A stretch of DNA of 64,000 bases from Neodothiora populina. Lineage: Eukaryota. A model generated the notes under the pieces. It was given only the letters and a program-made list of their open reading frames with translations. It had not been told where the DNA came from and searched no databases. Made by a program: the position numbers and the translations under genes. Below, piece after piece: positions 1 to 64,000 of the stretch. How positions within the stretch are numbered: position 1 is the stretch's first letter; every line of letters begins with the position of its first letter. The stretch lies in assembly GCF_041146345.1 (NCBI RefSeq), contig NW_027191413.1, positions 1,302,001 through 1,366,000 on the forward strand, written 5' to 3'.

Positions 1-1144
1 CGACACGAGGGGGTCCGAGCAATTATAGCCATTCTGGAATGGGGAAGCACATGTTCGCTCGCATGGTCTTGCGCTTGTAGTGTGCGGTACTTGGTTGTCT
101 TCTCTTTGGCTGAGCGTGTGCCGAAGAAAGAGGCGTTCCCATCTGTATGGGATATCGCCGTGTAGAAAGTGACCTGCTACAAGTACATTCTAGACACCAT
201 TAATATGGCCGATGGGCAAGTGGATATTCAGGGATCTTGTGCCACTGCGAGTCAGATTAGTCTGTCACAAGTCAGACACACCAGGAACGCACAGCACTTC
301 CCACCTCTTCTATTCATGTCAGATTGGTTCCAGTCTGATGCCAGATGGTGGAGGGAAAGGGGTCCATAGTTGATTCGTCATGAGGACATGTTGCATTTGT
401 CCGTGTGAGAGATAGATTGATAAGTCAGGCACAGTACAGCCATAGGCCAGGAGCACAACAAGTGAGCATTCCATAGCGTTCAACGACGAAGATCTTCCCA
501 TCTTGCATTTTGCCCTTGCTGCAAGCGTATCTGTGTCCTACTGTACTGCACAGTACTTGTCTGCCCTGCCTCAGTCAGTCTGGCCTCCTCGGTGCCCTTC
601 TGACCCACAGCGGCATCGTGACTCGACGCCGCCCCCTCGTCTCCTCCTTGTTGACCACAACCACCACTGGCGGGTGTTGATTATTTGTCTTGGTACCATA
701 CAATTCTTCGTAGCGCTCTCTTGGATTTTCTGTCGTTGACTTGTGTAGATAGAATTGACTACGCAATCACTCTTGACCGCCCATCTGTACATATCTTTGA
801 CCCTTCAATTCTTTTGACTTTTACTTGACACCAGCCAAGAAGAAGCGCAGCATTGATTGCGAGCATCACGAGCGTCACTGTGAATCTGGACTGGACCAGG
901 ATTGTTCTACATCTGCTTCATCTTTGCTTCATTTCACAGCAAAGCACACCCCGCTATATACATCCGCCTGTCTCTCTCTCTCTCTCTCTTTTTTTTTTTT
1001 ACCCTTACGCCGCAACAAGCAATAAACGTTTTGTCTCAGGATACCCCCCATCGATAACAACGTTCACTCGTCAGACTCACACTCGGACCTGCGCCTGACT
1101 AACAACGTCTATACACTCGTCAACAATATCAAGACATACACACG

Positions 1145-2149
1145 ATGGCTTCCTCGGCAGCCCAAGATGAATACGACGACCTCATGGCCCGCAACAGAGC
1201 GGCGCGCACACATCATCCAGAAGACGCAGGCGGCTCAGATAACGACTCGGTGAGCCTGAGCGAGGAAGACGAAGCCTCGAGGCAAGAAACAGCCTACCCT
1301 TCGGCTCCCACACACAACTACTCCCGTTCACGGTCCTACCTCCCCAATCAGCGCTCATACAACAACACGGGTCCCAAGGGTGTCATAGCAGATGCTCAGG
1401 CCTTCCGAGAAGCACAGTCCGCTCACCGGGCCTCGATGTCAGCAAGTCGCGCATCCTCAGACGTCAACACTCTCGTGCAGCCATACGTCGAAAACCTCAG
1501 TCTCAACGACTCGGCATACGAAGGTGAAGTCGCGCTCAAGGAGATCAAAGAGGAAGAGTACGACAAGCTACGGGGAGAGGCCGACGAAGATCTGGAGGAG
1601 GACGAGGACGATTTCATGATGCAATGGCGACTGAGCAGGCTTCAGGAACTGCGAGGCAAGAGCGTCATAGCCAGTAACGCCGCCGCCGAGCGCTTCGGCA
1701 TGAGCAAGAGCGCGAAACTCATCTACGAGGGTCTGACAGCCGTAGACGGCGAAGGGTTTCTGGAGGTCGTAGACGGCAGCCCACGAGAAGTCACTGTCCT
1801 TGTGTTTGTCTGGGATGACCGAAGCGAAGTCAGCAGTATGGTCGAGGACTGCATCCGGCAATTGGCGAGGAAGCACAAGACCACGAGGTTCATCAAGCTG
1901 CATTACCAGGACGCGGAGATGGAACCCGCGGGCGTGCCGGCTGTGCTGGCGTATAAAGGTGGTGACAAATTCGCTGGGTTGATCCCGGTGGTCGAGGAGA
2001 TACCGGATGATGCAAACTTGAGCCCGGAGACGTTGGAGAGTGTGTTTCAAAGGTACGTCGCCGCTTTCTCCTATTCACTACGTTTCCCATCCTTGCGACA
2101 TGAGAGTTAACATTGCTGACAACTCCCCGACAGACATCAAATGTTGTAG
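1145..2149 (+). CDS. Phosducin-like protein (PhLP1/PhnA/BDM-1 type; G-beta-gamma chaperone)
   Basis: N-terminal motif NTGPKGVIADA, acidic segment then W-R-x-x-R-L-x-E-L, C-terminal thioredoxin-like domain (RFIKLHY..AEMEPAGVPAVLAYKGGD). Exons 1145-2052 and 2134-2149; intron 2053-2133 (GTACGT..GCTGAC..CAG) gives the C-terminus FQRHQML*. Confidence 0.92.
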
Positions 2150-2153
2150 AGAA

Positions 2154-2191
2154 AGAAGAAGAAGAAGAAGAAGAAGAAGAAGAAGAAGAAG
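2154..2191 (+). repeat. (GAA)n microsatellite, about 12 units, just after the phosducin stop codon
   Basis: Direct reading of the sequence. Confidence 0.95.
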
Positions 2192-2661
2192 CCTCACACT
2201 CTCTCCATGACCCGTCTTCGTCCCTTTGCATTCACCACTAGTCCTTCTCGCTTTCCCCTGCTTGGTTTGTGCTACGCCGCGCGTTCTGTTCTCTTCAAAT
2301 TATCGAATGATACCCCCCTCCCCCCTGTTCCAATCTGGTCTATATTTTTTTTTTTGGTTTGAGACAATGCGCTGTGTCCATTTTGCTTTTTGCTGCTGGT
2401 GCTGGTGCTGCTTGCTTGATGGCTTGCTTGATTGGTCGATTGACTGTTCAATTCCTGCATAGTTTGGGAAAAGGAACGATTATGGTGGCTCTATAGAAAA
2501 GGCATGGTCTCGGTGCATAGTCACAGATAGATGCATTACAGAAAAGAAATACGGAATCAAGCACAAGATCTTCAGTCATTCTATGTGATCTGGTATATGT
2601 CTTTTGCTTCCATATACATCTAATGGGTATCTTACAGGAACCAGAAGGAGGCATTTCTCTC

Positions 2662-3408
2662 TTATTCGACGACACTAATACCCACTCCACCCTTCTTCTT
2701 CTTCTTCTTGATGCCCATCATCTTGCGTAACACCTCGCCCTCCTCATCATCATCATCCTCTTTTTCATCCTTACCAGCCTCTTCCGTTCCCTTCCCATCT
2801 CCCATCCCCGTCATCTCCTCTTCCTCATCTTCGTCATCCGAACCAGCTCCCTCCCCCATCCACCCCAACCCATCCCCACCCTCCTCCTGTCCCTCCTTCT
2901 TCTCCTCCAGAACCCCGAGCCCAAGGTCCATCTCGATATACCCGCCCTTGGCGCCCTCGTCGACGTCCTCGAAGGTCTTGAGCGTGCCGTTCTGGCGCGC
3001 GGCGAGGATGTCGGCGTTTGAGGCGGCGAGTTTGGGCAGGAAGGATGAGAGGCGCGAGAGCAGGTCTGGAGCGCCTTGTTGTTGCTGTGAAGAAGAGGTG
3101 GGGGTCGTCGTCGTCGTCGTGGATGAGGAGGAGAGAGGGAGGTTGGAGGTGCGCATTAGGGGTTTTTGAACAGGGAGCGTTATTGGTGTTTGTTGGGGTT
3201 GGGGCAGTTCTGTGTCTGAGGAGTCCGAGTCCGAGTCCGAGTCCGAGTCGGAGGCTTCTGATGAGGAGGATGAGGAGGAGGACGATAGTTCGGAGTCCGA
3301 GGTCCTTGTCGATGGCTCGATTGATGTTGCTGGTGTGTTGGACGGTTCTCTAATGGGCAGAGTGGGCGTCGATGAGGACGTGGATGGTGTTGATGTGCTC
3401 GTCGTCAT
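2662..3408 (-). CDS. DUF4598 / NOPCHAP1-like (C12orf45-like) protein
   Basis: Low-complexity S/D/E ORF with the family-like motifs LLSRLSSFLPKLAASN and YIEMDLGLGVLEEK, plus a basic C-terminal tail. Confidence 0.75.
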   Translation of the reverse strand: MTTSTSTPSTSSSTPTLPIREPSNTPATSIEPSTRTSDSELSSSSSSSSSEASDSDSDSDSDSSDTELPQPQQTPITLPVQKPLMRTSNLPLSSSSTTTTTTPTSSSQQQQGAPDLLSRLSSFLPKLAASNADILAARQNGTLKTFEDVDEGAKGGYIEMDLGLGVLEEKKEGQEEGGDGLGWMGEGAGSDDEDEEEEMTGMGDGKGTEEAGKDEKEDDDDEEGEVLRKMMGIKKKKKKGGVGISVVE

Positions 3409-3795
3409 TGTGCTTGTGGACGTGTTGCTGTTGTCTTGGATTTGATATGAAGGAGTAGGGGCGAGGTTGTTTTGTTGTTATGCTTCCTCTTTGAAGTGCA
3501 AGAAGAATAAAACAAATTCGAATGATATCGCGTTCTGGTATAGATGATGGAAGATAAGGTAAGATATGTTGAAATGAAGGTCAAAGGACTACTTTTATTT
3601 TCTTTATTCTTTAATCCGGGAAAAAGTAGAGTTCGATAAGATAAGAAGACAATCTGGTTATGATGAAATAATAAAGACCCTTTATTGTAGCTTATCGATT
3701 GTCAAGACTCCATCATCATCTCTTGAACTAACGGACATATCAGATTACAACATAATCCGTACTGTTCACCATCTCCAAAGTCATCATCATATACA

Positions 3796-5341
3796 TCAGT
3801 AAAAGTGCACAGCGAGACGCTTGTTGGCCGAGGCTATGTCCGGCACTCCAGTCCCACCCTGCACGTATGCCTTGTGCTTGATACTCTCTTGAGCCTTGAT
3901 GGCCGCCTCATTGGGGCCACCCATCCAATTACCCATGGTGCTAGCAATGACTCTCTTCCCGTCGCTTCGAGTCACAAATGCAGCAGGAGGAGCATTGATG
4001 GGCGTCGTGAATCCACCACTGACATTGGTTCCGTCTGTACTCGAAATCGTGGCAGGTCCGTCATTGCCTTGCTCTACGCTGATGTCGCCGTGCGCCTTGT
4101 GGTCATTACTCGCTTCAATCTGGAACTCAGCCCAAGTCGCTGGAATCAGCTTTCCCCTTTGCACTCGACCTTTGAACGACGTAGCCAGGCTGACGAACGT
4201 GGTGTGACCTGCTGCTACCTTGACAGACTTGAGAGGATGGTCAAAGTTGGCTCCAGCGGTGCCGTTGCCATTCCAGTAATTGTCGAAGAAGAAATATGTC
4301 TCTTCTTGCTTGGACTTGTTGCTAAGCAGGATTCCTGGTGCCTTGCCGTTGTCTTCATTGCCAGCGGGAGCCAACTGGGCTGATAGTGCCTTGACACGTT
4401 CGACAGGATGCAACGACACTCCTACGTGCTCTGTACTTGCGACAACAGAAGAAGCTGGAGATGATAACAGTCAGATACGTCGAAAACAAGACTAGATACG
4501 CAAGAAACAAAAACTAACGTCTGAGATTGATGACCTGCCCGATCTGCAGCTTCTTTGCATCAACACCTGGATTGGCCTTTTCAATCTCTTCCACCGCGAT
4601 ACCATGATCTTTCGCAATCGAGAAGAACGTGTCTCCCGCCTTGACGGTATATTTATGGGCATCTTCAGGAAGGTGACCATTGGCTGGCTTGACTCCATCA
4701 GGGGTCGCATCACCATCACTGTAGGTGACAATGATGTCTCTGTTCCCCTTGCCTGCTTTGCTCTAGGCGACACAGTCAGCATTGATTACTAACATGCTCA
4801 GACACTTCATTACCTGTTGGTTGTCGCCATCGTCTCCTGTTTTGCCATTCCAGGCTCCCGTATCGATATATGTCTTGCCCTCCGCGAATCTGCGAACAAA
4901 CGCGATCAGTGCAGGCTTGTTGGTCGTTCCGTCCATTCTGACAACGTTTCCTGCTTTGTCAAAGTGCAGCGAGGGCTTGACCGAGTCTCTTGTCTTCTGG
5001 TCTGCCTTCTTCCACTCTTCGTTCAGACCTTGCATGAAAGTGGCATCTCCCTTCATCGTACTGGGTTCAGCGACTTGCATGACTGTTACGTTACCTCCGG
5101 CACCCACGATGTTGCTGATGTCGATAAAGTCGTTGCCTCCAAATCCTTTCTTGGTGATTTCAGCCTCCTCCCCTTCATGTCCGTCGTGCAATGCAATGAT
5201 GGCGCCAGAAGCACCGTCAGGGGCGGCTATCTTGCTGGTCCCGTGAGCTGGCACGGTGATATTTGCATTGCCATTGAAGCCATGGACTTCGAACTCCTGC
5301 TTGTGGTCCGACTTGTTGTGGATGGAGATGGTATGAGACAT
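3796..5341 (-). CDS. 476-aa protein: putative thaumatin-like domain + LysM + putative thaumatin-like domain; no signal peptide, no Cys
   Basis: Exons 5341-4814, 4762-4519, 4454-3796. Introns 4813-4763 (GTAATG..GCTGAC..TAG) and 4518-4455 (GTTAGT..CTGAC..CAG) join ORF-track ORFs 4763..5341 and 3796..4419 in frame. The middle exon encodes a LysM (YTVKAGDTFFSIAKDHGIAVEEIEKANPGVDAKKLQIGQVINL, 4651-4523). The thaumatin-like call rests on motifs (GRVQR..PATWAEF..HGDISVEQG; EEAEI..DFIDISNIVG) and is less certain than the gene model. Confidence 0.8.
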
Positions 5342-6532
5342 GTTGGATCAGAAGATAAGCTTGTAGGTCTATTAATTTATTGTATACGAGGTAAGTCTTT
5401 TATTTCCAGATCACCAAACCGTGCTCCTCTCTCTTCTTATATCTTTGCCTACGATGCCGAAGGACAAGTCCACTTGCCACAGCCACAACATGACCTACCT
5501 GAAAGCGCAGCATCGTACCCTACGATGGAGTATAGATGTTCGTGGTTCCCGTTGGCAACCATTACGTACGGCTTAGCAGTTGACGAATATGTAATTCCAA
5601 CATGACCTATCCAATGGTTATCATTAGCTGTTATAGTCATACAGGAATGTTGCCACAGATCCGAAGTAAGACGGTGGCTGATGAGATGTGAAGGATGGAC
5701 TTTGTGTCTGCCTGATAGACAGCCTCATCTCCTCGACAAAATAGGCAAGCGGACTAAAGACTTCAGCTCTTACGTGTTATACGAACTTTAGCGCCCTGCT
5801 CCTCCGCCAGTAAGATCTGTTATCACGAACAAGCCCAAAACCGGGAAGCTGGGTTGGCTGCAGTCAGGTGGTCATCGTGCATACACACATGCATATAATA
5901 TCTTGGCATGTTGTATTGGGCCTTTGCAGCAACCTCACGTCCTGCTCCAGCCTTGGGTCCTTATTCTTCGACCCAAGACAGTCGAACCATGTGTATATTC
6001 GCAAATGACCCAGGACTGGCATTGGGTGTAGCAAGGGTTGACCGGTAGGGCGGAGCGAGGCTATCATCAGCGCTACCTGCAGTCGTACTGCATGAACCGC
6101 TCAGACTAAGTGAATCTTTCCACCTGATCACAACCTCACCTCTCTTATGATTCAATACACTGTGCAAGATACCGCATCCCTATTCCGTTCGCAATAACGG
6201 CCCCAAACCTTCATGCGATGGCACATCCGCATCCTGATCCCCTCTTTCAAACGTACAGGAGCAACGCAACCGAGGACGGTATGTGAGGCCACTCGGCAAC
6301 CTACACGGTGTCTGACCATACTTTACGGCCTTGCGAGAATGGTACGCCTGAGGCGCAGCTCGAGCTGGGAAGATCAGCTGTAGCATGGTGCTGTTACTGC
6401 GTCACAAATACAAGATACAAGCAATAAGAATGCACCGAGCCTATATCTCGCGTGTACCCCTTGACCAGACCTCGAAAGAGCACTGTGATATTGTCAGATC
6501 TCCCCCTCTAACAAAACAATCAAACACGCACC

Positions 6533-7294
6533 ATGGCTCACAAAAGATCCATCTCCTGGTCCTACCAAAATACCGCGAACCCAACAACAGCAGCAGCCAT
6601 AAACCAGCTGAACTTCCACGGGCCCATCAAATCCCTCAGCAACTGGGAACTATGGAGTCCCCCAGAGCTCAAAAACCGCCTGACCTTCCGTCCCATGGTC
6701 CATGACCCATCGCGCTTCACGAGCGCCGAATGGGCCTCGACGAGCAAATCGACGCGCAACGCAATCATCCACTTCTACAACGAGCCGGAGCGCATCCCCG
6801 TGAGTCCCTCGGACGCCGCGCAAGCCTGGACCTCCAAAATGCTACCTCTTCGCCACGAAAACCGCGGCAACCGACTCGTCAGCCCGTCCGTAGCAGGCGA
6901 CAGCGCGGGCGCCTCGTGGCTGCACAAATGGATGGACATGATCAGCAGCAAAGACGCCGCCGCGCACAAACCCGATTTTTTGGGTCTGCACTACTACGGC
7001 ACCTCGAGCGCCGCCATAATTGCCTGTCTGACCAGCATGCACGATAAGTACCACTTGCCTGTCATCGTGTCCGAGTGGGCGTGCACGTCGCGCGACGAGC
7101 ATGAGGTGCTGCAGTTCACGGTCGCGATGACGGATTGGATGGATCGCACGGACTGGGTGTTTGAGTATACGCTTTTTGGACTCACTGCTGCGCCCGTCGA
7201 TGGGTTTGTCTCGCCCGCTGCGCAGTTGATGAGGGGGGATAGGTTTACGCCGCTTATGAGGAAGTATATGGATGAGGTGCCTATGAAGTTGTAG
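6533..7294 (+). CDS. Glycoside hydrolase family 128 (Glyco_hydro_cc/Asl1-like) beta-1,3-glucanase, no signal peptide
   Basis: Intronless 253-aa ORF with KR-x-x-x-W start, NW, FRPMV, NEPE (acid/base Glu), LVSPS, PDFLGLHYY and PVIVSEWA (nucleophile Glu) motifs. Confidence 0.88.
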   Translation: MAHKRSISWSYQNTANPTTAAAINQLNFHGPIKSLSNWELWSPPELKNRLTFRPMVHDPSRFTSAEWASTSKSTRNAIIHFYNEPERIPVSPSDAAQAWTSKMLPLRHENRGNRLVSPSVAGDSAGASWLHKWMDMISSKDAAAHKPDFLGLHYYGTSSAAIIACLTSMHDKYHLPVIVSEWACTSRDEHEVLQFTVAMTDWMDRTDWVFEYTLFGLTAAPVDGFVSPAAQLMRGDRFTPLMRKYMDEVPMKL

Positions 7295-8517
7295 GGATTG
7301 CGTTCATTTTGACTTTTGCGGTTTTTTGGTTTCTCGAGGGCCGCTGGGAATGGAAGTGATTGGGCATTTGCTTTGGCTGATGGCAAGTGGTGGGATTATG
7401 GCTGTCGGTTCTCGGGATTGTTCTCGATTGATAGTCATCTGTTTTCTGTTCACTCGTCATATTTCCGGGACTGTAACACAGTCTGCCATGACACTTTCAT
7501 AGTAATCTTGCGATAACGAACTCGACACCCTGGACGAGATCATGTGTAGTAAGAAACAAATTCCGCTGGTCCCGCTGGGTCAAGTGAAGTCATGCACTTT
7601 TCCTCAGGAGAATGACTCTTCTCACTAACCGCCGCACAAGCCTGAGAACTTCCTTTCACCTCCAAGGAAATAGCAGCCCATGCTAAAAACGTCAATGGGA
7701 TACATAGATCTCAAACCCCAATCAACCAAACTACTGAACAGCATCAAGGACGCCTGAAACGAACCAGTGACTTCAGGCGTCCATCTTGGCCCCCTCTTTT
7801 ACTCTGACCGTCTTTCGCTACTAGTCAGCTGAGGTCCGTCTAAGCTCACGTCACTTTCGTTTCTGGGCTATGTCTACGCTGGTTTTGTGTTTCACAAGAG
7901 GACGCCTCACGCATGGCCTAGGTAGTTGGTCTGAAGGCTGTCAAATGACTTATTCTCGGCGGGGCTGAGGAGAAGGAGACGCTAACATGGTGTAGTCGTT
8001 GGGGATTTGTGGTTACATTGCTGGACTTGTATGTTTTCCTTGGTATCTGTGTAGTAGTAGCAGAAGGATGAAGGAGAAGCGTGGCTTACTGCTGGATCGG
8101 ATGTGTTTATGGCTAGGTCTGTTATTGGATATGTTCGCTTTTCTTGTTGGTGTTCAGCTGCTGATATGTAATGGCTCAGGCTTACTTTTCGATTCGTACT
8201 GTGGTGAAGCTACTGTGTCTGACCTTTTGAACAAGGCGCAGTGAGGTACTGCAAGTTGCTGCTCGCTCCTTTCTGGTCTCAGCTGTCGAGGGGGAGTATG
8301 ACTCTGAGTTGATGAGCAATCAGGCCTCGAGGCTGATGATTGTGGTCATGGTTTAGCCGAGGTTGTACTGACACCAAATTCGGATCGATAGTAAATGAAT
8401 AGTGTTCGGTATAAAGAGGTTTGTTTCGTCGAGCAGGGCAAAGGCCGTTCTTTCAAACAACAAACACCATCTTCTTTACCTCCGGATTAAATACTCATAA
8501 GATCTTCCCACACAGCA

Positions 8518-9423
8518 ATGTCACAATACGTAATCAAAGCAGGTGACACTCTGTTCGACATTGCCAAAGCGAACGGCACAACCGTCGAAGCCATCGATGC
8601 TGCAAATCCGGGCATCAACGCCTCCAATCTGCAAGTTGGCGAAAAGATCAATCTCTCCTCGAGCTCCAAAACCACAAAGTACACGATCAAAGCCGGAGAC
8701 ACATTGTTTGAGATCGCAAAGGCCCACAACACCACAGTCAAAGCGATCGAAGCTGCCAATCCTGGTATCAAAGCCGATAACCTACAAGTGGGTCATCAAA
8801 TCAACATCCCTTCTGCTGGAGGAGCCTCGAGTGGTGGTGGTAGTGGTGGTGCAGGATCTCATCCCGGAGAGGGTGGCAAGGAGGTAGGCCAAGGTTATAA
8901 AGCATACAGCGGGCCTGCCTCAAACTATCCTCATCCTTCGACCTGGGCATCGTACGACACTCTTGTTTCCCAGAACCATCGTCTGATGAAATTCCATGAT
9001 TCGGACTCCGAGATTCAGCTTATAGTCAAGGATGTCAAGACCGTGGCCAATGAGTCTGGTACCGATGCCCGCGTCATTCTATGCACCATCATGCAGGAAA
9101 GTGGTGGAGACCCTCGTGTCGTGGTGACGAACAATGGTGTTCGAAACCCGGGTCTCATGCAGTCTCACAATGGAGTGGGGTGGAACGCAAATGATCCGGC
9201 TGGCAGCATCCTGCAGATGATTAGAGATGGAACGGAAGGGACCAAGGACGGTGATGGTCTCAAGCAGCTGTACAAGCGCTACGGCAACTACTATGAGGCC
9301 ATGAGAGATTACAATTCGGGGTCTGTGAACCAAAATGACTTGAATGATCCAGTAGGAGCTACACCCAAGTACGTCGAGGATATCGCCAACAGGCTCATGG
9401 GTCATGTTTGGAACAACATGTAG
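8518..9423 (+). CDS. 2x LysM + lysozyme-like (SLT/GH23-type) muramidase/chitin-active protein, no signal peptide
   Basis: LysM repeats at 8527-8655 and 8680-8811, a Gly-rich linker, then the lytic-transglycosylase/goose-lysozyme motifs IMQESGG, GLMQ and AMRDYNSG. TATAAA at 8410-8415. Confidence 0.88.
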   Translation: MSQYVIKAGDTLFDIAKANGTTVEAIDAANPGINASNLQVGEKINLSSSSKTTKYTIKAGDTLFEIAKAHNTTVKAIEAANPGIKADNLQVGHQINIPSAGGASSGGGSGGAGSHPGEGGKEVGQGYKAYSGPASNYPHPSTWASYDTLVSQNHRLMKFHDSDSEIQLIVKDVKTVANESGTDARVILCTIMQESGGDPRVVVTNNGVRNPGLMQSHNGVGWNANDPAGSILQMIRDGTEGTKDGDGLKQLYKRYGNYYEAMRDYNSGSVNQNDLNDPVGATPKYVEDIANRLMGHVWNNM

Positions 9424-10164
9424 GAAAGCATCGAGTGGGCGCCGTCGCAGGCTGTCAGAGGATGGTTTACTTGGTCTTGCATTGTACTGACTGCATCATT
9501 TCGTTTGCTTGATTGTTAGTACATAGTTTACTCCAATATTACGCTTTACTCCGATTCCGTTTCGACCTAAGACATGCAGCTAGTAGCTTAAGCATGCCGT
9601 GACGCCAGGAGCTAAGAGGCTGAGAAGACGATGTGCTGCATGTGTAGTGTATCCTTCCACCCAAAAGAACTGTTGGTATTGGAGCTGTCGTCAGTGAGAT
9701 ATCAGGCACTGACTATCATATACGGCCCCCGCACCACATGTCATGGTATCAGTAACGGCAAGTCATCCAAGCGCGGGTCGATGCGCCAACAAGAGCCTGC
9801 ATGATCTTCCTCCTTGTAGATCAAATCAGCAGGTACCGTAGAGACTGCGCAACGACGGTCTTGACAGGTCCAGTCATCCGGTGGCTTAGCCGATCAGGCA
9901 ACCCTTCAGCTGTGGCCTTACGCGGCGAACTGTAGCGTAAGGATTAAATTCAGGTGCAACTTCTATTTTCGTGCAGCTCAGCTCACGATTCTGCTTTGTT
10001 TCGACCTGATATCCGGTTGCTGAAGGCCTGAAGGTATTGTGGTGGCTGGATAGCAATGTCATTCGCGTCGGCAGTGATGGCTTTTCGCCGTATAAGTAGG
10101 CCCGGGTCGTCCTCCTCAATGCTCTAGAAACCACAATCATCCACTGCTCAAACCTACCGCAATC

Positions 10165-10659
10165 ATGACGCCTGACGAAACCTCTGCTTTGAACAGGAAC
10201 AACGCTGCCCGTAAGACAAAGGGTTGTCCACCACTTCACTGGGACGCCAACCTTGCCCGAGAAGCTACGGCGTATGCCCAAAAGCTCGCTAGCACACGAG
10301 AAATGGTCCACTCTGGCACGAAGGGCGAAGGCGAGAACCTTTACATGACATCGCCGCGCAATGATCCCTTAGACGCTGGTGTCAAGGCCTGGCTGGATGA
10401 AGCTGCAAATTACCATGGACAGAAAATTGGAGAAGGTGACTTTGGAAGTTATGGCCATTACAGTGAGTGTATTATCCCTATTCGAGAGCGCTTGGTTTCT
10501 ACGATCAAGATGAGATATACTGACAGCAACCTAGCCCAATGCATGTGGAAAAGCACTACTCATGTCGGATTGGGCCATGCCAAAGATTCAAAGGGCGATA
10601 TCTGGGTTGTAGGGAGATTCACCCCACCAGGTAACTGGACAGGGCAGAAGCCGTATTGA
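10165..10659 (+). CDS. CAP/SCP (PR-1-like) protein, 140 aa after splicing, no signal peptide
   Basis: Motifs PLHW, HSG..GENL, W-x-DE, GHYTQCMW and FTPPGN. The 72-nt intron 10463-10534 (GTGAGT..CTGAC..TAG) restores GHYTQ. TATAAG at 10091-10096. Confidence 0.92.
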   Translation: MTPDETSALNRNNAARKTKGCPPLHWDANLAREATAYAQKLASTREMVHSGTKGEGENLYMTSPRNDPLDAGVKAWLDEAANYHGQKIGEGDFGSYGHYSECIIPIRERLVSTIKMRYTDSNLAQCMWKSTTHVGLGHAKDSKGDIWVVGRFTPPGNWTGQKPY

Positions 10660-11421
10660 AGAGAGTTGCATCATAATGTTCGAATTCCTTAGCTATCAAC
10701 ACAAAATTGCTCAAGTACAGCATAATACCTAGTTGCAACATATAGACGAATGATGAAGACATCAGATATCCTACCGCTGTGATATGAAGTCAGAAGCAGC
10801 GTGACTCAGCAATTGTGGGGTCGTACTAGACTCGGCGCTTAAACAAGCCGGGAACGGTGACCTGAACCTACATTAAGGTACCAAATGGACCACAGCTGCC
10901 GCCTTGTGAACGAGGGGTCCATTCTTATTGTCCTTGATCAATGGGGTGAGACCTATCGTCTTCAAATCGGATCTTCTGGAACCAGTCCGTGATAATATTC
11001 GCATCAGCACAAGAGTTGACGACACCCCATTTTTGCTTCTGATCTTACGAACATACTTTCATATCGAAGCACTGAAGTCGTTACACAGTGCTCCGTATTA
11101 CTTCGAGCTATTAGGGCGCGATAAAGTAAATACCCACGACACAGGTGCTTCTCACAGCTATATTTACTGTACCTGTGTAAGTTCGAGACATCTTATTCAA
11201 TCATTGTAGAAACGTCAAATACAATGCAAAGCCACACACTCGTCATTCCGAGTATTATATTGCACGCAGATATTACATAATGTTGCGGTCCCTCGAACTT
11301 TATGCATGAAGCCTTACCTCCGGCCTTTTTTGATTGATGCTGACATGTTTAGTTTGACTGCAGACGTGAATCAGTCGGACTTTTGACACACTACAAAAGT
11401 GTTCTTCTCAAGTGCATAGAC

Positions 11422-12681
11422 ATGGCGATTCCTCGTCTCAATGTGAATGGCCTGCCTGGTGCTTCGGCGGAACAGGCAGCCGCTACGCAGTCCCCAGCAC
11501 GAGGCAAGGAAATGAGAGCAAATCTATTGTCAAAGTTACGTCCGCCACCCTTGGTACATTCATGGGACTTCTGGCACGATCGCCAGAATCGCCAGGAACG
11601 TAGAAAGGACGCAAGCAAGGACTCCAAGCCCTCCGAGGCCGAGGGATTTGCCAATGAGTCTGAACTAAGTGCAGCCGCAAGGGAAGGACTAGAAAGTCAC
11701 AAGTATGAAGATCGCCTTGTGCACCTTGCAGAAGTGACAGACGTCCGCGCTTTCTGGAACTTGTTCAACAACTTTGATATCTCGACGCTCCCACTGCGTG
11801 ACTCGGTCCACCTCTTCCACAGAGGTGTAAAACCCGTATGGGAAGACGCACGCAACGCTCGAGGCGGCGCCTGGACATTTCGAGTGCCGAAGGAGAAGGC
11901 ACAGGAATTCTGGAAGCAGATCTGTATGCTGGCTATAGGCGAACGCCTTCAGGCAGCAGTAGAAAGCGAACGGAAAACCTTCCGCGATGACATCTGCGGC
12001 GTGTCTCTCAGTGTACGCTTTACCAGCACCCTGATCCAGATCTGGAATCGCGACGCAAGACACGAAGAAGGAATCGCCATGATCCTCTCTACGGTTCTCG
12101 AAAACATCAGTCCAGAGCTTAAGCCTAAGGAAAACAGCTACTACTACAAACCACACGATGAGCATGCTGGTTTCAACACCAATGCGGCGCCCAGTGGCGA
12201 ATTCTCCCCACAAGAAAATAGAGATATGTCTCCACCACCAGGCACAAGCCACGGACCTCAGACTTACCGAATGGACACAGGAGAAGCAGCATCTCGACCT
12301 ATAGAAGTGCAGGGCATGCAAGACCAAACCAATAAGGAGCAGAGTGGAAGAACGCTGCCAACATTCCCACGGTCTACTAAAGGCGTTGGCTTGATGTCTA
12401 CCAGGCCGGGCCAGGGCCTTGACGAGTCGAAGACGGCGGAGATTGTCTCGAGGGTAGCGCCTCCAGGACTCAAGGGCGAGCAGTCAGGGGTTGGAGATGG
12501 GGGCGATCCATTAGCAGCTGTAGCAAAGGGCACTGGGTACTATGGGCAGGACGAGGCGGTAAAAGACATCGAAGAAAGTCTGACCAGTATGAAAGAAGCT
12601 ATGGACAAGATTGCAGAAAAGGATCATCACATTCAGGGGATCGAGGGACAAGAAGTGGATGAAAAGATGACTGACGGCTAG
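11422..12681 (+). CDS. Translation initiation factor eIF4E family protein (class II/4EHP-like) with long C-terminal extension
   Basis: PPLVHSWDFWHDR, YEDRL (Tyr at the Trp56-equivalent position), FWNLFNNF, LFHRGVKPVWED..NARGGAW, DDICGVSLSVR, IQIWN. The first in-frame ATG is 11422; upstream exons are not excluded. Confidence 0.88.
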   Translation: MAIPRLNVNGLPGASAEQAAATQSPARGKEMRANLLSKLRPPPLVHSWDFWHDRQNRQERRKDASKDSKPSEAEGFANESELSAAAREGLESHKYEDRLVHLAEVTDVRAFWNLFNNFDISTLPLRDSVHLFHRGVKPVWEDARNARGGAWTFRVPKEKAQEFWKQICMLAIGERLQAAVESERKTFRDDICGVSLSVRFTSTLIQIWNRDARHEEGIAMILSTVLENISPELKPKENSYYYKPHDEHAGFNTNAAPSGEFSPQENRDMSPPPGTSHGPQTYRMDTGEAASRPIEVQGMQDQTNKEQSGRTLPTFPRSTKGVGLMSTRPGQGLDESKTAEIVSRVAPPGLKGEQSGVGDGGDPLAAVAKGTGYYGQDEAVKDIEESLTSMKEAMDKIAEKDHHIQGIEGQEVDEKMTDG

Positions 12682-13384
12682 CCAGTCAAGAGGTGGGGCT
12701 AGAGGTTGTCTTTGCGCCAGTCTTATTTACATTCAGATCAGACGCCTACGATTGAGCGTGCACGGTGCCAGCGGATCTACTCTTGAAACGTGTCGCGTAG
12801 TGGTCGATAGATGTGACAGTTAAAGTATGGACGAATCATATTTCGTCACTCCAAGTTTACCCAGTCAGTACTGAGACTATAGTGACACTGTTAGATTTTC
12901 AGCATCTAGAAGGATACATTCCGAGAAGGCATATATCCGCCCAACAGTATAGCGTGGTGTGGGTTGAGCACGTCGCAATCTGATGTTTCTTTGTATAGAC
13001 GTTATGATTTCCGAAAGCGGGAAGGCGTGCACCGCCACAGCGCGCATGCCGCAAGGACCTGAGTTGTTGTATTACGAATGCGTAAAGGCGGACATTTGTC
13101 GCCCATACACTCTTTATCTACCTCCCGAAACCATTCACAGTCAGTCTGGGCAGAGAACAGTAAGTTCGCGGTTTTATAGTTGTCTCTGGAGTGGTTCTGA
13201 TCATGCATTATTGCAGACTTGAAGCCTTTGCATAAATCTATAATTATCGGCACCTTTGTATAAGTGCGAAGCAAGTAGCAGGAACAGATAGAGAAGTGGC
13301 AGCGGCAGCGACAACAGGAGCAGCAAGGAGGGAGAGAAAGAGCTAAACAGACACATACCATGAGCAGGTGAACAACCAACGAGT

Positions 13385-15472
13385 ATGGCCACACTTGCGC
13401 GCGAATACTCTCCGCCGCCGTCTCCTTCTTTCTCGCGGAGATGTAAGATATGGGCGCGACGCGGGGAGTGCATCTGCTGCGTGACACTTGCCTATTTCCC
13501 TTTATTCTTCGTCAGTGGATTGATGACTTGGGCTGTCTGGGTCGAGGTGACTACGTCGCTACTGCCGTCGCCCAAGACGGAATCGGATTCAGCTACCAAC
13601 ACCGGTCTATTCACTGCCTTCCTGGGCTGTCTCTTATACCTTCTCACACTCAGCTCGTACTTTACCGCCGTCTTTACCAGTCCAGGGTCTCCCCTCGACC
13701 CACCATCCTCGCGCAAATCGAAAAAAGGAGGAAGGTCTGGAGGGGGCGCATATTCGAGTCTACCAACCCACGAAGAACCGGAGCCGCATACGCATACCGA
13801 GTTGGGCTTCGTCTCGCTCACAGCCAAGACTGATGGCCGACCGCGGTACTGTAAGAAGTGTGCCGTCACCAAACCCGATCGTACACATCATTGCTCTACT
13901 TGCAATCGATGCGTTCTGAAAATGGACCATCACTGTCCCTGGTTGGCGACCTGTGTCGGCCTGCGCAACTACAAAGCCTTCCTCTTGTTTCTCATCTACG
14001 TCAGTGTTTTCTGCTGGCTGTGTTTCCCCGTGGCTGGTAGCTGGGTATGGGGTGAGATTATGGACTCGAACATAGAGGTTGATGAAGGCGTCATGGTCGT
14101 CAATGTCATCATGCTAGCAGTCCTCTCTGGCATTCTGGGTCTGGTCCTGACTGGTTTTGCCGCCTGGCATTGCTACCTAGCCTACAGAGGCCAAACCACC
14201 ATCGAAAGTCTGGAGAAAACGAGATATCTGTCACCATTGAAGAAGAGTATGGAGAGGCAATTTCAACGCCATCGCAATGCTGGTCGCCATTATCTCGGGG
14301 ACGACGATGGAGATGCCATGGCCGGCGACGACGGCGTTCACGACCGAGAGACGGTCGGGGAACAGCTCAAGGAAATTCATGCGAACATGCTTCCCGGAGT
14401 CACTCGACCCGAGGAAGGCCTCGAAACACCATACTCAAATCGCTCGCCAGCAGGTACACCTTTGCCGCGCCAGAACTTCTCCTCATCATCCCCTGCGCAG
14501 TCTGCGTTGAGGAGAAACTACGCTGACATCGAAGCCGATCGTGAGCGCGATCGCTACTCGGCCTACCTCGACGAGCTGGACTCGGAAAAGCTACCGCACG
14601 CCTTCGATCTCGGCTGGCGACGAAATCTACATTTGCTTTTCGGTGACAACCCTCTGCTATGGCCTCTTCCCATCTGCAACACCCTCGGCGACGGCTGGCA
14701 TTGGGAAGTGAGCGATACATGGTTACGCAGGCGCGACGAGATCGCCGCAGAGAGACGCAGACGCGACGAAGCTGAGACTGCCAGAATGCGAGCAGCAGGC
14801 TGGGGCGTCGACGAGGAGGACGACGAGCGGTCCAGGAACGCGGTGCCCACGCTCCGTGGACACTTCGAGACATCAGGCGCCGGTCGACATTACCAGACCG
14901 GGCCCATCACGAGCAACAACAACAATTACAGAACTGGAAACGGCAATCTCGACGTGCCCGCGCCATGGCACGATCATAACCATCCCAACCAGACGCCCTG
15001 GTCACCATCGTGGGCCGAAGCCGATGACGACGACGATCTGAACGCCGAGTTCGACGACGCAGCCGAAGAAGACGACGAACAAGTGCGAGAAGACGCCGCG
15101 TACCGCCGCTATCTCACCACGACAGCCGGCGTGGCAACTGTCCCTAATCGCGGTCGCAGAAGCACGAGCAAAGCAGACAAACTACTAGGACGGCCCAGTG
15201 GTGTCTTCAATCCGTCCGCATACTATGTATCAGAAAGCGTGTCGCGAGAGAGGAGGCCAGGCACTTCCGGGGCCGGCGCGGACGAGTACGACACTTCGTC
15301 TGACGAAGCGGACATCCTGAGAGGTCGGGGAGCCGGTGGTCCCGCGACCTCCACTGGTGATTGGAACGATATACCCGAAGATATGTTTCTTGGTTCTGGA
15401 GGCGGTGCTGCTGACGGGAAAAGTGCAAGGAGCAAGAGAGACCGGAGCTCTACGAGGACAAAGGGTGACTGA
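13385..15472 (+). CDS. PFA3: DHHC palmitoyltransferase Pfa3-like
   Basis: CKKC..KPDRTHHCSTCNRCVLKMDHHCPW Cys-rich domain, four TM segments, TTIE motif, and fungal Pfa3-like LPHAFDLGWRRNL..GDGW-x-W. Confidence 0.88.
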   Translation: MATLAREYSPPPSPSFSRRCKIWARRGECICCVTLAYFPLFFVSGLMTWAVWVEVTTSLLPSPKTESDSATNTGLFTAFLGCLLYLLTLSSYFTAVFTSPGSPLDPPSSRKSKKGGRSGGGAYSSLPTHEEPEPHTHTELGFVSLTAKTDGRPRYCKKCAVTKPDRTHHCSTCNRCVLKMDHHCPWLATCVGLRNYKAFLLFLIYVSVFCWLCFPVAGSWVWGEIMDSNIEVDEGVMVVNVIMLAVLSGILGLVLTGFAAWHCYLAYRGQTTIESLEKTRYLSPLKKSMERQFQRHRNAGRHYLGDDDGDAMAGDDGVHDRETVGEQLKEIHANMLPGVTRPEEGLETPYSNRSPAGTPLPRQNFSSSSPAQSALRRNYADIEADRERDRYSAYLDELDSEKLPHAFDLGWRRNLHLLFGDNPLLWPLPICNTLGDGWHWEVSDTWLRRRDEIAAERRRRDEAETARMRAAGWGVDEEDDERSRNAVPTLRGHFETSGAGRHYQTGPITSNNNNYRTGNGNLDVPAPWHDHNHPNQTPWSPSWAEADDDDDLNAEFDDAAEEDDEQVREDAAYRRYLTTTAGVATVPNRGRRSTSKADKLLGRPSGVFNPSAYYVSESVSRERRPGTSGAGADEYDTSSDEADILRGRGAGGPATSTGDWNDIPEDMFLGSGGGAADGKSARSKRDRSSTRTKGD

Positions 15473-15837
15473 TGCCAAAGGTAGTTCGTCTTCGTCGTCG
15501 GCGGCGATGTAATATTTGTCTTGTTCTTTTGACTGCCAGTGGCTACTGTACATGTCTGAATCTGCATTGCGTAGCTTGGGCCATTTGCTTATAACATCAT
15601 GTTTTATTCTCTTATGTTCCTTTCTGAGCCATCATGAAGAGGACCGAATAACTACAGAACATATGCGACCACTGTCTTGGCCCTTGAAGAGCGCCGGTCA
15701 ACTAAGTAATATGTCACTTCAACTATAGGAGAATATGGATATATTTGCCTTACTGGAAGCAGGCTTTTCCACTCACTTACCCTTCGCTATCAATACAGAG
15801 AATAGCCCGCCATGGCGCAGATGGCTATAAGAGCCTT

Positions 15838-15913
15838 ACAAGGCCAACACCACCACAAGGCTAAAACCACCCCACGGCTAACACCACCACAAGGCTAACA
15901 TCACCACAAGGCT
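15838..15913 (+). repeat. 17-bp tandem minisatellite (consensus ACAAGGCTAACACCACC), about 4.5 copies
   Basis: Units start at 15838, 15855, 15872, 15889 and 15906. Confidence 0.9.
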
Positions 15914-16911
15914 TGGCTTCGCTGCCTCGAACCAAACGCCGGCTCCCTGGGTATCTCAGCAAAAGTCCCTACATTTGTCGACCGTGAGGAATAGTATATG
16001 ACCGAGCTCGAAGATCGTCCGATACTGTATAGCACCACTAGGTCCAAACCGTCGCAACAAGCACGCCTCGGTGGTATCTCGTGCCCCGGATCATGACCTA
16101 CCCTTGATGCATCTCCATCGAATCACTTTGGCTTCCTATTGCGGGTGAACGATGTTGATGTAAGACCGCACAAGTCTGGAGAGCTCGACCGGTTGCGTCG
16201 ACGAAGGGGGCTAAACGGCCGCGGACGGTGATACCAATACTGGTTCTGGAAAACCTGAGGCCGATGATAGTAATAGACTCGGCCTCTTGCCGCGTCTGCA
16301 TAACCATACTTAACGATAGACAAAGTTGTTGAGTGATAGTAAATAATGATGTTAACTATGGAAAAATGGTATAACGATAGTAAGTTGTTGACAGACGCAG
16401 AAACCGACTCTCCGGAGCAGCAATCAATAGTATGTTCATTTAATGCCCACAGTTGTATTCTGAGCAGGAACGACTGACACTGGGCTTACCTCATAGTACA
16501 TCATGGACACGAGATATCACTATGCCTTCATTCGGCTGCTTCACAACCGGACGCGCCGTGTGCTGGGAAGTCCTGTATCAGAGTCAGGGCAGTATGAATC
16601 AACAATCAGGCGACTCGACGCGTCCAATTAGCACGACATGGCATCGAACACAATCAGCGTCATGCCCTGCAAAGCCTAAACCATGTCTTCACATGCGTCA
16701 ACATCGAATCGCTCACCTACCTCACGTCGCCTTGCATTTAACTTGCTACAAGCGAGCTTTCTCCATGCTGTGCAGTTTGCCAAGCATCGAGTGAGTGAAT
16801 ATAAATACTGAGATGTAAGGTAAGCATTGATGATCTCTACTCCTACTTCACTATCGCAATTCTATCTCAATTGCTTCTATCACAGCACGCATCAATATTC
16901 GAGTCGCTGCT

Positions 16912-17910
16912 ATGATGTTTGGCTTAATTCGTAGATTCGCCGCTAGAGTGTTTGACCTAGGCCATGTTCCTGCAGACACTGTCATAACAGCTGGAGTCCA
17001 ATCAGATGAAACCGGCCACAAAGATGCTCCTCCACCATACACTCAATTTCCGACGCCTATTGAAAGTCAAGCTCAACATACAGAAGGTGGTCCATACCAG
17101 TCAAGCCGATCTGTAGAGCCGGTACACATACTTCCTCCTAGATGTGTGGCCCGTTCCTCTTTAGAATTCCCCTCTGTACAATGTTTTTACATACGGGAAA
17201 GGTTGAGCAAGCTCGAGCATGCCAACATGGTGGCTTGGGACAGGTCCGGAAGACCCTTCCCACGCCTACCAGATCACGAAGTTCGGCCGCTCGAACGCCT
17301 TCACGACGTCTCCACATGGGCACCATCTGTGCCATCACCATTGGTATCTCCACCTGATGGAACCAGCACTCCAAGCAACGCACGAACAACGATTTGCCAT
17401 TTCCAAGGTATCAGGTCAGGGATACAGTCTTGCTCACGGAAGAGACCACACTTTCTACAAGCCGAGATAGCACGCCTTTTATCATTGCCTCTTTCAGACG
17501 TCGCGAAATCGAAGATATTGTCCGCTGCATATCCAGAATTTCGTCAACTTGACCCGGGTAATCCTTACAGCGGAGAAGTCCAAGCCGAATTTCTGACACT
17601 GAATGGAGTACTCTATGTGGTCGAAGACGTCATATTCCGCGGATGGTCGATTGACGAGGTGCGATTGCGGGTCAACGCCTCTGCGCGGATGACTTGGATG
17701 AAGCTGTGTGCACACTCTTTCACAGATCCGTATGTACGCCCCTTGTTGGACGCTCGATTCAGTGATCGGGAGTTTCAGGCATATCTCCTCGAACATGGCG
17801 GACTGCGCCGTATACTATGGGAAAAGACTGAATCGAAGATCGAGGCAGATTGTGTTTGTCATGATTGCAAAGTTGATTACGTTATTGGAGCATGTGAAGG
17901 AATTCGCTAG
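16912..17910 (+). CDS. Hypothetical protein (332 aa), no recognised family
   Basis: Long intronless ATG-initiated ORF with a TATAAA at about 16800 and a C-terminal CVCHDC motif; no family motif recognised. Confidence 0.55.
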   Translation: MMFGLIRRFAARVFDLGHVPADTVITAGVQSDETGHKDAPPPYTQFPTPIESQAQHTEGGPYQSSRSVEPVHILPPRCVARSSLEFPSVQCFYIRERLSKLEHANMVAWDRSGRPFPRLPDHEVRPLERLHDVSTWAPSVPSPLVSPPDGTSTPSNARTTICHFQGIRSGIQSCSRKRPHFLQAEIARLLSLPLSDVAKSKILSAAYPEFRQLDPGNPYSGEVQAEFLTLNGVLYVVEDVIFRGWSIDEVRLRVNASARMTWMKLCAHSFTDPYVRPLLDARFSDREFQAYLLEHGGLRRILWEKTESKIEADCVCHDCKVDYVIGACEGIR

Positions 17911-20900
17911 AGGACATGAGTATAGGTTTGTAGTGCAGATTCACACATCTCTGGGCTCGGGACGATCCATTAAATGAGACATCAGGGGATTGTGAATTAC
18001 CTTAAAAAATCATCTCCTATGTAGTATCCTAGACTATGGAACGATTCGCAAGGTAATCATATATTAATCGTACCTTTTGTATCTAATGTGACCGCATGTA
18101 CTACGAATTATTTAATTAAGGACGTGTAGTGTAGAAACCCTGAAGCAGATGACAGGTCTATCTAATCTGATCATGATTTGATGTCCCGCGTATACATACA
18201 GTATTATCACATAACGACTCGGCCTCATCAAGATAACAAAAGCAGATCGCACATTGGCATTCATGAACTCTATGCTATACAAGGTGATACATGCTGCAGC
18301 CGGTCAAAACGATTCCGTCGACAAACTGAGTGCAAGAAGTACTCGACGTAACATTCTGACACAGCGGAAAATATAGGAGATAGGCTTTCGGAGAGAGTGG
18401 ATAGGAGCATGAAAGGAGAGTGTCCCGCGAAGTCAGAACTTGTCTTAAGTCAAATGCATAATTGTGAGTAGAAATGCGAAGTCATGGCTGTAGACCGCGG
18501 GATGATGTGAAAGCGTAAGCTTCATATCACTAATAGACGTCCGAACAATTATCAGGTTTGCATTAATGGCTATAACGAAGCGCACTAGTAACACAACATG
18601 CTGACATACCGACCCGGTCTCTTCAAGGTCAACATTCAATCATCCGACAGCACAACATCAGATGACACCGCCCCGGTTGCAACCGAACAAGGTCTCGCCT
18701 CCGACAAAAAAATGTTATGCGAATCAAAATCTAATTATAAATCTATACTTCCAATCCCTTGTCCACTCCACTCCACTCCACTCCGCGTTATTGACGTCCC
18801 TCCCCCCTTTTCCACGTTCCCCACTCTCCGCCGTTATATCAACGACAACAACAAACATCATAACAACAAAGCCCCGTTCGCCGCCTAACGGATCGAGGAA
18901 GGATGAACAAAGAACAAAAGACATATCAGCACGGTGCATAGAAGCGACCTTAACTTGATGTCATCGATAGCATAATCGATGGATACGATACAAAGTACTG
19001 TACCTGTAGATAGCGATTGGGAAAATAATTCCTCGGTCTAAATACAGGTATGGAAAGAACAGTCGGCACGCGTCTCGGTCATAGCCAAGGCTCTCTGCAA
19101 CGTTGGATGGCAAAAGGCAGGTTCTCACGTACCAGGGCTTGATAGGTACTTAGGTGGCATTGCCACAACAGAATGAACTACTGATGCACTGAATACTACA
19201 TGCACGACTCCGGCAAACGATATTCAGATTTATTAGGTAGGTGTGCGAAAGCAAGGAACGAACAACAAGTGAGAAAGCACGGGCACATGCAATCCAATGC
19301 AAGCAAAGAGACATCAACCAGGTTCATGTGAAATTAAGCATATGCAAACCAAGAGTCTTATAACTCTTTTCCTCCTCGGATAAGCCTGGGCCAAGCAGAA
19401 CAGAGTAGACCAAGGCATTGCAAGCAAGCCCCTTTACCATACCTTCTTCCTGCGCGGACTCCAGAAACGGGGCGACAGGGCCCAGGCGCACTCGCGCGTG
19501 TGTGGGCTCATCAAGTATGCATTCGCCGAGGAAGCCAGAAGCAAGCAGTGGGTATACAGTATATGCATACGCCACATACATAGAGTAAGCAACGGTGTAC
19601 TGCCGGATCGAAGCGGATAAGTTCGATCGCAGGAAGACACAGAGGGCACCAGTAAAGAGAGAGAGTTGGGGCGGCCGAGGGAGTAATGCCAAGTACAGTA
19701 GAGAGAAGCAAGCGGCCAGCCAGCCCATGAGACCATCGAAGGTAATGCATGGCCGTTTCAGTCAACAAGAAATACCAAGGCTATAAGGACGACAGAAGAG
19801 CACCATTACCCGAACACAGACAGACGCACACGGACAGGAATGGGATGGGAAGGGAAGGACGGTTGGAAAGTCGCTCGACAGGAAACAAGATATTCCTTCC
19901 CGTGCGGTGCCCTTTTCTCGTATCAGACGTGTAGCGGCAGCAAGGCTCGCTGTTGGTGGCGTCGGTTGGAAAAGACGCTGGGCGATTAGGTAGATGGCTT
20001 GCCTCGAAGACGGTTTTTACTCGTGCAATCGCGCAATCGGTGATACAGTGATATAATAAAGATTAAGATAACTAAACGGTCGCCCGCCTAAGGCGCGGGT
20101 GACCGCGTTAAGTGACATCGTCCTGCTACTACTGCTACTCGTACAGATAACGGCTGAGAAAGAAAAAGTAACGAGAAGGGGGACAGCGAACGTCGAAAGT
20201 TCAACGAGTAGAAGGAACGGAAAGGAAGCAAGAAGGGGAAATGCAAGTCTTGTTTGTGGTGCTGCTTGTGTGTGCAGTAGCGACAGTTCAGACAAGAACA
20301 AGCGAACGAAAAACACTCGCTGAACGCGCCAGCATGCATAAAGCGAGGGGGAAAATAAGTAGAAAGGCGATTGTTCGCATTCGCAGAATGCGTACCTGGC
20401 TCTCGATGGAGAAAAAAACAACGATCTGCTTTGGCTTGATGGGAAAGAGGTTTAGAAAACAACAATTCTCCCAACTTGTGAGTTAAAAATCGACGACCAT
20501 CACTCTCTGAGGTTGATCCTCCTTTTGTACGCCTGTCCAACCTCCAAATCTTCTCTTGATCGTGGAACCCTATAACTGTCAACCTCCCTTCCTTCGTCAT
20601 CCTCTTTCCGTCCTTCTGGTATAGCAGTAGCGAGCATTTGTTTTTTCAAGGGTTCCGTTCCAACGCCGCCGACCAACACGCCGATAGACACTAATGTAAG
20701 GAGCCGAACCTACCCTTGAAGAGGGTAATGATGAAGAATGAAATACGAAATAAAAACATGAGCGGGTGCGACACATCGACATGATGATATGATATGATAA
20801 GGAAATCAAGTGGAAGCAGCAACAAATAAAGCTCGGGTATAACAAGAAATGAAAACAGTCTGAGACATAAGGAAATGGTAGGCCATGCTTTCGTAGCAGA

Positions 20901-21018
20901 TCCAAGGTCTGCATCCAACCCTTCCTTGACTTATTGCGGTACCCCGGAGCAACATGCCTGGAAGGTAGAAGAGGTCAGCTCGAGCCCAGCTCATTCGACC
21001 TGATCGTAGCACCGCTCC

Positions 21019-23247
21019 CTATAGGCTGGAGGGGTCGATGGTGCCATTGTAGTGTAAGAACGAGTTGAGGTCAATCTCATCAGCATTATGGTTGCCACCA
21101 GCTTGTACCGAAGGGCTCTGGTACATGCTGCTGTCATGTGGGCTGGTGAAGTGATTGTCATGCATCTGAGCGGGTGAGTGGTACATCATCGATCCCTCAG
21201 CCTTGGGCGTCTGGTAGAGGCTTTGTCCGTTATCACCGCCGTGAGGCATTTGTGTTGGAGACTGGAAGGCAATTGCGGAGTCCTGGTGCATGACTTGTTG
21301 ATGACCAGGGTGAGGAGACGATTGGTACATAGGTGTCTGATGCTGGTCTTGAGAGCGGAAAGGCAGGTTCATCTTCATGTTGGCAGGAGCTGGAGATGTG
21401 AAGTCAAAGCTCTCGTCTTGCAGACCGGGACTGTGGAAAGGCATGCCGAACGATTTGGTGTACATGTCAGACGATAGGCAAAGAGCATCCTCGTTGAGGT
21501 GGTGCTCGCCTGGCGTGCTGAAGATGTCATCGTTCTGGTTACGTCCAAGTCCGTTCAGAGGTGGAGACTGATCAGCAATGACCGGGTCACCGTGGCTCAT
21601 CACAGATACTGGAGTGTTGCTAGTGCCAATCATGGCGGACGGATCCACCGAAAGGAACGAGCTGGAGTAGGGAGTCGAAACATTCAATAAGTCAGCGTTA
21701 GCGGCCGGGTTGTAGAAACCAGGGGTGCCAAACTCGCTTGGAGAGTTAAGAGTGGTGGCGGACATGGGAGCGCCGAACTGTCTGAAGTCCATACCATAGC
21801 TCGCAGATGTGTCGATGCTCAAGTTGGATCCTGCGGGGCCGGGAGCGAAGCCGTTGTTGTGGTGGTGTTGAGGAACAGGTGCAAAGAGGTTCTCTGGCAG
21901 AGGCTGTGCCACAGGGGCTTGCTCGTGTTGGATGAGGAAGGACGGCATTGGCTGGTTTCGGAACATGGAGAAGTCAATGGCGGCAGGAACAGATCTACTT
22001 CGCTGTCTCTTGTGTCCACGAGGAGCAGGAGGACCCATCAGGCCCATGCCGGTATCGTGGAAAGCAGCCGAGTGAGGATGCACGAGGTGGTTAGGTTGAC
22101 TTGCAGGTCTGAAACCAATGGGGGTCACAGGAGCCGAGGTGGGCGCAAAGGCCGAAGGGTCGTGCAGATTGTGGCGGTTCTGAAAGCTCTCAAGAGAGAC
22201 GAGCTTGGCCAACTGACCACTCAGAGCCTTGGACGGGCCGCCCAGGTGGTGCACCATCACGGAGCTTGCCTGCTGGTCTTCAGTGAAGTCACCGCACTCG
22301 TAGAAACCGCCGCTGCCGGAGCTGTCCATGTAGAACTTTGGCGGACGGATGAGCTCGACGATAAGAGATCCCATACGTTGAGATGCGCCCTCTGCAGCAG
22401 TGGTGACCTCGCCCTGCACGAGGTTGATGTTCTTGATCCAGGCGAAGGGATACTCGATTTTGTAGCCAGCCGAATCGTTGTTGATGTAGTAAGTCACGCA
22501 TGCCTTCTCAGGGGAGTAGAAGATGATGAGGTCCATCTGGCTTTGGCCTACACGGCGCCACGATCCAATTGAAAGCGAGCGACAAGCAAAGTGCTGAATG
22601 ACTGTAGGATGTCAGCGTGGATGGAACAGACATGCGGGCCGAAGGACTTGACTCACCAACTTTGCCACTCCCTTGCTCTGGGTTGAGACTCATAGTGCCT
22701 GATCCGTAGGGGTAGCCAGAGCCGTTGGGGCCGAGGAGGCCAGGGAAGAAAGCTCCCTTGCCCGACTCCATGGCTTGCATTGCCAGGTGACGACGCATGG
22801 ACTCGGGGATGCTCTCGCAGTCCTCGCCATTTTCGATGCTTTTCCTTGCAATGTTCTTTATCTTGGCTCGTCTGATGTAGTAATCAGTATCCATTAAATA
22901 TTTAAGCCTGCGTACATTAATGCTTACCTGTTCTGGAACCAAATCTGCACTGATCTCTCAGTCATGTTGATCTGCTCCGCAATTCGCTCTCTAGTAAGAG
23001 CAGTGGGAGTAGGGTTCTTGTTGAATTCATGTTCAAGTGTAATAAGTTGGTCTTGAGTAGCCCTTTGTCTTTTTTGGTTTTTCTGTTGCTGTGTGAGGGT
23101 GCTCTTCCTGGGTGGTCGTCGTGATGATGATCCATTTGCGGTGAGAGGGGTGTTGGGAGATGGAGTCCCCTGATTATAATCGTCGGGAGATTCCATGGCG
23201 GATGTGGAGATATGGAGATCCGACACGCTGACGGGTGTTGAGTCCAT
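21019..23247 (-). CDS. Homeobox transcription factor, Pho2/Hoy1/Phx1 type
   Basis: Homeodomain [42 protein letters not shown], followed by the conserved domain [39 protein letters not shown]. Exons 23247-22928, 22871-22657, 22601-21019; canonical introns 22927-22872 and 22656-22602. Confidence 0.92.
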
Positions 23248-26200
23248 CTTTGAGTAGGCTGTATATTACTAGACAGATGCTGCCAGGTACAGACAACAAC
23301 GTCACTTAGATCAGTTCAATGTTAATTGAACGACTATCAATCGAAAAGGCGTAAGTTAGTCAAGACTATAGCGTAGTCTGGTCAAACTTGTCCCAATCGA
23401 CGCGTATAGGCAAATCCCTGGGTTGCAAAAGTGCAGGCTGAAGCTGTGATAATATCGAATGTAGATTCGCGTGACTGAGCAGCTGAATAATGTGTCGGAA
23501 TAGTATTACAGTCAATGAGACTCGGACTCGAATGCTGTTGAATTGCTTTGGGGGTAGAGAGTAGAGCGCCCAATAGTAAGATATGACAGGCCCAAAAGGA
23601 GTGAGGCGTGCCGTACTGGCCAGATGCAGCTGCGATAAAAGTACGAAAAAGGAATGTCTGCGAACACCACAATCAAAAGGAGCGATAGAGTGATGTCCAC
23701 GAGGGTTGAAAGGAAGGAAAACAAAGGGTTAATGGGAGGGAAAACAAGGAGGAGGAGGAGAACAATGGAGAGGAAGACAAGCAGGGAACGGTGATTGGTA
23801 AAGGTGACGGTGGAAGAGCGGGCGGCCTCTACACATTAGGTACCCTTTGCTCTCCTCCTCTTCCTCCTACAGTGCCCCCTTGAGCAAGAGAGGCCAAGCG
23901 ATACCTTTGACCATTGACCACTCGGGATGCTTCAGGGCTCGGACGCTTTGGGCAACACTAGTACAGTAACCCTTTCTCCTCCTCCTCACGAACACGCACG
24001 GCGGGTGCGCTACCGCAACCCGCACCATCCTCTCCCCTACCGTATGCTGTCAATGTATGCAAATCGCCTGACGCTCGAGCCCGCCGCCCTTTTACCGGTC
24101 GGCCAGCGTCATCATCATCGGTGGTATCGCCCCGTCACGTTTGCAAAGGGTAACACTACCTACCTATCTGTCCACGCCGATACACTTTATGCCCGCCAGA
24201 CCTTGGTTTCATACAATCACATATCTATGGCTTCTAACGTGGTTTCCGTGATACAGTAGATAGCATCAGCTTCACCAGCACCGCCAGCTAGCACTAGTCT
24301 CTATCTTGTTTTATCGCGCTGATACTGCCGATACCACTTGCGTACCGCTACTTGCAAAAATCGAGAGATGTGGGATCGTTGGCCATGGGTGGCCACACTG
24401 CTGCGGCTGCAATTTTCCGAATGTACGCGAAGGCGCACACTGTCCGGCGTACGGGATCTACAACACCGTGTCTGACTCTGAGTCCCTAGCTGACTCTCTC
24501 TCCTGGGCTCTGTACATGCTTTGAGCCGTTCATCCGATGCTTGAACACTCGACTACTTCCAGCCCGTAGGCACGTCTCCTGACGAGCGGATTGGGAAGTC
24601 GAAAGTATCAACAAACATGCAAAAGCAGTGTGTTTACCTCCGCGTGCATGTTGAGTTCAACGTGCTACAACGTGCGAACGTTCAAACAACATACACACAC
24701 GCTGATACCACCGCGATCTTCCTCACCGCATCACACACACCGCAGAACACGCTTATCAATGACGAACGGGTGCTCACCATGCCTGCGTAAAGCGCGCATT
24801 ATCAATTACAAGTGCGAGGGTGGGCGCGATCTAGGTTCAGCAGCTCGACCAATACCACGAACATCATAACGAACACCTTCTATTTTCTGCACAATCACAA
24901 GTCTTCCTCCCGCCTGCAGGTGTGGCGGCTCGATTTTCACTCCGGTTGGTTGCGTTCCTGTCGAACCTTACCTGACTCGGTAGGTAAGCTCTGTCTTGGC
25001 CCCCTGACCCCTGTCGCATCGTGGCCTAAGAGCTCGGCACACTTGCGAAAAGGACGGGAAATGCAGGAACACCCGCCCATCACGAGCCGCTAGCGTTTGA
25101 CCCACAAAGCTCGAGGCCTAAAGGGATCAAGGTGTCGCCCTTTAGCTTAGAGCGCGAACGACCTCCAGCTCGGAGTTTTCCTTCCAGAGACGATCATGAG
25201 ATCTCCCGACCATTCCCCAGGCCGCATACAAGTAGAGCGATGGCATTTGACGGCATACCGCCACTACCGAGGGACTTCTGCACTGTACTGTAGCTGTTGT
25301 AGGTGTTCTCGTCTTCGTACTACTGCATTGTGGATATTCTAAAAATGGAACATGGAAAGGTGGTCCTTTAGAGCTACAGCGGCGTAATAAACAGTAGCAA
25401 TACTCGATATTGTGCCGGTGACAGCAGCCTCGCCGACATGCAGTTTGAGCCCTTGGAACGCACTCTTGGTGACGCAAAACATTGCTAGATGTAAGACATG
25501 GTTTCGACAGCAGTGCCACCGAGCTTCGAGTCAAGGATATCCCTCGGCACATTGAGGTCTGACACAACTCACGCATGCCACTGCCCCTCTATCTGAGCTT
25601 TGGCTCAAGGTCAAATGAAAGGAAGCCCCAATATTCGTAAGGCGAAACGACCCTCGAAGCCTCTTTCGCGACAGCTAGAATATTCTTGACAGCTTCCATA
25701 TCTGTGATGGATCACCACAGACAATCTGGATCCCTACAACCACCGTCATACATGCCCTGTGCATACTGTGCTTCAGGCGGTTTATGATAGGAGGGGTGGC
25801 AGTGGCTTGTTTGGATGCGAGAAGTTTAACTTCCAGAGCTCGTAGTGTTTTGTTGTGGAGGAGTCTCTAATGATACCTCCGCGATCCTTCCTCGGGACAA
25901 TTCAAGGAGTCCCATTCGAGCTCCATCTCGCGCTACTGTATCATGTATTTCCAGAACTTCTGCGATCTTTCCCAGATCAGATGGGTCCTCAAGCCCGGGT
26001 TTCTGCTTATTCGCTTCCGAACCATCGGTAGTTGATGCTCAGATTGGTGCCGCCGCGAGGTCGACCGGGAGCATCGAAAGCATGTTGCATTGCCCACAGA
26101 CCGCAACCTACAGTCGAGTCAGGAATCGCATTGGCAGATTCAGGCATGCGGTTCCTAAACAAGTAACCTGGGTATGCGTGGCGCCAATCGTGCTGGAACA

Positions 26201-26920
26201 AACAGCCCAAGTTCGCGGAGGACTTGTCGACAAGGTGCATTCAATTTAGCTCCTGGTCGGAAAGGAGGCCAGCATGTGTTGCACAAGACTTCGACGGTCA
26301 GTCCATGCCCTCTTCGATGAGGTGCGCACTTCAGATATCGACGAGTGATCCTCGGCACGTATGGTGGTGGCGCTGTCCTCGATACTGACATCCTCGATAC
26401 TGACACTCTCGCTGGGTCTGCTCAATACCTGGGTTACCTCGGAGTCTTGTCTGCCGTACGGAGAGCATCGGCAGTCTAAGAGTCGATCCCATGGACGTCA
26501 CACAGTCTACAGCCTCGAGTACAATCGACGTTCACAGCACCGTTCAAGCGGACTACGAAGGTTGTCACTGACGCTGTAGGCAAGTTTTGTTGCTTTTGGG
26601 CACATGAGCCCATCTTGGTGATTCTCAAGTTTCCATCTGTCGGTATTCCTATTCCGATCTGGTATGGTTGTCAGATGCAAGCAACTACCTTGATCGTGTG
26701 AAGTCGCCATTCAAGCGATAGCATGTGATACCGCAACAGCACAGAAGGATGTTGCATGTGACACGACAACATAACATCATAAGGTATCCGAGAATGACTC
26801 AGTAATGGAAGATCAAGGACGTGTTTAAAGTTCCACAGCCTCGATAAGGTACCTAAGGTAGGCAGGTAGGGCAGATATGTCGAGCGGTGGAGTGCACGAG
26901 CATCAGAGATACCTTAGGTG

Positions 26921-27098
26921 ACGCGTAATGACTCTTGTGTCTGTCTTTACGTGCAGCGATGTAAGGTTAGGTAGTCAAGTCATGGACAGCATCTGATCTG
27001 GTGTGGTGATAAGATATCTTAGTAAGGTAAGGTAAGTACTGTATGCCAAGCCTTTCGCGTCGCGTCCAGTGGACGGGAAGTAATGTGGAATGACGCGT
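26921..27098. promoter_or_regulatory. Cluster of MCB-like (MluI cell-cycle box) sites upstream of POL3
   Basis: ACGCGT at 26921 and 27093, TTTCGCGTCGCGT at 27053-27065; all within 300 bp of the start of a DNA replication gene, as expected for MBF targets. Confidence 0.65.
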
Positions 27099-27202
27099 GC
27101 GCGCCTCAACTCACGTCGCCCATTAACAGAGCGTGTTTCCAGCTCCACTTTCCGTGATCATAAACCACAACCACCACAATACCTTACCACGATACTGACA
27201 TT

Positions 27203-30200
27203 ATGCCCGGCGTAGTCAAGCAGCAGCCAGCTGCAGCAAAGATCACCGGTAAGAGAGTCTTGAAAGACGCTCCTTCCTCGATACAGAACATACAGCCCAC
27301 GAGCCCATCGAAGCGACGGAAGCTCAATGGCGCCACCACTGCAAATCAGTTCAAGAAACCCGGAAAGAACGGCCTTGGGTCTAGTCAACCCAAGAGTCGG
27401 TTCGAAGAGGAGGTGCTTGAGAAGCTCACGCAAGACATTGGTGGACTGAAACAGAAGAACTCGGAGAAAGATCAGCAGTGGGACCGGCCGCCGCTGGATG
27501 ACTTTAGTGAGAAGACAGATAGTCTCTGCTTCCAACAAATAGAGAACGAGGAGGGTACTCTACATGGCGGAAAAACGTGTGTGAAGCTATTTGGTGTAAC
27601 AGAGGTGGGTAGAGCATTCAGACAAGGACATCCTGCACCGAGCGTCACTGACAGGAAGCAAAGACTGGTCATTCTGTTCTTTTACATGTCACAGATTTTA
27701 TGCATTACCTTTACGTTGCTGCTCCCGTTTCCTTTACCCGAAACGATTGCGATCCCTTCAAAGCGTACCTCGAGACACATCTGGCTCAACACCAGCCGGC
27801 CATACACTCTGTCCAGATTGTGCTTCGGGAGAATCTATATGGCTTTCAAGGTAACCAGAAGGCTGCCTACCTCAAAATCACCGTCACGGATCCCAAATTC
27901 ATCAACAAACTACGCACAACGATCGAAAGTGGAGGAGCCAATTACAAAGGCTTGTGGAAGGGTGCCGACGGTGGCATTCTCACCTTTGACAGCATCCAAT
28001 ATGTTCTGCGCTTTATGATTGACACAAAGGTACGTCAGCCGTTATATTCGCTAATATGGTTCTCGAGATACTTATAATCATCAGATCTCGGGCATGTCCT
28101 GGGTCGAGGTTCCTTCCTCGAAATACACACTTGTGCCGCAAAGAGATCGACATTCCAACTGCCAGATCGAAGCTTACTGCCATTACCGCGACCTCATCGC
28201 CCATCCTTCAGATGGCGAGTGGGCGAAGATGGCACCTCTCCGTATATTGTCCTTTGATATTGAGTGCGCTGGCCGAAAAGGAATCTTCCCAGAGGCCAAT
28301 ATGGATCCGGTCATCCAGATCGCCAACGTCGTCACCAGATACGGCGAGGATAAGCCGTTCGTTCGGAATGTCTTCTGCATGGACACGTGCAGTCTGATCG
28401 TCAACACTCAGATCTTCGAGTTTGACAAAGAAGAGAAGATGTTGATGGCATGGAGAGATTTCCTGGAGAAGGTTGACCCGGATGTCGTAATTGGATACAA
28501 CATTGCCAACTTCGATTTCCCGTATCTGCTGGACAGAGCGAAGCATCTCAAAGTTGGACGATTCCCTTACTGGTCGAGACTCAGCAATGTGCAATCTGTG
28601 GCAAAGGACACGAACTTCTCAAGCAAGCAGATGGGCAACAGAGATACCAAAGCGACCAACACCAACGGGCGACTTCAATTGGATTTGCTACAGCTCATCC
28701 AGCGTGATCACCAGCTCCGAAGTTACACTTTAAACTCCGTCTGTGCGCATTTCCTCAACGAACAAAAGGAAGACGTACATCATACCATGATTACAGAGCT
28801 ATACAACGGCACACCGGAGTCACGACGGAGACTGGCAGTATATTGTCTGAAAGATGCCTATCTACCTCAAAGATTGATGGACAAACTCATGTGTCTGGTC
28901 AATTACACTGAGATGGCCAGAGTCACGGGTGTGCCATTCAATTACCTACTTTCCAGGGGACAACAAGTCAAATTCATCAGTCAACTCTTCCGAAAAGCAC
29001 TGGACCAACAACTTGTCATTCCGAATCTCCGCACCGACGCCTCGGACGAGCAGTATGAGGGTGCCACGGTCATCGAGCCTACCCGTGGCTACTACGACGT
29101 TCCTGTTGCCACTCTCGATTTCGCCTCTCTGTATCCGTCTATCATCCAGGCACACAACCTATGCTACACCACACTCTTGAACAAGAACGCTGTCGATAAG
29201 CTAGGTATGAAGAAGGACGAAGACTACATCGTCACCCCGAATGGTGATATGTTCTGTACTTCGAAGGTGCGCAAAGGGCTGTTGTCACAAATTTTGGAAG
29301 AATTGTTGGGGGCCCGAAAGCGGGCAAAGAAAGAGCTGGCAGTGGAGACAGATGCTTTCAAAAAGGCTGTGCTGAACGGTCGTCAGCTCGCCCTGAAGAT
29401 CAGTGCCAACTCCGTTTATGGTATCACTGGCGCTACTGTTGGCAAACTCCCATGTCTTGCAATCGCTTCGAGCACGACGTCATACGGCCGCCAAATGATC
29501 GAGAAGACCCGAGACGAAGTCGAGAAGAAGTACACAATTGCCAATGGCTACACACATGACGCTCAGGTCATCTATGGCGACACGGATTCGGTCATGGTCA
29601 AGTTTGGCCCCAATGATCTCGCCGAGGTCATGAAACTTGGCGAGCAAGCTGCCGATTACGTCTCATCGAAGTTCATTAAGCCTATCAAACTTGAGTTCGA
29701 GAAGGTGTACTTTCCCTACCTGCTCATCAACAAGAAGCGTTATGCCGGCCTGTACTGGACAAACCCGGACAAATATGACAAGATGGACAGTAAAGGTATT
29801 GAAACTGTGCGAAGAGACAATTGCCGCATGGTCCAGACCGTCATCGAGACCAGTCTGCGTATGCTGTTGATCAACCGAGACGTGCAGGGGGCTCAAGAGT
29901 AAGTGACTACGAGATCATATGATATGAACTCTGTACTGACAAGAGAAACAGCTATGTGAAAGAAACCATCTCAGATCTTCTACAAAACAAAGTCGACATG
30001 TCCAATCTCGTCATCACCAAAGCTCTTACGAAGAACGACTACGCAGCAAAGCAAGCTCACGTGGAATTGGCAGAGCGTATGAAGAAGCGAGACGCCGGAA
30101 GCGCACCCGCACTCGGTGATCGTGTGGCCTACGTGATGATCAAAGGCGCCGCGGGAGCCAAGAATTACGAGAAGTCAGAGGACCCGATATTCGTTCTTGA

Positions 30201-30690
30201 GAACAACATCCCGATAGACACGAAATACTACCTCGACAATCAGCTGGCCAAACCTCTCGGGCGTATCTTCGAGCCCATTCTTGGTGAGAAGAAGGCCGCT
30301 CAGCTGCTCACAGGCGAGCACACACGAAGTATCCAGGTCGCAGCACCCACGATGGGCGGCTTGATGAAGTTTGCCAAAAAGACCGAAACTTGTATGGGCT
30401 GCAAGAAGCCGCTCACTCTTCCCTCAGAGAAGGGTGGTGCTGTGTGCGAAAACGATCGCGACCGCTTCGGCGAGTTATACCAGAAGACGCTAGGCAAAGT
30501 GGCAGAAATGGAGGTCAGATTCGCACGGTTGTGGACGCAGTGTCAGAGGTGTCAGGGGAGTATGCATAACGAGGTTATTTGTTCCAGCAGGGACTGTCCT
30601 ATATTCTACATGCGGATGAAGGCGAAGAAGGACGTCGAGGATTCGGGCAAGGAGTTGTCGAGGTTCGACAAGGACGGGACACTTTGGTGA
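27203..30690 (+). CDS. POL3: DNA polymerase delta catalytic subunit
   Basis: Exo I SFDIEC, Exo II GYNI..FD, pol motifs [23 protein letters not shown], and C-terminal CysA/CysB. Introns 27605-27663, 28030-28084 and 29899-29951 join the four ORF pieces in frame. Confidence 0.97.
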
Positions 30691-32046
30691 GCGACTCTTT
30701 TTTTTGGCTTCTTTCATGTAGTCTACTTGTCAACTTTCGTAGTAGAAGTCTTTCGGGTAGATGATCATCACTTCCTGCTTTGTTTATCAGGGCCACGAAA
30801 CCATAATGCTTGAATGGAATATCCACTAGTTGTGCCCTGTGTACACAGACTCAAAGCATACCGCACGTTTTCGTAACCTCGAAGAAGAAAGGGAGGCAGT
30901 CCAACGAGCTACCTACGTCTTGCATTACACTTAACGCCCTATTCTTGTCTCTTTGCGTATGCTTCCTTGAGGTAAGATAGAACGACGAGGTACTGGAGCG
31001 ACCTGCCTACAGTTTGTTTAGGTAGGTAACACTTAACGTTCCCACCATACTCACTTATTCACAATCACAGCAAGCATCTACAGATGATCCCTTATCGATA
31101 CATCTCATCTCGACCCCGTCCATTCATGACACCTCTTGTTCCCATCACCTTGAGAAGATGAGACAAAAAGTGCGCAAAGGAGGGTGCCAAGTTTATGTAT
31201 AGGGAGGGCGACCCTGTCTCTTCACGAGCATTGTACGGATTCGGGTGCCCGGTGGCTAGGGTGAGTAGTCAATGGGTGATGTCTGCCATTTTATCGTTAT
31301 TTTCACGGATTCTGACCACGTACTCGTTGACTGTTCGGTCATTTGTTGGATTCGTGCGTGTTTCATGTTCTTGGGTCGGTCGTGTAGATGCTGACCTCGT
31401 ATGGTATAATCGTGTTTCCAGGACTAGAGATGAAAGACTCGACGGCTGAGATCCAAGCTATAAGAGAGGATGAAATACATGTATGCTTCTCCTTCCCTCG
31501 CTTGCCGCAAGTATCTTCGCATGCGAAGGGTAGAAGTAGAGGAATTATTCCCATGTACAGTAAGTACATTGTCTTTCTTACCTTACCTGGACCTGCAAAC
31601 ATGCTGAATAATCGCGCCTACCTTGTTGAAATTACACGTGCTTTATACGATACCTTCTCCTTCTGTAGGTATCTTCCGCATTAGTGTACTCTGGAAGATC
31701 CGAATGATTACCTAGGTAGCTGTTTCAAATAAACAGACAGTCAACGGCAGATGTAAGAAAGGAAAGAATGTCAAGGGCGATCCGACGCAAAAGAGACAAG
31801 AAACATTTGTGGTTGCGTTACATACGTATCAAAAGACCAATGACGATATTGGCATAAACTAGGGGAGAATGGGAATAAAGCAGAGTTATATATATGATTC
31901 CCCAGACTTTGTATTTCAAGAGGAAAGTGAAATGAAGCAGTCCCTAGACCGTATTGCTGCATTCTCTTGCTTGCCCTCGTTAGGCTGTTGAATCTCTCCA
32001 AATGCCGACTACCTCACTCCATTCAATAGGTCTTGGATAAATGAGC

Positions 32047-32956
32047 TTAGTATCCAGGGCGCCTATCGAAATCGCCAGGTCTTCCTCCCTCGCTCGGTGC
32101 ACCGGGCGCTCCACGGCCGCCGTCGCCGTAGTGCTTCTTTCTGAGCGCGGCAAGTCTCTTCTTCTTGGTGTGCGCATTGATGTAAGTTCCAATGACGAAT
32201 CCCACGACGTTGAAGAAAGGCACCCAAGTCTCCTGAGGAAGGAACTTCTGAGCAAAGGCGAGACAGATGGGCGAGGTCGCCCATGAGACCTTCATGACCG
32301 GCATGAGACCGGCGCGAACGGTTGCGCGGACCTGGTGGAAAGTGCGCGCGCCAGCGATGATGGCCATGCTGGTGAGGTAAACAGTGTTCTGGATCGGGGC
32401 GATCTGTTGTCGTTGATTAGTTTGACCATCTTCCATCAAGAAATCGCAAAGATGGTGGAAATGCGCATGCAGAAGCACAGATGACGTACGATCAAGTTGC
32501 TGACGAGGATCTGCAGAATCTTGGCCTTCAAGCTGTTTCGATTGGCGAAGAGTCGCTGAAGGATGTTGATCAAGACATGACCCAGTGGAGCACTGATGAA
32601 GGCGCCGTAGACGGCCATCTTGGGTACTCGCGAGGTAAAGTAATTACCATTCTTGTTGCGATCCTTGGCGATCCATGATGCGAGTAGTTCTTGCAATGCC
32701 GAAAGAGAACCGGACGTGAGCATCTTAGTCCTTAGCGGGTTTGACTGGAGCTGTTGCAGATATGCCTATACCAAACGGCTGTGAATTAGAGCTACCGCGA
32801 CGACGACATGCAGGCGCGCAATCGCGAAGAACATACTGCGAGGTAGCCGCCGGGGCCAGCGCCACGAGTGAGAGCATTTCCGACTTCGTGAACAAAATCC
32901 TCTTTGCCCGATGACTGGCTGACAGTCTCCTTGACGTCGAATTTGACTTGTGACAT
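32047..32956 (-). CDS. Mpv17/PMP22 family (peroxisomal) membrane protein, about 250 aa
   Basis: YLQQLQSNPLRTKMLTSG, YGAFISAPLGH, SW..SP..LAFAQKFLP..WVPFFN motifs. Exons 32956-32837, 32765-32490, 32403-32047 with canonical introns. Confidence 0.88.
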
Positions 32957-34555
32957 GATGGCGACGTGCTATCTGAGTGGGTAATCGACGTTGCTTCGAC
33001 CACCAATCGACGGTTCAATGCTGTTGTCGAAAGTGACAGAATATAAGTATTTAGCAACCGCGATTCCTAGTCAATGGGAAACGCAATCGAATGCAGAAGA
33101 TCTGATCAGAGAAGTGTTTGATAGAATGAATGACCCAAGGCAAGGTAACCTCGTCCTGAGATGTTGATCGGGCTGGGAAGCGGCGATGACCGAGGGCGAG
33201 GGCCAAAACACCCGCTATGCCATGCCAACACTCTCCTCTGGGAACTCCTCATCCTCGGACCGGTTCGTTTATCGGCTTGTATTCGTTGCTCCTTCATGCG
33301 GGGTACAGTCGTCAAGGATACCGTAAAGTACAAGTACTTGTCAGGTAACATTACAGTAGGTAAGGTATTTTCCGCCATACTGCCTGGACCACGTGTTGCA
33401 TATTCGTCTGCACCTCGACTCTTCCTTTCCGTGCAAGACTCTCGTGTTTGCTTCTGAGCTTGTCCAATGTCTGGCTCCATAAGCCATCTTGCGAAATGTC
33501 AACGCTCTTGCGATTGCGCCCGTTCGTGCTGGCGATAGACTTTGATAAGATAAGCGTTGGCCACAGCTTTCACCGTAGAACCTGGACCCTATCATCCACC
33601 CGAGCCAGCCTCCTTGTTCAAGCCTGCAGTAGAAAGTCAAGGGACATGGCATCGACCTGCTAACATATCAGATACTCTTCCTGTCATTCTCTGGGATTCG
33701 TCAGACTCTAAGCAGACACACATCCATGTAAGGTAGGTAGCCATTGGACAGCACAGTCGATATTGATGTCATCTTGCACAACTAAGCTTGTTGTCAGTAC
33801 CTTAAGAAGCAACTCCATCGATGACCTTTCGCCAGCTTGGGAAGAGTTGCACCCTACCTACATATTCAGCAGCGCGGTCGGCAAGGAGAGGTGCAGTGAA
33901 TTTGAGGTCTGGACGTAGCTGAAATGTACTGTATGAAACCAGCACACTCAATCAACATGGTTGACATCTTAGTCGACTCCGATCAACGTCAGTAAGGTAA
34001 GATATGTATAAGATGAGTTAGGCGAAGTAACAGCAACAATTCAGCAGACAGATTGGTTGTCTGTCTAGTAGGAAAGGTCCAGGTAGGAAGGCGCGACCTA
34101 TTGAGACTTTGCACATTTGGAACATCATAGCCCGTCTTGATCGTGCGAGGTGGAGAAATGATTGCCTGCCTTCCTTACCTTAGCCAGAGAAGCAAGTGTG
34201 CTTTGTAAAAAGCGATGCAGGCAAGAAGCACCACTGTCTCCCTACCATACCTCATGCTTACCGCCTTCCCACAAGAAGCCTTCCACTGCCTGCCTCTTCT
34301 ACCCCCGTACTCTATCCACTTCGTCTTCGTTATCACCTCCGCTACCTTACTCTCAACGCCTTACTTTCCTATGCGGACTGTACCCGCATTGAATTGCAAT
34401 CATCTTTCTGTCCTTCATCTCTCGATTCTTTGATGATCTGTAAAGAAAGTGGAGGTTGAAAGGACAGCTTCTGTCAATCCGTCATCCAACAGATTCACAT
34501 TTCCGGCAGCACTATCCTCTGGATTTTCGCGAACATCAACCGCATCTCAGAAATC

Positions 34556-35986
34556 ATGACGAACACCGATCCCAACATCGCAAGGCCACTGCCACCAATA
34601 CCTTATTCACCACCAAGCGATCCACTGCCGCTGGCCAGTCGCTTCGTTGAGGGAGTCGCACAGGTCGGAAAGGACGCGGCTCCACGACGTGTCAGTCAGA
34701 GGTGCAGACTTAATTGTACGCATGTTGTCATGGATCGCTTGTACGGACCTTACTTTTGTGATCTCTGCCAGCATCCCTCGCCATTGGGATGGCTGTATAA
34801 GTGTAGTCAAGATGAATTCGCCGCTGACAAGACGCTGCCCATCACCACAGAGGCTGTTTCTGACATGCCGTCTGCCGGACAGCTTCGAGCCTTTGGCTTC
34901 AGCGAGTCTATCATCTCACAGGCTGATGTTGGCGTATTTGACCCTGCGCAGATGCAATTTCTTCTTGACCAGAGAAAGCATCTATGCAAGGTCCTTGCGG
35001 CGGCTGAGCCCGCGACGCTCCCGGGCTCTGACGAGGCGTCTCGTGTCCACTCATCGAGCCAGCGAGGTATTAAGCTTTCGCAACCAGCACCAGTGGAAGT
35101 TCCTGAACCCACTGCCGATATCGTCAGAAAGGAGAAGCAGAGACCGTGTTATTTCAAGTGTTGCCACCGCTGTCGACCTTACATGATTGATCGTGGATGG
35201 ACATCTTTTGGTGCCGTGTTCGCGGATGAAGTGCGTCCATTGAGTCTGGATGATATCAAGATCTTGCCAATCAGGTCACCATGGATCGCACGAACTCTTG
35301 GTCAAAGCCCAAACGAAACAATCTTTGAGCCTGATACACCCGCTTCGTCCAAAGCTGGTCACTTCTACGACTCTAGTCCAAACACATCATTCCACAAGAC
35401 AGAGACAACCAGCGACTTCTACGACTCTTTCCCGTATTCCGAGGGCAGCTCATCCACCCATGAAGACGATGAGGAACAGCAGGTCGAAATGAACGCATTA
35501 GGACAAGCTCTCACCACGATGTATTTGGGAGCTCACGAGGACACAAGTTTGCATCAGCGCTCCGCTCGCCGCACTGCATTTTCCACCCCGTGCCCCTTCC
35601 CAAAGCGTACCATTCGCTACGTCAGCAGTAGCGATGACCGATCTTCGCCTTCTACATCTGTCTCCAGGAGTTCAAGCGTCAGTCTTCCAACGCCTGGTAG
35701 CTCATCACCGTTACGTGTCATGTCCGACAGCCCTGCAGCGCATAGCTATAGCTCACGCATAGGAACCCTGAGAGTTCACGAAGCCGTTCTCTACCAGAAT
35801 CCAACGGCGTCCTGCCCGACGATCTCCGTTCTTGGGTCTATACCACGCTCCATGTCGAGCAGAAACCCCAGCACGTGCAGCGTCACCGGCTCTAGCCAGA
35901 ATGGCGACGAAGCTGAGCTTGAAGGACGTGTTGCTTTGACCGAGGAGGCTCTTCGTACTCACACACCAGACCTTGTGATTGAGTAA
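34556..35986 (+). CDS. Uncharacterised fungal protein with two Cys-rich putative Zn-binding clusters and a Ser-rich tail
   Basis: 476-aa intronless ORF; CTHVVMDRLY..CDLC..GWLYKCSQD and CYFKCCHRCRPY..DR motifs. Confidence 0.72.
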   Translation: MTNTDPNIARPLPPIPYSPPSDPLPLASRFVEGVAQVGKDAAPRRVSQRCRLNCTHVVMDRLYGPYFCDLCQHPSPLGWLYKCSQDEFAADKTLPITTEAVSDMPSAGQLRAFGFSESIISQADVGVFDPAQMQFLLDQRKHLCKVLAAAEPATLPGSDEASRVHSSSQRGIKLSQPAPVEVPEPTADIVRKEKQRPCYFKCCHRCRPYMIDRGWTSFGAVFADEVRPLSLDDIKILPIRSPWIARTLGQSPNETIFEPDTPASSKAGHFYDSSPNTSFHKTETTSDFYDSFPYSEGSSSTHEDDEEQQVEMNALGQALTTMYLGAHEDTSLHQRSARRTAFSTPCPFPKRTIRYVSSSDDRSSPSTSVSRSSSVSLPTPGSSSPLRVMSDSPAAHSYSSRIGTLRVHEAVLYQNPTASCPTISVLGSIPRSMSSRNPSTCSVTGSSQNGDEAELEGRVALTEEALRTHTPDLVIE

Positions 35987-37044
35987 CACTGCACCAAACG
36001 ACATCATGGCTCAGTCCTAGGTAAAAACCGGATGCGATGTTGATATCATCGACGCAGCATTACCAACAGCCATGCATGATCAGCCAGCTGTGATTCGAAC
36101 ATCTGTCGTTGCATGTATTAGACAGGCATAAGTGATCGCCATCCCGATTCTCCGCAACAGAGCAATTCGGTGGATATTGCATCTTAATCGCCTGAGATGA
36201 GGATGAAAAATATTATGGCTTTTGGGAGTATGTTGCTTGCTTTCCGGTGTTTTTTGTTTCTACCTTCTGCTTTGTTGATAGCGATAAGAAAATACTGCAT
36301 CTAACGCAGTAGAGTTTACACCATTCCTGTCATCCGCCATGAAACGTTTCACTACACCGTACCCCTACTCTACAAGTATCTCATGACTGCAGGTACATAG
36401 TTAAAGTTCTAGCCCTCGTCCATTCACGGGGCGTCCGGCAGCTTCAAGAGCCGCTCCCCCCGTTACCCGCGTTCCGGGGTAATGGTAGCCGCAATGCAGC
36501 CACTCCTTCGCCATCTGCACCAATATGCATGTCTTAGAGAGCAGAGCATCACTCGATGCAATGCTCGGTGCACGAGGTGATTCTACAATCTTCGATGCTG
36601 GTTGTGATGTACCAGGCTTATATGAAGTGTGACAAGAGCTTATCGGTCCCCAACTTTTTGGTGTGTGGGGTGACACAGAGCGGCATGACAAACAAAAACC
36701 CGCATCCCACACTCACACCAAATGCTACGCGCCGGCCGAGATTATAAGTACAGGCACGTGCCATGTTACAGCAGCGACGAAAGGACTAGCAACAGTGAGA
36801 GGAAGAAAAAAATCCCTCCACGCTCATCAAGCCGTTCTGGTCTCTCAATTGCTTTCATATATCAGAAGGATACGGTAGCTTCTCGAATCCTTGTGTCTTG
36901 CTGCTTCTTTTTGGCTGCCGTTATTATTTCCTCTGCCTGCTCCTTCTCCTGCTGCTCACAGTCCTCAAGGTAGTATCACCGTACTGTCATCTGTCTACTT
37001 TGTTGCCTCGTTTGTGTCTTTGTGTTTGTGTGTAACAGAAAATA

Positions 37045-39067
37045 ATGTCTCTGGCACAGCACGTTACTGAACACCAGGGTTTTGATCGTGTCGAAGACGA
37101 AGTTGGAGCAGCGAACCCCCAATGGCTTGCTCACCGTCCCATCCGTCGCGAATTGAGTTATGATGCCTTCCCTCCGCTTGAGCGAGAAGTGACCCTCAAG
37201 GAGGATTTCGGTGGTGTGACACCTTACAATGTGTCTGTTTACAAGAGGATAGGTATGTGGCTTTTCTTTTCTGTACTTCTCCTTCAATCTTGCTTGATTA
37301 CTCTACAGCAGTATCTGTGTACTTGTAAATTGTGGAAAGACATGGCAAAACTTTGACCTTCAATGCTTCCTCGCTCTGATTATCAATTCTTCTTTGTCTC
37401 TCTGCCCCTCCTACATAACCCATGTAAATGGATTTACATTTTTCTAATAGTTTTTTAAAGCTCAGATCGTTACCATTACTGTTGCTTGTTGGGTTGCTAG
37501 TGGCATAGTCTTCGGCTTCGCAGCCCTCAAGCCCGTCTTTGTCCGAGAGGGCGTCTATCGAGAATACTGCACACAGGAAGAACTCGACAACAATGTGGAT
37601 TTATGCTACGAGCAAGACCTTCATTTGAACTTCTTTTTCAGTCTGGCATCGACCACCACAAATGTTTCCGCATTGCCAGTCGGCACGATCCTCGATCGCT
37701 TCGGGCCAAGGGTGTGTTATGTGACCGGGTGTATCAGTCTAGCGCTGGGTAGTATGTTGATGAGCTATGCGTTTTCTATACCCGAATTCGACGGCTACAC
37801 GATCGGCAATTTCTTTCTAGCGCTAGGTGGCACTTTCATCTTCGTGCCTAGCTTTCAGATCGCCAATGCATTCCCCAAATATTCGGGCACCATTGTCGCC
37901 GCCATCACGGGCGCTTTCGACGCCTCGGCTGCTGTCTTTTTGTTCTATCGACTTGCTTATGATGCTAGCGAGGGCGAGTTCGGTCCTGATGACTTTTTCC
38001 GCTGGTACACGGTTGTCCCTGTCGTGATTCTTCTCGCTCAACTCACATATCTTCCCTCCGAGGCCTACAAGACCGCTCCGCAGCTCGAACACAAGATCGA
38101 GAGGGCCAAAGATGCGGCGACTGATGTGCATAGTTCGGATGAAGAACTCGAACACCGAGAGCGTTTGCGTGTCATTTCGCAGAGGAGCGTACGCAGAAAG
38201 AGAAAGCTGAGCAAGTTGGACGAGTTATTGGGTGATGAGGAAGCAAGACGAGAGCAAACCATGAAGCATGAGAAGAAATTGGCCAAGAGTGGTGTATGGG
38301 GTGTCCTTCACAGCCAGACTGCAGCCCAGCAAATGATGAGTCCGTGGTTCATTCTCATCGCTTTGCTTACCGTCTTGCAGATGGTCAGAATGGTAAGTTA
38401 CTGATCTGTCTGATAGCTCTGCCTATTGCATCCGTTGAGACCCGATCTAACATTTCTCCAGAACTATTTCATCTCAACGATTGACAGCCAATACGAATAC
38501 ATGCTCCACTCGCGCACAGAAGCCGAGAAGATAATGACCTTCTTCGACATCGCTCTGCCCGTGGGCGGAGTGGCATGCACGCCCTTTTTAGGTCTTCTGC
38601 TCGACAACGTAAGCATGGACGGCATCCTGGCCATAATAACCGTCATGATCACAGCCATCGGCATCTTCGGCTCTCTGCCTTATCTCTGGGCGGGCTACAT
38701 CAATGTCACTCTCTTTGTCATGCTCCGTCCACTGTACTACTCCGCCATGTCCGACTACGCGGCCAAGGTCTTCGGGTTCGCCACCTTCGGCCGCGTGTAC
38801 GGCACCATCATCGCGTTGTCCGGGATTGTCAATTTCTCTCAGACGGGTATCGTGGCGTTGACAAAGTATGCTTTCCACGATAATCCGATCCCCGTGAATG
38901 TCTTCGTCGCTACTGCAGGGTTTGTCATTGGCACTGCGATCGCGGGTTTTGTCGCTGTGCAGGGCAGGAGAGAGAAGAGGAGGCAGGAGGAAGAGGACGC
39001 TAATGGGGAGAATCAGAGTTTGATGGAGAGCGTGCTCGAGGACGAGAGCGAGTATGGAACTTTCTGA
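37045..39067 (+). CDS. FMP42: MFS transporter, Fmp42/SLC43 (LAT3)-like
   Basis: CW..SGIVFGFAALKPV, ALPVGTILDRFGPR, ITGAFDAS, RMNYFISTI and FGFATFGRVYG motifs. Introns 37253-37460 and 38393-38461. Confidence 0.85.
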
Positions 39068-40593
39068 GATGCTTTTTTCTTCTTTCACGATAGCGATGCA
39101 AGAATGACATGAAGGAGAAGGGAAAGGAAGGCTACGAAGTAACAAGTGCGCGGAGATGAGGGCTAGTATTCCTTCGAGCGGATCTGATGTTTTGATAGTT
39201 ACGACTGATTTTCTTTTCTACTTCACTGGCGAAAGCAAGCGAGCGATATGTAACACTGCTTTTTGCTTTGCTTCTCCTCAGGGGGTGGCTGATGGTAGGG
39301 GGAAACCCATTTCACGACTATATATCCTAATAGACCAATGCTATTCATAAATCATTAATCACATACATGTACCCTACTCTTGCTCATCCGAAAAGGACCT
39401 CTTGCAATTGAACAATCCACCAACAACTTGAAACGATGAAAATGGGAAAAGCCCAGAGAACCATAACTTCGACACCTCCGCCCCCAGACCAAAAAGTGAC
39501 AATAAGTGAACCACACACCTCAAGTGAGCGTCGCCGAAACCAAAAAAACCAAGAAGCAGTATCTAGTCGATCCAAGAGCCTCAGCGCAGCGCATGCACGA
39601 CATGTAGTCGCATCCGACGAATAAGACCCAAAAGCGACTTCCACGCACCAAGAGCGGATGTCGCTACCGCACAAACCTCTGATTCTACAATACGTTGATC
39701 TCGCCTTTTCGACCCGCACTGTGATTTCACCCTCATCTGTCCATTCTCTGGGGAGTGAAGTACATTTACAGGATATGCAAATATGCGACTCTTCTCAACA
39801 CCGTTTGTTCTTGTGTTTTACATGACTTGAAGGCACAGTATGCGATAGGGCGATAGGGGTGGTGGCATCGGATATTTGCAGGGGTTGTTTTGCTTCTTTC
39901 GCGTTCGTTGCTTCTTGGTCTCGAGGTGCGAGCGGTAAGATTACTTGCTTGCTTGACTGCTTGCATCGTGTCGTGGTGTGATCGCTGTGGAACAAGTGTC
40001 GCGGTCAAGGTGAGATGAGGTACGGTCACTGTCGGGGAAGGTGAGACAGGTAGCTTTCCGCGTGTGTGTGAACGTGTAAGGGTGTGTAGTAGTCTCAGTC
40101 ACATCTGTCTTGAGCTCAACCTTGTCAGATGATGAGTGAGTGAGATGGTTGGCTGAATGATTTTTTTCGGGAAGTAAGATTCCTGGACGCATGTGGATGC
40201 ATATCGCGGTGAGGGATGGGAGAGTGCATGTACGTGTGTTGCTTGATATCTGTGCAAGTGTCTAAGTAGAGACTTAAGTCAGATGGATAGGTAAGCAGGT
40301 AGGCAAATGCAAATAGGTAGCTGCATGGAGCGCAACAAGAGAGGCCTAGGTAACATCGTAGCACGGTTGGGGAAGAGGAAACAAATGGAAGCGAAATGTA
40401 GTTTCACAAGGATTATCCACTTGTGAAGACATCTGGCCAGGGTTCACCCCCCAGGAAGATCAATGTAGGTATATACGTCCTCACAGTGTCATCATTCAAT
40501 GCGTCAATACCAGATGCGTCAAATGTGACTCCGTGACAAATGAAGAAGAAGAAAGAGAAAAAGAGCTACATAAGGTGTGAAAAGACAAAAATT

Positions 40594-42125
40594 TCAATGC
40601 CACACATTGGTGACGTGCGCATTGTCTTCCACCAGGCCGACAAGCGCTGCGTGAACAAAAGAAACTTCATTGTTGACGGTGGTCACTTCCACCTCGACAG
40701 TATGTGTGATAGCGAAGGGATCCTCCTGTGGTTTGATGTGTTCCTGACTCGAGGAGGTGGGTATGTGTTTGGCGTTTGTCCGCGGCCTCTTCTGCGATAT
40801 GACAGAGCCAAGGGATATGCTTTCGACGAATTTCTCGTGCACGCTACCGTGTTTAGCGATCGTGCCTCGGATATATCTGATGAAGCTGGTGAATAAAGGT
40901 CGAGTTATTGGTATCGAGGCCACGGTCATGACAATGTTGAGCTCAACCGATATCCATATCGCGTAGGGCACCAGATCGTCTGTGATGGCGCTAATGTCAG
41001 TATTGCGCTGATAATGCAAGTTGACCTCCAGTTTGCAAAGAGCACATACACGTATAATCGACGATTTGATTCAGTGATTTTGACTCGTATGTTTTGACGA
41101 TCGATGCCACCATAGCACTGGTAGATATGTCAGCAGCCGTGCGAGAGGAAGATCGCAACTCAATAGCTTACACTGAACTCAGACAAAGTAGAAGGGCAAG
41201 GCCAATCTTCTGCCTTAACGGTATATTCGTGTGAATGATCATGATACCAGGTAATATGGTTAAGTAAATGTCTGTTATCGTGTTGATAGCTGTCGAATGA
41301 TGAGTTCCACTGGGAGACACACGCGGGATAAGATGAGCATACTTACATCCGGCAAAGTAGTTGTAGTTGGCTTGGACACTAGGATCCCAGCAGTAGCCTT
41401 GCACTTGATCCCAATCGTTGGTGAAGAACAAAACATTCAAGTGAGTGCCACACTGGCTGTACATGGTTATGACAGACCCAAGATTCACCAAGATCTGAAG
41501 GGCAATGAAGACGTATATGGTCCATTTCTTGATGTGAGGATCAGTGCCTGCAATGAACATCAATGAGATACAAAAGCTCATGCGGCCGAACATTGGTGAC
41601 AAGAAACCCCATGCAAGAGATATGAATCCTATCCGCATTGCATATTCTCGTTGATGACTAGACAAGAAGACCAAATGTCTTCCCAATCCATTCTCATAAG
41701 ACAGTGTTACGAAAATAGCTTGCAAGTATCCGAATATCTTCATATTTGTGTCAGCCTCATAAGCTCAAAGTTGTTGACGTGACACAGCATACCAATGCGG
41801 CGACGATCAGAGCATCATCGTAGAAGATACGTCTCATAGTTCTCCACTTGACCAGCAGCCGACAAAATATCACTATTGTCGATATCGCAAGTAAAATCCA
41901 GATGACTCGCATCATTGGTGCTCCTCTATTCGTATCGTGATTGGCCACGAGTGTTTTGAGGGTGTTTATTAGCTGTCTAGTGCCCATGGCAGTGATGGCG
42001 CCTGCAAAGGATTCCTGTTCGGGAGGAAGCCTCGCTGCTACATCTTTCGCAGTCATTTGGCCGCTTTCCAAGGCAGCCAGCGTGGCCGAGGGATCACCCT
42101 CTGATAACAGCGAAGCGAGAGACAT
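40594..42125 (-). CDS. PTH11-like fungal rhodopsin-domain integral membrane protein (no CFEM)
   Basis: RL..KW...RIFYDD.L, GLGRH, N..TD..L..LP, QKIGL.LLL, A..ASIVK, W...ELN....ASIP..RPLF motifs. Exons 42125-41793, 41737-41347, 41289-41172, 41117-41050, 40979-40594. Confidence 0.85.
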
Positions 42126-43391
42126 AATGAATGGCCCCTCTCCACATAGGCCGAAGTAAAAAGGTATGTTACCTCGTCGTCAAAGACGTCCAGCGCCACC
42201 GTGGAGAGCAATCAGGCAGGAAGTTAAAGTATTCCGGAAGCCGAGTCGAAGGAAGCTCTGAAGAGGGAGGTGCACACTATATTGGCCAACAGAGATGGAA
42301 GACCGACCAGTCCGTATATAGAGCAGAAGTGATCTGCTCTGGGGCTCACCAACTCGACAGGCCAGAATTGCGAGAAGTTTGAATTGAACTCGTCATCTTC
42401 TACCGTGCAGTCGGGGCCGTAGGGGCTGCGTGAGCCCTCCATAACCTCATGCTTGTATCTATAGCATGGGCTGGTATTCCCATCGTCCATTTTCTTCATC
42501 TATAGTGCGTCTTGGCATTGTAAGAGAATAGATTGAGGTCAAGGTCTTTGAGTGCGACCGGCACAGATACCGCCCATTGGTGGAGTGGTGGACCCGAAAG
42601 CAGATAATTACCGGAGTAGGATGGGAGTTGGAGATCATCGACTACTGTAAGCGGGTCGGAAGGACGGCGTCGACGCCACGAATGGTTGTAAACTGATAAT
42701 GCCTAGTGTCTGTGTCTGGCGAACCAATAAAAGAAAGTGTTAGAACCGACCGTGCGATCGCTTCACAGGACCGACCTCAAAGTCGCATTATGCCATCTCC
42801 AACTCTACAGTGGTAAATGCTCAAGCGTTTCGCGCGTGGCATCTCATGTATTCGAAAGTCCTTCATTGACATGATCGACGCGTACTGATCCGCAAGAGAG
42901 AAATGATCCACTTCTCCAGCTGAGATCTACTGTACAAACACTCTATCTTAGACAAAACCCTACCGCTACGGCTATCCATGTCACGCGGTTCTTTGATCAT
43001 TTCATATCGCTCACAGACCATAATCTGCCACCTTAAAGGAGGGTTTGCCCAGGCACTGGTGGTTTGCTTCATATCAAGCAACCAGGCACAAATTCAGAAA
43101 ATGCTCGTACAGTCCCTGTCTGTATACTCACACTTTAAGGATACGCCGAGAAGTGTCAAGAAACACTCCCACAGACGTTCGAAACACCCAAAAGGTCAGA
43201 TAACACGAGCCGTGCATACAGCAGAATGATTGTCGCATCACAATGCTGGCTAGAGGCGCTATACGTTTGTCCGGCAAAATTATTATTTTGGTCCCGAAAC
43301 GACCCTATCTATTCTAACTTGGTAAGGTACGTTATATTACCTTGTTCCTGGAAATCACGAGGCCTGCAGGATGTCGCTTGCGATGGCACAT

Positions 43392-46300
43392 TTACTCGCT
43401 AAGCAATGTCCTGATATCCTCGATTCTCTGCAGTTTCTTTTCTTCATCACTCATCATACCAAGCGAACTTGCGCTGTTAGATGAAGTAAGCACCTTTTCA
43501 ATTAAGCAAGACATTGTCGACAATAAACTTACATGAATTTTTTCCGGTCCTGGACCCTCAACATTTTTTCCTCAATACTGCGTTCGACCACGAATCGGAT
43601 CACTTTGACGGGTTCGGTTTGTCCCATACGGTGTACCCGATCAATGGCCTGTGACTCAATTGCCCAACTCCACCAAGGGTCAAGCATAAAGACCTTGTTT
43701 GCGCAAGTCAGGTTCAAGCCCACACCGCCTGCCTTCAAGGAGAGTAATAGTACACATCCTTTGGGACGATCTGCGAATTGCTTGAGTACAACAGCGCGGT
43801 GTTTTTGACTCATAGATCCATCAAAACGGAGGTAGGGAATTGACGCGGCGGTCAGCGCCGGCTCGAGTAAGTCGAGGAAGGATGTAAATTGTGAAAAGAC
43901 GACAGACTTGGACAACGGCTCTGTGCGCTTGATGTTCTTGAGATGAAGAAGCAGAGTGGATATCTTAGCTGAAGAGAGCTGATTAACTCTTCGAAGAGAA
44001 ATCCGTGACTTTGAGCTCGATGGCGAAGATTTGTTCGAAACGCTGTAAAGATCATCAATTTCGCTAGCTTTCGATTCGAACGATGCCATTGCTGTAGGCT
44101 GAATGTCGTCATCGCCATTGTCGTCATGTCTGACCACTTCGAAAACATCGCGTGCATTGATGGGCTCTCGACAATTAAAGCATCTTGCAATCTCGCCCTT
44201 GCTGGTCTCCTTTTCAATGTAGTCAAGAAGACAAGTCTTACACGCGCTATGCCAGCACCCGGTGACTGCTTGATCCTCCATAGGCTCCTCCAGACAGATT
44301 GGACATTCGTTCTCGGCCTCGTCTTGGATCTGTTTCAGCACATGCGCGCCGTACTTGCTAGCATCTTGGTCATCCTCGTCCGCCTCGAATCTCTCTATCA
44401 GACACTGTAAGTCCATGTCGTCGGCAAAACCATTGGCTATGTCAACAGCTGCAGCAGCGTCTTCCTCCTCCGCCACTATGTCCTTTTTGCGCGTCAAGAT
44501 AGGATGACAACATGACTGCCGTAGACGCAGGATCTGTGCAAGCATAGTCGTGTATGATTTCATCAGAGTGCCAGCTTCAACGTTAGTGTTGAAGGTACGC
44601 TTGACGCGGGCGAATATATGATCGTAAAGTTCGCGTTCAACCTTGGACAGCACAATCTTCTCGACCTCAATGGTCCGCGGAGGAAGTGGTACGAGCGCCT
44701 CTCCAGACGGTGTTTTCATATCCTTGGTTCGACGAAGTACTAATGGTTCGAGAACGGTCTGTACAACATCGAGAGCCCGAATGAAGTCTTTGGATTCGAA
44801 TGGTACAGTGATGAATGTTTTCCAGAAAGAAAAGTTGCTCCATGGTTCTACGCGCAAGAACCTCACCAGACTGAATAGATCTTCTAAGCGGTTCACGATA
44901 GGTGTACCCGTCAAGACCCAGCGGTGTTCAGCACTGATTTCGTAGCAAGCCTTGGCTGTCTTCGATTGCCTGTTTTTGATCGAGTGAGCTTCGTCAAGGA
45001 TGACGCGAAAAAACTCCACGGAGAAGAGCCCGCCATGAGAGCTCCTCTGACCGCCAGTAGCAGCAACCTGATTAAACTCTGACAGGATGGTTCCGTAGCT
45101 GGTAATGATAAGATTCGGAGCCGAAGACGCGTTCGCCTCACAGCACAGACTCTGCAGGTTGGCGCTCTTCTCGCTGCCGTAGTATACAAGAGTCTTCAGT
45201 GTACCATGCTTGGATGCCTTTTCGGCTTCGCTTTGCCACTGTGCAAGTAGTGACATGGGCGCAACAACAAGCGTTGTACACGGCGCACGCTCCACTTTGG
45301 ACGAGTTCTTCGGCAGACGAGGCAGATCGAAAGAGGTGGAGGTTTTGCGACCATGAAGACCGTACTCGGACGTGTGTGTGTGGATCAGACTTAGCATCTC
45401 AATAGTCTTGCCCAGGCCCATTTCATCGGCTAATATTCCGCCCAGACAGTTTTGTTCCTGGACCGGAAATTCCAGTGAAAGTTCGCCGGAATAAGGATTG
45501 ACATAAAAGCTCGGCTGATGCGCGACCTGGGGTAGTTCTTGATCGGCCGCGTCCTTGACTGGCCAAAGGTACTCCTCCCAGAGTGGATGCATGGACTGTT
45601 CCTTGTGATCGGCCTTTTGGTCTGTTTCCTTACCTACAAGCCAATGCAGAGCCTGCTTCTGGTACTTTCGCAAATCCATGGTGAATGTTTCGGCAGGCTG
45701 CATCTCGGGGGTATCAAAGTCAAAGGATTGCGCCTTCTTGTACAAGCTATCGAGTTGGTCTTGCTCGAGCTCCTGTCCCTCCTCGGCACTGTCAGATGGC
45801 GGCGAGGAAGCGCCGTCTTCGTTTGGTTTGCCGCTCTTTGGTGTCTTGTCGCCCGCTTTTTCATACTGCTCCGCGATCTCGGCTGCTTGCAAGATACCCT
45901 GTCGCTTGTGCTTCTCCGTGGTCTCATTTGCCCTGCATGGATGTAGATCGATTTCCACGAATAATTTGACGAGGGCGACTTGACGGAGGCGGAGGTCTCT
46001 TTCATCTTGCGTCTCCTTCGCCTCGAAAATGCCGGTCTGGCGATTGTTGTCTAGTGGTTTGATGAAATGGCCAGCCTCAAAAGCGGTGCGGAGGAGGAAG
46101 CATCGTAGTTGCAGGTAGATAGTGTCGTTGGTGCGTATACGTTCAGGCGCATAGATGCAATGTCCTTCCATCACGCAGACCTGCTGGTCAAGCAAAGTTG
46201 AGATCCAGGCAGCGGACTCTTGCTGCAGTCGACCGACCTCTTCGCCCTTTGCATTTTTGAACCGCACGACAACATCCTGGATCTTGTTTTGCACAGGCAT

Positions 46301-46918
46301 CGGCCTTCCTCCACGCCCGACCTTGGTCTTTGGCTGGGTCCGCGTCCTTTCAATCGTAATTGTCTCGTCTGATGTGATGATACCGCGTCCGCTCCGTGTA
46401 GCCCACCCAGTGACTCCCATGGAACCAATATACCTCTTCTTGGGTGTTTCGGCCAATTTGGTCTGGACGGCCTTTGCGCGAGCAATGGTCGAAGATTCAT
46501 CCTTCGATGACTTAGACGCTGACGTTGGCTGTTTATCCTGAATTATGGAAGCCGGAGTGGTTTTGTTGGTATCGTCGTTCAGGGAGTGTGACTTCCACGA
46601 CCCATCAAAGTAAATGTTGATCGCTCGCTCGACGTCATTGCCGCATATGGATTGCAATGTGCTGATGGTCGAGGGTGGCAATTCTTCGCCCACGAAGTTT
46701 GTGAACAGCTCTGGATCGAAGGCATCATAGCCATCTCGGTTCGTACTGTTGGTGTCAACTGTCTGGTCTTTGACACTGGTCTCTGCCAAGGCATTCAATC
46801 CATCGGGAAACGATGCTTCGGGGGCAAATGTTGCATCCTTGAAGTCTTCCTCTTCATCGACATCCACGAACATGCGTCGTTTCTTAGTCGGCCGCTCCGA
46901 TGCATCTGTTGAGATCAT
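43392..46918 (-). CDS. RAD5: DNA repair helicase/E3 ligase Rad5 (HIRAN, SNF2 ATPase, RING, HelicC)
   Basis: HIRAN-like region (RYIGSMGVTGWATRSG..EVGRL), GGILADEMGLGKT, DEAH, RING CPIC..CWHSAC..C..CFNCR, QAIDRVHRMGQ. Last intron 43532-43474 gives the terminus IASSLGMMSDEEKKLQRIEDIRTLLSE*. Confidence 0.95.
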
Positions 46919-46986
46919 GATAGTGCCATCCGCCCTTTGCAGGTAAAGGTCATACCAGCTATGTTGGGATACCTTTGGTCAGCCTG

Positions 46987-47064
46987 ACGCGAAACGAGTA
47001 TGAGGCAAAGTAGACGTGAACAAAGTAGCAGTTACTCTTTTGAGAAGACGCGCCCCAGACGCGA
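46987..47064. promoter_or_regulatory. MCB/SCB-like ACGCG sites in the 340-bp divergent RAD5/NDUFAF6 promoter
   Basis: ACGCGAAA at 46987, ACGCGC at 47048, ACGCGA at 47059. Confidence 0.5.
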
Positions 47065-47257
47065 CTTCCATTTGACGGACTGTAATTGAAGCTTGGCGCC
47101 GTCATCTCCGCATTAATTACCTAGTCAGGGCGACTAATTAATTCCATCATTATTTGTCTTCCATTTGCACATAAACCAATGGTCAGCAACTACATTGTAC
47201 CTTGACATTCTCCCACATAACTCCGTGTGAATTGACCTCCGTACAAGGAAAGCATAC

Positions 47258-48439
47258 ATGAATCCCGCCACATGCAGAGCATCCGCAAGAAACATGTCCG
47301 CCACCGCCGGAAGACGACTGAGATATCGACATAGCCCCTCCAGGCGGGGATATGCCACATCAAGCTTCCAGTCCGAGAGTCCGCTTGCGCCTTCTCAATC
47401 CGAGATAGCATCGGCCAGGCAACACTGTCTGAACCTCGTCAGGAAATATGACACTCCGTCATTCTTACTCCAGTCGTATATCCCACAACAATCGCGCGAT
47501 GCCTACCTTGCCATCCGCGCTTTCAATTTAGAAGTGGCGCGAACGGCGGACACCACCAGCACCCCTACCATCGGTGCCATGCGCCTCCAGTTCCAACGAG
47601 ATGCTGTCACAAAGGCTCTGGCCGGCACGCCGCCGAAGCAGCCCATCGCCATCCTCCTGGCACACGCGCTCGAGCATCTTGACCGACGGACCGACGGTCG
47701 CAGCAAATTCAGCAAGAGTTGGTTCATGCGCATCATCAATACTCGGGAACAACACCTCTCGAATCCGCCGTACCCTGACCTGGCCGCGCTGGAAAGTTAT
47801 GCAGAGAACACTTACTCGACCTTGTTGTACCTGACGCTGCAGTCCTTGCCTATGGCGAGCCTCACGGCGGATCACATTGCTTCACACATCGGCAAGGCGA
47901 CGGGCATTGCTACCATACTTCGGGGTCTACCGTTACTCGCCTTCCCACCTCCGCCTAACAGCCACTCGAACCAAGAAGCATTTTCTGGCGCTGTAGGCTC
48001 CACGCGACAGGGCGCTGTGGTGCTGCCTCTAGACATCATGGCACAGCATGGCGTAAGAGAAGAAGAAGTACTCAGGACAGGCGCAGAAGCGCAAGGTCTG
48101 AAGGACGCCGTCTTCACAGTCGCAACACGAGCCAACGACCACCTGATCACTGCGCGGGAGATGCTGAAGAACCTACGAGCAGGGCAGGAGGCAGGCCACG
48201 ATTTCGAGCATGCGCACGAGGAAGAGCACATTTACGATGTCTTGAACATGGACAAGCCCCTGACTCGGGCACAAGAGATCGAGAAGAGTTTCGGCATCTT
48301 CATGCCCGCCGTGTCGACAACATTGTGGCTGAACCAGCTCGAGAAGCACGACTTTGACGTCTTTGCACCAAAGCTCAGAGTTACGGACTGGAGACTACCC
48401 TGGGAGGCATTTTGGTCGTACAACCGACGTCAGCTGTAG
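47258..48439 (+). CDS. NDUFAF6-like complex I assembly factor (squalene/phytoene synthase fold)
   Basis: Arg/Ser-rich mitochondrial presequence-like N-terminus; CLNLVRKYD, AYLAIRAFNLE, LESYAENTYSTLLYL, DHIASHIGKA.GI..LRG and DFDVF motifs. Confidence 0.9.
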   Translation: MNPATCRASARNMSATAGRRLRYRHSPSRRGYATSSFQSESPLAPSQSEIASARQHCLNLVRKYDTPSFLLQSYIPQQSRDAYLAIRAFNLEVARTADTTSTPTIGAMRLQFQRDAVTKALAGTPPKQPIAILLAHALEHLDRRTDGRSKFSKSWFMRIINTREQHLSNPPYPDLAALESYAENTYSTLLYLTLQSLPMASLTADHIASHIGKATGIATILRGLPLLAFPPPPNSHSNQEAFSGAVGSTRQGAVVLPLDIMAQHGVREEEVLRTGAEAQGLKDAVFTVATRANDHLITAREMLKNLRAGQEAGHDFEHAHEEEHIYDVLNMDKPLTRAQEIEKSFGIFMPAVSTTLWLNQLEKHDFDVFAPKLRVTDWRLPWEAFWSYNRRQL

Positions 48440-50078
48440 ACGATCGGTGCTGGAAGTCTGCTTATGACGAGACATGTACACTGTAACGATATACAATCTG
48501 TAAATTACCCGAGTCAAACACCAAGGCGAAACCCTACCTTAAGGTAACCTTAAGGTAGCAAGAATCGTCCCATTTCTCCAGTCTGCAGCCAGGGCGCACA
48601 GTGAAAAGTAAAAGCACATTCGATCTTACCTTTACCTACCATTCACACAATACCTTCGTGCACTCCACCCGACTCGGGCACTCAACAAATCATCACGGTA
48701 CCTAAGGTACGAAATAGTACAAAGCAGCGAAATGGTCAACCGAGACGTCAACCGAGACGACGCATGACCCTAGATCAAGTAGTAAAACAACACGCGCCGG
48801 TGCAGTCTGAAAGCGAGACCCTAACACCGAAGAAACGCGATCATCAAAACCTCCCAAGACAAATTGAATTCTCGGCGCGAAAAGGAGCACAATCCCCCCC
48901 CTTCGCGATCGAAAAAAAAGCCCTTGGAAGCCTCGTCTCGCCGTATGCGAAACCTCCGCGACAGAAGGTACTTGTACATTAGTAAGGTAAGGTAAGGTAG
49001 GTATCTAGTTGTAGATCTACAGTGCATGATTTCGCCGAGACGGAGCGTTGATCGTTATTCCTTTGCCCTTTTTTTTTCCCGGGTCTCTTTCGCAAACGAT
49101 TGTAGAAGGTTTGGAACGCAGTAGAGGTGGTTCCGCCGAGTGCGAAGTTCCTTTGCTAGATCGGCTTCGAGAGGACGTTGGTCGGAGATGTACGACCTTC
49201 GTTAGGACAGCGGAGGGATCTGGGATGGCATGTACTTCGGTATGAAGCACTTGGCTGGAGCATTATTCATCCCATCGCGCTTGCGTGGGTTGTTCTTCTC
49301 GCTGGGACATACGTGTATACTCGATTGACGAGTGGGATCCTTACTGTCTATCAACATGATGCTCTCCCTGTTTTTCACTGTCATACGATTCACCGAAATT
49401 GTGGCAGGGTTGTAGTCGCGTGAAGCGAGAAGGTCTACCGAGGAAGTGGTTTTTAAGTCATGGACTATTTACTGTGTAAGGTAGTCATTAAGTAGTCATT
49501 AAGGCATTATTGGCCTATGGGTCTCAATGGCTCAATATCACAGACTTATTGACCATCCATTAGAGTTTTGTCGACAATTCATCATTGAGTCATTGACCAA
49601 AAACCGAGAATAGGAACCTCTCATTAGAGTAAGTGAAGTCCGCCTTACCTTAGGTAGACAAAGCAATTCATAGGTACAAGTGCCTAAGTACCATATTTAC
49701 TCACTTTCTCCAAGTTAACAAGCTAGTACAAAGAGAGAGAGCAAAGCGACATTCCTAAAGTCGCCATTAAATTGACTATACTATACCAAACTATACCCAA
49801 GCGCATAATAACATCCTCCCTTACTCGATCTACCATTACCCAGCCGGAACCCACAAGCCGGATACGAGTAGGTAAGCAAGCCACAATCAACCATTACAGT
49901 CCCCCGTTTACGCCAGGACCAACGAAACAACATCGAAACGAAGATTGGCACAAAAGACAGTACTAGAGTATCAGGGCAACCAACAACGAGAAGACGATCC
50001 ATCCTTGAACCCAGCAGAAGGGGTCGGTGAGGCCCACTATTTGTTTTTTCCCCTTTTCTACTTTTGCTTAGCGGCATG

Positions 50079-50102
50079 GCTTGCTTGCTTGCTTGCTTGC
50101 TT
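50079..50102 (+). repeat. (GCTT)n microsatellite
   Basis: Direct reading, about 6 units. Confidence 0.85.
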
Positions 50103-50832
50103 TCTTGCTTTCTTGCCCTGATAGCCCTTGTGTGTATTCGTGATATTGTTTCTTGTTCTCGTTTCAGCGGGCCGACGAAACACGGCTGGTAAGGTGGTGC
50201 AGATGTGGTTCTTCGCTGCCTGCCGCAATGCGCGGTGCTGCGCTGGGTGGGCTTGCGTGTACATGTATCTTTTATTTGTAGTTGTGCATGTGGGAAATGC
50301 TTATCTTGACCTGACCTTACTTTTGACCATGGTTCGCCTCAGTATGTGTCAAAGTGCTGTAGATGCGCAATGCATTTTAAGCTTCAGAATTAAGAAGTGA
50401 TGGATGCATGCATCATGTATGAATCTGCGTGTGTGTGCTGTCTTGCTCAGATGGCAGAACAAACACATGGCGCTTACATATCACGCATGACCGCGCAGCA
50501 AACACATCGGGAGAAATGCCAGCTCACATCGGATGTTCCAGCGCATCGCATTAGTGATGTGAATCACGATACATTTTGAGGCGCCCAAACGAGTGGCAGA
50601 GGGCGCCGTTTTCGAAGAATAAATAAAAATGCCACAATGTGACTAAACGAGCTATATGTGCAATAACAGAATTAACAAGGGAGGGTATAACGTTCCTTCT
50701 TTGGGGTGGTCGCATTGCGCACCCTGGTCAGTACGCATTAATTCATGCCATGGTCGCGCTTTTCCCCTAGTCTTCAAAAAAGTGAGAGGAGAAACAGGGC
50801 CACAGATCAAGGAGCAAATGAGCCACTACCAA

Positions 50833-52204
50833 TCATGAGTCGAGAACAACGCTCTGCCGCACAATCTTCTCATCCGGGAAAGCCTCTGCTTGGGCTTGCA
50901 CCCTGGGCTTATGCAGACGAAGAGCGTACAAGAACCAATCCTCCAAGGGAAGAAGGTTCAGTAAGACCGCGTTTGCATTCCAAGCTAATCCACAAACTAC
51001 TGCGCCTGCGACGGCGTCAAGGATGAAATGGTTTGCAGTGGCGACAATCGCGACCAGAATGATAGCTGGGTAGAGGAAGCCGACGAACACGGCGATCAAA
51101 CGTCTCCATGCTGGGATACGCAAGCTGAATTTACCCGTGCCAAACACAACGCTGGTAGATCTGCGTGGCGCGAGAGGGATAGTCATGATGGTCAGCCCGA
51201 CGAGCAGACTGTATCCGAAGTGAAGACTCGGCATTGCGGCATATTGATTGCAAAACTTGTTTTGTGTCCAGACCGAGCTTTCGCCTGAAGAGCCATGGAC
51301 TGTGTCAACGAAACCGTAGCCTTTGGCCTCCTTCGCATCCGGACCCTTGTAACCTGGATCGCTGAGGAGTCGCGGTGGCATACACGGCCAGAGTGTAAAG
51401 ATAACGAAGGCGATGAGGTTGCAGACGGCCATAGTACGCCTACGAGCTTCGTAAAGTGCTGGTCCCGCGGGACTGCCTGCAGGTCTGGCAGGCGAGCCTG
51501 AGCGTGATCTGGGAAGGGTGGAAACGCGATTCGAGACGATGGTGTAGTAATATAGTCCAACAAGGAAGAGGATAGTCCCAGGGATATGAATGAACGAGTA
51601 GATGCGGTTGATCCAGTGCATAAGAGTAGGATAGCTCCTGAAGAATTCTTGGAATGCGCGTTCATGAAAGATACCAAGGGCTTGCTCAAGATGTATGACT
51701 TGTAGCGCATGGCGACGTGCTGTATATACGGTCCCTTGGACCAACGTGACTGCTGTGAATGCGCGACCAAGTTGGTACACCTGCGTTTGGTTAGTCATGT
51801 AATATCCATGCTGTAGCGCAGCGCTCTTGACATACCCAGTATACTAATGCCCAATACCATACTTCGACCAGGAAGGGTAGTTTGACAAGTAGTCTGCTCA
51901 ACAGCCTGTCCTCAAAGACGCTTGTGTCGGGTGTCCTGACTTCTTTTGTCCACCCTGCCAGTCTGAACTCACGCCTCTGCCAGCCATCACCTTGTTCACT
52001 TCCATGGGACTGGCTGAGGAGGCTATCTGTCTCGCGTGTGGGACTGTGTTCGCCCGACTCCAGGCCACCTGGTGTATCGTCGCGCTTGCCGCTATGATAA
52101 GGTTGTCGATGCGATCGATCTGAGGAACGTGTTCGATTTATCCATGTGCCACCAAAGAGGAGGAACACAACCACTCCGGGTTCGATGAAAGCTCCTGCGC
52201 CCAT
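50833..52204 (-). CDS. PAP2_3 / Aur1-Ipt1-like integral membrane protein
   Basis: YSFIHIPGT, WPCMPPRL, YAAMPSLHFGY and ATANHFILDA motifs. Intron 51835-51781 joins the two ORFs (YW|VYQLGRA). Confidence 0.88.
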
Positions 52205-54045
52205 ACTAGAGGAGGACTATTTGTTTTGATGTTGTTAGGTGGCAACGTATATACAGCACGAGCACACTTATAAGGGTGTATTGATCGGATAGGTACGGTG
52301 CGATGATGCTCGTGTGACGTCGGCTCACTGAGCAATGACTCCGGTATAATAGATGAAGCCCCGCCGCTCTAGATTCTGAAGGTACTGGACAAGGAAAGTG
52401 AGTAATACGTGAAATGCGAGGATGAAAGGAGATATGAAGGAGGAGAGAAGTTGGAAAGCTAATCTGTTTACTTGAACCAAATGAAATATGTAATCAGCGC
52501 CAGCAGGACCTACCACATCTGCCAGGACCCGATAGCCTCGAGCTCAAGGCTAGCATTCCTGTGGCCTCGTCTATAGTAGGTATTTGATGCGAGACGGCTA
52601 CGGAATAGCGCAGGATCCGTCAGATGAGACGGTTCCGAGGCCAGGGATCTCATGGCAACATCTCATAGGATACAAGATGGGGAACCAAAGTATGAACCAC
52701 TTATGAGAGTATGACTGGCGCCGCTTAGGCAACTGTCGTGCATAGTATCATGCTGGAGAAGGCGCCGAGCGGCGCCGAGCTATACAAAGACAGCTTAACG
52801 ACTCAGTCAATCCGCACGACAACTCGCCAGGCCGACCAAGTTATTTGCTCACCGATTGAAGATTAACGGAAGCTGCAGATGGCCGTCAGTGGCCGCTTGC
52901 TCTTACGCGGATCCTCTCGCAACGTCTGCTAGCAGGAAATACAGTGCTATTACCTATAGCACCCACGTGTCGGATGCCGATCGACCCCGAGTGGTCGCGT
53001 GAGAGGTTGACATACCTCATTGGGGGGATGCAGCAGTACAAAGAGTAAGCATTGAAGTCAAAAAACATTCCTTTCCACGGAGTTCCGGCAAGCAATGATC
53101 CGTGTGGGGCAAATTCCACGCCAGTGAATGCTTGAATTATATCTCCGTATAGTAGTATTCGACTAGAGTTAGTATTGGCTCTTTTTTGGAAATTCAAGCA
53201 TAGCTCAGGTGTGTCTCACCGTAGAGCTCCTCGGGCTTCGCATATGCCGACGAGTCAATTCATAGGAAGGCACACCATCGTCTATGTATTGTGCTTCGAG
53301 AAGTCATCTCACTTCGGTGTTCGATTGATCTTGTAGCGACTACCTTATTGAGAAATTAGGCACGAGCCAGCCTAGCACACTCCGGCAACCTCGGAGAGCC
53401 TAACTTGCAGTAAGCCCTTATGCCTGATTGATAGTTGACGCCACTCCACCGAGATCATCTGACCGTTCAGGATGGCTTCGGATCTCGATTGCTACGAAGT
53501 TCCTACTCGTGTGACAGAAGCCTGTGCACTGATACTGCTCGTTCTCTTCTCATCACTAAGGGACGCTTACATCGTCAGCACGGCGCAGCCTGACGTTGCG
53601 CACACGTGGATGAGCACAACGACCATGACGCCTTAAGTCGCAAAATTGCTAGCCATCCGGATGCCTGGCGTGCGTTATCAGTAGGAACTGTGCGATACGA
53701 TCTTAATGACCAACGAGTGGGTTCGCGAACATCAGCTCTGACCACTGTCGATCGGCCGCTATACGATAATCTATCATGCCCCAACCAGCTTCTGTCCTCT
53801 GTGTATACGATGGTCTTGCAGAACCCTGCAGACCTTTGCTCTGATCCACCGCCTCTCCAACCTGGCTCTTGAGAACGGATGAGTTGTGCCTGATGTGATC
53901 GAAAAGCACCCATCCATTTTTTGTTCCTCCTCTGATCTCCCATGGACGGGGCCCCAAGTTTCATTAGAAGCACTGACACAGATATCGAATCCCGTCTTCT
54001 TGTATTTCCCACCCCTGGCCTTCTCGCAGTGGTTCAGGCTACAAC

Positions 54046-54423
54046 TTAAGCAACGAACAACCCAAGCACGAACCCAATGACCATCACAGCGAGCAAACCA
54101 ACAACACATGCCGCCCAAGCAATCGTCGCCCTCAAGCCCGAATCTCGTCTGATCCTGCTGACCTGAACGAAGACATCGTCGTTTTTCTTGTCTGTCGACT
54201 CTGCCGCTGTTGCCACTGATGTACTCGCAAAAACGGAGTCTCGACGTTGACTTTGGCCATCCTTTTGTGGCAGCATACCACCAGCTTCACATTCAGGACT
54301 CGACATGAATGAAGCGTCGCGATCAATATCGCTGCGACCTGGTAGTCGTCGATCCGAGACTAAAGCTTTGCTGTCTCTGCTGTCTCTTCCATGAACGCGT
54401 GTGCCGATGTCGTTGTGCATCAT
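54046..54423 (-). CDS. Possible small tail-anchored membrane protein or gene remnant
   Basis: ATG-initiated hydrophilic ORF ending in a ~25-aa hydrophobic segment (IAWAACVVGLLAVMVIGFVLGLFVA); no family recognised. Confidence 0.3.
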   Translation of the reverse strand: MMHNDIGTRVHGRDSRDSKALVSDRRLPGRSDIDRDASFMSSPECEAGGMLPQKDGQSQRRDSVFASTSVATAAESTDKKNDDVFVQVSRIRRDSGLRATIAWAACVVGLLAVMVIGFVLGLFVA

Positions 54424-55146
54424 AGCGTATGGCTTCGTCAAAGTCCAAGTACTGTATTTGTAGAAGAGGAGGAGGAAGGGGCAAATTGAGTCTGCGCCTG
54501 AGGGTTCGCTTGATCTTGCTGTTGCTGCTGCTGACAATCTATGACAGAGGATAGTCTTTTTTCTCTCTCGTGCGTGTTATCAATGTGTGCTGCTCTGCGA
54601 AGCGTCCTTGATTGTCTGCCTATTTTTCGTTTTGTAGGTCTATTACCATGTCAGATGATCGTGATCAGTCGAATAGTACGCTGCTCTTTTTTTCCTTTTT
54701 CAACATTTCTTCATGCACCTCAGTCCTTCTAACTTTCCTCTTTCCCTACCATTAAGGCGCAGCATCATGATGACCACCCACAGCATTTTGACCAACATTA
54801 TCATTATTACCTCAATACCGCTTGCACAGAAGAAACCAAATGTAAATTGAGGTCAATATCACATCCAAAAAGCTTAATTTCCATTCCCTAACTTATCACC
54901 CCACCTATATCCTACTGATATACCTCCAAAAAGGAACGGATGTCTTGCCCTTCAAGACCCAGCTGCCTTTTTCGCCTAACATACTACCAGTAATATACCA
55001 AAGCAGGCCCGAAGGTGTGGGTTCAGGGTTCTTTGCGCTGATTTGAGAGAGATAATATTGTGGGTTGGAAGGGAAAGGGGGTGATTCTGTGATTCCGCTG
55101 TCAATCTGCAGTGGAGCTTGGTCTTAGTCATTGGGCATTTGAGGGC

Positions 55147-55194
55147 TCGACTATTCATTACAGACTCATCGACTATTCATTACAGACTCATCGA
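55147..55194 (+). repeat. Perfect 22-bp tandem duplication (TCGACTATTCATTACAGACTCA x2) downstream of RIA1
   Basis: Units at 55147-55168 and 55169-55190; resembles the 11-bp repeat family at 58947-60023. Confidence 0.9.
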
Positions 55195-55215
55195 GTGCAG
55201 TCCCCTTTTGACATT

Positions 55216-58200
55216 CTATCGCTTCAGAGTTTTTTGCTTCTCGCCGTGCTCCACAATATGCTTCTTGACGAACAGCCCCTTCCTCTGCCTGACCTTGTCC
55301 ACGTATCTCTTGGCCACATTCTCTCTGTCGCCCTTTTCTCCGTAATCTTCCAATTCTTCCTCCGTGGTCGGCACCCAGAACGGATCCTCGTCTAAAACTT
55401 CGAACCCTTCGAAGACAAGTTGTGGGGCAGCCGCGCCACTGGTCCTCTTCCTGATCTCGTCTGAAAATCCGAAGCTCTCTGCCACGGGAAGCAAAGCAAG
55501 GATGGTGAAATTGGGCGAGGGCTCGAGGAGAGACTCGGAGATGATGCGGCCGCGTCGGCGGGTGATGACACCATAAACACGACCCAAGACCTCGGCACTC
55601 GATTGAATCTCGCAACTGTACATGGCGAGCAAGATGCGAGGAGACCAGTCAAGGAATCCGGTGCGGATCCCGTCGCGCGTGGCCTTCATGACTTCTCCTG
55701 TAAGACGACCCATGTTGAAATCTTCCTCCGAGCTGGCCTGGTTGATTGTGACATTTTCCAAGAAGACTGCAATGCCTTGGATTGGCTCATTGCATAGTGG
55801 TCCCTGGTTGGTAGCAAGCTGAAAGGCGTGGGCTATCTTGTCAGCAAAGTCGGCGGCGCGGAGTCCTTCGGCCGTCTCAGCTGTGCCGGAAGACTGGTCC
55901 TTGCTGTCTTGAGTAGAATGTAAGCTAGATAGTATGTTAGTACTGCTCGGTGATGTATCAGAAATAGTTCACTCACAATTTGCCGCAAATGCCTCCCTTG
56001 GTAGAGTCGATGAGGACATTCGGACCGGTTCTTCTGGGACCAAAAGCAGTGATGTTCTCGACTGCATCAGCCCACACTCCTTCGTCGCCCTTCGCTTCTG
56101 CAAATGTCGCAGCTAACTGTTGCTTGAAGTCTTCCATAGAGAGGACACGTCCAGTGTCCACGGTGCCAACGTCGTTGGTCGCCTCTTGATCTGCAGGTAG
56201 CTCACCAGCTACTTCGCCATTGCTCTCTGTCAACTTTCCCTCAGCCTCTGCTCTTCGCTCGGAATACAGACGCTTGATTGGGCCCGCGTTCTTGGCCAAG
56301 AACTGCGTGACTTCCTCCGGCAGAGGGCGTACACAGAGGCGAATAGTGATCTGTTTGCTAGTTGTAGTAGCCTCCACTCTACCACGTCCTAAGTCGGGGT
56401 ATTTCGGTGGACTCATGTCCTCTGACTGCCCAGTAGTAGTGTTCATCACGTAATTGCGGATCCCCTCCCGGTATGGCACAATGACTTCGCCAGCTTGAAC
56501 ATCACATTTTGCGAACCGCTCTCGAAGATCCTTCAGACAACGTTCAAGATGCAGTTCACCAGCGGTGAGAATGACGTGCTCGCCACTTTCCAGCTGCTCA
56601 TAGAGCACTGCTGGATCAGCTTGCTCGAGAAGGTGTAAACCCTTGATCATCTTGTCCAAGTCGCCCGGCCATGCAGGCTCTAACGCAACACGTACGATAG
56701 GAGCGTTCGTGCTGATAGCTGCAGACGAAGAAAGATTCGGCGCGCCCTCGAGCTGGGAACAGAGTGTTCCAGACTTGAGGATCGCACCATCTAGACCTCC
56801 GATACCTACGATTGAACCGGCGGGTACGGAATTCAGCGACTCCAGACTCCGGCCCATCAACAAGTACAGAGCAGTGATTGTGACCTTTTTCGGTTCGGGC
56901 GCAGTGTGTGGCGCAGCTGGTGTGAACTTCGGCGGCAGAACATAGACTTCTTGTCCTACAGTCAGTGTGCCGGAAAAGAGTCTGGCGAAACCGATCAAAT
57001 GCTCCTTGACCTCCTTTTGTTCCACCTCTTCGCCTCCGTCTTCGTAGTCGTCCTCGTCGTCCCCAATGGCCGCCTTGCTCAAAGCCTCTGCGACGGAATC
57101 TATACCATTGTCTTCTCCCTCTGCAAGGGCTTGAGCTCGTGCAATCTCTGCGCGCTTCTTGCGCCCAAGCTCACGAGCCTCTTCTGCGGACAACGCGCCG
57201 CCTCTGCGCTTGTTTATCGGTAGTTCATCCTCTGGAACCGCGACCATTTTGCTGACATAAGCCACGATGGGTTCGTCGGTCGAAGTCTTGGAGTCGATCA
57301 TTGAAGACTTGATTTTTGGATCGAGATGAGTTGAGCCAGGAGTTGCGTCGAGTAGAGCTGGCATACGTGAGGCTTGTGAGACTACCGGAGATGGCAGGTG
57401 TTCGATAACCGAGACCAGTACAGCTGTGGAGAGCGGCAGCCAAGACTGGAAGACAGTAGTGAGTAGGGCACGGGGATCTCTCGAACGAAGGACATGAGGA
57501 GGGATTTTGATGTTGAGGGACTTTGTGATCTTCTGAAGAAGCTCGGGGTCACTGGTATTCACGTCAGCAATTGTACGAGAAGAAGATATGCGATATGGGG
57601 GGAGAACATACCCCTTTCCATTATCACCTCCCACGGTGGCGTCGTAGACAGCCCATATATTGTCGAGTACGAGTTGCACGAACATGGGCTTCAGGTTTCT
57701 ACCCTTCAAGTGCTTGCTGGTCAGGACTCTTTTGGTCTTTGGATCAAGATAGAAATCTCCCCAAAGCACCTTCTCCAGTATTGAACGCTTGATGCCGAGT
57801 TTTTTCTCATAGAGCGCTGCAAACTGTCGAGGGGTAAAGGCCCAGCCATCGATGGCACTCCCAAAGATGACGTTGTTGTTCTCGGGCCCGAAGTAGATGT
57901 CTTCGTCGTCCTTTTCCTCGTATTCTGCCGGGGTGTCGCTTGTGGAGATGCCGTCTTCTTCCTCAACGACGCTTCCCTTTACTTTGGCCTCTCCGCCTGC
58001 TGCAGCATTCACCCGCTCATCAACTCTTTCTCTCCAGTTCAGATCGTCCATCATTCTTTCGCCTTGGAAGAAGCTGCCCATGACGGCATTGACCTGCTCG
58101 ATGAGTCTGCTCAGATGTGTGTATGCCTCTCCCGGACTCATCTTCAATTCGGTAATCAGTCTGTCCATTTTGTTGATGACGAGGAGCGGCTTCAGCTTTT

Positions 58201-58761
58201 CCATCCATGCCTGCCTCAGAACTGTGATTGTCTGACTGCACACACCCTCCACGGCATCCACGAGAATTACAGCGCCATCGCACAGACGGGATGCTGTTGA
58301 CACCTCGCTACTGAAATCAATGTGTCCCGGAGAATCGATTAGGTTGATTAAATGCTCTTTTTGCTCGGGCTCGGCATCGGGGGAGGATCGTTTTAGGATG
58401 GAGAAGTATAGAGATATGGCTGAGGACTCCATAGTGATACCTCGAAGTTGTTCATCAGGTCTTGAGTCGAGGTATCGCACTCTGCCAGCCAATTTGGGCG
58501 AAATGATGCCGTTTGTGGCGATAAGGGCATCGGAGAGAGAGGTTTTGCCATGGTCCTGTTCATCATTAGATTGGATATGAAGATAATATATATCGAGTCC
58601 ATCGATGACATACCACATGAGCGAGGATACAGATCTACAACACAGGGTCAGTAATTCCATACACAGGGCGATATATATGTATGATGGCAGCGACTGACGT
58701 TCCGTATGCCATCGGCGGCATGTTGTAGCTTCACGAGCTTCTCTGCCGGCACGACGGGCAT
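55216..58761 (-). CDS. RIA1: Ribosome assembly GTPase Ria1/Efl1 (EF-2 paralog)
   Basis: IRNICILAHVDHGKT, RYLDSRPDEQLRGITMESS, LINLIDSPGHIDF, INKMDRL, C-terminal RKRTSGAA.PQL..DPFWVP..KQKTLKR. Exons 58761-58699, 58634-58614 (21 nt), 58555-57612, 57551-55977, 55924-55216. Confidence 0.95.
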
Positions 58762-58946
58762 TGTGTAGATGTACAGGCGGCCCTCTTCCTTGAGTGTTAT
58801 AGATTATCCCTCCCTTTCTGTCGTCAAATATGGTGAAAGTAGGGTTGAGACCGGAACGAGGAGAGGCGCAAAGCGAAAGGCAAATGTGCCGTAGATGTAG
58901 AGATCTAATCGCGTCCGCAGAATAAGAGAAAAAGGATCTCGTTTTT

Positions 58947-59140
58947 AGTCATCGACTTCTCTCTAAGCAGTCATTGATCATTCACTGAGTAGTCATCCAC
59001 TATTCGTCAAAAGGTCATTGACAGTTCATGCGCTAGTCATTCACTGCTCGTTAAGGAGTCACTAAACAGTCATCAGGGAATCGAAGACCGTTCATGAAGG
59101 AGAGTTATTGCATGTTCATTGCGGGGACATTGACCAGTCT
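58947..59140. repeat. Degenerate 11-bp tandem repeat (AGTCATTGACY-like)
   Basis: AGTCATCGACT, AGTCATTGATC, ATTCACTGAGT, AGTCATCCACT, GGTCATTGAC and others in approximate 11-nt register. Confidence 0.7.
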
Positions 59141-59151
59141 CGAGCTCCTCA

Positions 59152-59253
59152 ATAATGATATTTGCCTATGCTAATGATAGTTACCTATACTCATGATAGT
59201 TGCATATGCTAATGATAGTGATATATACTAATGATAGTCACCTATGCTAATGG
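59152..59253 (+). repeat. 19-bp tandem repeat (CTAATGATAGTTRCCTATR-like), 5 copies plus a partial
   Basis: Units start at 59152, 59171, 59190, 59209, 59228; partial at 59247. Confidence 0.88.
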
Positions 59254-59508
59254 CTTTTGAGTCATCCCAATAATTATCTCTCGTATGACTCTGCCCTTCC
59301 AGTCTGTCGTCTTCCCTGATTTTCTCGTAGCCCCGCTATCTCCACCTTCGAGGCAGGTAAGACGTGTTTTCCTCGCACCTGCACTTTTTGCAACGCGACG
59401 ACACAACGGCAGGTGCAACGATTCACAACCCACGTCATCGCCCGAAAGGGAAGTGCCCGCCCTCTTCACCTCCGCTCCGCATTTTACTGTACAACGGAGC
59501 TCGTTTCC

Positions 59509-60023
59509 AGTCGTTGACCATTCACCGAAGTGGTCATTGACTAGTTCTTGAGGGATCATTGACCATTCATCGAGTAGTCATTAGCTTGTCATTAAGGGTT
59601 CGTTGACCTTTCACCGAGTAGTCATCGACTAGTGACTAGGGGATCATTGCCCATCCACTAAGTAGCCATTAGCTATTTACCGAGGGATCATTAACCATTC
59701 ACCGAGTAGTCGAAAACCATTTACCCAGTAGTCCTCGAGAAATCAGTGACTAGATATTCAGCGAGTAGTTAGCAACAACTTACTAAGGAAGTATTGACCA
59801 TCTACCGAGTAGTTACTAACTGGTCATCAAGTGATCAAAAATTCATCGAGTACCTGTATTCATCAACTGGTCACTGAGGAACCACTAACCATTCGCCGAG
59901 TGGTCTTCGAATAATCATTAAGCATTTGTTGACCTCTGATTAGAGACTTATCACCTATCTATTAGAAAGTCATCGGCTCTTTAATGAACGGTCATTGACT
60001 GTTCATCGGGTGGGTCATTGACT
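59509..60023. repeat. Degenerate 44-bp higher-order repeat built from 11-bp subunits
   Basis: GATCATTGACC-ATTCACCGAGT-AGTCATYRRCT-..-AGG units start exactly 44 nt apart at 59554, 59598, 59642 and 59686, then decay. Confidence 0.85.
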
Positions 60024-60612
60024 AGAAGCGAGCTCCTTCGTACCTTCCATTACTCATGATTTTAACAAATACCGTGACTTACGATTAAGTTTGTACTGAG
60101 CACAAGCCGGAACTCTCCTTGAACATGGAAAGGCGTTAACTAAGGGTTCTATAATATGCACTTTGCAGGGAGAGTTTGAAACATCAAGATACACAACAAC
60201 ATAAAACGGAAACACAACTACCTTACAGTACATAAAATTGATGTGATCTTCAGGCACCGCAAACCTTGTTGACAAAACACCGAGCTATGATTGCTATAGG
60301 AATTTCGATACAACAGAGACAACGCCGAAAAGCAACAGTAATCGCAGTGTACTATATACCATCGTTCGTGTTATATGAAGAGAGCGAGAGCTACACATTC
60401 ACAGGGACGGCCCAGTAGGCTGATCATACGGGCCTGATCTACTCTCAATCTCCGCACGCTCCACTGCCTATCTGAGGGATAAGACATTCTGGCTGTATGC
60501 TTCGCTATAATCAACAATAACATTTATTCGTTAAATCACTCGCTCGTCCTCCAGCTTCGGCTTCAACTACAGCACCAACGACAGCACTGACATCGGCATA
60601 TCCGAACTGTCC

Positions 60613-62068
60613 ATGACTATGGTAGACGTGATGCCACAGACAACTCCTTTGCCACAACCATCCCAACCTCAGTCCATCGATCGCAGCGCCCTAAGGATCA
60701 GCACTCCACCTCAGACTCTGTCCGCTTCCATTAACAACCTGCGCAGCGGCCAGCTGCATCTTGACACCTTCTCTCCAATCAACCAAAATGGCGCCTTCGA
60801 GTTCGATCGAGTCATCAAGTCGGGGACAGTATCCAAACGCACGCGGAAGACAAAGGTAGCGAAACGTCTAATGCTTGCGTTCTCCGAGACAACGGAACTT
60901 TTCTGACAACCTACTCCAGACGTGGAAGCCCATTCACCTCGTCCTCCGCCCGAATCTCCTCTCCATTTATCGTGACAGGGATGAGACCAAACTACGCCAC
61001 CAGATAAACCTTTCCGATCTCACCGCTGTCGCTCGTCAGAAAGACCCGAAAGGCAAGGCCAAACATGCCTTTGCCTTGTTCTCGCCCTCACGGAACTATC
61101 ATCTCGAAGCCAAGAGCGACAAGGATGTACAAGAATGGGTAGAGCTGATCCGAAGAGAGGCTCGCATCGATGAGGAGGAAGAGGACATGGTCATGACAAG
61201 CCCGAACGGTGCTAGAAGTACATATCACGGATTCGAAAGACACAACAAAACTCAGCCGCAATCACAATCACTATCCCAAGACCCCCACACAGGTTACTCC
61301 TCGTCCGATCCTGAGCCAGTGCAGAGGTCGCGGCCCGGCACACAGATGCACAGCGCCCGAAGGCCTTCTCACACCTTGGAATACTCTGGCAATGAGTATG
61401 CCTCGAACTCGGACTTCTCCGACTCTGCCGGTGGTGCGGCAGCGCGCATGTCCAACCTCTCTTTGGTCTTGACCGAGACTCAGTATCCGCCACCTGCCCA
61501 GCCACAAGGCGCTGCGGCAGGTACCTCGCCACGCCTCACAATCGGCACGCGCAACGCCAGTCAAATGTCTGGTCTCAATATTTCCGAGGCCATGGCGCTG
61601 CCTAAGCAGGACGATGAGCGAGTCATCTGTCATGGTTGGATGTTCCTTCTCAAGTCCCGGTCTGGTGTCAGACAATGGAAGAAGGTGTGGATGGTGCTGC
61701 GACCCAAAAACCTGGCTCTGTACAAGAACGAGGACGAGTACTCCGCCATGCTCATCATTCCCTTTCACAACATTGTCAACGCGGTCGAGATAGATCCCGT
61801 GAGCAGGAGCAAGAAATATTGCCTGCAGATCATCACGGAAGAGCGGAACTATAGGTATTGCGCGCCGGATGACGACAGCCTGGCAAGGTGGCTGGGTGCT
61901 TTCAAGAGCCTGTTGGTCAAGAGGAAGGAGATGGAGCTGCAGAGACTGGCATTGCAGAACCAAAGTCAAAGTCAGCTCCCGCCACAAGCTCCGCCACAGC
62001 AGCAGCAGCAGCAGCAGCAGCCTCCGAAACCACAGCCACCACAACACCCACAGACACAGCGTTCTTGA
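60613..62068 (+). CDS. Tandem PH-domain protein (Opy1-like) with poly-Q tail
   Basis: PH1 VIKSGTVSKRTRKTK|TWKPIHLVLRPNLLSIY..EWVELIR; PH2 VICHGWMFLLK..QWKKVWMVLRP..WLGAFK. Intron 60856-60919; (CAG)n near 61997-62020. Confidence 0.88.
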
Positions 62069-63586
62069 CAAGTATTGCAGGACTAATTACCTTGGCGTAT
62101 TTCTACGAATTCACGACGCTAATAGTTGGCATTGTTGAATATATGCCTCTTCCTGTAGCCTTCACCAATATCGAATGAGTGATTATTTCTTGAAGCAAAA
62201 TGCGTATTGACCGATGATGACTTGGATAAATTGCTTTCCCGAAATCTTGCGGATCTTTGCTAAAAGGGGACTGATTGAAGAGAAAGCCGTGGCTGAAAGG
62301 TCCAGGCGTCTTTATGGTACAATGTATGTGGAGGTGTCGGCTTCAGACACGGGGAAAACCCACTTCGTATTTGCAAGAGCAGCAGAAAGTCTTGTAGGGT
62401 CGATGTGCTCTTAGGCCTGCTATGCCAGGCAGAGCGTGTGTGATCGTGCCAAGCGTGTCCGAGTTGTCCAGTGAATAGTTGAACGAACTAGCCTCCTTAT
62501 ATCATGACTATCCTGACACACTAGACTGTCTGCTGAGTATCAGTTGTAAAGCAGAGTTACCTACCTTAGCCATCAATCTCGCGCAGCAGGAAGCACAGAC
62601 GCACATGCGGCTGGGAAGCTGAGTTTAGCGTGCGTCGCTTCCGGAGCTTGACTGCATTGGTGAAACAAGCTGGTCTTGTCTGCATTTTTGTGTGTAAAGA
62701 ATGCGCCGTGTTGGCTGGACTTTTGAATGCGGTCCGTACTAACTGTACTTGACACGCACCATCGCAAGTGCACGCTCAACCTGGTTTCTGGCAGAAGGGT
62801 CGAATATCACCCCCGATTCTCCCGACCCGCGATAATTACAGTAGATACACTGCAGAGCAAACCTCCTAACACTAACCACCGACTACAGTCCCTGGCTGCA
62901 CTACATTTGGACATGCTTCTATTCATCCTGGCGCAGATTACATCCTGCCTGTGAAAACCCCCTTGCAGATTGCAATCCCCGGTGATACCGAGCACGGACT
63001 CGAGACGTTGAAAGTACACACGCTTTACACCACTATCTTGCGCGCCAACAACCAACCAGATAGTCGGATTGTTGAAAACAGAAGAGGGCAAACACCCAGG
63101 AGCATCATCCAGACGTCGGCCGATGGACCTTGTTTAATCCACGCTTTTCCCTCTCATCAGTCCCAGGTCGCGTCAGATTAAGCGTCACAGCGGCCCTGTC
63201 CTTTGCCCTTTTCTTTTGCCATAGACTGTCTTGTCTGTCTATTCGTTAGATTACCTCATTGCGAAAGCATCGAGTGCCACGACCACCACCGCGAAGTCAG
63301 CTTAGCACCTTTTTACCCTCGCTGCACCTTTGACGATTATCTGTTCCGAAGGCGCTTTTTCTTGATTGTCTTACCTGCCTCCCAAGATTGTTATCGATTT
63401 CCTGATCCGGATGTCACGCGCCTGCCGTCTCTCTTGACTCGAATTTCTCGCCCGCTCGTTCAGTCAAACAATTGTTGTTTCATCGGGATTATTCCACCTT
63501 CCTTCGTGGATTAGGAAGACAGGAAGTCCCGGACGCACATATCATTCCGCTTTGAATTGCCTCGACCACAACACCAGAATCCAATC

Positions 63587-64000
63587 ATGACGCGACCAAT
63601 CGTGGTGAGAGCCGGTATGCATCCTTTGACAGGACCCTTGTTTCACCATGTCTGTGGCCTGTACGACTGACACAAAGTCCAGATACGCTCGATCTCCAAG
63701 GCCAGGACTCCCCCTCAGCCAAGGATCATAGTCAACACAACCTCCCTGCCGGCACCGGCAGCAATCAATTAGGTCCCCACCAAGCAGCAGAGATACGCCA
63801 TGTGCAACAAGAGCGACAATCGGAGGAATTGAACCTCCAAGACGCATGGAATCAAGCTGTCGACGACCAAAACCCACAGTCACCGTCGCAATATAGAGCG
63901 GGAGTAGAAGACTCGGCACACGACGATCGATTCCACTCACAGCATAATGGCACGCACAACCACCAAGACGGCGAACACACCGACGACGAAGACCCTGATC
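63587..64000 (+). CDS. 5' part of a probable Tea4/TeaC/Bud14-like cell-end marker gene (truncated by the window edge)
   Basis: Exon 63587-63614, intron 63615-63682 (GTATGC..CTGAC..CAG), then an open frame to the window end: MTRPIVVRADTLDLQGQDSPSAKDH..LGPHQA.. This resembles my recollection of Pezizomycotina Tea4/Bud14 N-termini; the SH3 domain is not visible here. Confidence 0.6.

Follow-up and report, generated by a model that had tools for sequence, protein, structure and literature searches.

A leaderless four-gene cluster of Neodothiora populina as a proposed intracellular wall-lysis kit, with linkage and fusion of its families in distant fungi

Taken together, the linkage, domain and modelled-structure data suggest that four neighbouring genes form a wall-lysis kit that is kept inside the cell. 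Members of their families are also found as linked genes or as fusion proteins in distant fungi. The explanation that we favour, tentatively and short of calling it probable, is lysis of the wall from the cytoplasmic side (autolysis or endolysis); the localisation, substrates, timing and purpose given below are what we infer from these data. The first-pass annotation had read the genes as a co-regulated cytosolic module resembling plant pathogenesis-related (PR) proteins, and as a whole it is partly supported. A literature search found no description of a clustered module of this composition.

Gene models and locus organization

The window is a 64,000-nucleotide stretch of contig NW_027191413.1. 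At 3796-10659 it holds four genes in a row (G1-G2-G3-G4), set between housekeeping genes as had been proposed:

2662-3408: NOPCHAP1, housekeeping flank
5341-4814, 4762-4519 and 4454-3796, minus strand: exons of G1, 476 residues, 0 Cys, no leader
4813-4763 and 4518-4455, minus strand: introns of G1
5342..6532: intergenic region of 1.19 kb common to the divergent G1 (minus) and G2 (plus)
6533-7294, plus strand: G2, GH128 (beta-1,3-glucanase family), 253 residues, 2 Cys, no leader
8518-9423, plus strand: G3, two LysM and a GH23-like lysozyme/transglycosylase domain, 301 residues, 1 Cys, no leader
10165-10462 and 10535-10659, plus strand: exons of G4, CAP/PR-1-like, 140 residues, 2 Cys, no leader
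11383-12681: eIF4E, housekeeping flank

Every intron of the cluster has GT..AG borders and a CTGAC-type branch site. Two database proteins agree exactly with the spliced products, P0124 with G1 and P0244 with G4; their source locus tags, ending in 2793 and 2796 respectively, fit four annotated genes in succession. The region between G1 and G2 is presumed to be a bidirectional promoter, and the divergent layout is also present in loci L004, L012 and L023. A TATAAAG box lies at -108 of G3. No promoter word shared within the cluster rose above shuffles, and the proposed co-regulation gains no backing from this search.

Domain assignments and candidate catalytic residues

The domain calls made earlier were right for all four proteins, including a thaumatin fold that Pfam misses and the AF2 model recovers. 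The domains and candidate residues are:

4706..5335, minus strand: G1 N-terminal thaumatin-fold domain, residues 3-195, crossing intron 1
4520..4657, minus strand: G1 central LysM, residues 212-257, within a variable linker
3799..4338, minus strand: G1 C-terminal thaumatin-fold domain, residues 297-476
6782-6784, plus strand: G2 E84 (NEP), candidate catalytic residue
7073-7075, plus strand: G2 E181 (SEW), candidate catalytic residue
8527-8655, plus strand: G3 LysM1 (Pfam)
8680-8811, plus strand: G3 LysM2 (Pfam)
8869-9408, plus strand: G3 GH23-like domain (Pfam SLT and AF2 structure matches)
9097-9099, plus strand: G3 invariant E194, candidate catalytic residue

Pfam reports no thaumatin domain in G1, even at E<=10. 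The AlphaFold2 model (pLDDT 87.9) contains two thaumatin folds: in VIA comparisons, residues 3-202 match osmotin 4l2j (Z 15.4, rmsd 2.5 Å, 160 aa) and residues 297-476 match thaumatin 3e3s (Z 16.1, rmsd 2.5 Å, 160 aa), with a Foldseek E of 2e-7 for the C-terminal domain. The central LysM (PF01476, 5.2e-13) has a plant LysM as a structural match (VIA, Z 8.2); it is missing in most relatives and is found in Elsinoe and L023. The G1 family has at least 155 relatives. Across 111 aligned sequences 48 columns are invariant. D74 of the N-terminal domain and E367, D381 and D389 of the C-terminal domain are invariant; E61 and D71 of the N-terminal domain are nearly so.

G2 matches PF11790 (6.4e-32, 111.5 bits) and, over its full length, PDB 6ub8 (E 1e-71), which together with 6uba and 6ubb we take to be GH128 subgroup VI from Aureobasidium namibiae. 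These solved fungal enzymes share with G2 the start and the NEP and SEW glutamates: the native part of 6ub8 begins, after a 20-residue tag, at a Met matching the G2 start, and E84 and E181 both align to Glu in LeGLU1 and 6ub8. The GH128 part of the fusion protein P0220 is 43% identical to G2 (2e-70).

In G3, Pfam identifies two LysM (7.4e-29) and an SLT match close to threshold (1.1e-4; 22.2 bits, cut-off 21.3 bits). Its AF2 model (pLDDT 86.5) matches g-type lysozyme 3gxk (Z 10.9), MltC (Z 10.9) and a GH23 chitinase (Z 9.7) in VIA comparisons. Q193 and E194 are invariant among 88 sequences, and identity is ~60% across classes. Judged by sequence, the candidate catalytic residues of both putative enzymes (G2 E84 and E181; G3 E194) are kept. 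Ecp6 is among the top matches of the LysM part, and G3 would share with Ecp6-type secreted effectors the LysM fold and binding of GlcNAc oligomers. Those effectors carry a signal peptide and Cys-stabilised LysM without a catalytic domain, whereas G3 couples bacterial-type LysMs lacking Cys to a GH23-like domain. A prokaryote genome scan for close bacterial relatives gave one marginal match only.

G4 matches PF00188 (CAP; 8.5e-17) and, in the PDB, PR-1 (9lyt, 6e-19) and GAPR-1 (1smb, 9e-18). With the CAP domain of P0286, a CAP-LysM-GH23 fusion, it shares 51% identity (1e-46).

Absence of leaders and scarcity of cysteine

A Kyte-Doolittle scan bears out the earlier statement that none of the four proteins has a hydrophobic leader. 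Maximum means are <=0.73 over 10 residues at the N terminus and <=1.13 over 19 residues along the whole protein, so that a signal-like or membrane segment is absent by this crude hydrophobicity rule. The Cys counts of 0, 2, 1 and 2 were likewise correct; canonical thaumatin-like proteins have 16 conserved Cys.

The relatives behave in the same way. In the G1 family, 109 of 111 aligned members begin at most 8 residues from the first strand. In the G3 family, 73 of 88 begin inside the LysM; the other 15 have an N-terminal extension, which is hydrophilic in 14. All four close relatives of G4 lack a leader (4/4). The start of G2 is matched by that of 6ub8, its nearest homolog of solved structure, and by that of the fusions. 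The syntenic orthologs are likewise leaderless. On these alignments, the missing leader is a trait of each subfamily and not a gene-model error. Hydrophobic ORFs with an ATG start lie upstream of each gene and are not conserved; there may still, at low probability, be upstream exons that encode a signal.

The GH23-like domains were compared across 98 usable representatives among 150 listed. The median number of Cys per domain is 2 for those with no hydrophobic segment (n=33), 4 for those with a signal-like N terminus (n=56) and 3 for those that are membrane-anchored (n=9); the Mann-Whitney p is 8.6e-6. The G3 clade (SH-aLRT 96) has 15 rows, 14 of them scored leaderless. The fifteenth, P0253, was falsely flagged and begins in LysM. 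As exported and anchored paralogs coexist and have more Cys, the leaderless group looks like a separate adaptation to a reducing compartment.

These paralogs bear on the possibility that the four are ordinary wall-remodelling proteins reaching the wall by non-classical secretion, in which case the missing signal would say nothing about their site. All four families are mainly known as extracellular wall proteins, and such export, which would also count against an internal kit, is discussed for the leaderless ChiB in a section of PMC3527191. The coexisting Cys-richer paralogs argue against it, and extracellular life would ill suit a thaumatin fold that has 0 Cys; we consider this route unlikely.

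Linkage and fusion in other fungi

The arrangement G1(-)-G2(+)-G3(+) recurs, with order kept, in two other lineages (L004/L012 and L023), and a G3-G4 pair occurs in two further lineages (L005/L020 and L024). None of the four window flank genes (0/4) is present in any compared locus. Fusions join the same families: a C-terminal thaumatin-fold domain to GH128 (P0164, P0177, P0220; Diaporthe and Apiospora), CAP to GH128 (an ascomycete cluster of 53 members, which ranks first among the structural neighbours of G2 and also of G4), and CAP to two LysM and SLT (GH23-like) in P0286. Recurrent linkage and fusion speak against a chance grouping and back the view that the genes form a functional module.

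The cluster is not universal. G1 and G2 lie beside G3 in just 3 of 11 G3-type loci with >=4 kb upstream, and G4 in just 3 of 19 with >=1.5 kb downstream; a lack of linkage in every other genome, which the first-pass annotation had named among the grounds for rejecting the module, was not observed, although linkage is partial. In Elsinoe batatas the G1- and G3-family genes share a contig with tags 581 apart, and in Letrouitia transgressa, Xanthoria mediterranea and Diaporthe ilicicola they are on separate contigs. At L066 a G3 ortholog adjoins HET-domain genes. The families are patchy, occurring in Mycena as well as Ascomycota, with differing numbers of copies and of LysM. That most G3 loci elsewhere lack the partner genes would suit four unrelated chance neighbours, as would the missing common promoter word. 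Against this, loci of other classes show the same order and orientation amid different flanks, and there are three kinds of pairwise fusion, which makes chance very improbable.

Cytosolic handling or sensing of imported laminari- and chito-oligomers from the wall, for recycling or signalling, also appears improbable. It would suit leaderless proteins of glycosidase families with apparently intact candidate active sites, and intracellular GH55 enzymes are predicted in A. fumigatus (in part of PMC3627985). Up to five LysM per protein (P0252, P0005) and tandem thaumatin folds instead suggest avid binding of polymer rather than small sugars, and no linked transporter is found in the window, L004 or L023.

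Proposed wall lysis from the inside and its main rival

In the proposed kit, the thaumatin-fold domains and GH128 would act on beta-1,3-glucan, and LysM with the GH23-like domain on GlcNAc polymers (chitin, possibly peptidoglycan); the small CAP domain would accompany these glucan- and GlcNAc-directed proteins. Because the proteins lack an export signal and the disulfide framework of secreted relatives, the cytoplasm is most likely where they fold and remain, and there an intact plasma membrane would keep them off the cell's own wall. This barrier would fall in the producing compartment during starvation autolysis, programmed compartment death or internal spore release, and the proteins could then dissolve the wall from inside. 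Beta-1,3-glucanases recur as partners, which speaks for a target in fungal-type walls and not in bacteria. Against an autolytic role, the Cys-free bacterial-type LysM and GH23 fold would also fit peptidoglycan, which is superfluous for autolysis, and the role of CAP is not accounted for.

By analogy, published cases speak for autolysis or endolysis no less than for defence. ChiB of A. niger and A. nidulans is a wall hydrolase that, like G1-G4, lacks a signal peptide although its family is normally secreted; carbon starvation induces it strongly, it is proposed to clear hyphal ghosts, and in the authors' speculation wall hydrolases of this leaderless kind may build up in dying compartments (excerpts of PMC3527191). 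It is one GH18 gene, and those excerpts describe no linked glucanase, LysM, thaumatin-fold or CAP partners. A. fumigatus AfExg9, called intracellular in part of PMC3627985, couples a beta-1,3-glucanase to a goose-lysozyme/transglycosylase-type domain (GH55 and LT_GEWL), much as G2 lies beside G3; the likeness is one of description, AfExg9 being a fusion with GH55 in contrast to GH128 in neighbouring genes. S. pombe Eng2, a beta-1,3-glucanase, forms a cytoplasmic complex and hydrolyses the ascus wall (PMC8429772, in part), freeing spores by dissolving the mother-cell wall from inside (also parts of PMC3627985). Eng2 and Agn2, which is likewise tied to ascus-wall endolysis, belong to GH81 and GH71 and their genes are unclustered, unlike the GH128/thaumatin-fold/GH23 cluster. 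Neither is known to carry a signal peptide.

The main rival is cytoplasmic defence, in which stored proteins would strike walled invaders entering or rupturing the hypha (mycoparasitic hyphae, endohyphal bacteria or microbes in a grazer's gut), the own wall being safe because it is outside the membrane. The structural facts fit it equally well, and LysM with GH23 (bacterial) and GH128 with the thaumatin fold (fungal or oomycete), plus CAP, span both wall kinds. The folds are shared with plant PR-1, PR-2, PR-5 and lysozyme/chitinase classes, presumably with their targets. Disulfides abound in the plant proteins, which are secreted or go to the vacuole, whereas G1-G4 have few Cys and no leader; the glucanase here is GH128, not GH17 as in plant PR-2. 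Excerpts of PMC10189770 report that plant PR-1 works together with PR-5 and that sterol-binding CAP/PR-1 proteins inhibit sterol auxotrophs. Cytoplasmic storage is established for fungal defence lectins, which like lipases and protease inhibitors lack a signal peptide and act once eaten (part of PMC10512399); those toxins aim at animal glycans or enzymes, in contrast to the wall-hydrolase type of G1-G4. Patchiness with varying copy and LysM number is what one expects of accessory or defence genes, and the HET-domain neighbours at L066 would also suit defence. The strong conservation of G1 and G3 is unlike that of arms-race genes, and the single marginal prokaryote match leaves a recent antibacterial acquisition unsupported. 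We regard defence as rather unlikely, if a serious contender to the autolysis kit.

A close parallel to G4 is GAPR-1/GLIPR2, a leaderless small single-domain animal CAP protein and one of its top feature neighbours in the Atlas (score 0.95). GAPR-1 is held at the membrane via N-myristoylation, whereas G4 begins MTPDE, without Gly2. Relatives of G4 in the lichen lineage begin MGNPPT, which might be a myristoylation site.

Gene organization of the four-gene group

The first-pass annotation had placed four consecutive genes between housekeeping genes, and the spliced gene models bear this out. In window positions, the four genes and their flanks are:

2662-3408, minus strand: NOPCHAP1-like gene, flank of the group
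5341-4814, 4762-4519 and 4454-3796, minus strand: exons of G1, a thaumatin-fold/LysM/thaumatin-fold protein of 476 residues
6533-7294, plus strand: G2, a GH128 protein, intronless
8518-9423, plus strand: G3, with two LysM domains and a GH23-like domain, intronless
10165-10462 and 10535-10659, plus strand: exons of G4, a CAP/PR-1-like protein, one intron
11383-12681: eIF4E gene, flank of the group

Every intron of the four genes is of the GT..AG type with a CTGAC-type branch site. After splicing, G1 and G4 match the database proteins P0124 and P0244, respectively, at every residue. As the source locus tags of these two proteins end in 2793 and 2796, the public annotation contains the same four consecutive genes. 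The remainder of the window is ordinary core genome, including genes for a DHHC palmitoyltransferase, DNA polymerase delta, Rad5, squalene/phytoene synthase and EFL1. Among nine promoter regions, taken from the window and from orthologs, no shared 6-8-mer rose above shuffled sequence; the top word, CAGCTGA, occurred in 7/9 regions, and the shuffle maximum was 7.

Domain identity and candidate active sites

All of the first-pass domain calls proved correct when assessed with Pfam, AlphaFold2 models and fold comparison, including a thaumatin fold that sequence profiles miss. G2 scores 111.5 bits against the GH128 model PF11790 (gathering cut-off 21), aligns over its full length with the solved fungal GH128 6ub8 (1e-71), and matches LeGLU1 (6ub2) at 3e-11. 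Members of GH128 work with two catalytic Glu (PMC13413497). In alignment, G2 E84 (NEP) and E181 (SEW) fall on the NEP and SE[WF] positions of 6ub8 and LeGLU1, and the catalytic Glu of G2 probably sit in these two motifs.

G4 is a minimal CAP domain (PF00188, 62.5 bits) that resembles the solved CAP proteins plant PR-1 (9lyt, 6e-19), human GAPR-1 (9e-18) and Pry1 (1.7e-12). The signal and disulfides of classical secreted CAP proteins are absent: G4 has no leader and 2 Cys, and the Cys that precedes PPGN in plant PR-1 is lost in the aligned VVGRFTPPGN of G4. Complex prediction of G2 with G4 returned a score of 0.00, which gives no verdict either way.

G3 contains two copies of LysM (CBM50, PF01476, 7.4e-29), followed by a domain that matches the SLT model PF01464 marginally (22.2 bits, gathering cut-off 21.3); this model also matches the G3 relatives P0252, P0275, P0312 and P0286. 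Against PDB sequences, the G3 profile yielded only a weak goose-lysozyme match (E 0.027), so a fold search was required for the GH23-like assignment. Residues 118-297 of the AlphaFold2 model (pLDDT 86.5) were used. In VIA structure comparison, this GH23-like domain aligns with cod g-type lysozyme (Z 10.9), MltC (Z 10.9) and the Ralstonia GH23 chitinase (Z 9.7), Z values that are moderate for a helical domain, and the top 31 rows of the search contain only g-type lysozymes, lytic transglycosylases and the GH23 chitinase. All 88 aligned sequences have Q193 and E194, and nearly all have S195; E194 is a candidate for the catalytic Glu of the GH23 E-S motif. Secreted fungal LysM effectors have a signal peptide and LysM only, whereas G3 has no leader and an attached GH23-like catalytic domain.

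The AlphaFold2 model of G1 (pLDDT 87.9) contains two thaumatin folds, with a Foldseek probability of 1.00. In structure comparison, residues 297-476 superpose on thaumatin (Z 16.1, rmsd 2.5 Å, 160 residues) and residues 3-202 on osmotin (Z 15.4, rmsd 2.5 Å, 160 residues); GH64 beta-1,3-glucanases also resemble the model (Z 9-12). The two domains have no sequence similarity to each other (E 2.6), and PF00314 finds no match in G1 or in P0001, P0002 and P0145, even at E<=10. The sole Pfam match in G1 at that threshold is the LysM at 214-256 (PF01476, 5.2e-13), and the LysM folds modelled in G1 and G3 give Z 8-9. In the family alignment, D74 is invariant and E61 and D71 are nearly invariant in the N-terminal domain; E367, D381 and D389 are invariant in the C-terminal domain. 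These would be candidates for the acidic cleft residues of thaumatin-like proteins.

Canonical thaumatin-like proteins (PR-5/GH152) are built on a disulfide framework of 16 or 10 Cys. G1, with 0 Cys and no leader, has neither this framework nor a signal peptide, and its family shows a median of 3 Cys. What is newly brought out here is a large, well conserved double thaumatin-fold family that has no Pfam model, with at least 155 relatives in Ascomycota and Mycena. The family is otherwise ascomycete, yet it occurs in several Mycena species (Basidiomycota; P0162, P0168, P0182) at ~58-65% identity, which could reflect gene transfer. One further member, P0178 from Westerdykella ornata (840 residues), is annotated with a C-terminal JmjC-domain fusion that may be a gene-model merger.

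The leaderless, cysteine-poor state

The first-pass annotation described the four proteins as leaderless and Cys-poor. This description holds: G1 to G4 contain 0, 2, 1 and 2 Cys, the hydrophobicity rule detects no hydrophobic stretch in any of them, N-terminal or elsewhere, and the leaderless state extends to their families. This is a crude rule: its first threshold narrowly missed several obvious signal peptides, so that the counts made with it are approximate. By the same rule, G1-G4 fit the description of a leaderless member of a wall-hydrolase family, of the ChiB and Eng2 type. To our knowledge, leaderless fungal wall hydrolases are represented by isolated cases (ChiB, Eng2/Agn2) whose meaning is still debated.

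Among the G1 relatives, 111 of the at least 120 listed were aligned, nine fused or very long ones being omitted. Of these, 109/111 begin within 8 residues of the first strand. The exceptions are one relative with a hydrophilic 30-residue extension and a gene call from an assembled run, whose 82-residue extension includes a hydrophobic stretch. For G3, 88 of the at least 120 listed relatives were aligned, picked by similar length and coverage: 73/88 begin within LysM, 14/88 have hydrophilic Pro/Lys/His-rich extensions, and 1/88 has a borderline 13-residue extension. The 14 extensions (P0028, P0041, P0045, P0048, P0051, P0054, P0057, P0061, P0078, P0086, P0093, P0114, P0118 and P0120, several from named lichen fungi) are 27-62 residues long, and most of them are made up of PKH/PEPKH-like repeats. 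All 4/4 close relatives of G4 are leaderless, G2 shares its start position with 6ub8 and with the GH128 parts of fusion proteins, and all syntenic orthologs are leaderless.

ATG-started ORFs encoding hydrophobic peptides occur upstream of all four genes. Near orthologs, such upstream ORFs show no conservation (all tblastn E > 0.1), and they are probably chance ORFs rather than upstream signal-peptide exons. G3 is preceded, at 270-520 nt, by an 81-codon ORF (7999-8244, plus strand) with a strongly hydrophobic stretch; this ORF, likewise not conserved near orthologs, comes before the TATAAAG box of G3 (at -108).

The GH23-like domain is a natural control for the leaderless, Cys-poor state. This fungal family occurs in matched secreted, membrane-anchored and leaderless versions. 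The domain forms 673 representative clusters. Of the 150 representatives listed, 98 were usable, having a Met start, a full domain and more than 15 residues before it. The median Cys count of the domain is 4 in the 56/98 with a signal-like N-terminus, 3 in the 9/98 with an internal membrane segment and 2 in the 33/98 with neither (Mann-Whitney p 8.6e-6). In a quick tree, G3 falls within a clade of 15 rows (SH-aLRT 96), of which 14/15 were scored leaderless. The fifteenth, P0253, was flagged falsely, as it starts inside LysM.

Four other fungal forms of the domain were seen (L043:8909-10585, L026:7950-9233, L044:9872-10570, L032:9572-10525 and L056:7785-8606, on metagenome contigs): a type-II membrane protein whose N-terminal, cytoplasmic part is long, two classical secreted proteins, and a form with a C-terminal, Cys-containing fungal LysM. 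All four have extra conserved Cys. Little description of this fungal family was found in the literature searched. Separately, P0276, P0277 and P0283 start like lipoproteins, and one of the three includes a ricin-B lectin domain. They join the leaderless P0273 and P0275 at SH-aLRT 99, with a single Cys in common. This group may be a bacterial branch near the low-Cys group. A pattern-limited scan of prokaryote genomes with the G3 profile gave one marginal 20-residue match and no close bacterial source.

Linkage and fusion in other genomes

Scanning metagenome contigs with the G3 profile yielded 80 loci. Homologs of G1 (minus) and G2 (plus) lie upstream of G3, in the order and orientation of the window, at 3/11 G3-type loci whose contig reaches 4 kb or more upstream (L004, L012 and L023). 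A G4 homolog lies within 1.3 kb downstream of G3 at 3/19 loci with at least 1.5 kb downstream (L005, L020 and L024). In L017, a weak CAP-like match lies at a distance of 4.4 kb. Some of these loci are redundant: L004 and L012 represent one lineage, L005 and L020 another (94.9% over 3.4 kb), and L022 duplicates L023. Judged by similarity, L023 comes close to a Cladosporium protein (91%), and the L004/L005 group is nearest to lichen-forming fungi (69%). Taken together, this means that the G1-G2-G3 and G3-G4 arrangements each recur in two further lineages and another class. Four genes that flank the group in the window (phosducin-like, NOPCHAP1, eIF4E and DHHC) are absent from all 80 loci. No metagenome locus contains all four genes: the loci with G4 end without upstream DNA, and those with G1 and G2 are without G4.

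A side observation concerns L004:9930-11042 and L005:1-1117, which are 93.5% identical over an overlap limited to G3 and 260 nt. Downstream of this overlap, one contig continues with G4 and the other with an unrelated 346-residue ORF. The divergence marks a rearrangement breakpoint, or else the two contigs carry paralogous copies.

The same families are also joined within single proteins. The C-terminal domain of G1 stands behind a leaderless GH128 domain in P0164, P0177 and P0220 and in relatives from Diaporthe helianthi, D. batatas and Apiospora; the GH128 part of P0220 is 43% identical to G2 (2e-70). P0286, from Diaporthe ilicicola, combines CAP, two LysM and SLT; full-length alignment of this CAP domain with G4 gives 51% identity (1e-46). 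Within Diaporthe, the module thus takes the form of two fusion proteins, thaumatin fold-GH128 and CAP-LysM-GH23, which mirror the pairs G1/G2 and G3/G4. The top ESM Atlas structural neighbour of both G2 and G4 is a 53-member Ascomycota cluster of putative CAP+GH128 proteins of 422 residues, a lead to a CAP-GH128 fusion. A published account presents A. fumigatus AfExg9 as an intracellular exo-beta-1,3-glucanase of family GH55 with an LT_GEWL domain added to it (PMC3627985). No description of this gene cluster or its fusions was found in the open-access literature searched.

The first-pass proposal of a module stands in that linkage and fusion recur elsewhere, and in this sense the four-gene module is real; that the four are merely chance neighbours is highly improbable. 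Against an obligate arrangement, most G3 loci have no partner (G1, G2 or G4), and members of the G1 and G3 families are separated from each other in Elsinoe batatas, Letrouitia transgressa, Xanthoria mediterranea and Diaporthe ilicicola. Four to five "extracellular" folds have all turned leaderless and Cys-poor and are repeatedly linked or fused across fungal classes.

Possible roles of the module

A cytosolic wall-attack kit is a plausible interpretation, with several candidate purposes. A predicted beta-1,3-glucanase is the constant partner, alongside predicted binding and cleavage of GlcNAc polymers, which suggests a target that contains both beta-1,3-glucan and chitin, i.e. the fungal wall. 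Proteins without signal and without disulfides should stay in the cytoplasm, where the fungus's own wall would be beyond reach. Non-classical secretion, in which the proteins would leave the cell without a signal peptide, seems doubtful to us.

The reading with the best precedent is a stored kit for autolysis or endolysis, which we favour tentatively. ChiB of A. niger and A. nidulans is without a signal peptide, and Nitsche et al. speculate that such hydrolases build up in dying compartments, are freed at death and recycle the hyphal ghost (PMC3527191). S. pombe Eng2 releases the spores by hydrolysing the wall of the ascus and otherwise belongs to a cytoplasmic complex (PMC8429772). Recycling of oligosaccharides is an improbable role.

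The first-pass annotation had proposed cytoplasmic defence as one role. The breadth of targets fits such a role, as does the known storage of fungal defence lectins in the cytoplasm (PMC10512399); the strong sequence conservation of the G1 and G3 families fits less well, and we regard defence as rather unlikely. A bolder version, which we consider unlikely, is a cytosolic "inside-out" immune kit of filamentous ascomycetes. Its PR-5, glucanase, lysozyme and PR-1 versions, all Cys-free, would distinguish self from non-self by topology alone. If this were true, the membrane would shield the fungus's own wall, and a walled organism entering the cytoplasm (an endobacterium, or a hypha that is mycoparasitic or intrahyphal) would be bound and lysed. 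The thaumatin fold-GH128, CAP-GH128 and CAP-LysM-GH23 fusions would then be different wirings of one machine.

The module lends itself to testing three questions: how a fungus breaks down its own wall from the inside, as in autolysis, the recycling of hyphal ghosts or spore release; whether the cytoplasm is defended against walled intruders; and how potentially suicidal enzymes stay harmless. Cys-free thaumatin-fold, CAP and lysozyme-like scaffolds could also serve cytosolic expression.

Other neighbours of the G3 orthologs

Where G3 orthologs stand without G1, G2 and G4, a scan of 62 neighbouring ORFs found no consistent fifth partner. In L014, a GH55-like gene (1889-4027, minus strand) with two PF12708 stretches is divergent from the G3 ortholog at 4988-5956. 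The encoded protein carries a classical signal peptide (MKLKVPVFFFCTLVVANT...) and in this differs from the A. fumigatus GH55+GEWL fusion, which is described as intracellular. A GH18 fragment is among the neighbours in L023. In L066, the G3 ortholog directly adjoins a HET-domain gene, with a second HET gene 8 kb off (HET at 8600-9697 and 3-1265), and a GH72 glucanosyltransferase gene lies downstream of the G3 ortholog at 11862-13168.

Follow-up and report, generated by a model that had tools for sequence, protein, structure and literature searches.

A single spliced gene of the fungus Neodothiora populina would give a protein of the order D1-LysM-linker-D2, in which D1 and D2 are domains of predicted thaumatin fold; made in the cytosol, it would be a tandem member of the thaumatin/GH64 superfamily. 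The gene lies in a 64,000-nt stretch of genomic DNA (the window, below), and with the gene of a leaderless GH128 β-1,3-glucanase it appears to form a conserved two-gene unit, transcribed outward from one promoter of Crz1 type. Given the computed gene model, folds, conservation, leader absence, synteny and motif enrichment, we propose, with a probability of roughly 0.45, that the products are a calcium-stress-induced cytosolic pair, a glucan-binding protein and a glucanase, that would act on the fungus's own wall from within or once the cell has lysed. The leader absence, the GH128 partner and the promoter motif, which go beyond the earlier note on this DNA, hold most of the functional information. 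The thaumatin gene is built as follows (window positions).

4814..5341, minus strand: exon 1, residues 1-176, most of the thaumatin-fold domain D1; N-terminus MSHTISIHNKS
4763..4813, minus strand: intron 1, 51 nt, phase 0, GTAATG..GCTGAC..TAG
4519..4762, minus strand: exon 2, the final D1 strand (residues 186-191), a short linker and the LysM
4523..4651, minus strand: LysM, free of cysteine, residues 214-256, Pfam PF01476 with E 1.8e-13 to 5e-13
4455..4518, minus strand: intron 2, 64 nt, phase 1, GTTAGT..TCTGAC..CAG
3796..4454, minus strand: exon 3, a low-confidence linker (residues 261-289), then D2 (residues 295-476, nt 3799-4344) with the cleft residues R357, E367, D381, Q386, D389 and D463

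Joining 5341-4814, 4762-4519 and 4454-3796 gives 476 aa without a single cysteine, letter for letter the NCBI hypothetical protein AAFC00_002793 of N. populina (P0001 in our set). Both introns have a canonical donor, a CTGAC branch point and a YAG acceptor. An open frame is also produced by 988 GT/AG combinations; thus, the open frame by itself is no evidence for the splice model. The earlier note had described a hidden three-exon gene, with canonical introns joining the exons into a cysteine-free product of 476 aa: the model and the product agree with the joined coordinates and with P0001, while the gene is not hidden, as NCBI already models it; it is unannotated in function.

Of the 31 related loci with D1, 16 were inspected at the intron-1 position; we saw a GT donor in 10 and intron-free read-through in four, and the other two escaped the pattern used. 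In seven of the 16 a single frame without stops led from D1 into D2, and in locus L005 both domains lay within one 450-codon frame. If intron 2 were left unspliced, translation would stop right behind the LysM, the in-frame stop being inside the donor GTTAG, and three orthologues (P0214, P0216 and P0233) are annotated with an end exactly there. One could speculate that intron 2 is often retained and that a 258-aa D1-LysM protein is the main or an alternative product. We consider this very unlikely: the identical donor with its in-frame stop is found behind D1 in the LysM-less loci L009, L010 and L014, so the short entries most probably come from gene calls that left the intron in; D2 is conserved and intact and lacks a start codon (the 450 nt that follow the intron-2 donor contain no in-frame ATG), and the single frame across D1 and D2 in seven loci argues in the same direction.

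The AlphaFold2 model, computed from an alignment of 89 sequences, has a mean pLDDT of 87 and a pTM of 0.53, with the linker 261-289 disordered, i.e. three confident domains whose arrangement is not fixed; a core strand begins already at residue 4. The first 28 Foldseek rows were thaumatin-family chains, all of them. In an independent all-against-model structure search D2 matched 7p22 (Amycolatopsis; Z 15.9, rmsd 3.0, 168 residues) and D1 matched 7p23 (Puccinia; Z 15.2, rmsd 2.8, 169 residues); the GH64 structure 3gd9 scored below the thaumatins (Z 12.4). A D2 profile of 60 sequences had 25 matches among PDB sequences, to the thaumatin family only (best E 4e-6), and a full-length profile had none there. 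Pfam Thaumatin (PF00314) was above its cut-off in neither domain, GH64 (PF16483) was not listed for them, and no Pfam match of any kind was significant; weak Thaumatin matches (E<=1) were present in 45 of 89 relatives, the best at 8.6e-4. The thaumatin fold that the earlier note had suspected in both flanking domains is therefore what the structure comparisons return, with thaumatins ahead of GH64, and we are confident that the predicted structures place D1 and D2 in the thaumatin/GH64 fold superfamily. The two domains are hardly related to each other in sequence: BLASTP was not significant (best E 1.1) and profile comparison gave a weak match (E 4e-4, probability 34%, 96 columns), which suggests that the duplication or fusion is old. 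Of the common skeleton that had been proposed for them, the first three motif pairs do align in this profile comparison.

Two papers, in their available text, define thaumatins through 10 or 16 conserved cysteines and a REDDD acidic cleft, with the signature G-x-[GF]-x-C-x-T-[GA]-D-C (PMC3048497, PMC13148976). This signature was absent from all 92 fusion homologues. Lack of cysteine, noted before for the flanking domains, is true of this protein and not of the family: position C388 is a cysteine in 69 of 89 relatives, and D1 is free of cysteine in 41 and D2 in 18 of the 89. The loss of the disulfide scaffold would fit a reducing compartment.

A complete REDDD cleft was absent as well. By sequence alignment (not coordinates), in which the last Asp is the least certain position, D2 reads R-E-D-Q-D and D1 has no Arg. 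The D2 residues are conserved (R357, E367 and D381 each in 88/89 relatives, Q386 in 89/89, D463 in 82/89), and an invariant Asp389 sits where thaumatins carry Asn. D1 has A50 in the Arg place, E61 (87/89), D74 (89/89), Val79 as the fourth residue and D173/N174 as the last; it adds conserved E56, E58 and D173. The Glu and the fourth-position Asp are the proposed catalytic pair in thaumatins and GH64, and the GH64 general-base Asp presumably falls, by this sequence mapping, on the Gln/Val position of D2/D1. With Gln (D2) or Val (D1) in the fourth place catalysis is doubtful, and with that pair broken D1 and D2 would be binders or rearranged enzymes. On the other hand, for nematode thaumatins of weak activity the available text gives four cleft residues and a Glu-to-Asp spacing that D2 keeps (PMC13106811).

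In comparison with thaumatin-like proteins (PR-5, PF00314, GH152), both domains thus have the same fold (Z 15-16, rmsd ~3 Å, ~168 residues) and keep the cleft Glu and first Asp, D2 also the Arg and last Asp; on the other hand, here the domains are in tandem and leaderless, they lack the disulfide scaffold, signature and Pfam match, the fourth cleft residue is changed, the LysM is optional and the pairing with GH128 is fixed. The laminaripentaose-producing β-1,3-glucanases of GH64 (3gd9, 7vtk, 5h9y) share the superfamily and are also disulfide-poor; D1 aligns with them over 176-185 residues at Z 9-12, below the thaumatins' Z, and their chains are twice as large as D1 or D2. The tandem protein appears to resemble a thaumatin/GH64-fold glucan-binding protein, yet by its sequence falls outside PR-5/GH152; it is not a canonical PR-5 protein.

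D1 and D2 occurred together in 90 of 92 longer homologues, with ~50-78% identity, and form a conserved fungal fusion. It was seen in Dothideomycetes, lichen-forming Lecanoromycetes and Orbiliomycetes, in a few Sordario-, Leotio- and Eurotiomycetes, and in Mycena; Aureobasidium and Coniochaeta are among the genera, and in lichens there are two paralogues. In the N. populina genome itself, where one candidate was scored for each domain, neither D1 nor D2 was found to have a paralogue; a canonical secreted thaumatin is encoded there separately. None of the 92 fusion proteins had a hydrophobic leader, all falling below the threshold of a hydropathy proxy (not a trained signal-peptide predictor), with which unconventional secretion is compatible; among stand-alone D2 relatives of at least 200 aa, a hydrophobic leader was present in 33 of 51.

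The complete LysM reported earlier in the middle exon was confirmed by Pfam (PF01476, E 1.8e-13; 49-51 bits against a cut-off of 20.9) and by structure matches (TM 0.89 to 4pxv, Z 7.8 to 5k2l). A LysM between D1 and D2 was present in three of the 92 homologues, also in P0103, P0214, P0216 and P0233 and, in two copies, in locus L018. Judged from the sequences, the family core is D1 plus D2, into which a few lineages have inserted a LysM. On a tree of 43 rows its presence needs two changes, e.g. one gain in the Neodothiora/Elsinoe/Aureobasidium clade and a loss in Aureobasidium, with P0216 positioned apart; deep branches of this tree are unsupported. A tree of the LysM domains (10 rows, 43 columns, two cluster LysMs being missed by the pattern) had no supported branch and so gives no verdict on recruitment of the LysM from the neighbouring SLT gene described below. 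Four Orbiliomycete proteins (P0043, P0047, P0088, P0099) have ~200-230 charged, low-complexity linker residues in its place; the linker is thus a variable insertion site.

Fungal LysM effectors of the Ecp6 type have the LysM fold in common with this protein (Z 5.3 to 4b9h); here, however, the LysM is single, free of cysteine and embedded in a larger protein without leader, and it is nearer to chitinase and bacterial LysMs than to the effectors, and neither a signal peptide nor the LysM-only architecture of a secreted effector was found. One could still imagine unconventional secretion of the protein, which would bind or trim fragments of chitin and β-glucan and so conceal them from a partner plant or alga. 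The LysM forms are mostly from plant-associated Dothideomycetes (Neodothiora, Elsinoe, Sphaceloma), and lichen fungi supply many of the homologues. We regard such a role as improbable, as the leader is absent, 89 of the 92 homologues have no LysM, and the family extends to Aureobasidium, Orbiliomycetes, Coniochaeta and Mycena.

The other features of the cluster are located upstream of the thaumatin gene.

5342..6532, no strand: bidirectional upstream region; three Crz1-type sites, G[AT]GGCTG, at 5480-5486, 5674-5680 and 5720-5726
6533..7294, plus strand: leaderless GH128 β-1,3-glucanase, 253 aa, the divergent partner; E84 and E181 invariant
8518..9423, plus strand: LysM-LysM-SLT protein (transglycosylase/lysozyme-like), leaderless, 301 aa, accessory in some related loci
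10165..10659, plus strand: CAP/PR-1-family gene, leaderless, with one probable intron, absent beside the pair in related loci

The partner belongs to GH128 (PF11790, 111 bits), with both catalytic Glu (E84, E181) kept in 31 of 31; 29 of the 30 closest relatives are leaderless. It matched PDB 6ub8 over its whole length with E 1e-71, the other GH128 structures being at E 3e-11. We take 6ub8 to be the subgroup VI exo-β-1,3-glucanase of Aureobasidium namibiae (Santos et al. 2020). In our search of the open full text, no description was found of a thaumatin partner, a lack of leader or a promoter for GH128 of this type.

Synteny was followed in 44 metagenome loci, 31 of them with D1. A divergent GH128 gene lay upstream of D1 in 20 of these 31, and in 18 of the 20 with a flank of at least 1.4 kb; none of six stand-alone-D2 loci had a head-to-head GH128. 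After six loci with a flank of <800 nt were left out, the remaining 25 fell into 16 sequence groups, and GH128 was present in 12; of the other four groups two were short-flanked, while in L020 and L032, which have 3-6 kb of flank, GH128 is truly absent beside the fusion. The genes around the pair vary by locus (102 of 134 ORFs from 12 loci were scanned) and are unrelated between loci, indicating that the GH128/thaumatin pair is kept while its surroundings change.

Such strict pairing could also mean that the tandem is a non-catalytic regulator of GH128, an inhibitor or chaperone, in the way that TLXI acts on xylanases. The altered cleft would agree with this, TLXI is among the structural neighbours (Z 11.9), and small thaumatins are xylanase inhibitors according to the available text of PMC3048497. 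The same text gives the acidic cleft as absent in TLXI-type proteins, while D2 keeps R357, E367, D381 and D463 (82-88 of 89); moreover, the inserted LysM points to a polysaccharide target, and L020 and L032 have nothing of the kind to regulate beside the fusion. We consider a regulator quite unlikely.

The two genes beyond GH128 are less constant. A LysM-SLT gene follows GH128 in three of the nine loci with at least 5 kb upstream (two sequence groups), and a CAP gene is next to the pair in none of the 44. The SLT match in the window only just passes its cut-off (22.2 against 21.3 bits); compared with PDB sequences, this gene matched through its LysMs only, apart from weak alpha-lactalbumin matches at E ~0.8. 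The SLT domain is two thirds identical in L004, L005 and L018, and a second SLT-type copy is present elsewhere in the genome (G000:C5:694761-695219). A GTGGCTG site occurs upstream of the CAP gene at ~10042-10048. At L018, where the thaumatin tandem has two LysMs, a GH18 chitinase fragment lies past the LysM-SLT gene (3820-4500), and at L027 an NLR-like gene (PNP_UDP, NB-ARC, TPR) is immediately downstream of the tandem (6244-8844).

These neighbours bring in a different target. The leaderless tandem, GH128, LysM-transglycosylase and CAP, stored in the cytosol or induced, could be spilled at a breach onto an attacking fungus, oomycete or bacterium, as the fungal counterpart of the plant set of PR-5, PR-2-type, lysozyme-type and PR-1 proteins. 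All four window genes are leaderless, and leaders are present elsewhere in the genome, in two other CAP genes, in the canonical thaumatin and in at least three of five other GH128 loci; the genome's three strong LysM matches are all in the thaumatin gene and the LysM-LysM-SLT gene. The recurrence of LysM-SLT, the GH18 and NB-ARC-TPR genes near the pairs of L018 and L027, and a patchy distribution in which Mycena sequences are no more distant than those of ascomycetes point the same way, as does the antifungal action of many thaumatin-like proteins (PMC3048497, in its available text). We hold this reading to be possible, though on the unlikely side: the CAP gene is not shared, SLT is shared in few loci and its match is marginal, the unsupported deep branches and the two lichen paralogues weaken the argument from transfer, and the constant part is a pair directed at glucan, which the producer itself also contains.

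The region between the two genes was compared in 13 intergenic sequences, one per group plus the window, trimmed of GH128 coding sequence; a second shared motif, CCAGTCCCA, was rejected as an artefact of coding sequence left in before trimming. The 5-, 6- and 7-mers ranked first were CAGCC, AGCCTC and CAGCCTC. The motif CAGCC[AT]C, of two variants and picked post hoc, has 24 sites in 12 of the 13 regions (1.9 per kb); 200 dinucleotide shuffles gave 4.0 +/- 1.9 sites, with a maximum of 10. Outside these regions the motif was sparser, at 0.48 per kb for the remainder of the loci and 0.35 per kb for that of the window, and 13 other upstream regions of the window had three sites in 13 kb. The motif was also present upstream of stand-alone D2 loci (four in 5.2 kb, ~0.8 per kb) and at the fused loci without GH128 (five in 4 kb, 1.25 per kb).

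GAGGCTG, the reverse complement of CAGCCTC, is the yeast Crz1/calcineurin consensus, and from Aspergillus GTGGCTC/GAGGCTC are reported, as far as the available text of these papers goes (PMC2873923, PMC11868491); there, Crz1 motifs of filamentous fungi are also reported to be divergent. We infer Crz1/calcineurin control of the promoter sites from a consensus that is the yeast one; another zinc-finger factor could bind them.

Calcium influx, on wall stress, wounding, cell death or spore release, would then turn on both genes, and the proteins would meet the fungus's own β-1,3-glucan/chitin wall from inside or after membrane failure. A leaderless protein would reach wall glucan only from inside a dying or sporulating cell, on rupture or by unconventional export. 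The thaumatin domains would bind, and perhaps nick, β-1,3-glucan via their remodelled acidic clefts, the LysM would be an optional chitin anchor for the tandem protein, and GH128 would do most of the cutting. Along with Crz1 control, we infer here the location, the ligands, any catalysis and the own wall as target.

In fission yeast, Agn2 and Eng2 are cytoplasmic glucanases working on the own wall from inside; the analogy is functional only, as they are from unrelated families (GH71 and GH81), are under meiotic control and have no gene pairing. The available text of PMC9214231 places them in the ascus cytoplasm, where they dissolve the own wall, and this is our precedent, by analogy, for endolysis.

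The present results fit an own or a foreign wall as the target, and the LysM-SLT and CAP neighbours suit defence at least equally. We rank own-wall endolysis or remodelling first and wound-released defence second; the inhibitor, host-masking and short-isoform readings come after. A bolder variant, which we hold to be unlikely, would make the cluster a mobile and widespread damage-response island under a bidirectional promoter driven by calcineurin/Crz1. Its content would be the tandem thaumatin, GH128 and, as optional members, the LysM-transglycosylase, chitinase and CAP: cytosolic forms of wall-attackers that are otherwise secreted, stripped of their leaders and freed on breach against fungal or bacterial intruders. 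The thaumatins would be a new glucanase family, with a catalytic site rearranged by the Asp-to-Gln change together with the neighbouring Asn-to-Asp.

In our searches of the open full-text literature, we found a description neither of the gene pair nor of the domain architecture, which the earlier note had not recognised either. A thaumatin fold is now assigned to a conserved fungal family left blank by Pfam; the thaumatin/GH64 superfamily gains a leaderless, disulfide-poor tandem branch, and a structurally characterised type of GH128 gains a genomic partner and a candidate trigger. In lichen fungi, tree pathogens and black yeasts it becomes testable whether cytosolic β-1,3-glucan-active proteins serve self-lysis and spore release or wound-released defence; as no part needs disulfides for its expression, the assays are easy.

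Several minor observations concern relatives. Three homologues from the basidiomycete Mycena (P0036, P0058, P0075) have the same similarity to the query as ascomycete ones and fall among them in a midpoint-rooted tree. Stand-alone D2-like domains were seen in Rotaria, a bdelloid rotifer, and in Albitalea terrae, a bacterium (P0212, P0260; L067:3413-4678), the bacterial protein having a long low-complexity N-terminus; P0129, P0189 and P0209 resemble these proteins, and the rotifer and Albitalea domains are possibly horizontal transfers. A first scan of prokaryotes gave no match. A link to phages was dropped, with no match in phages or viral contigs and with viral fold matches that were ordinary thaumatins. 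In P0098 an apparent C-terminal piece of GH128 is joined to D2 on one strand, either another arrangement of the partners or a mis-call.

Within the window, the pair has ordinary flanking genes, none of which was found in the related loci: a phosducin-like protein gene (1145-2110, plus strand), a gene of an acidic low-complexity protein (2662-3477, minus strand) and an eIF4E-family gene with a long C-terminal extension (11353-12681, plus strand). One 1.2-kb bin far from the cluster (61201-62400) has five CAGCC[ACT][CT] sites, equal to the bin of the cluster promoter.
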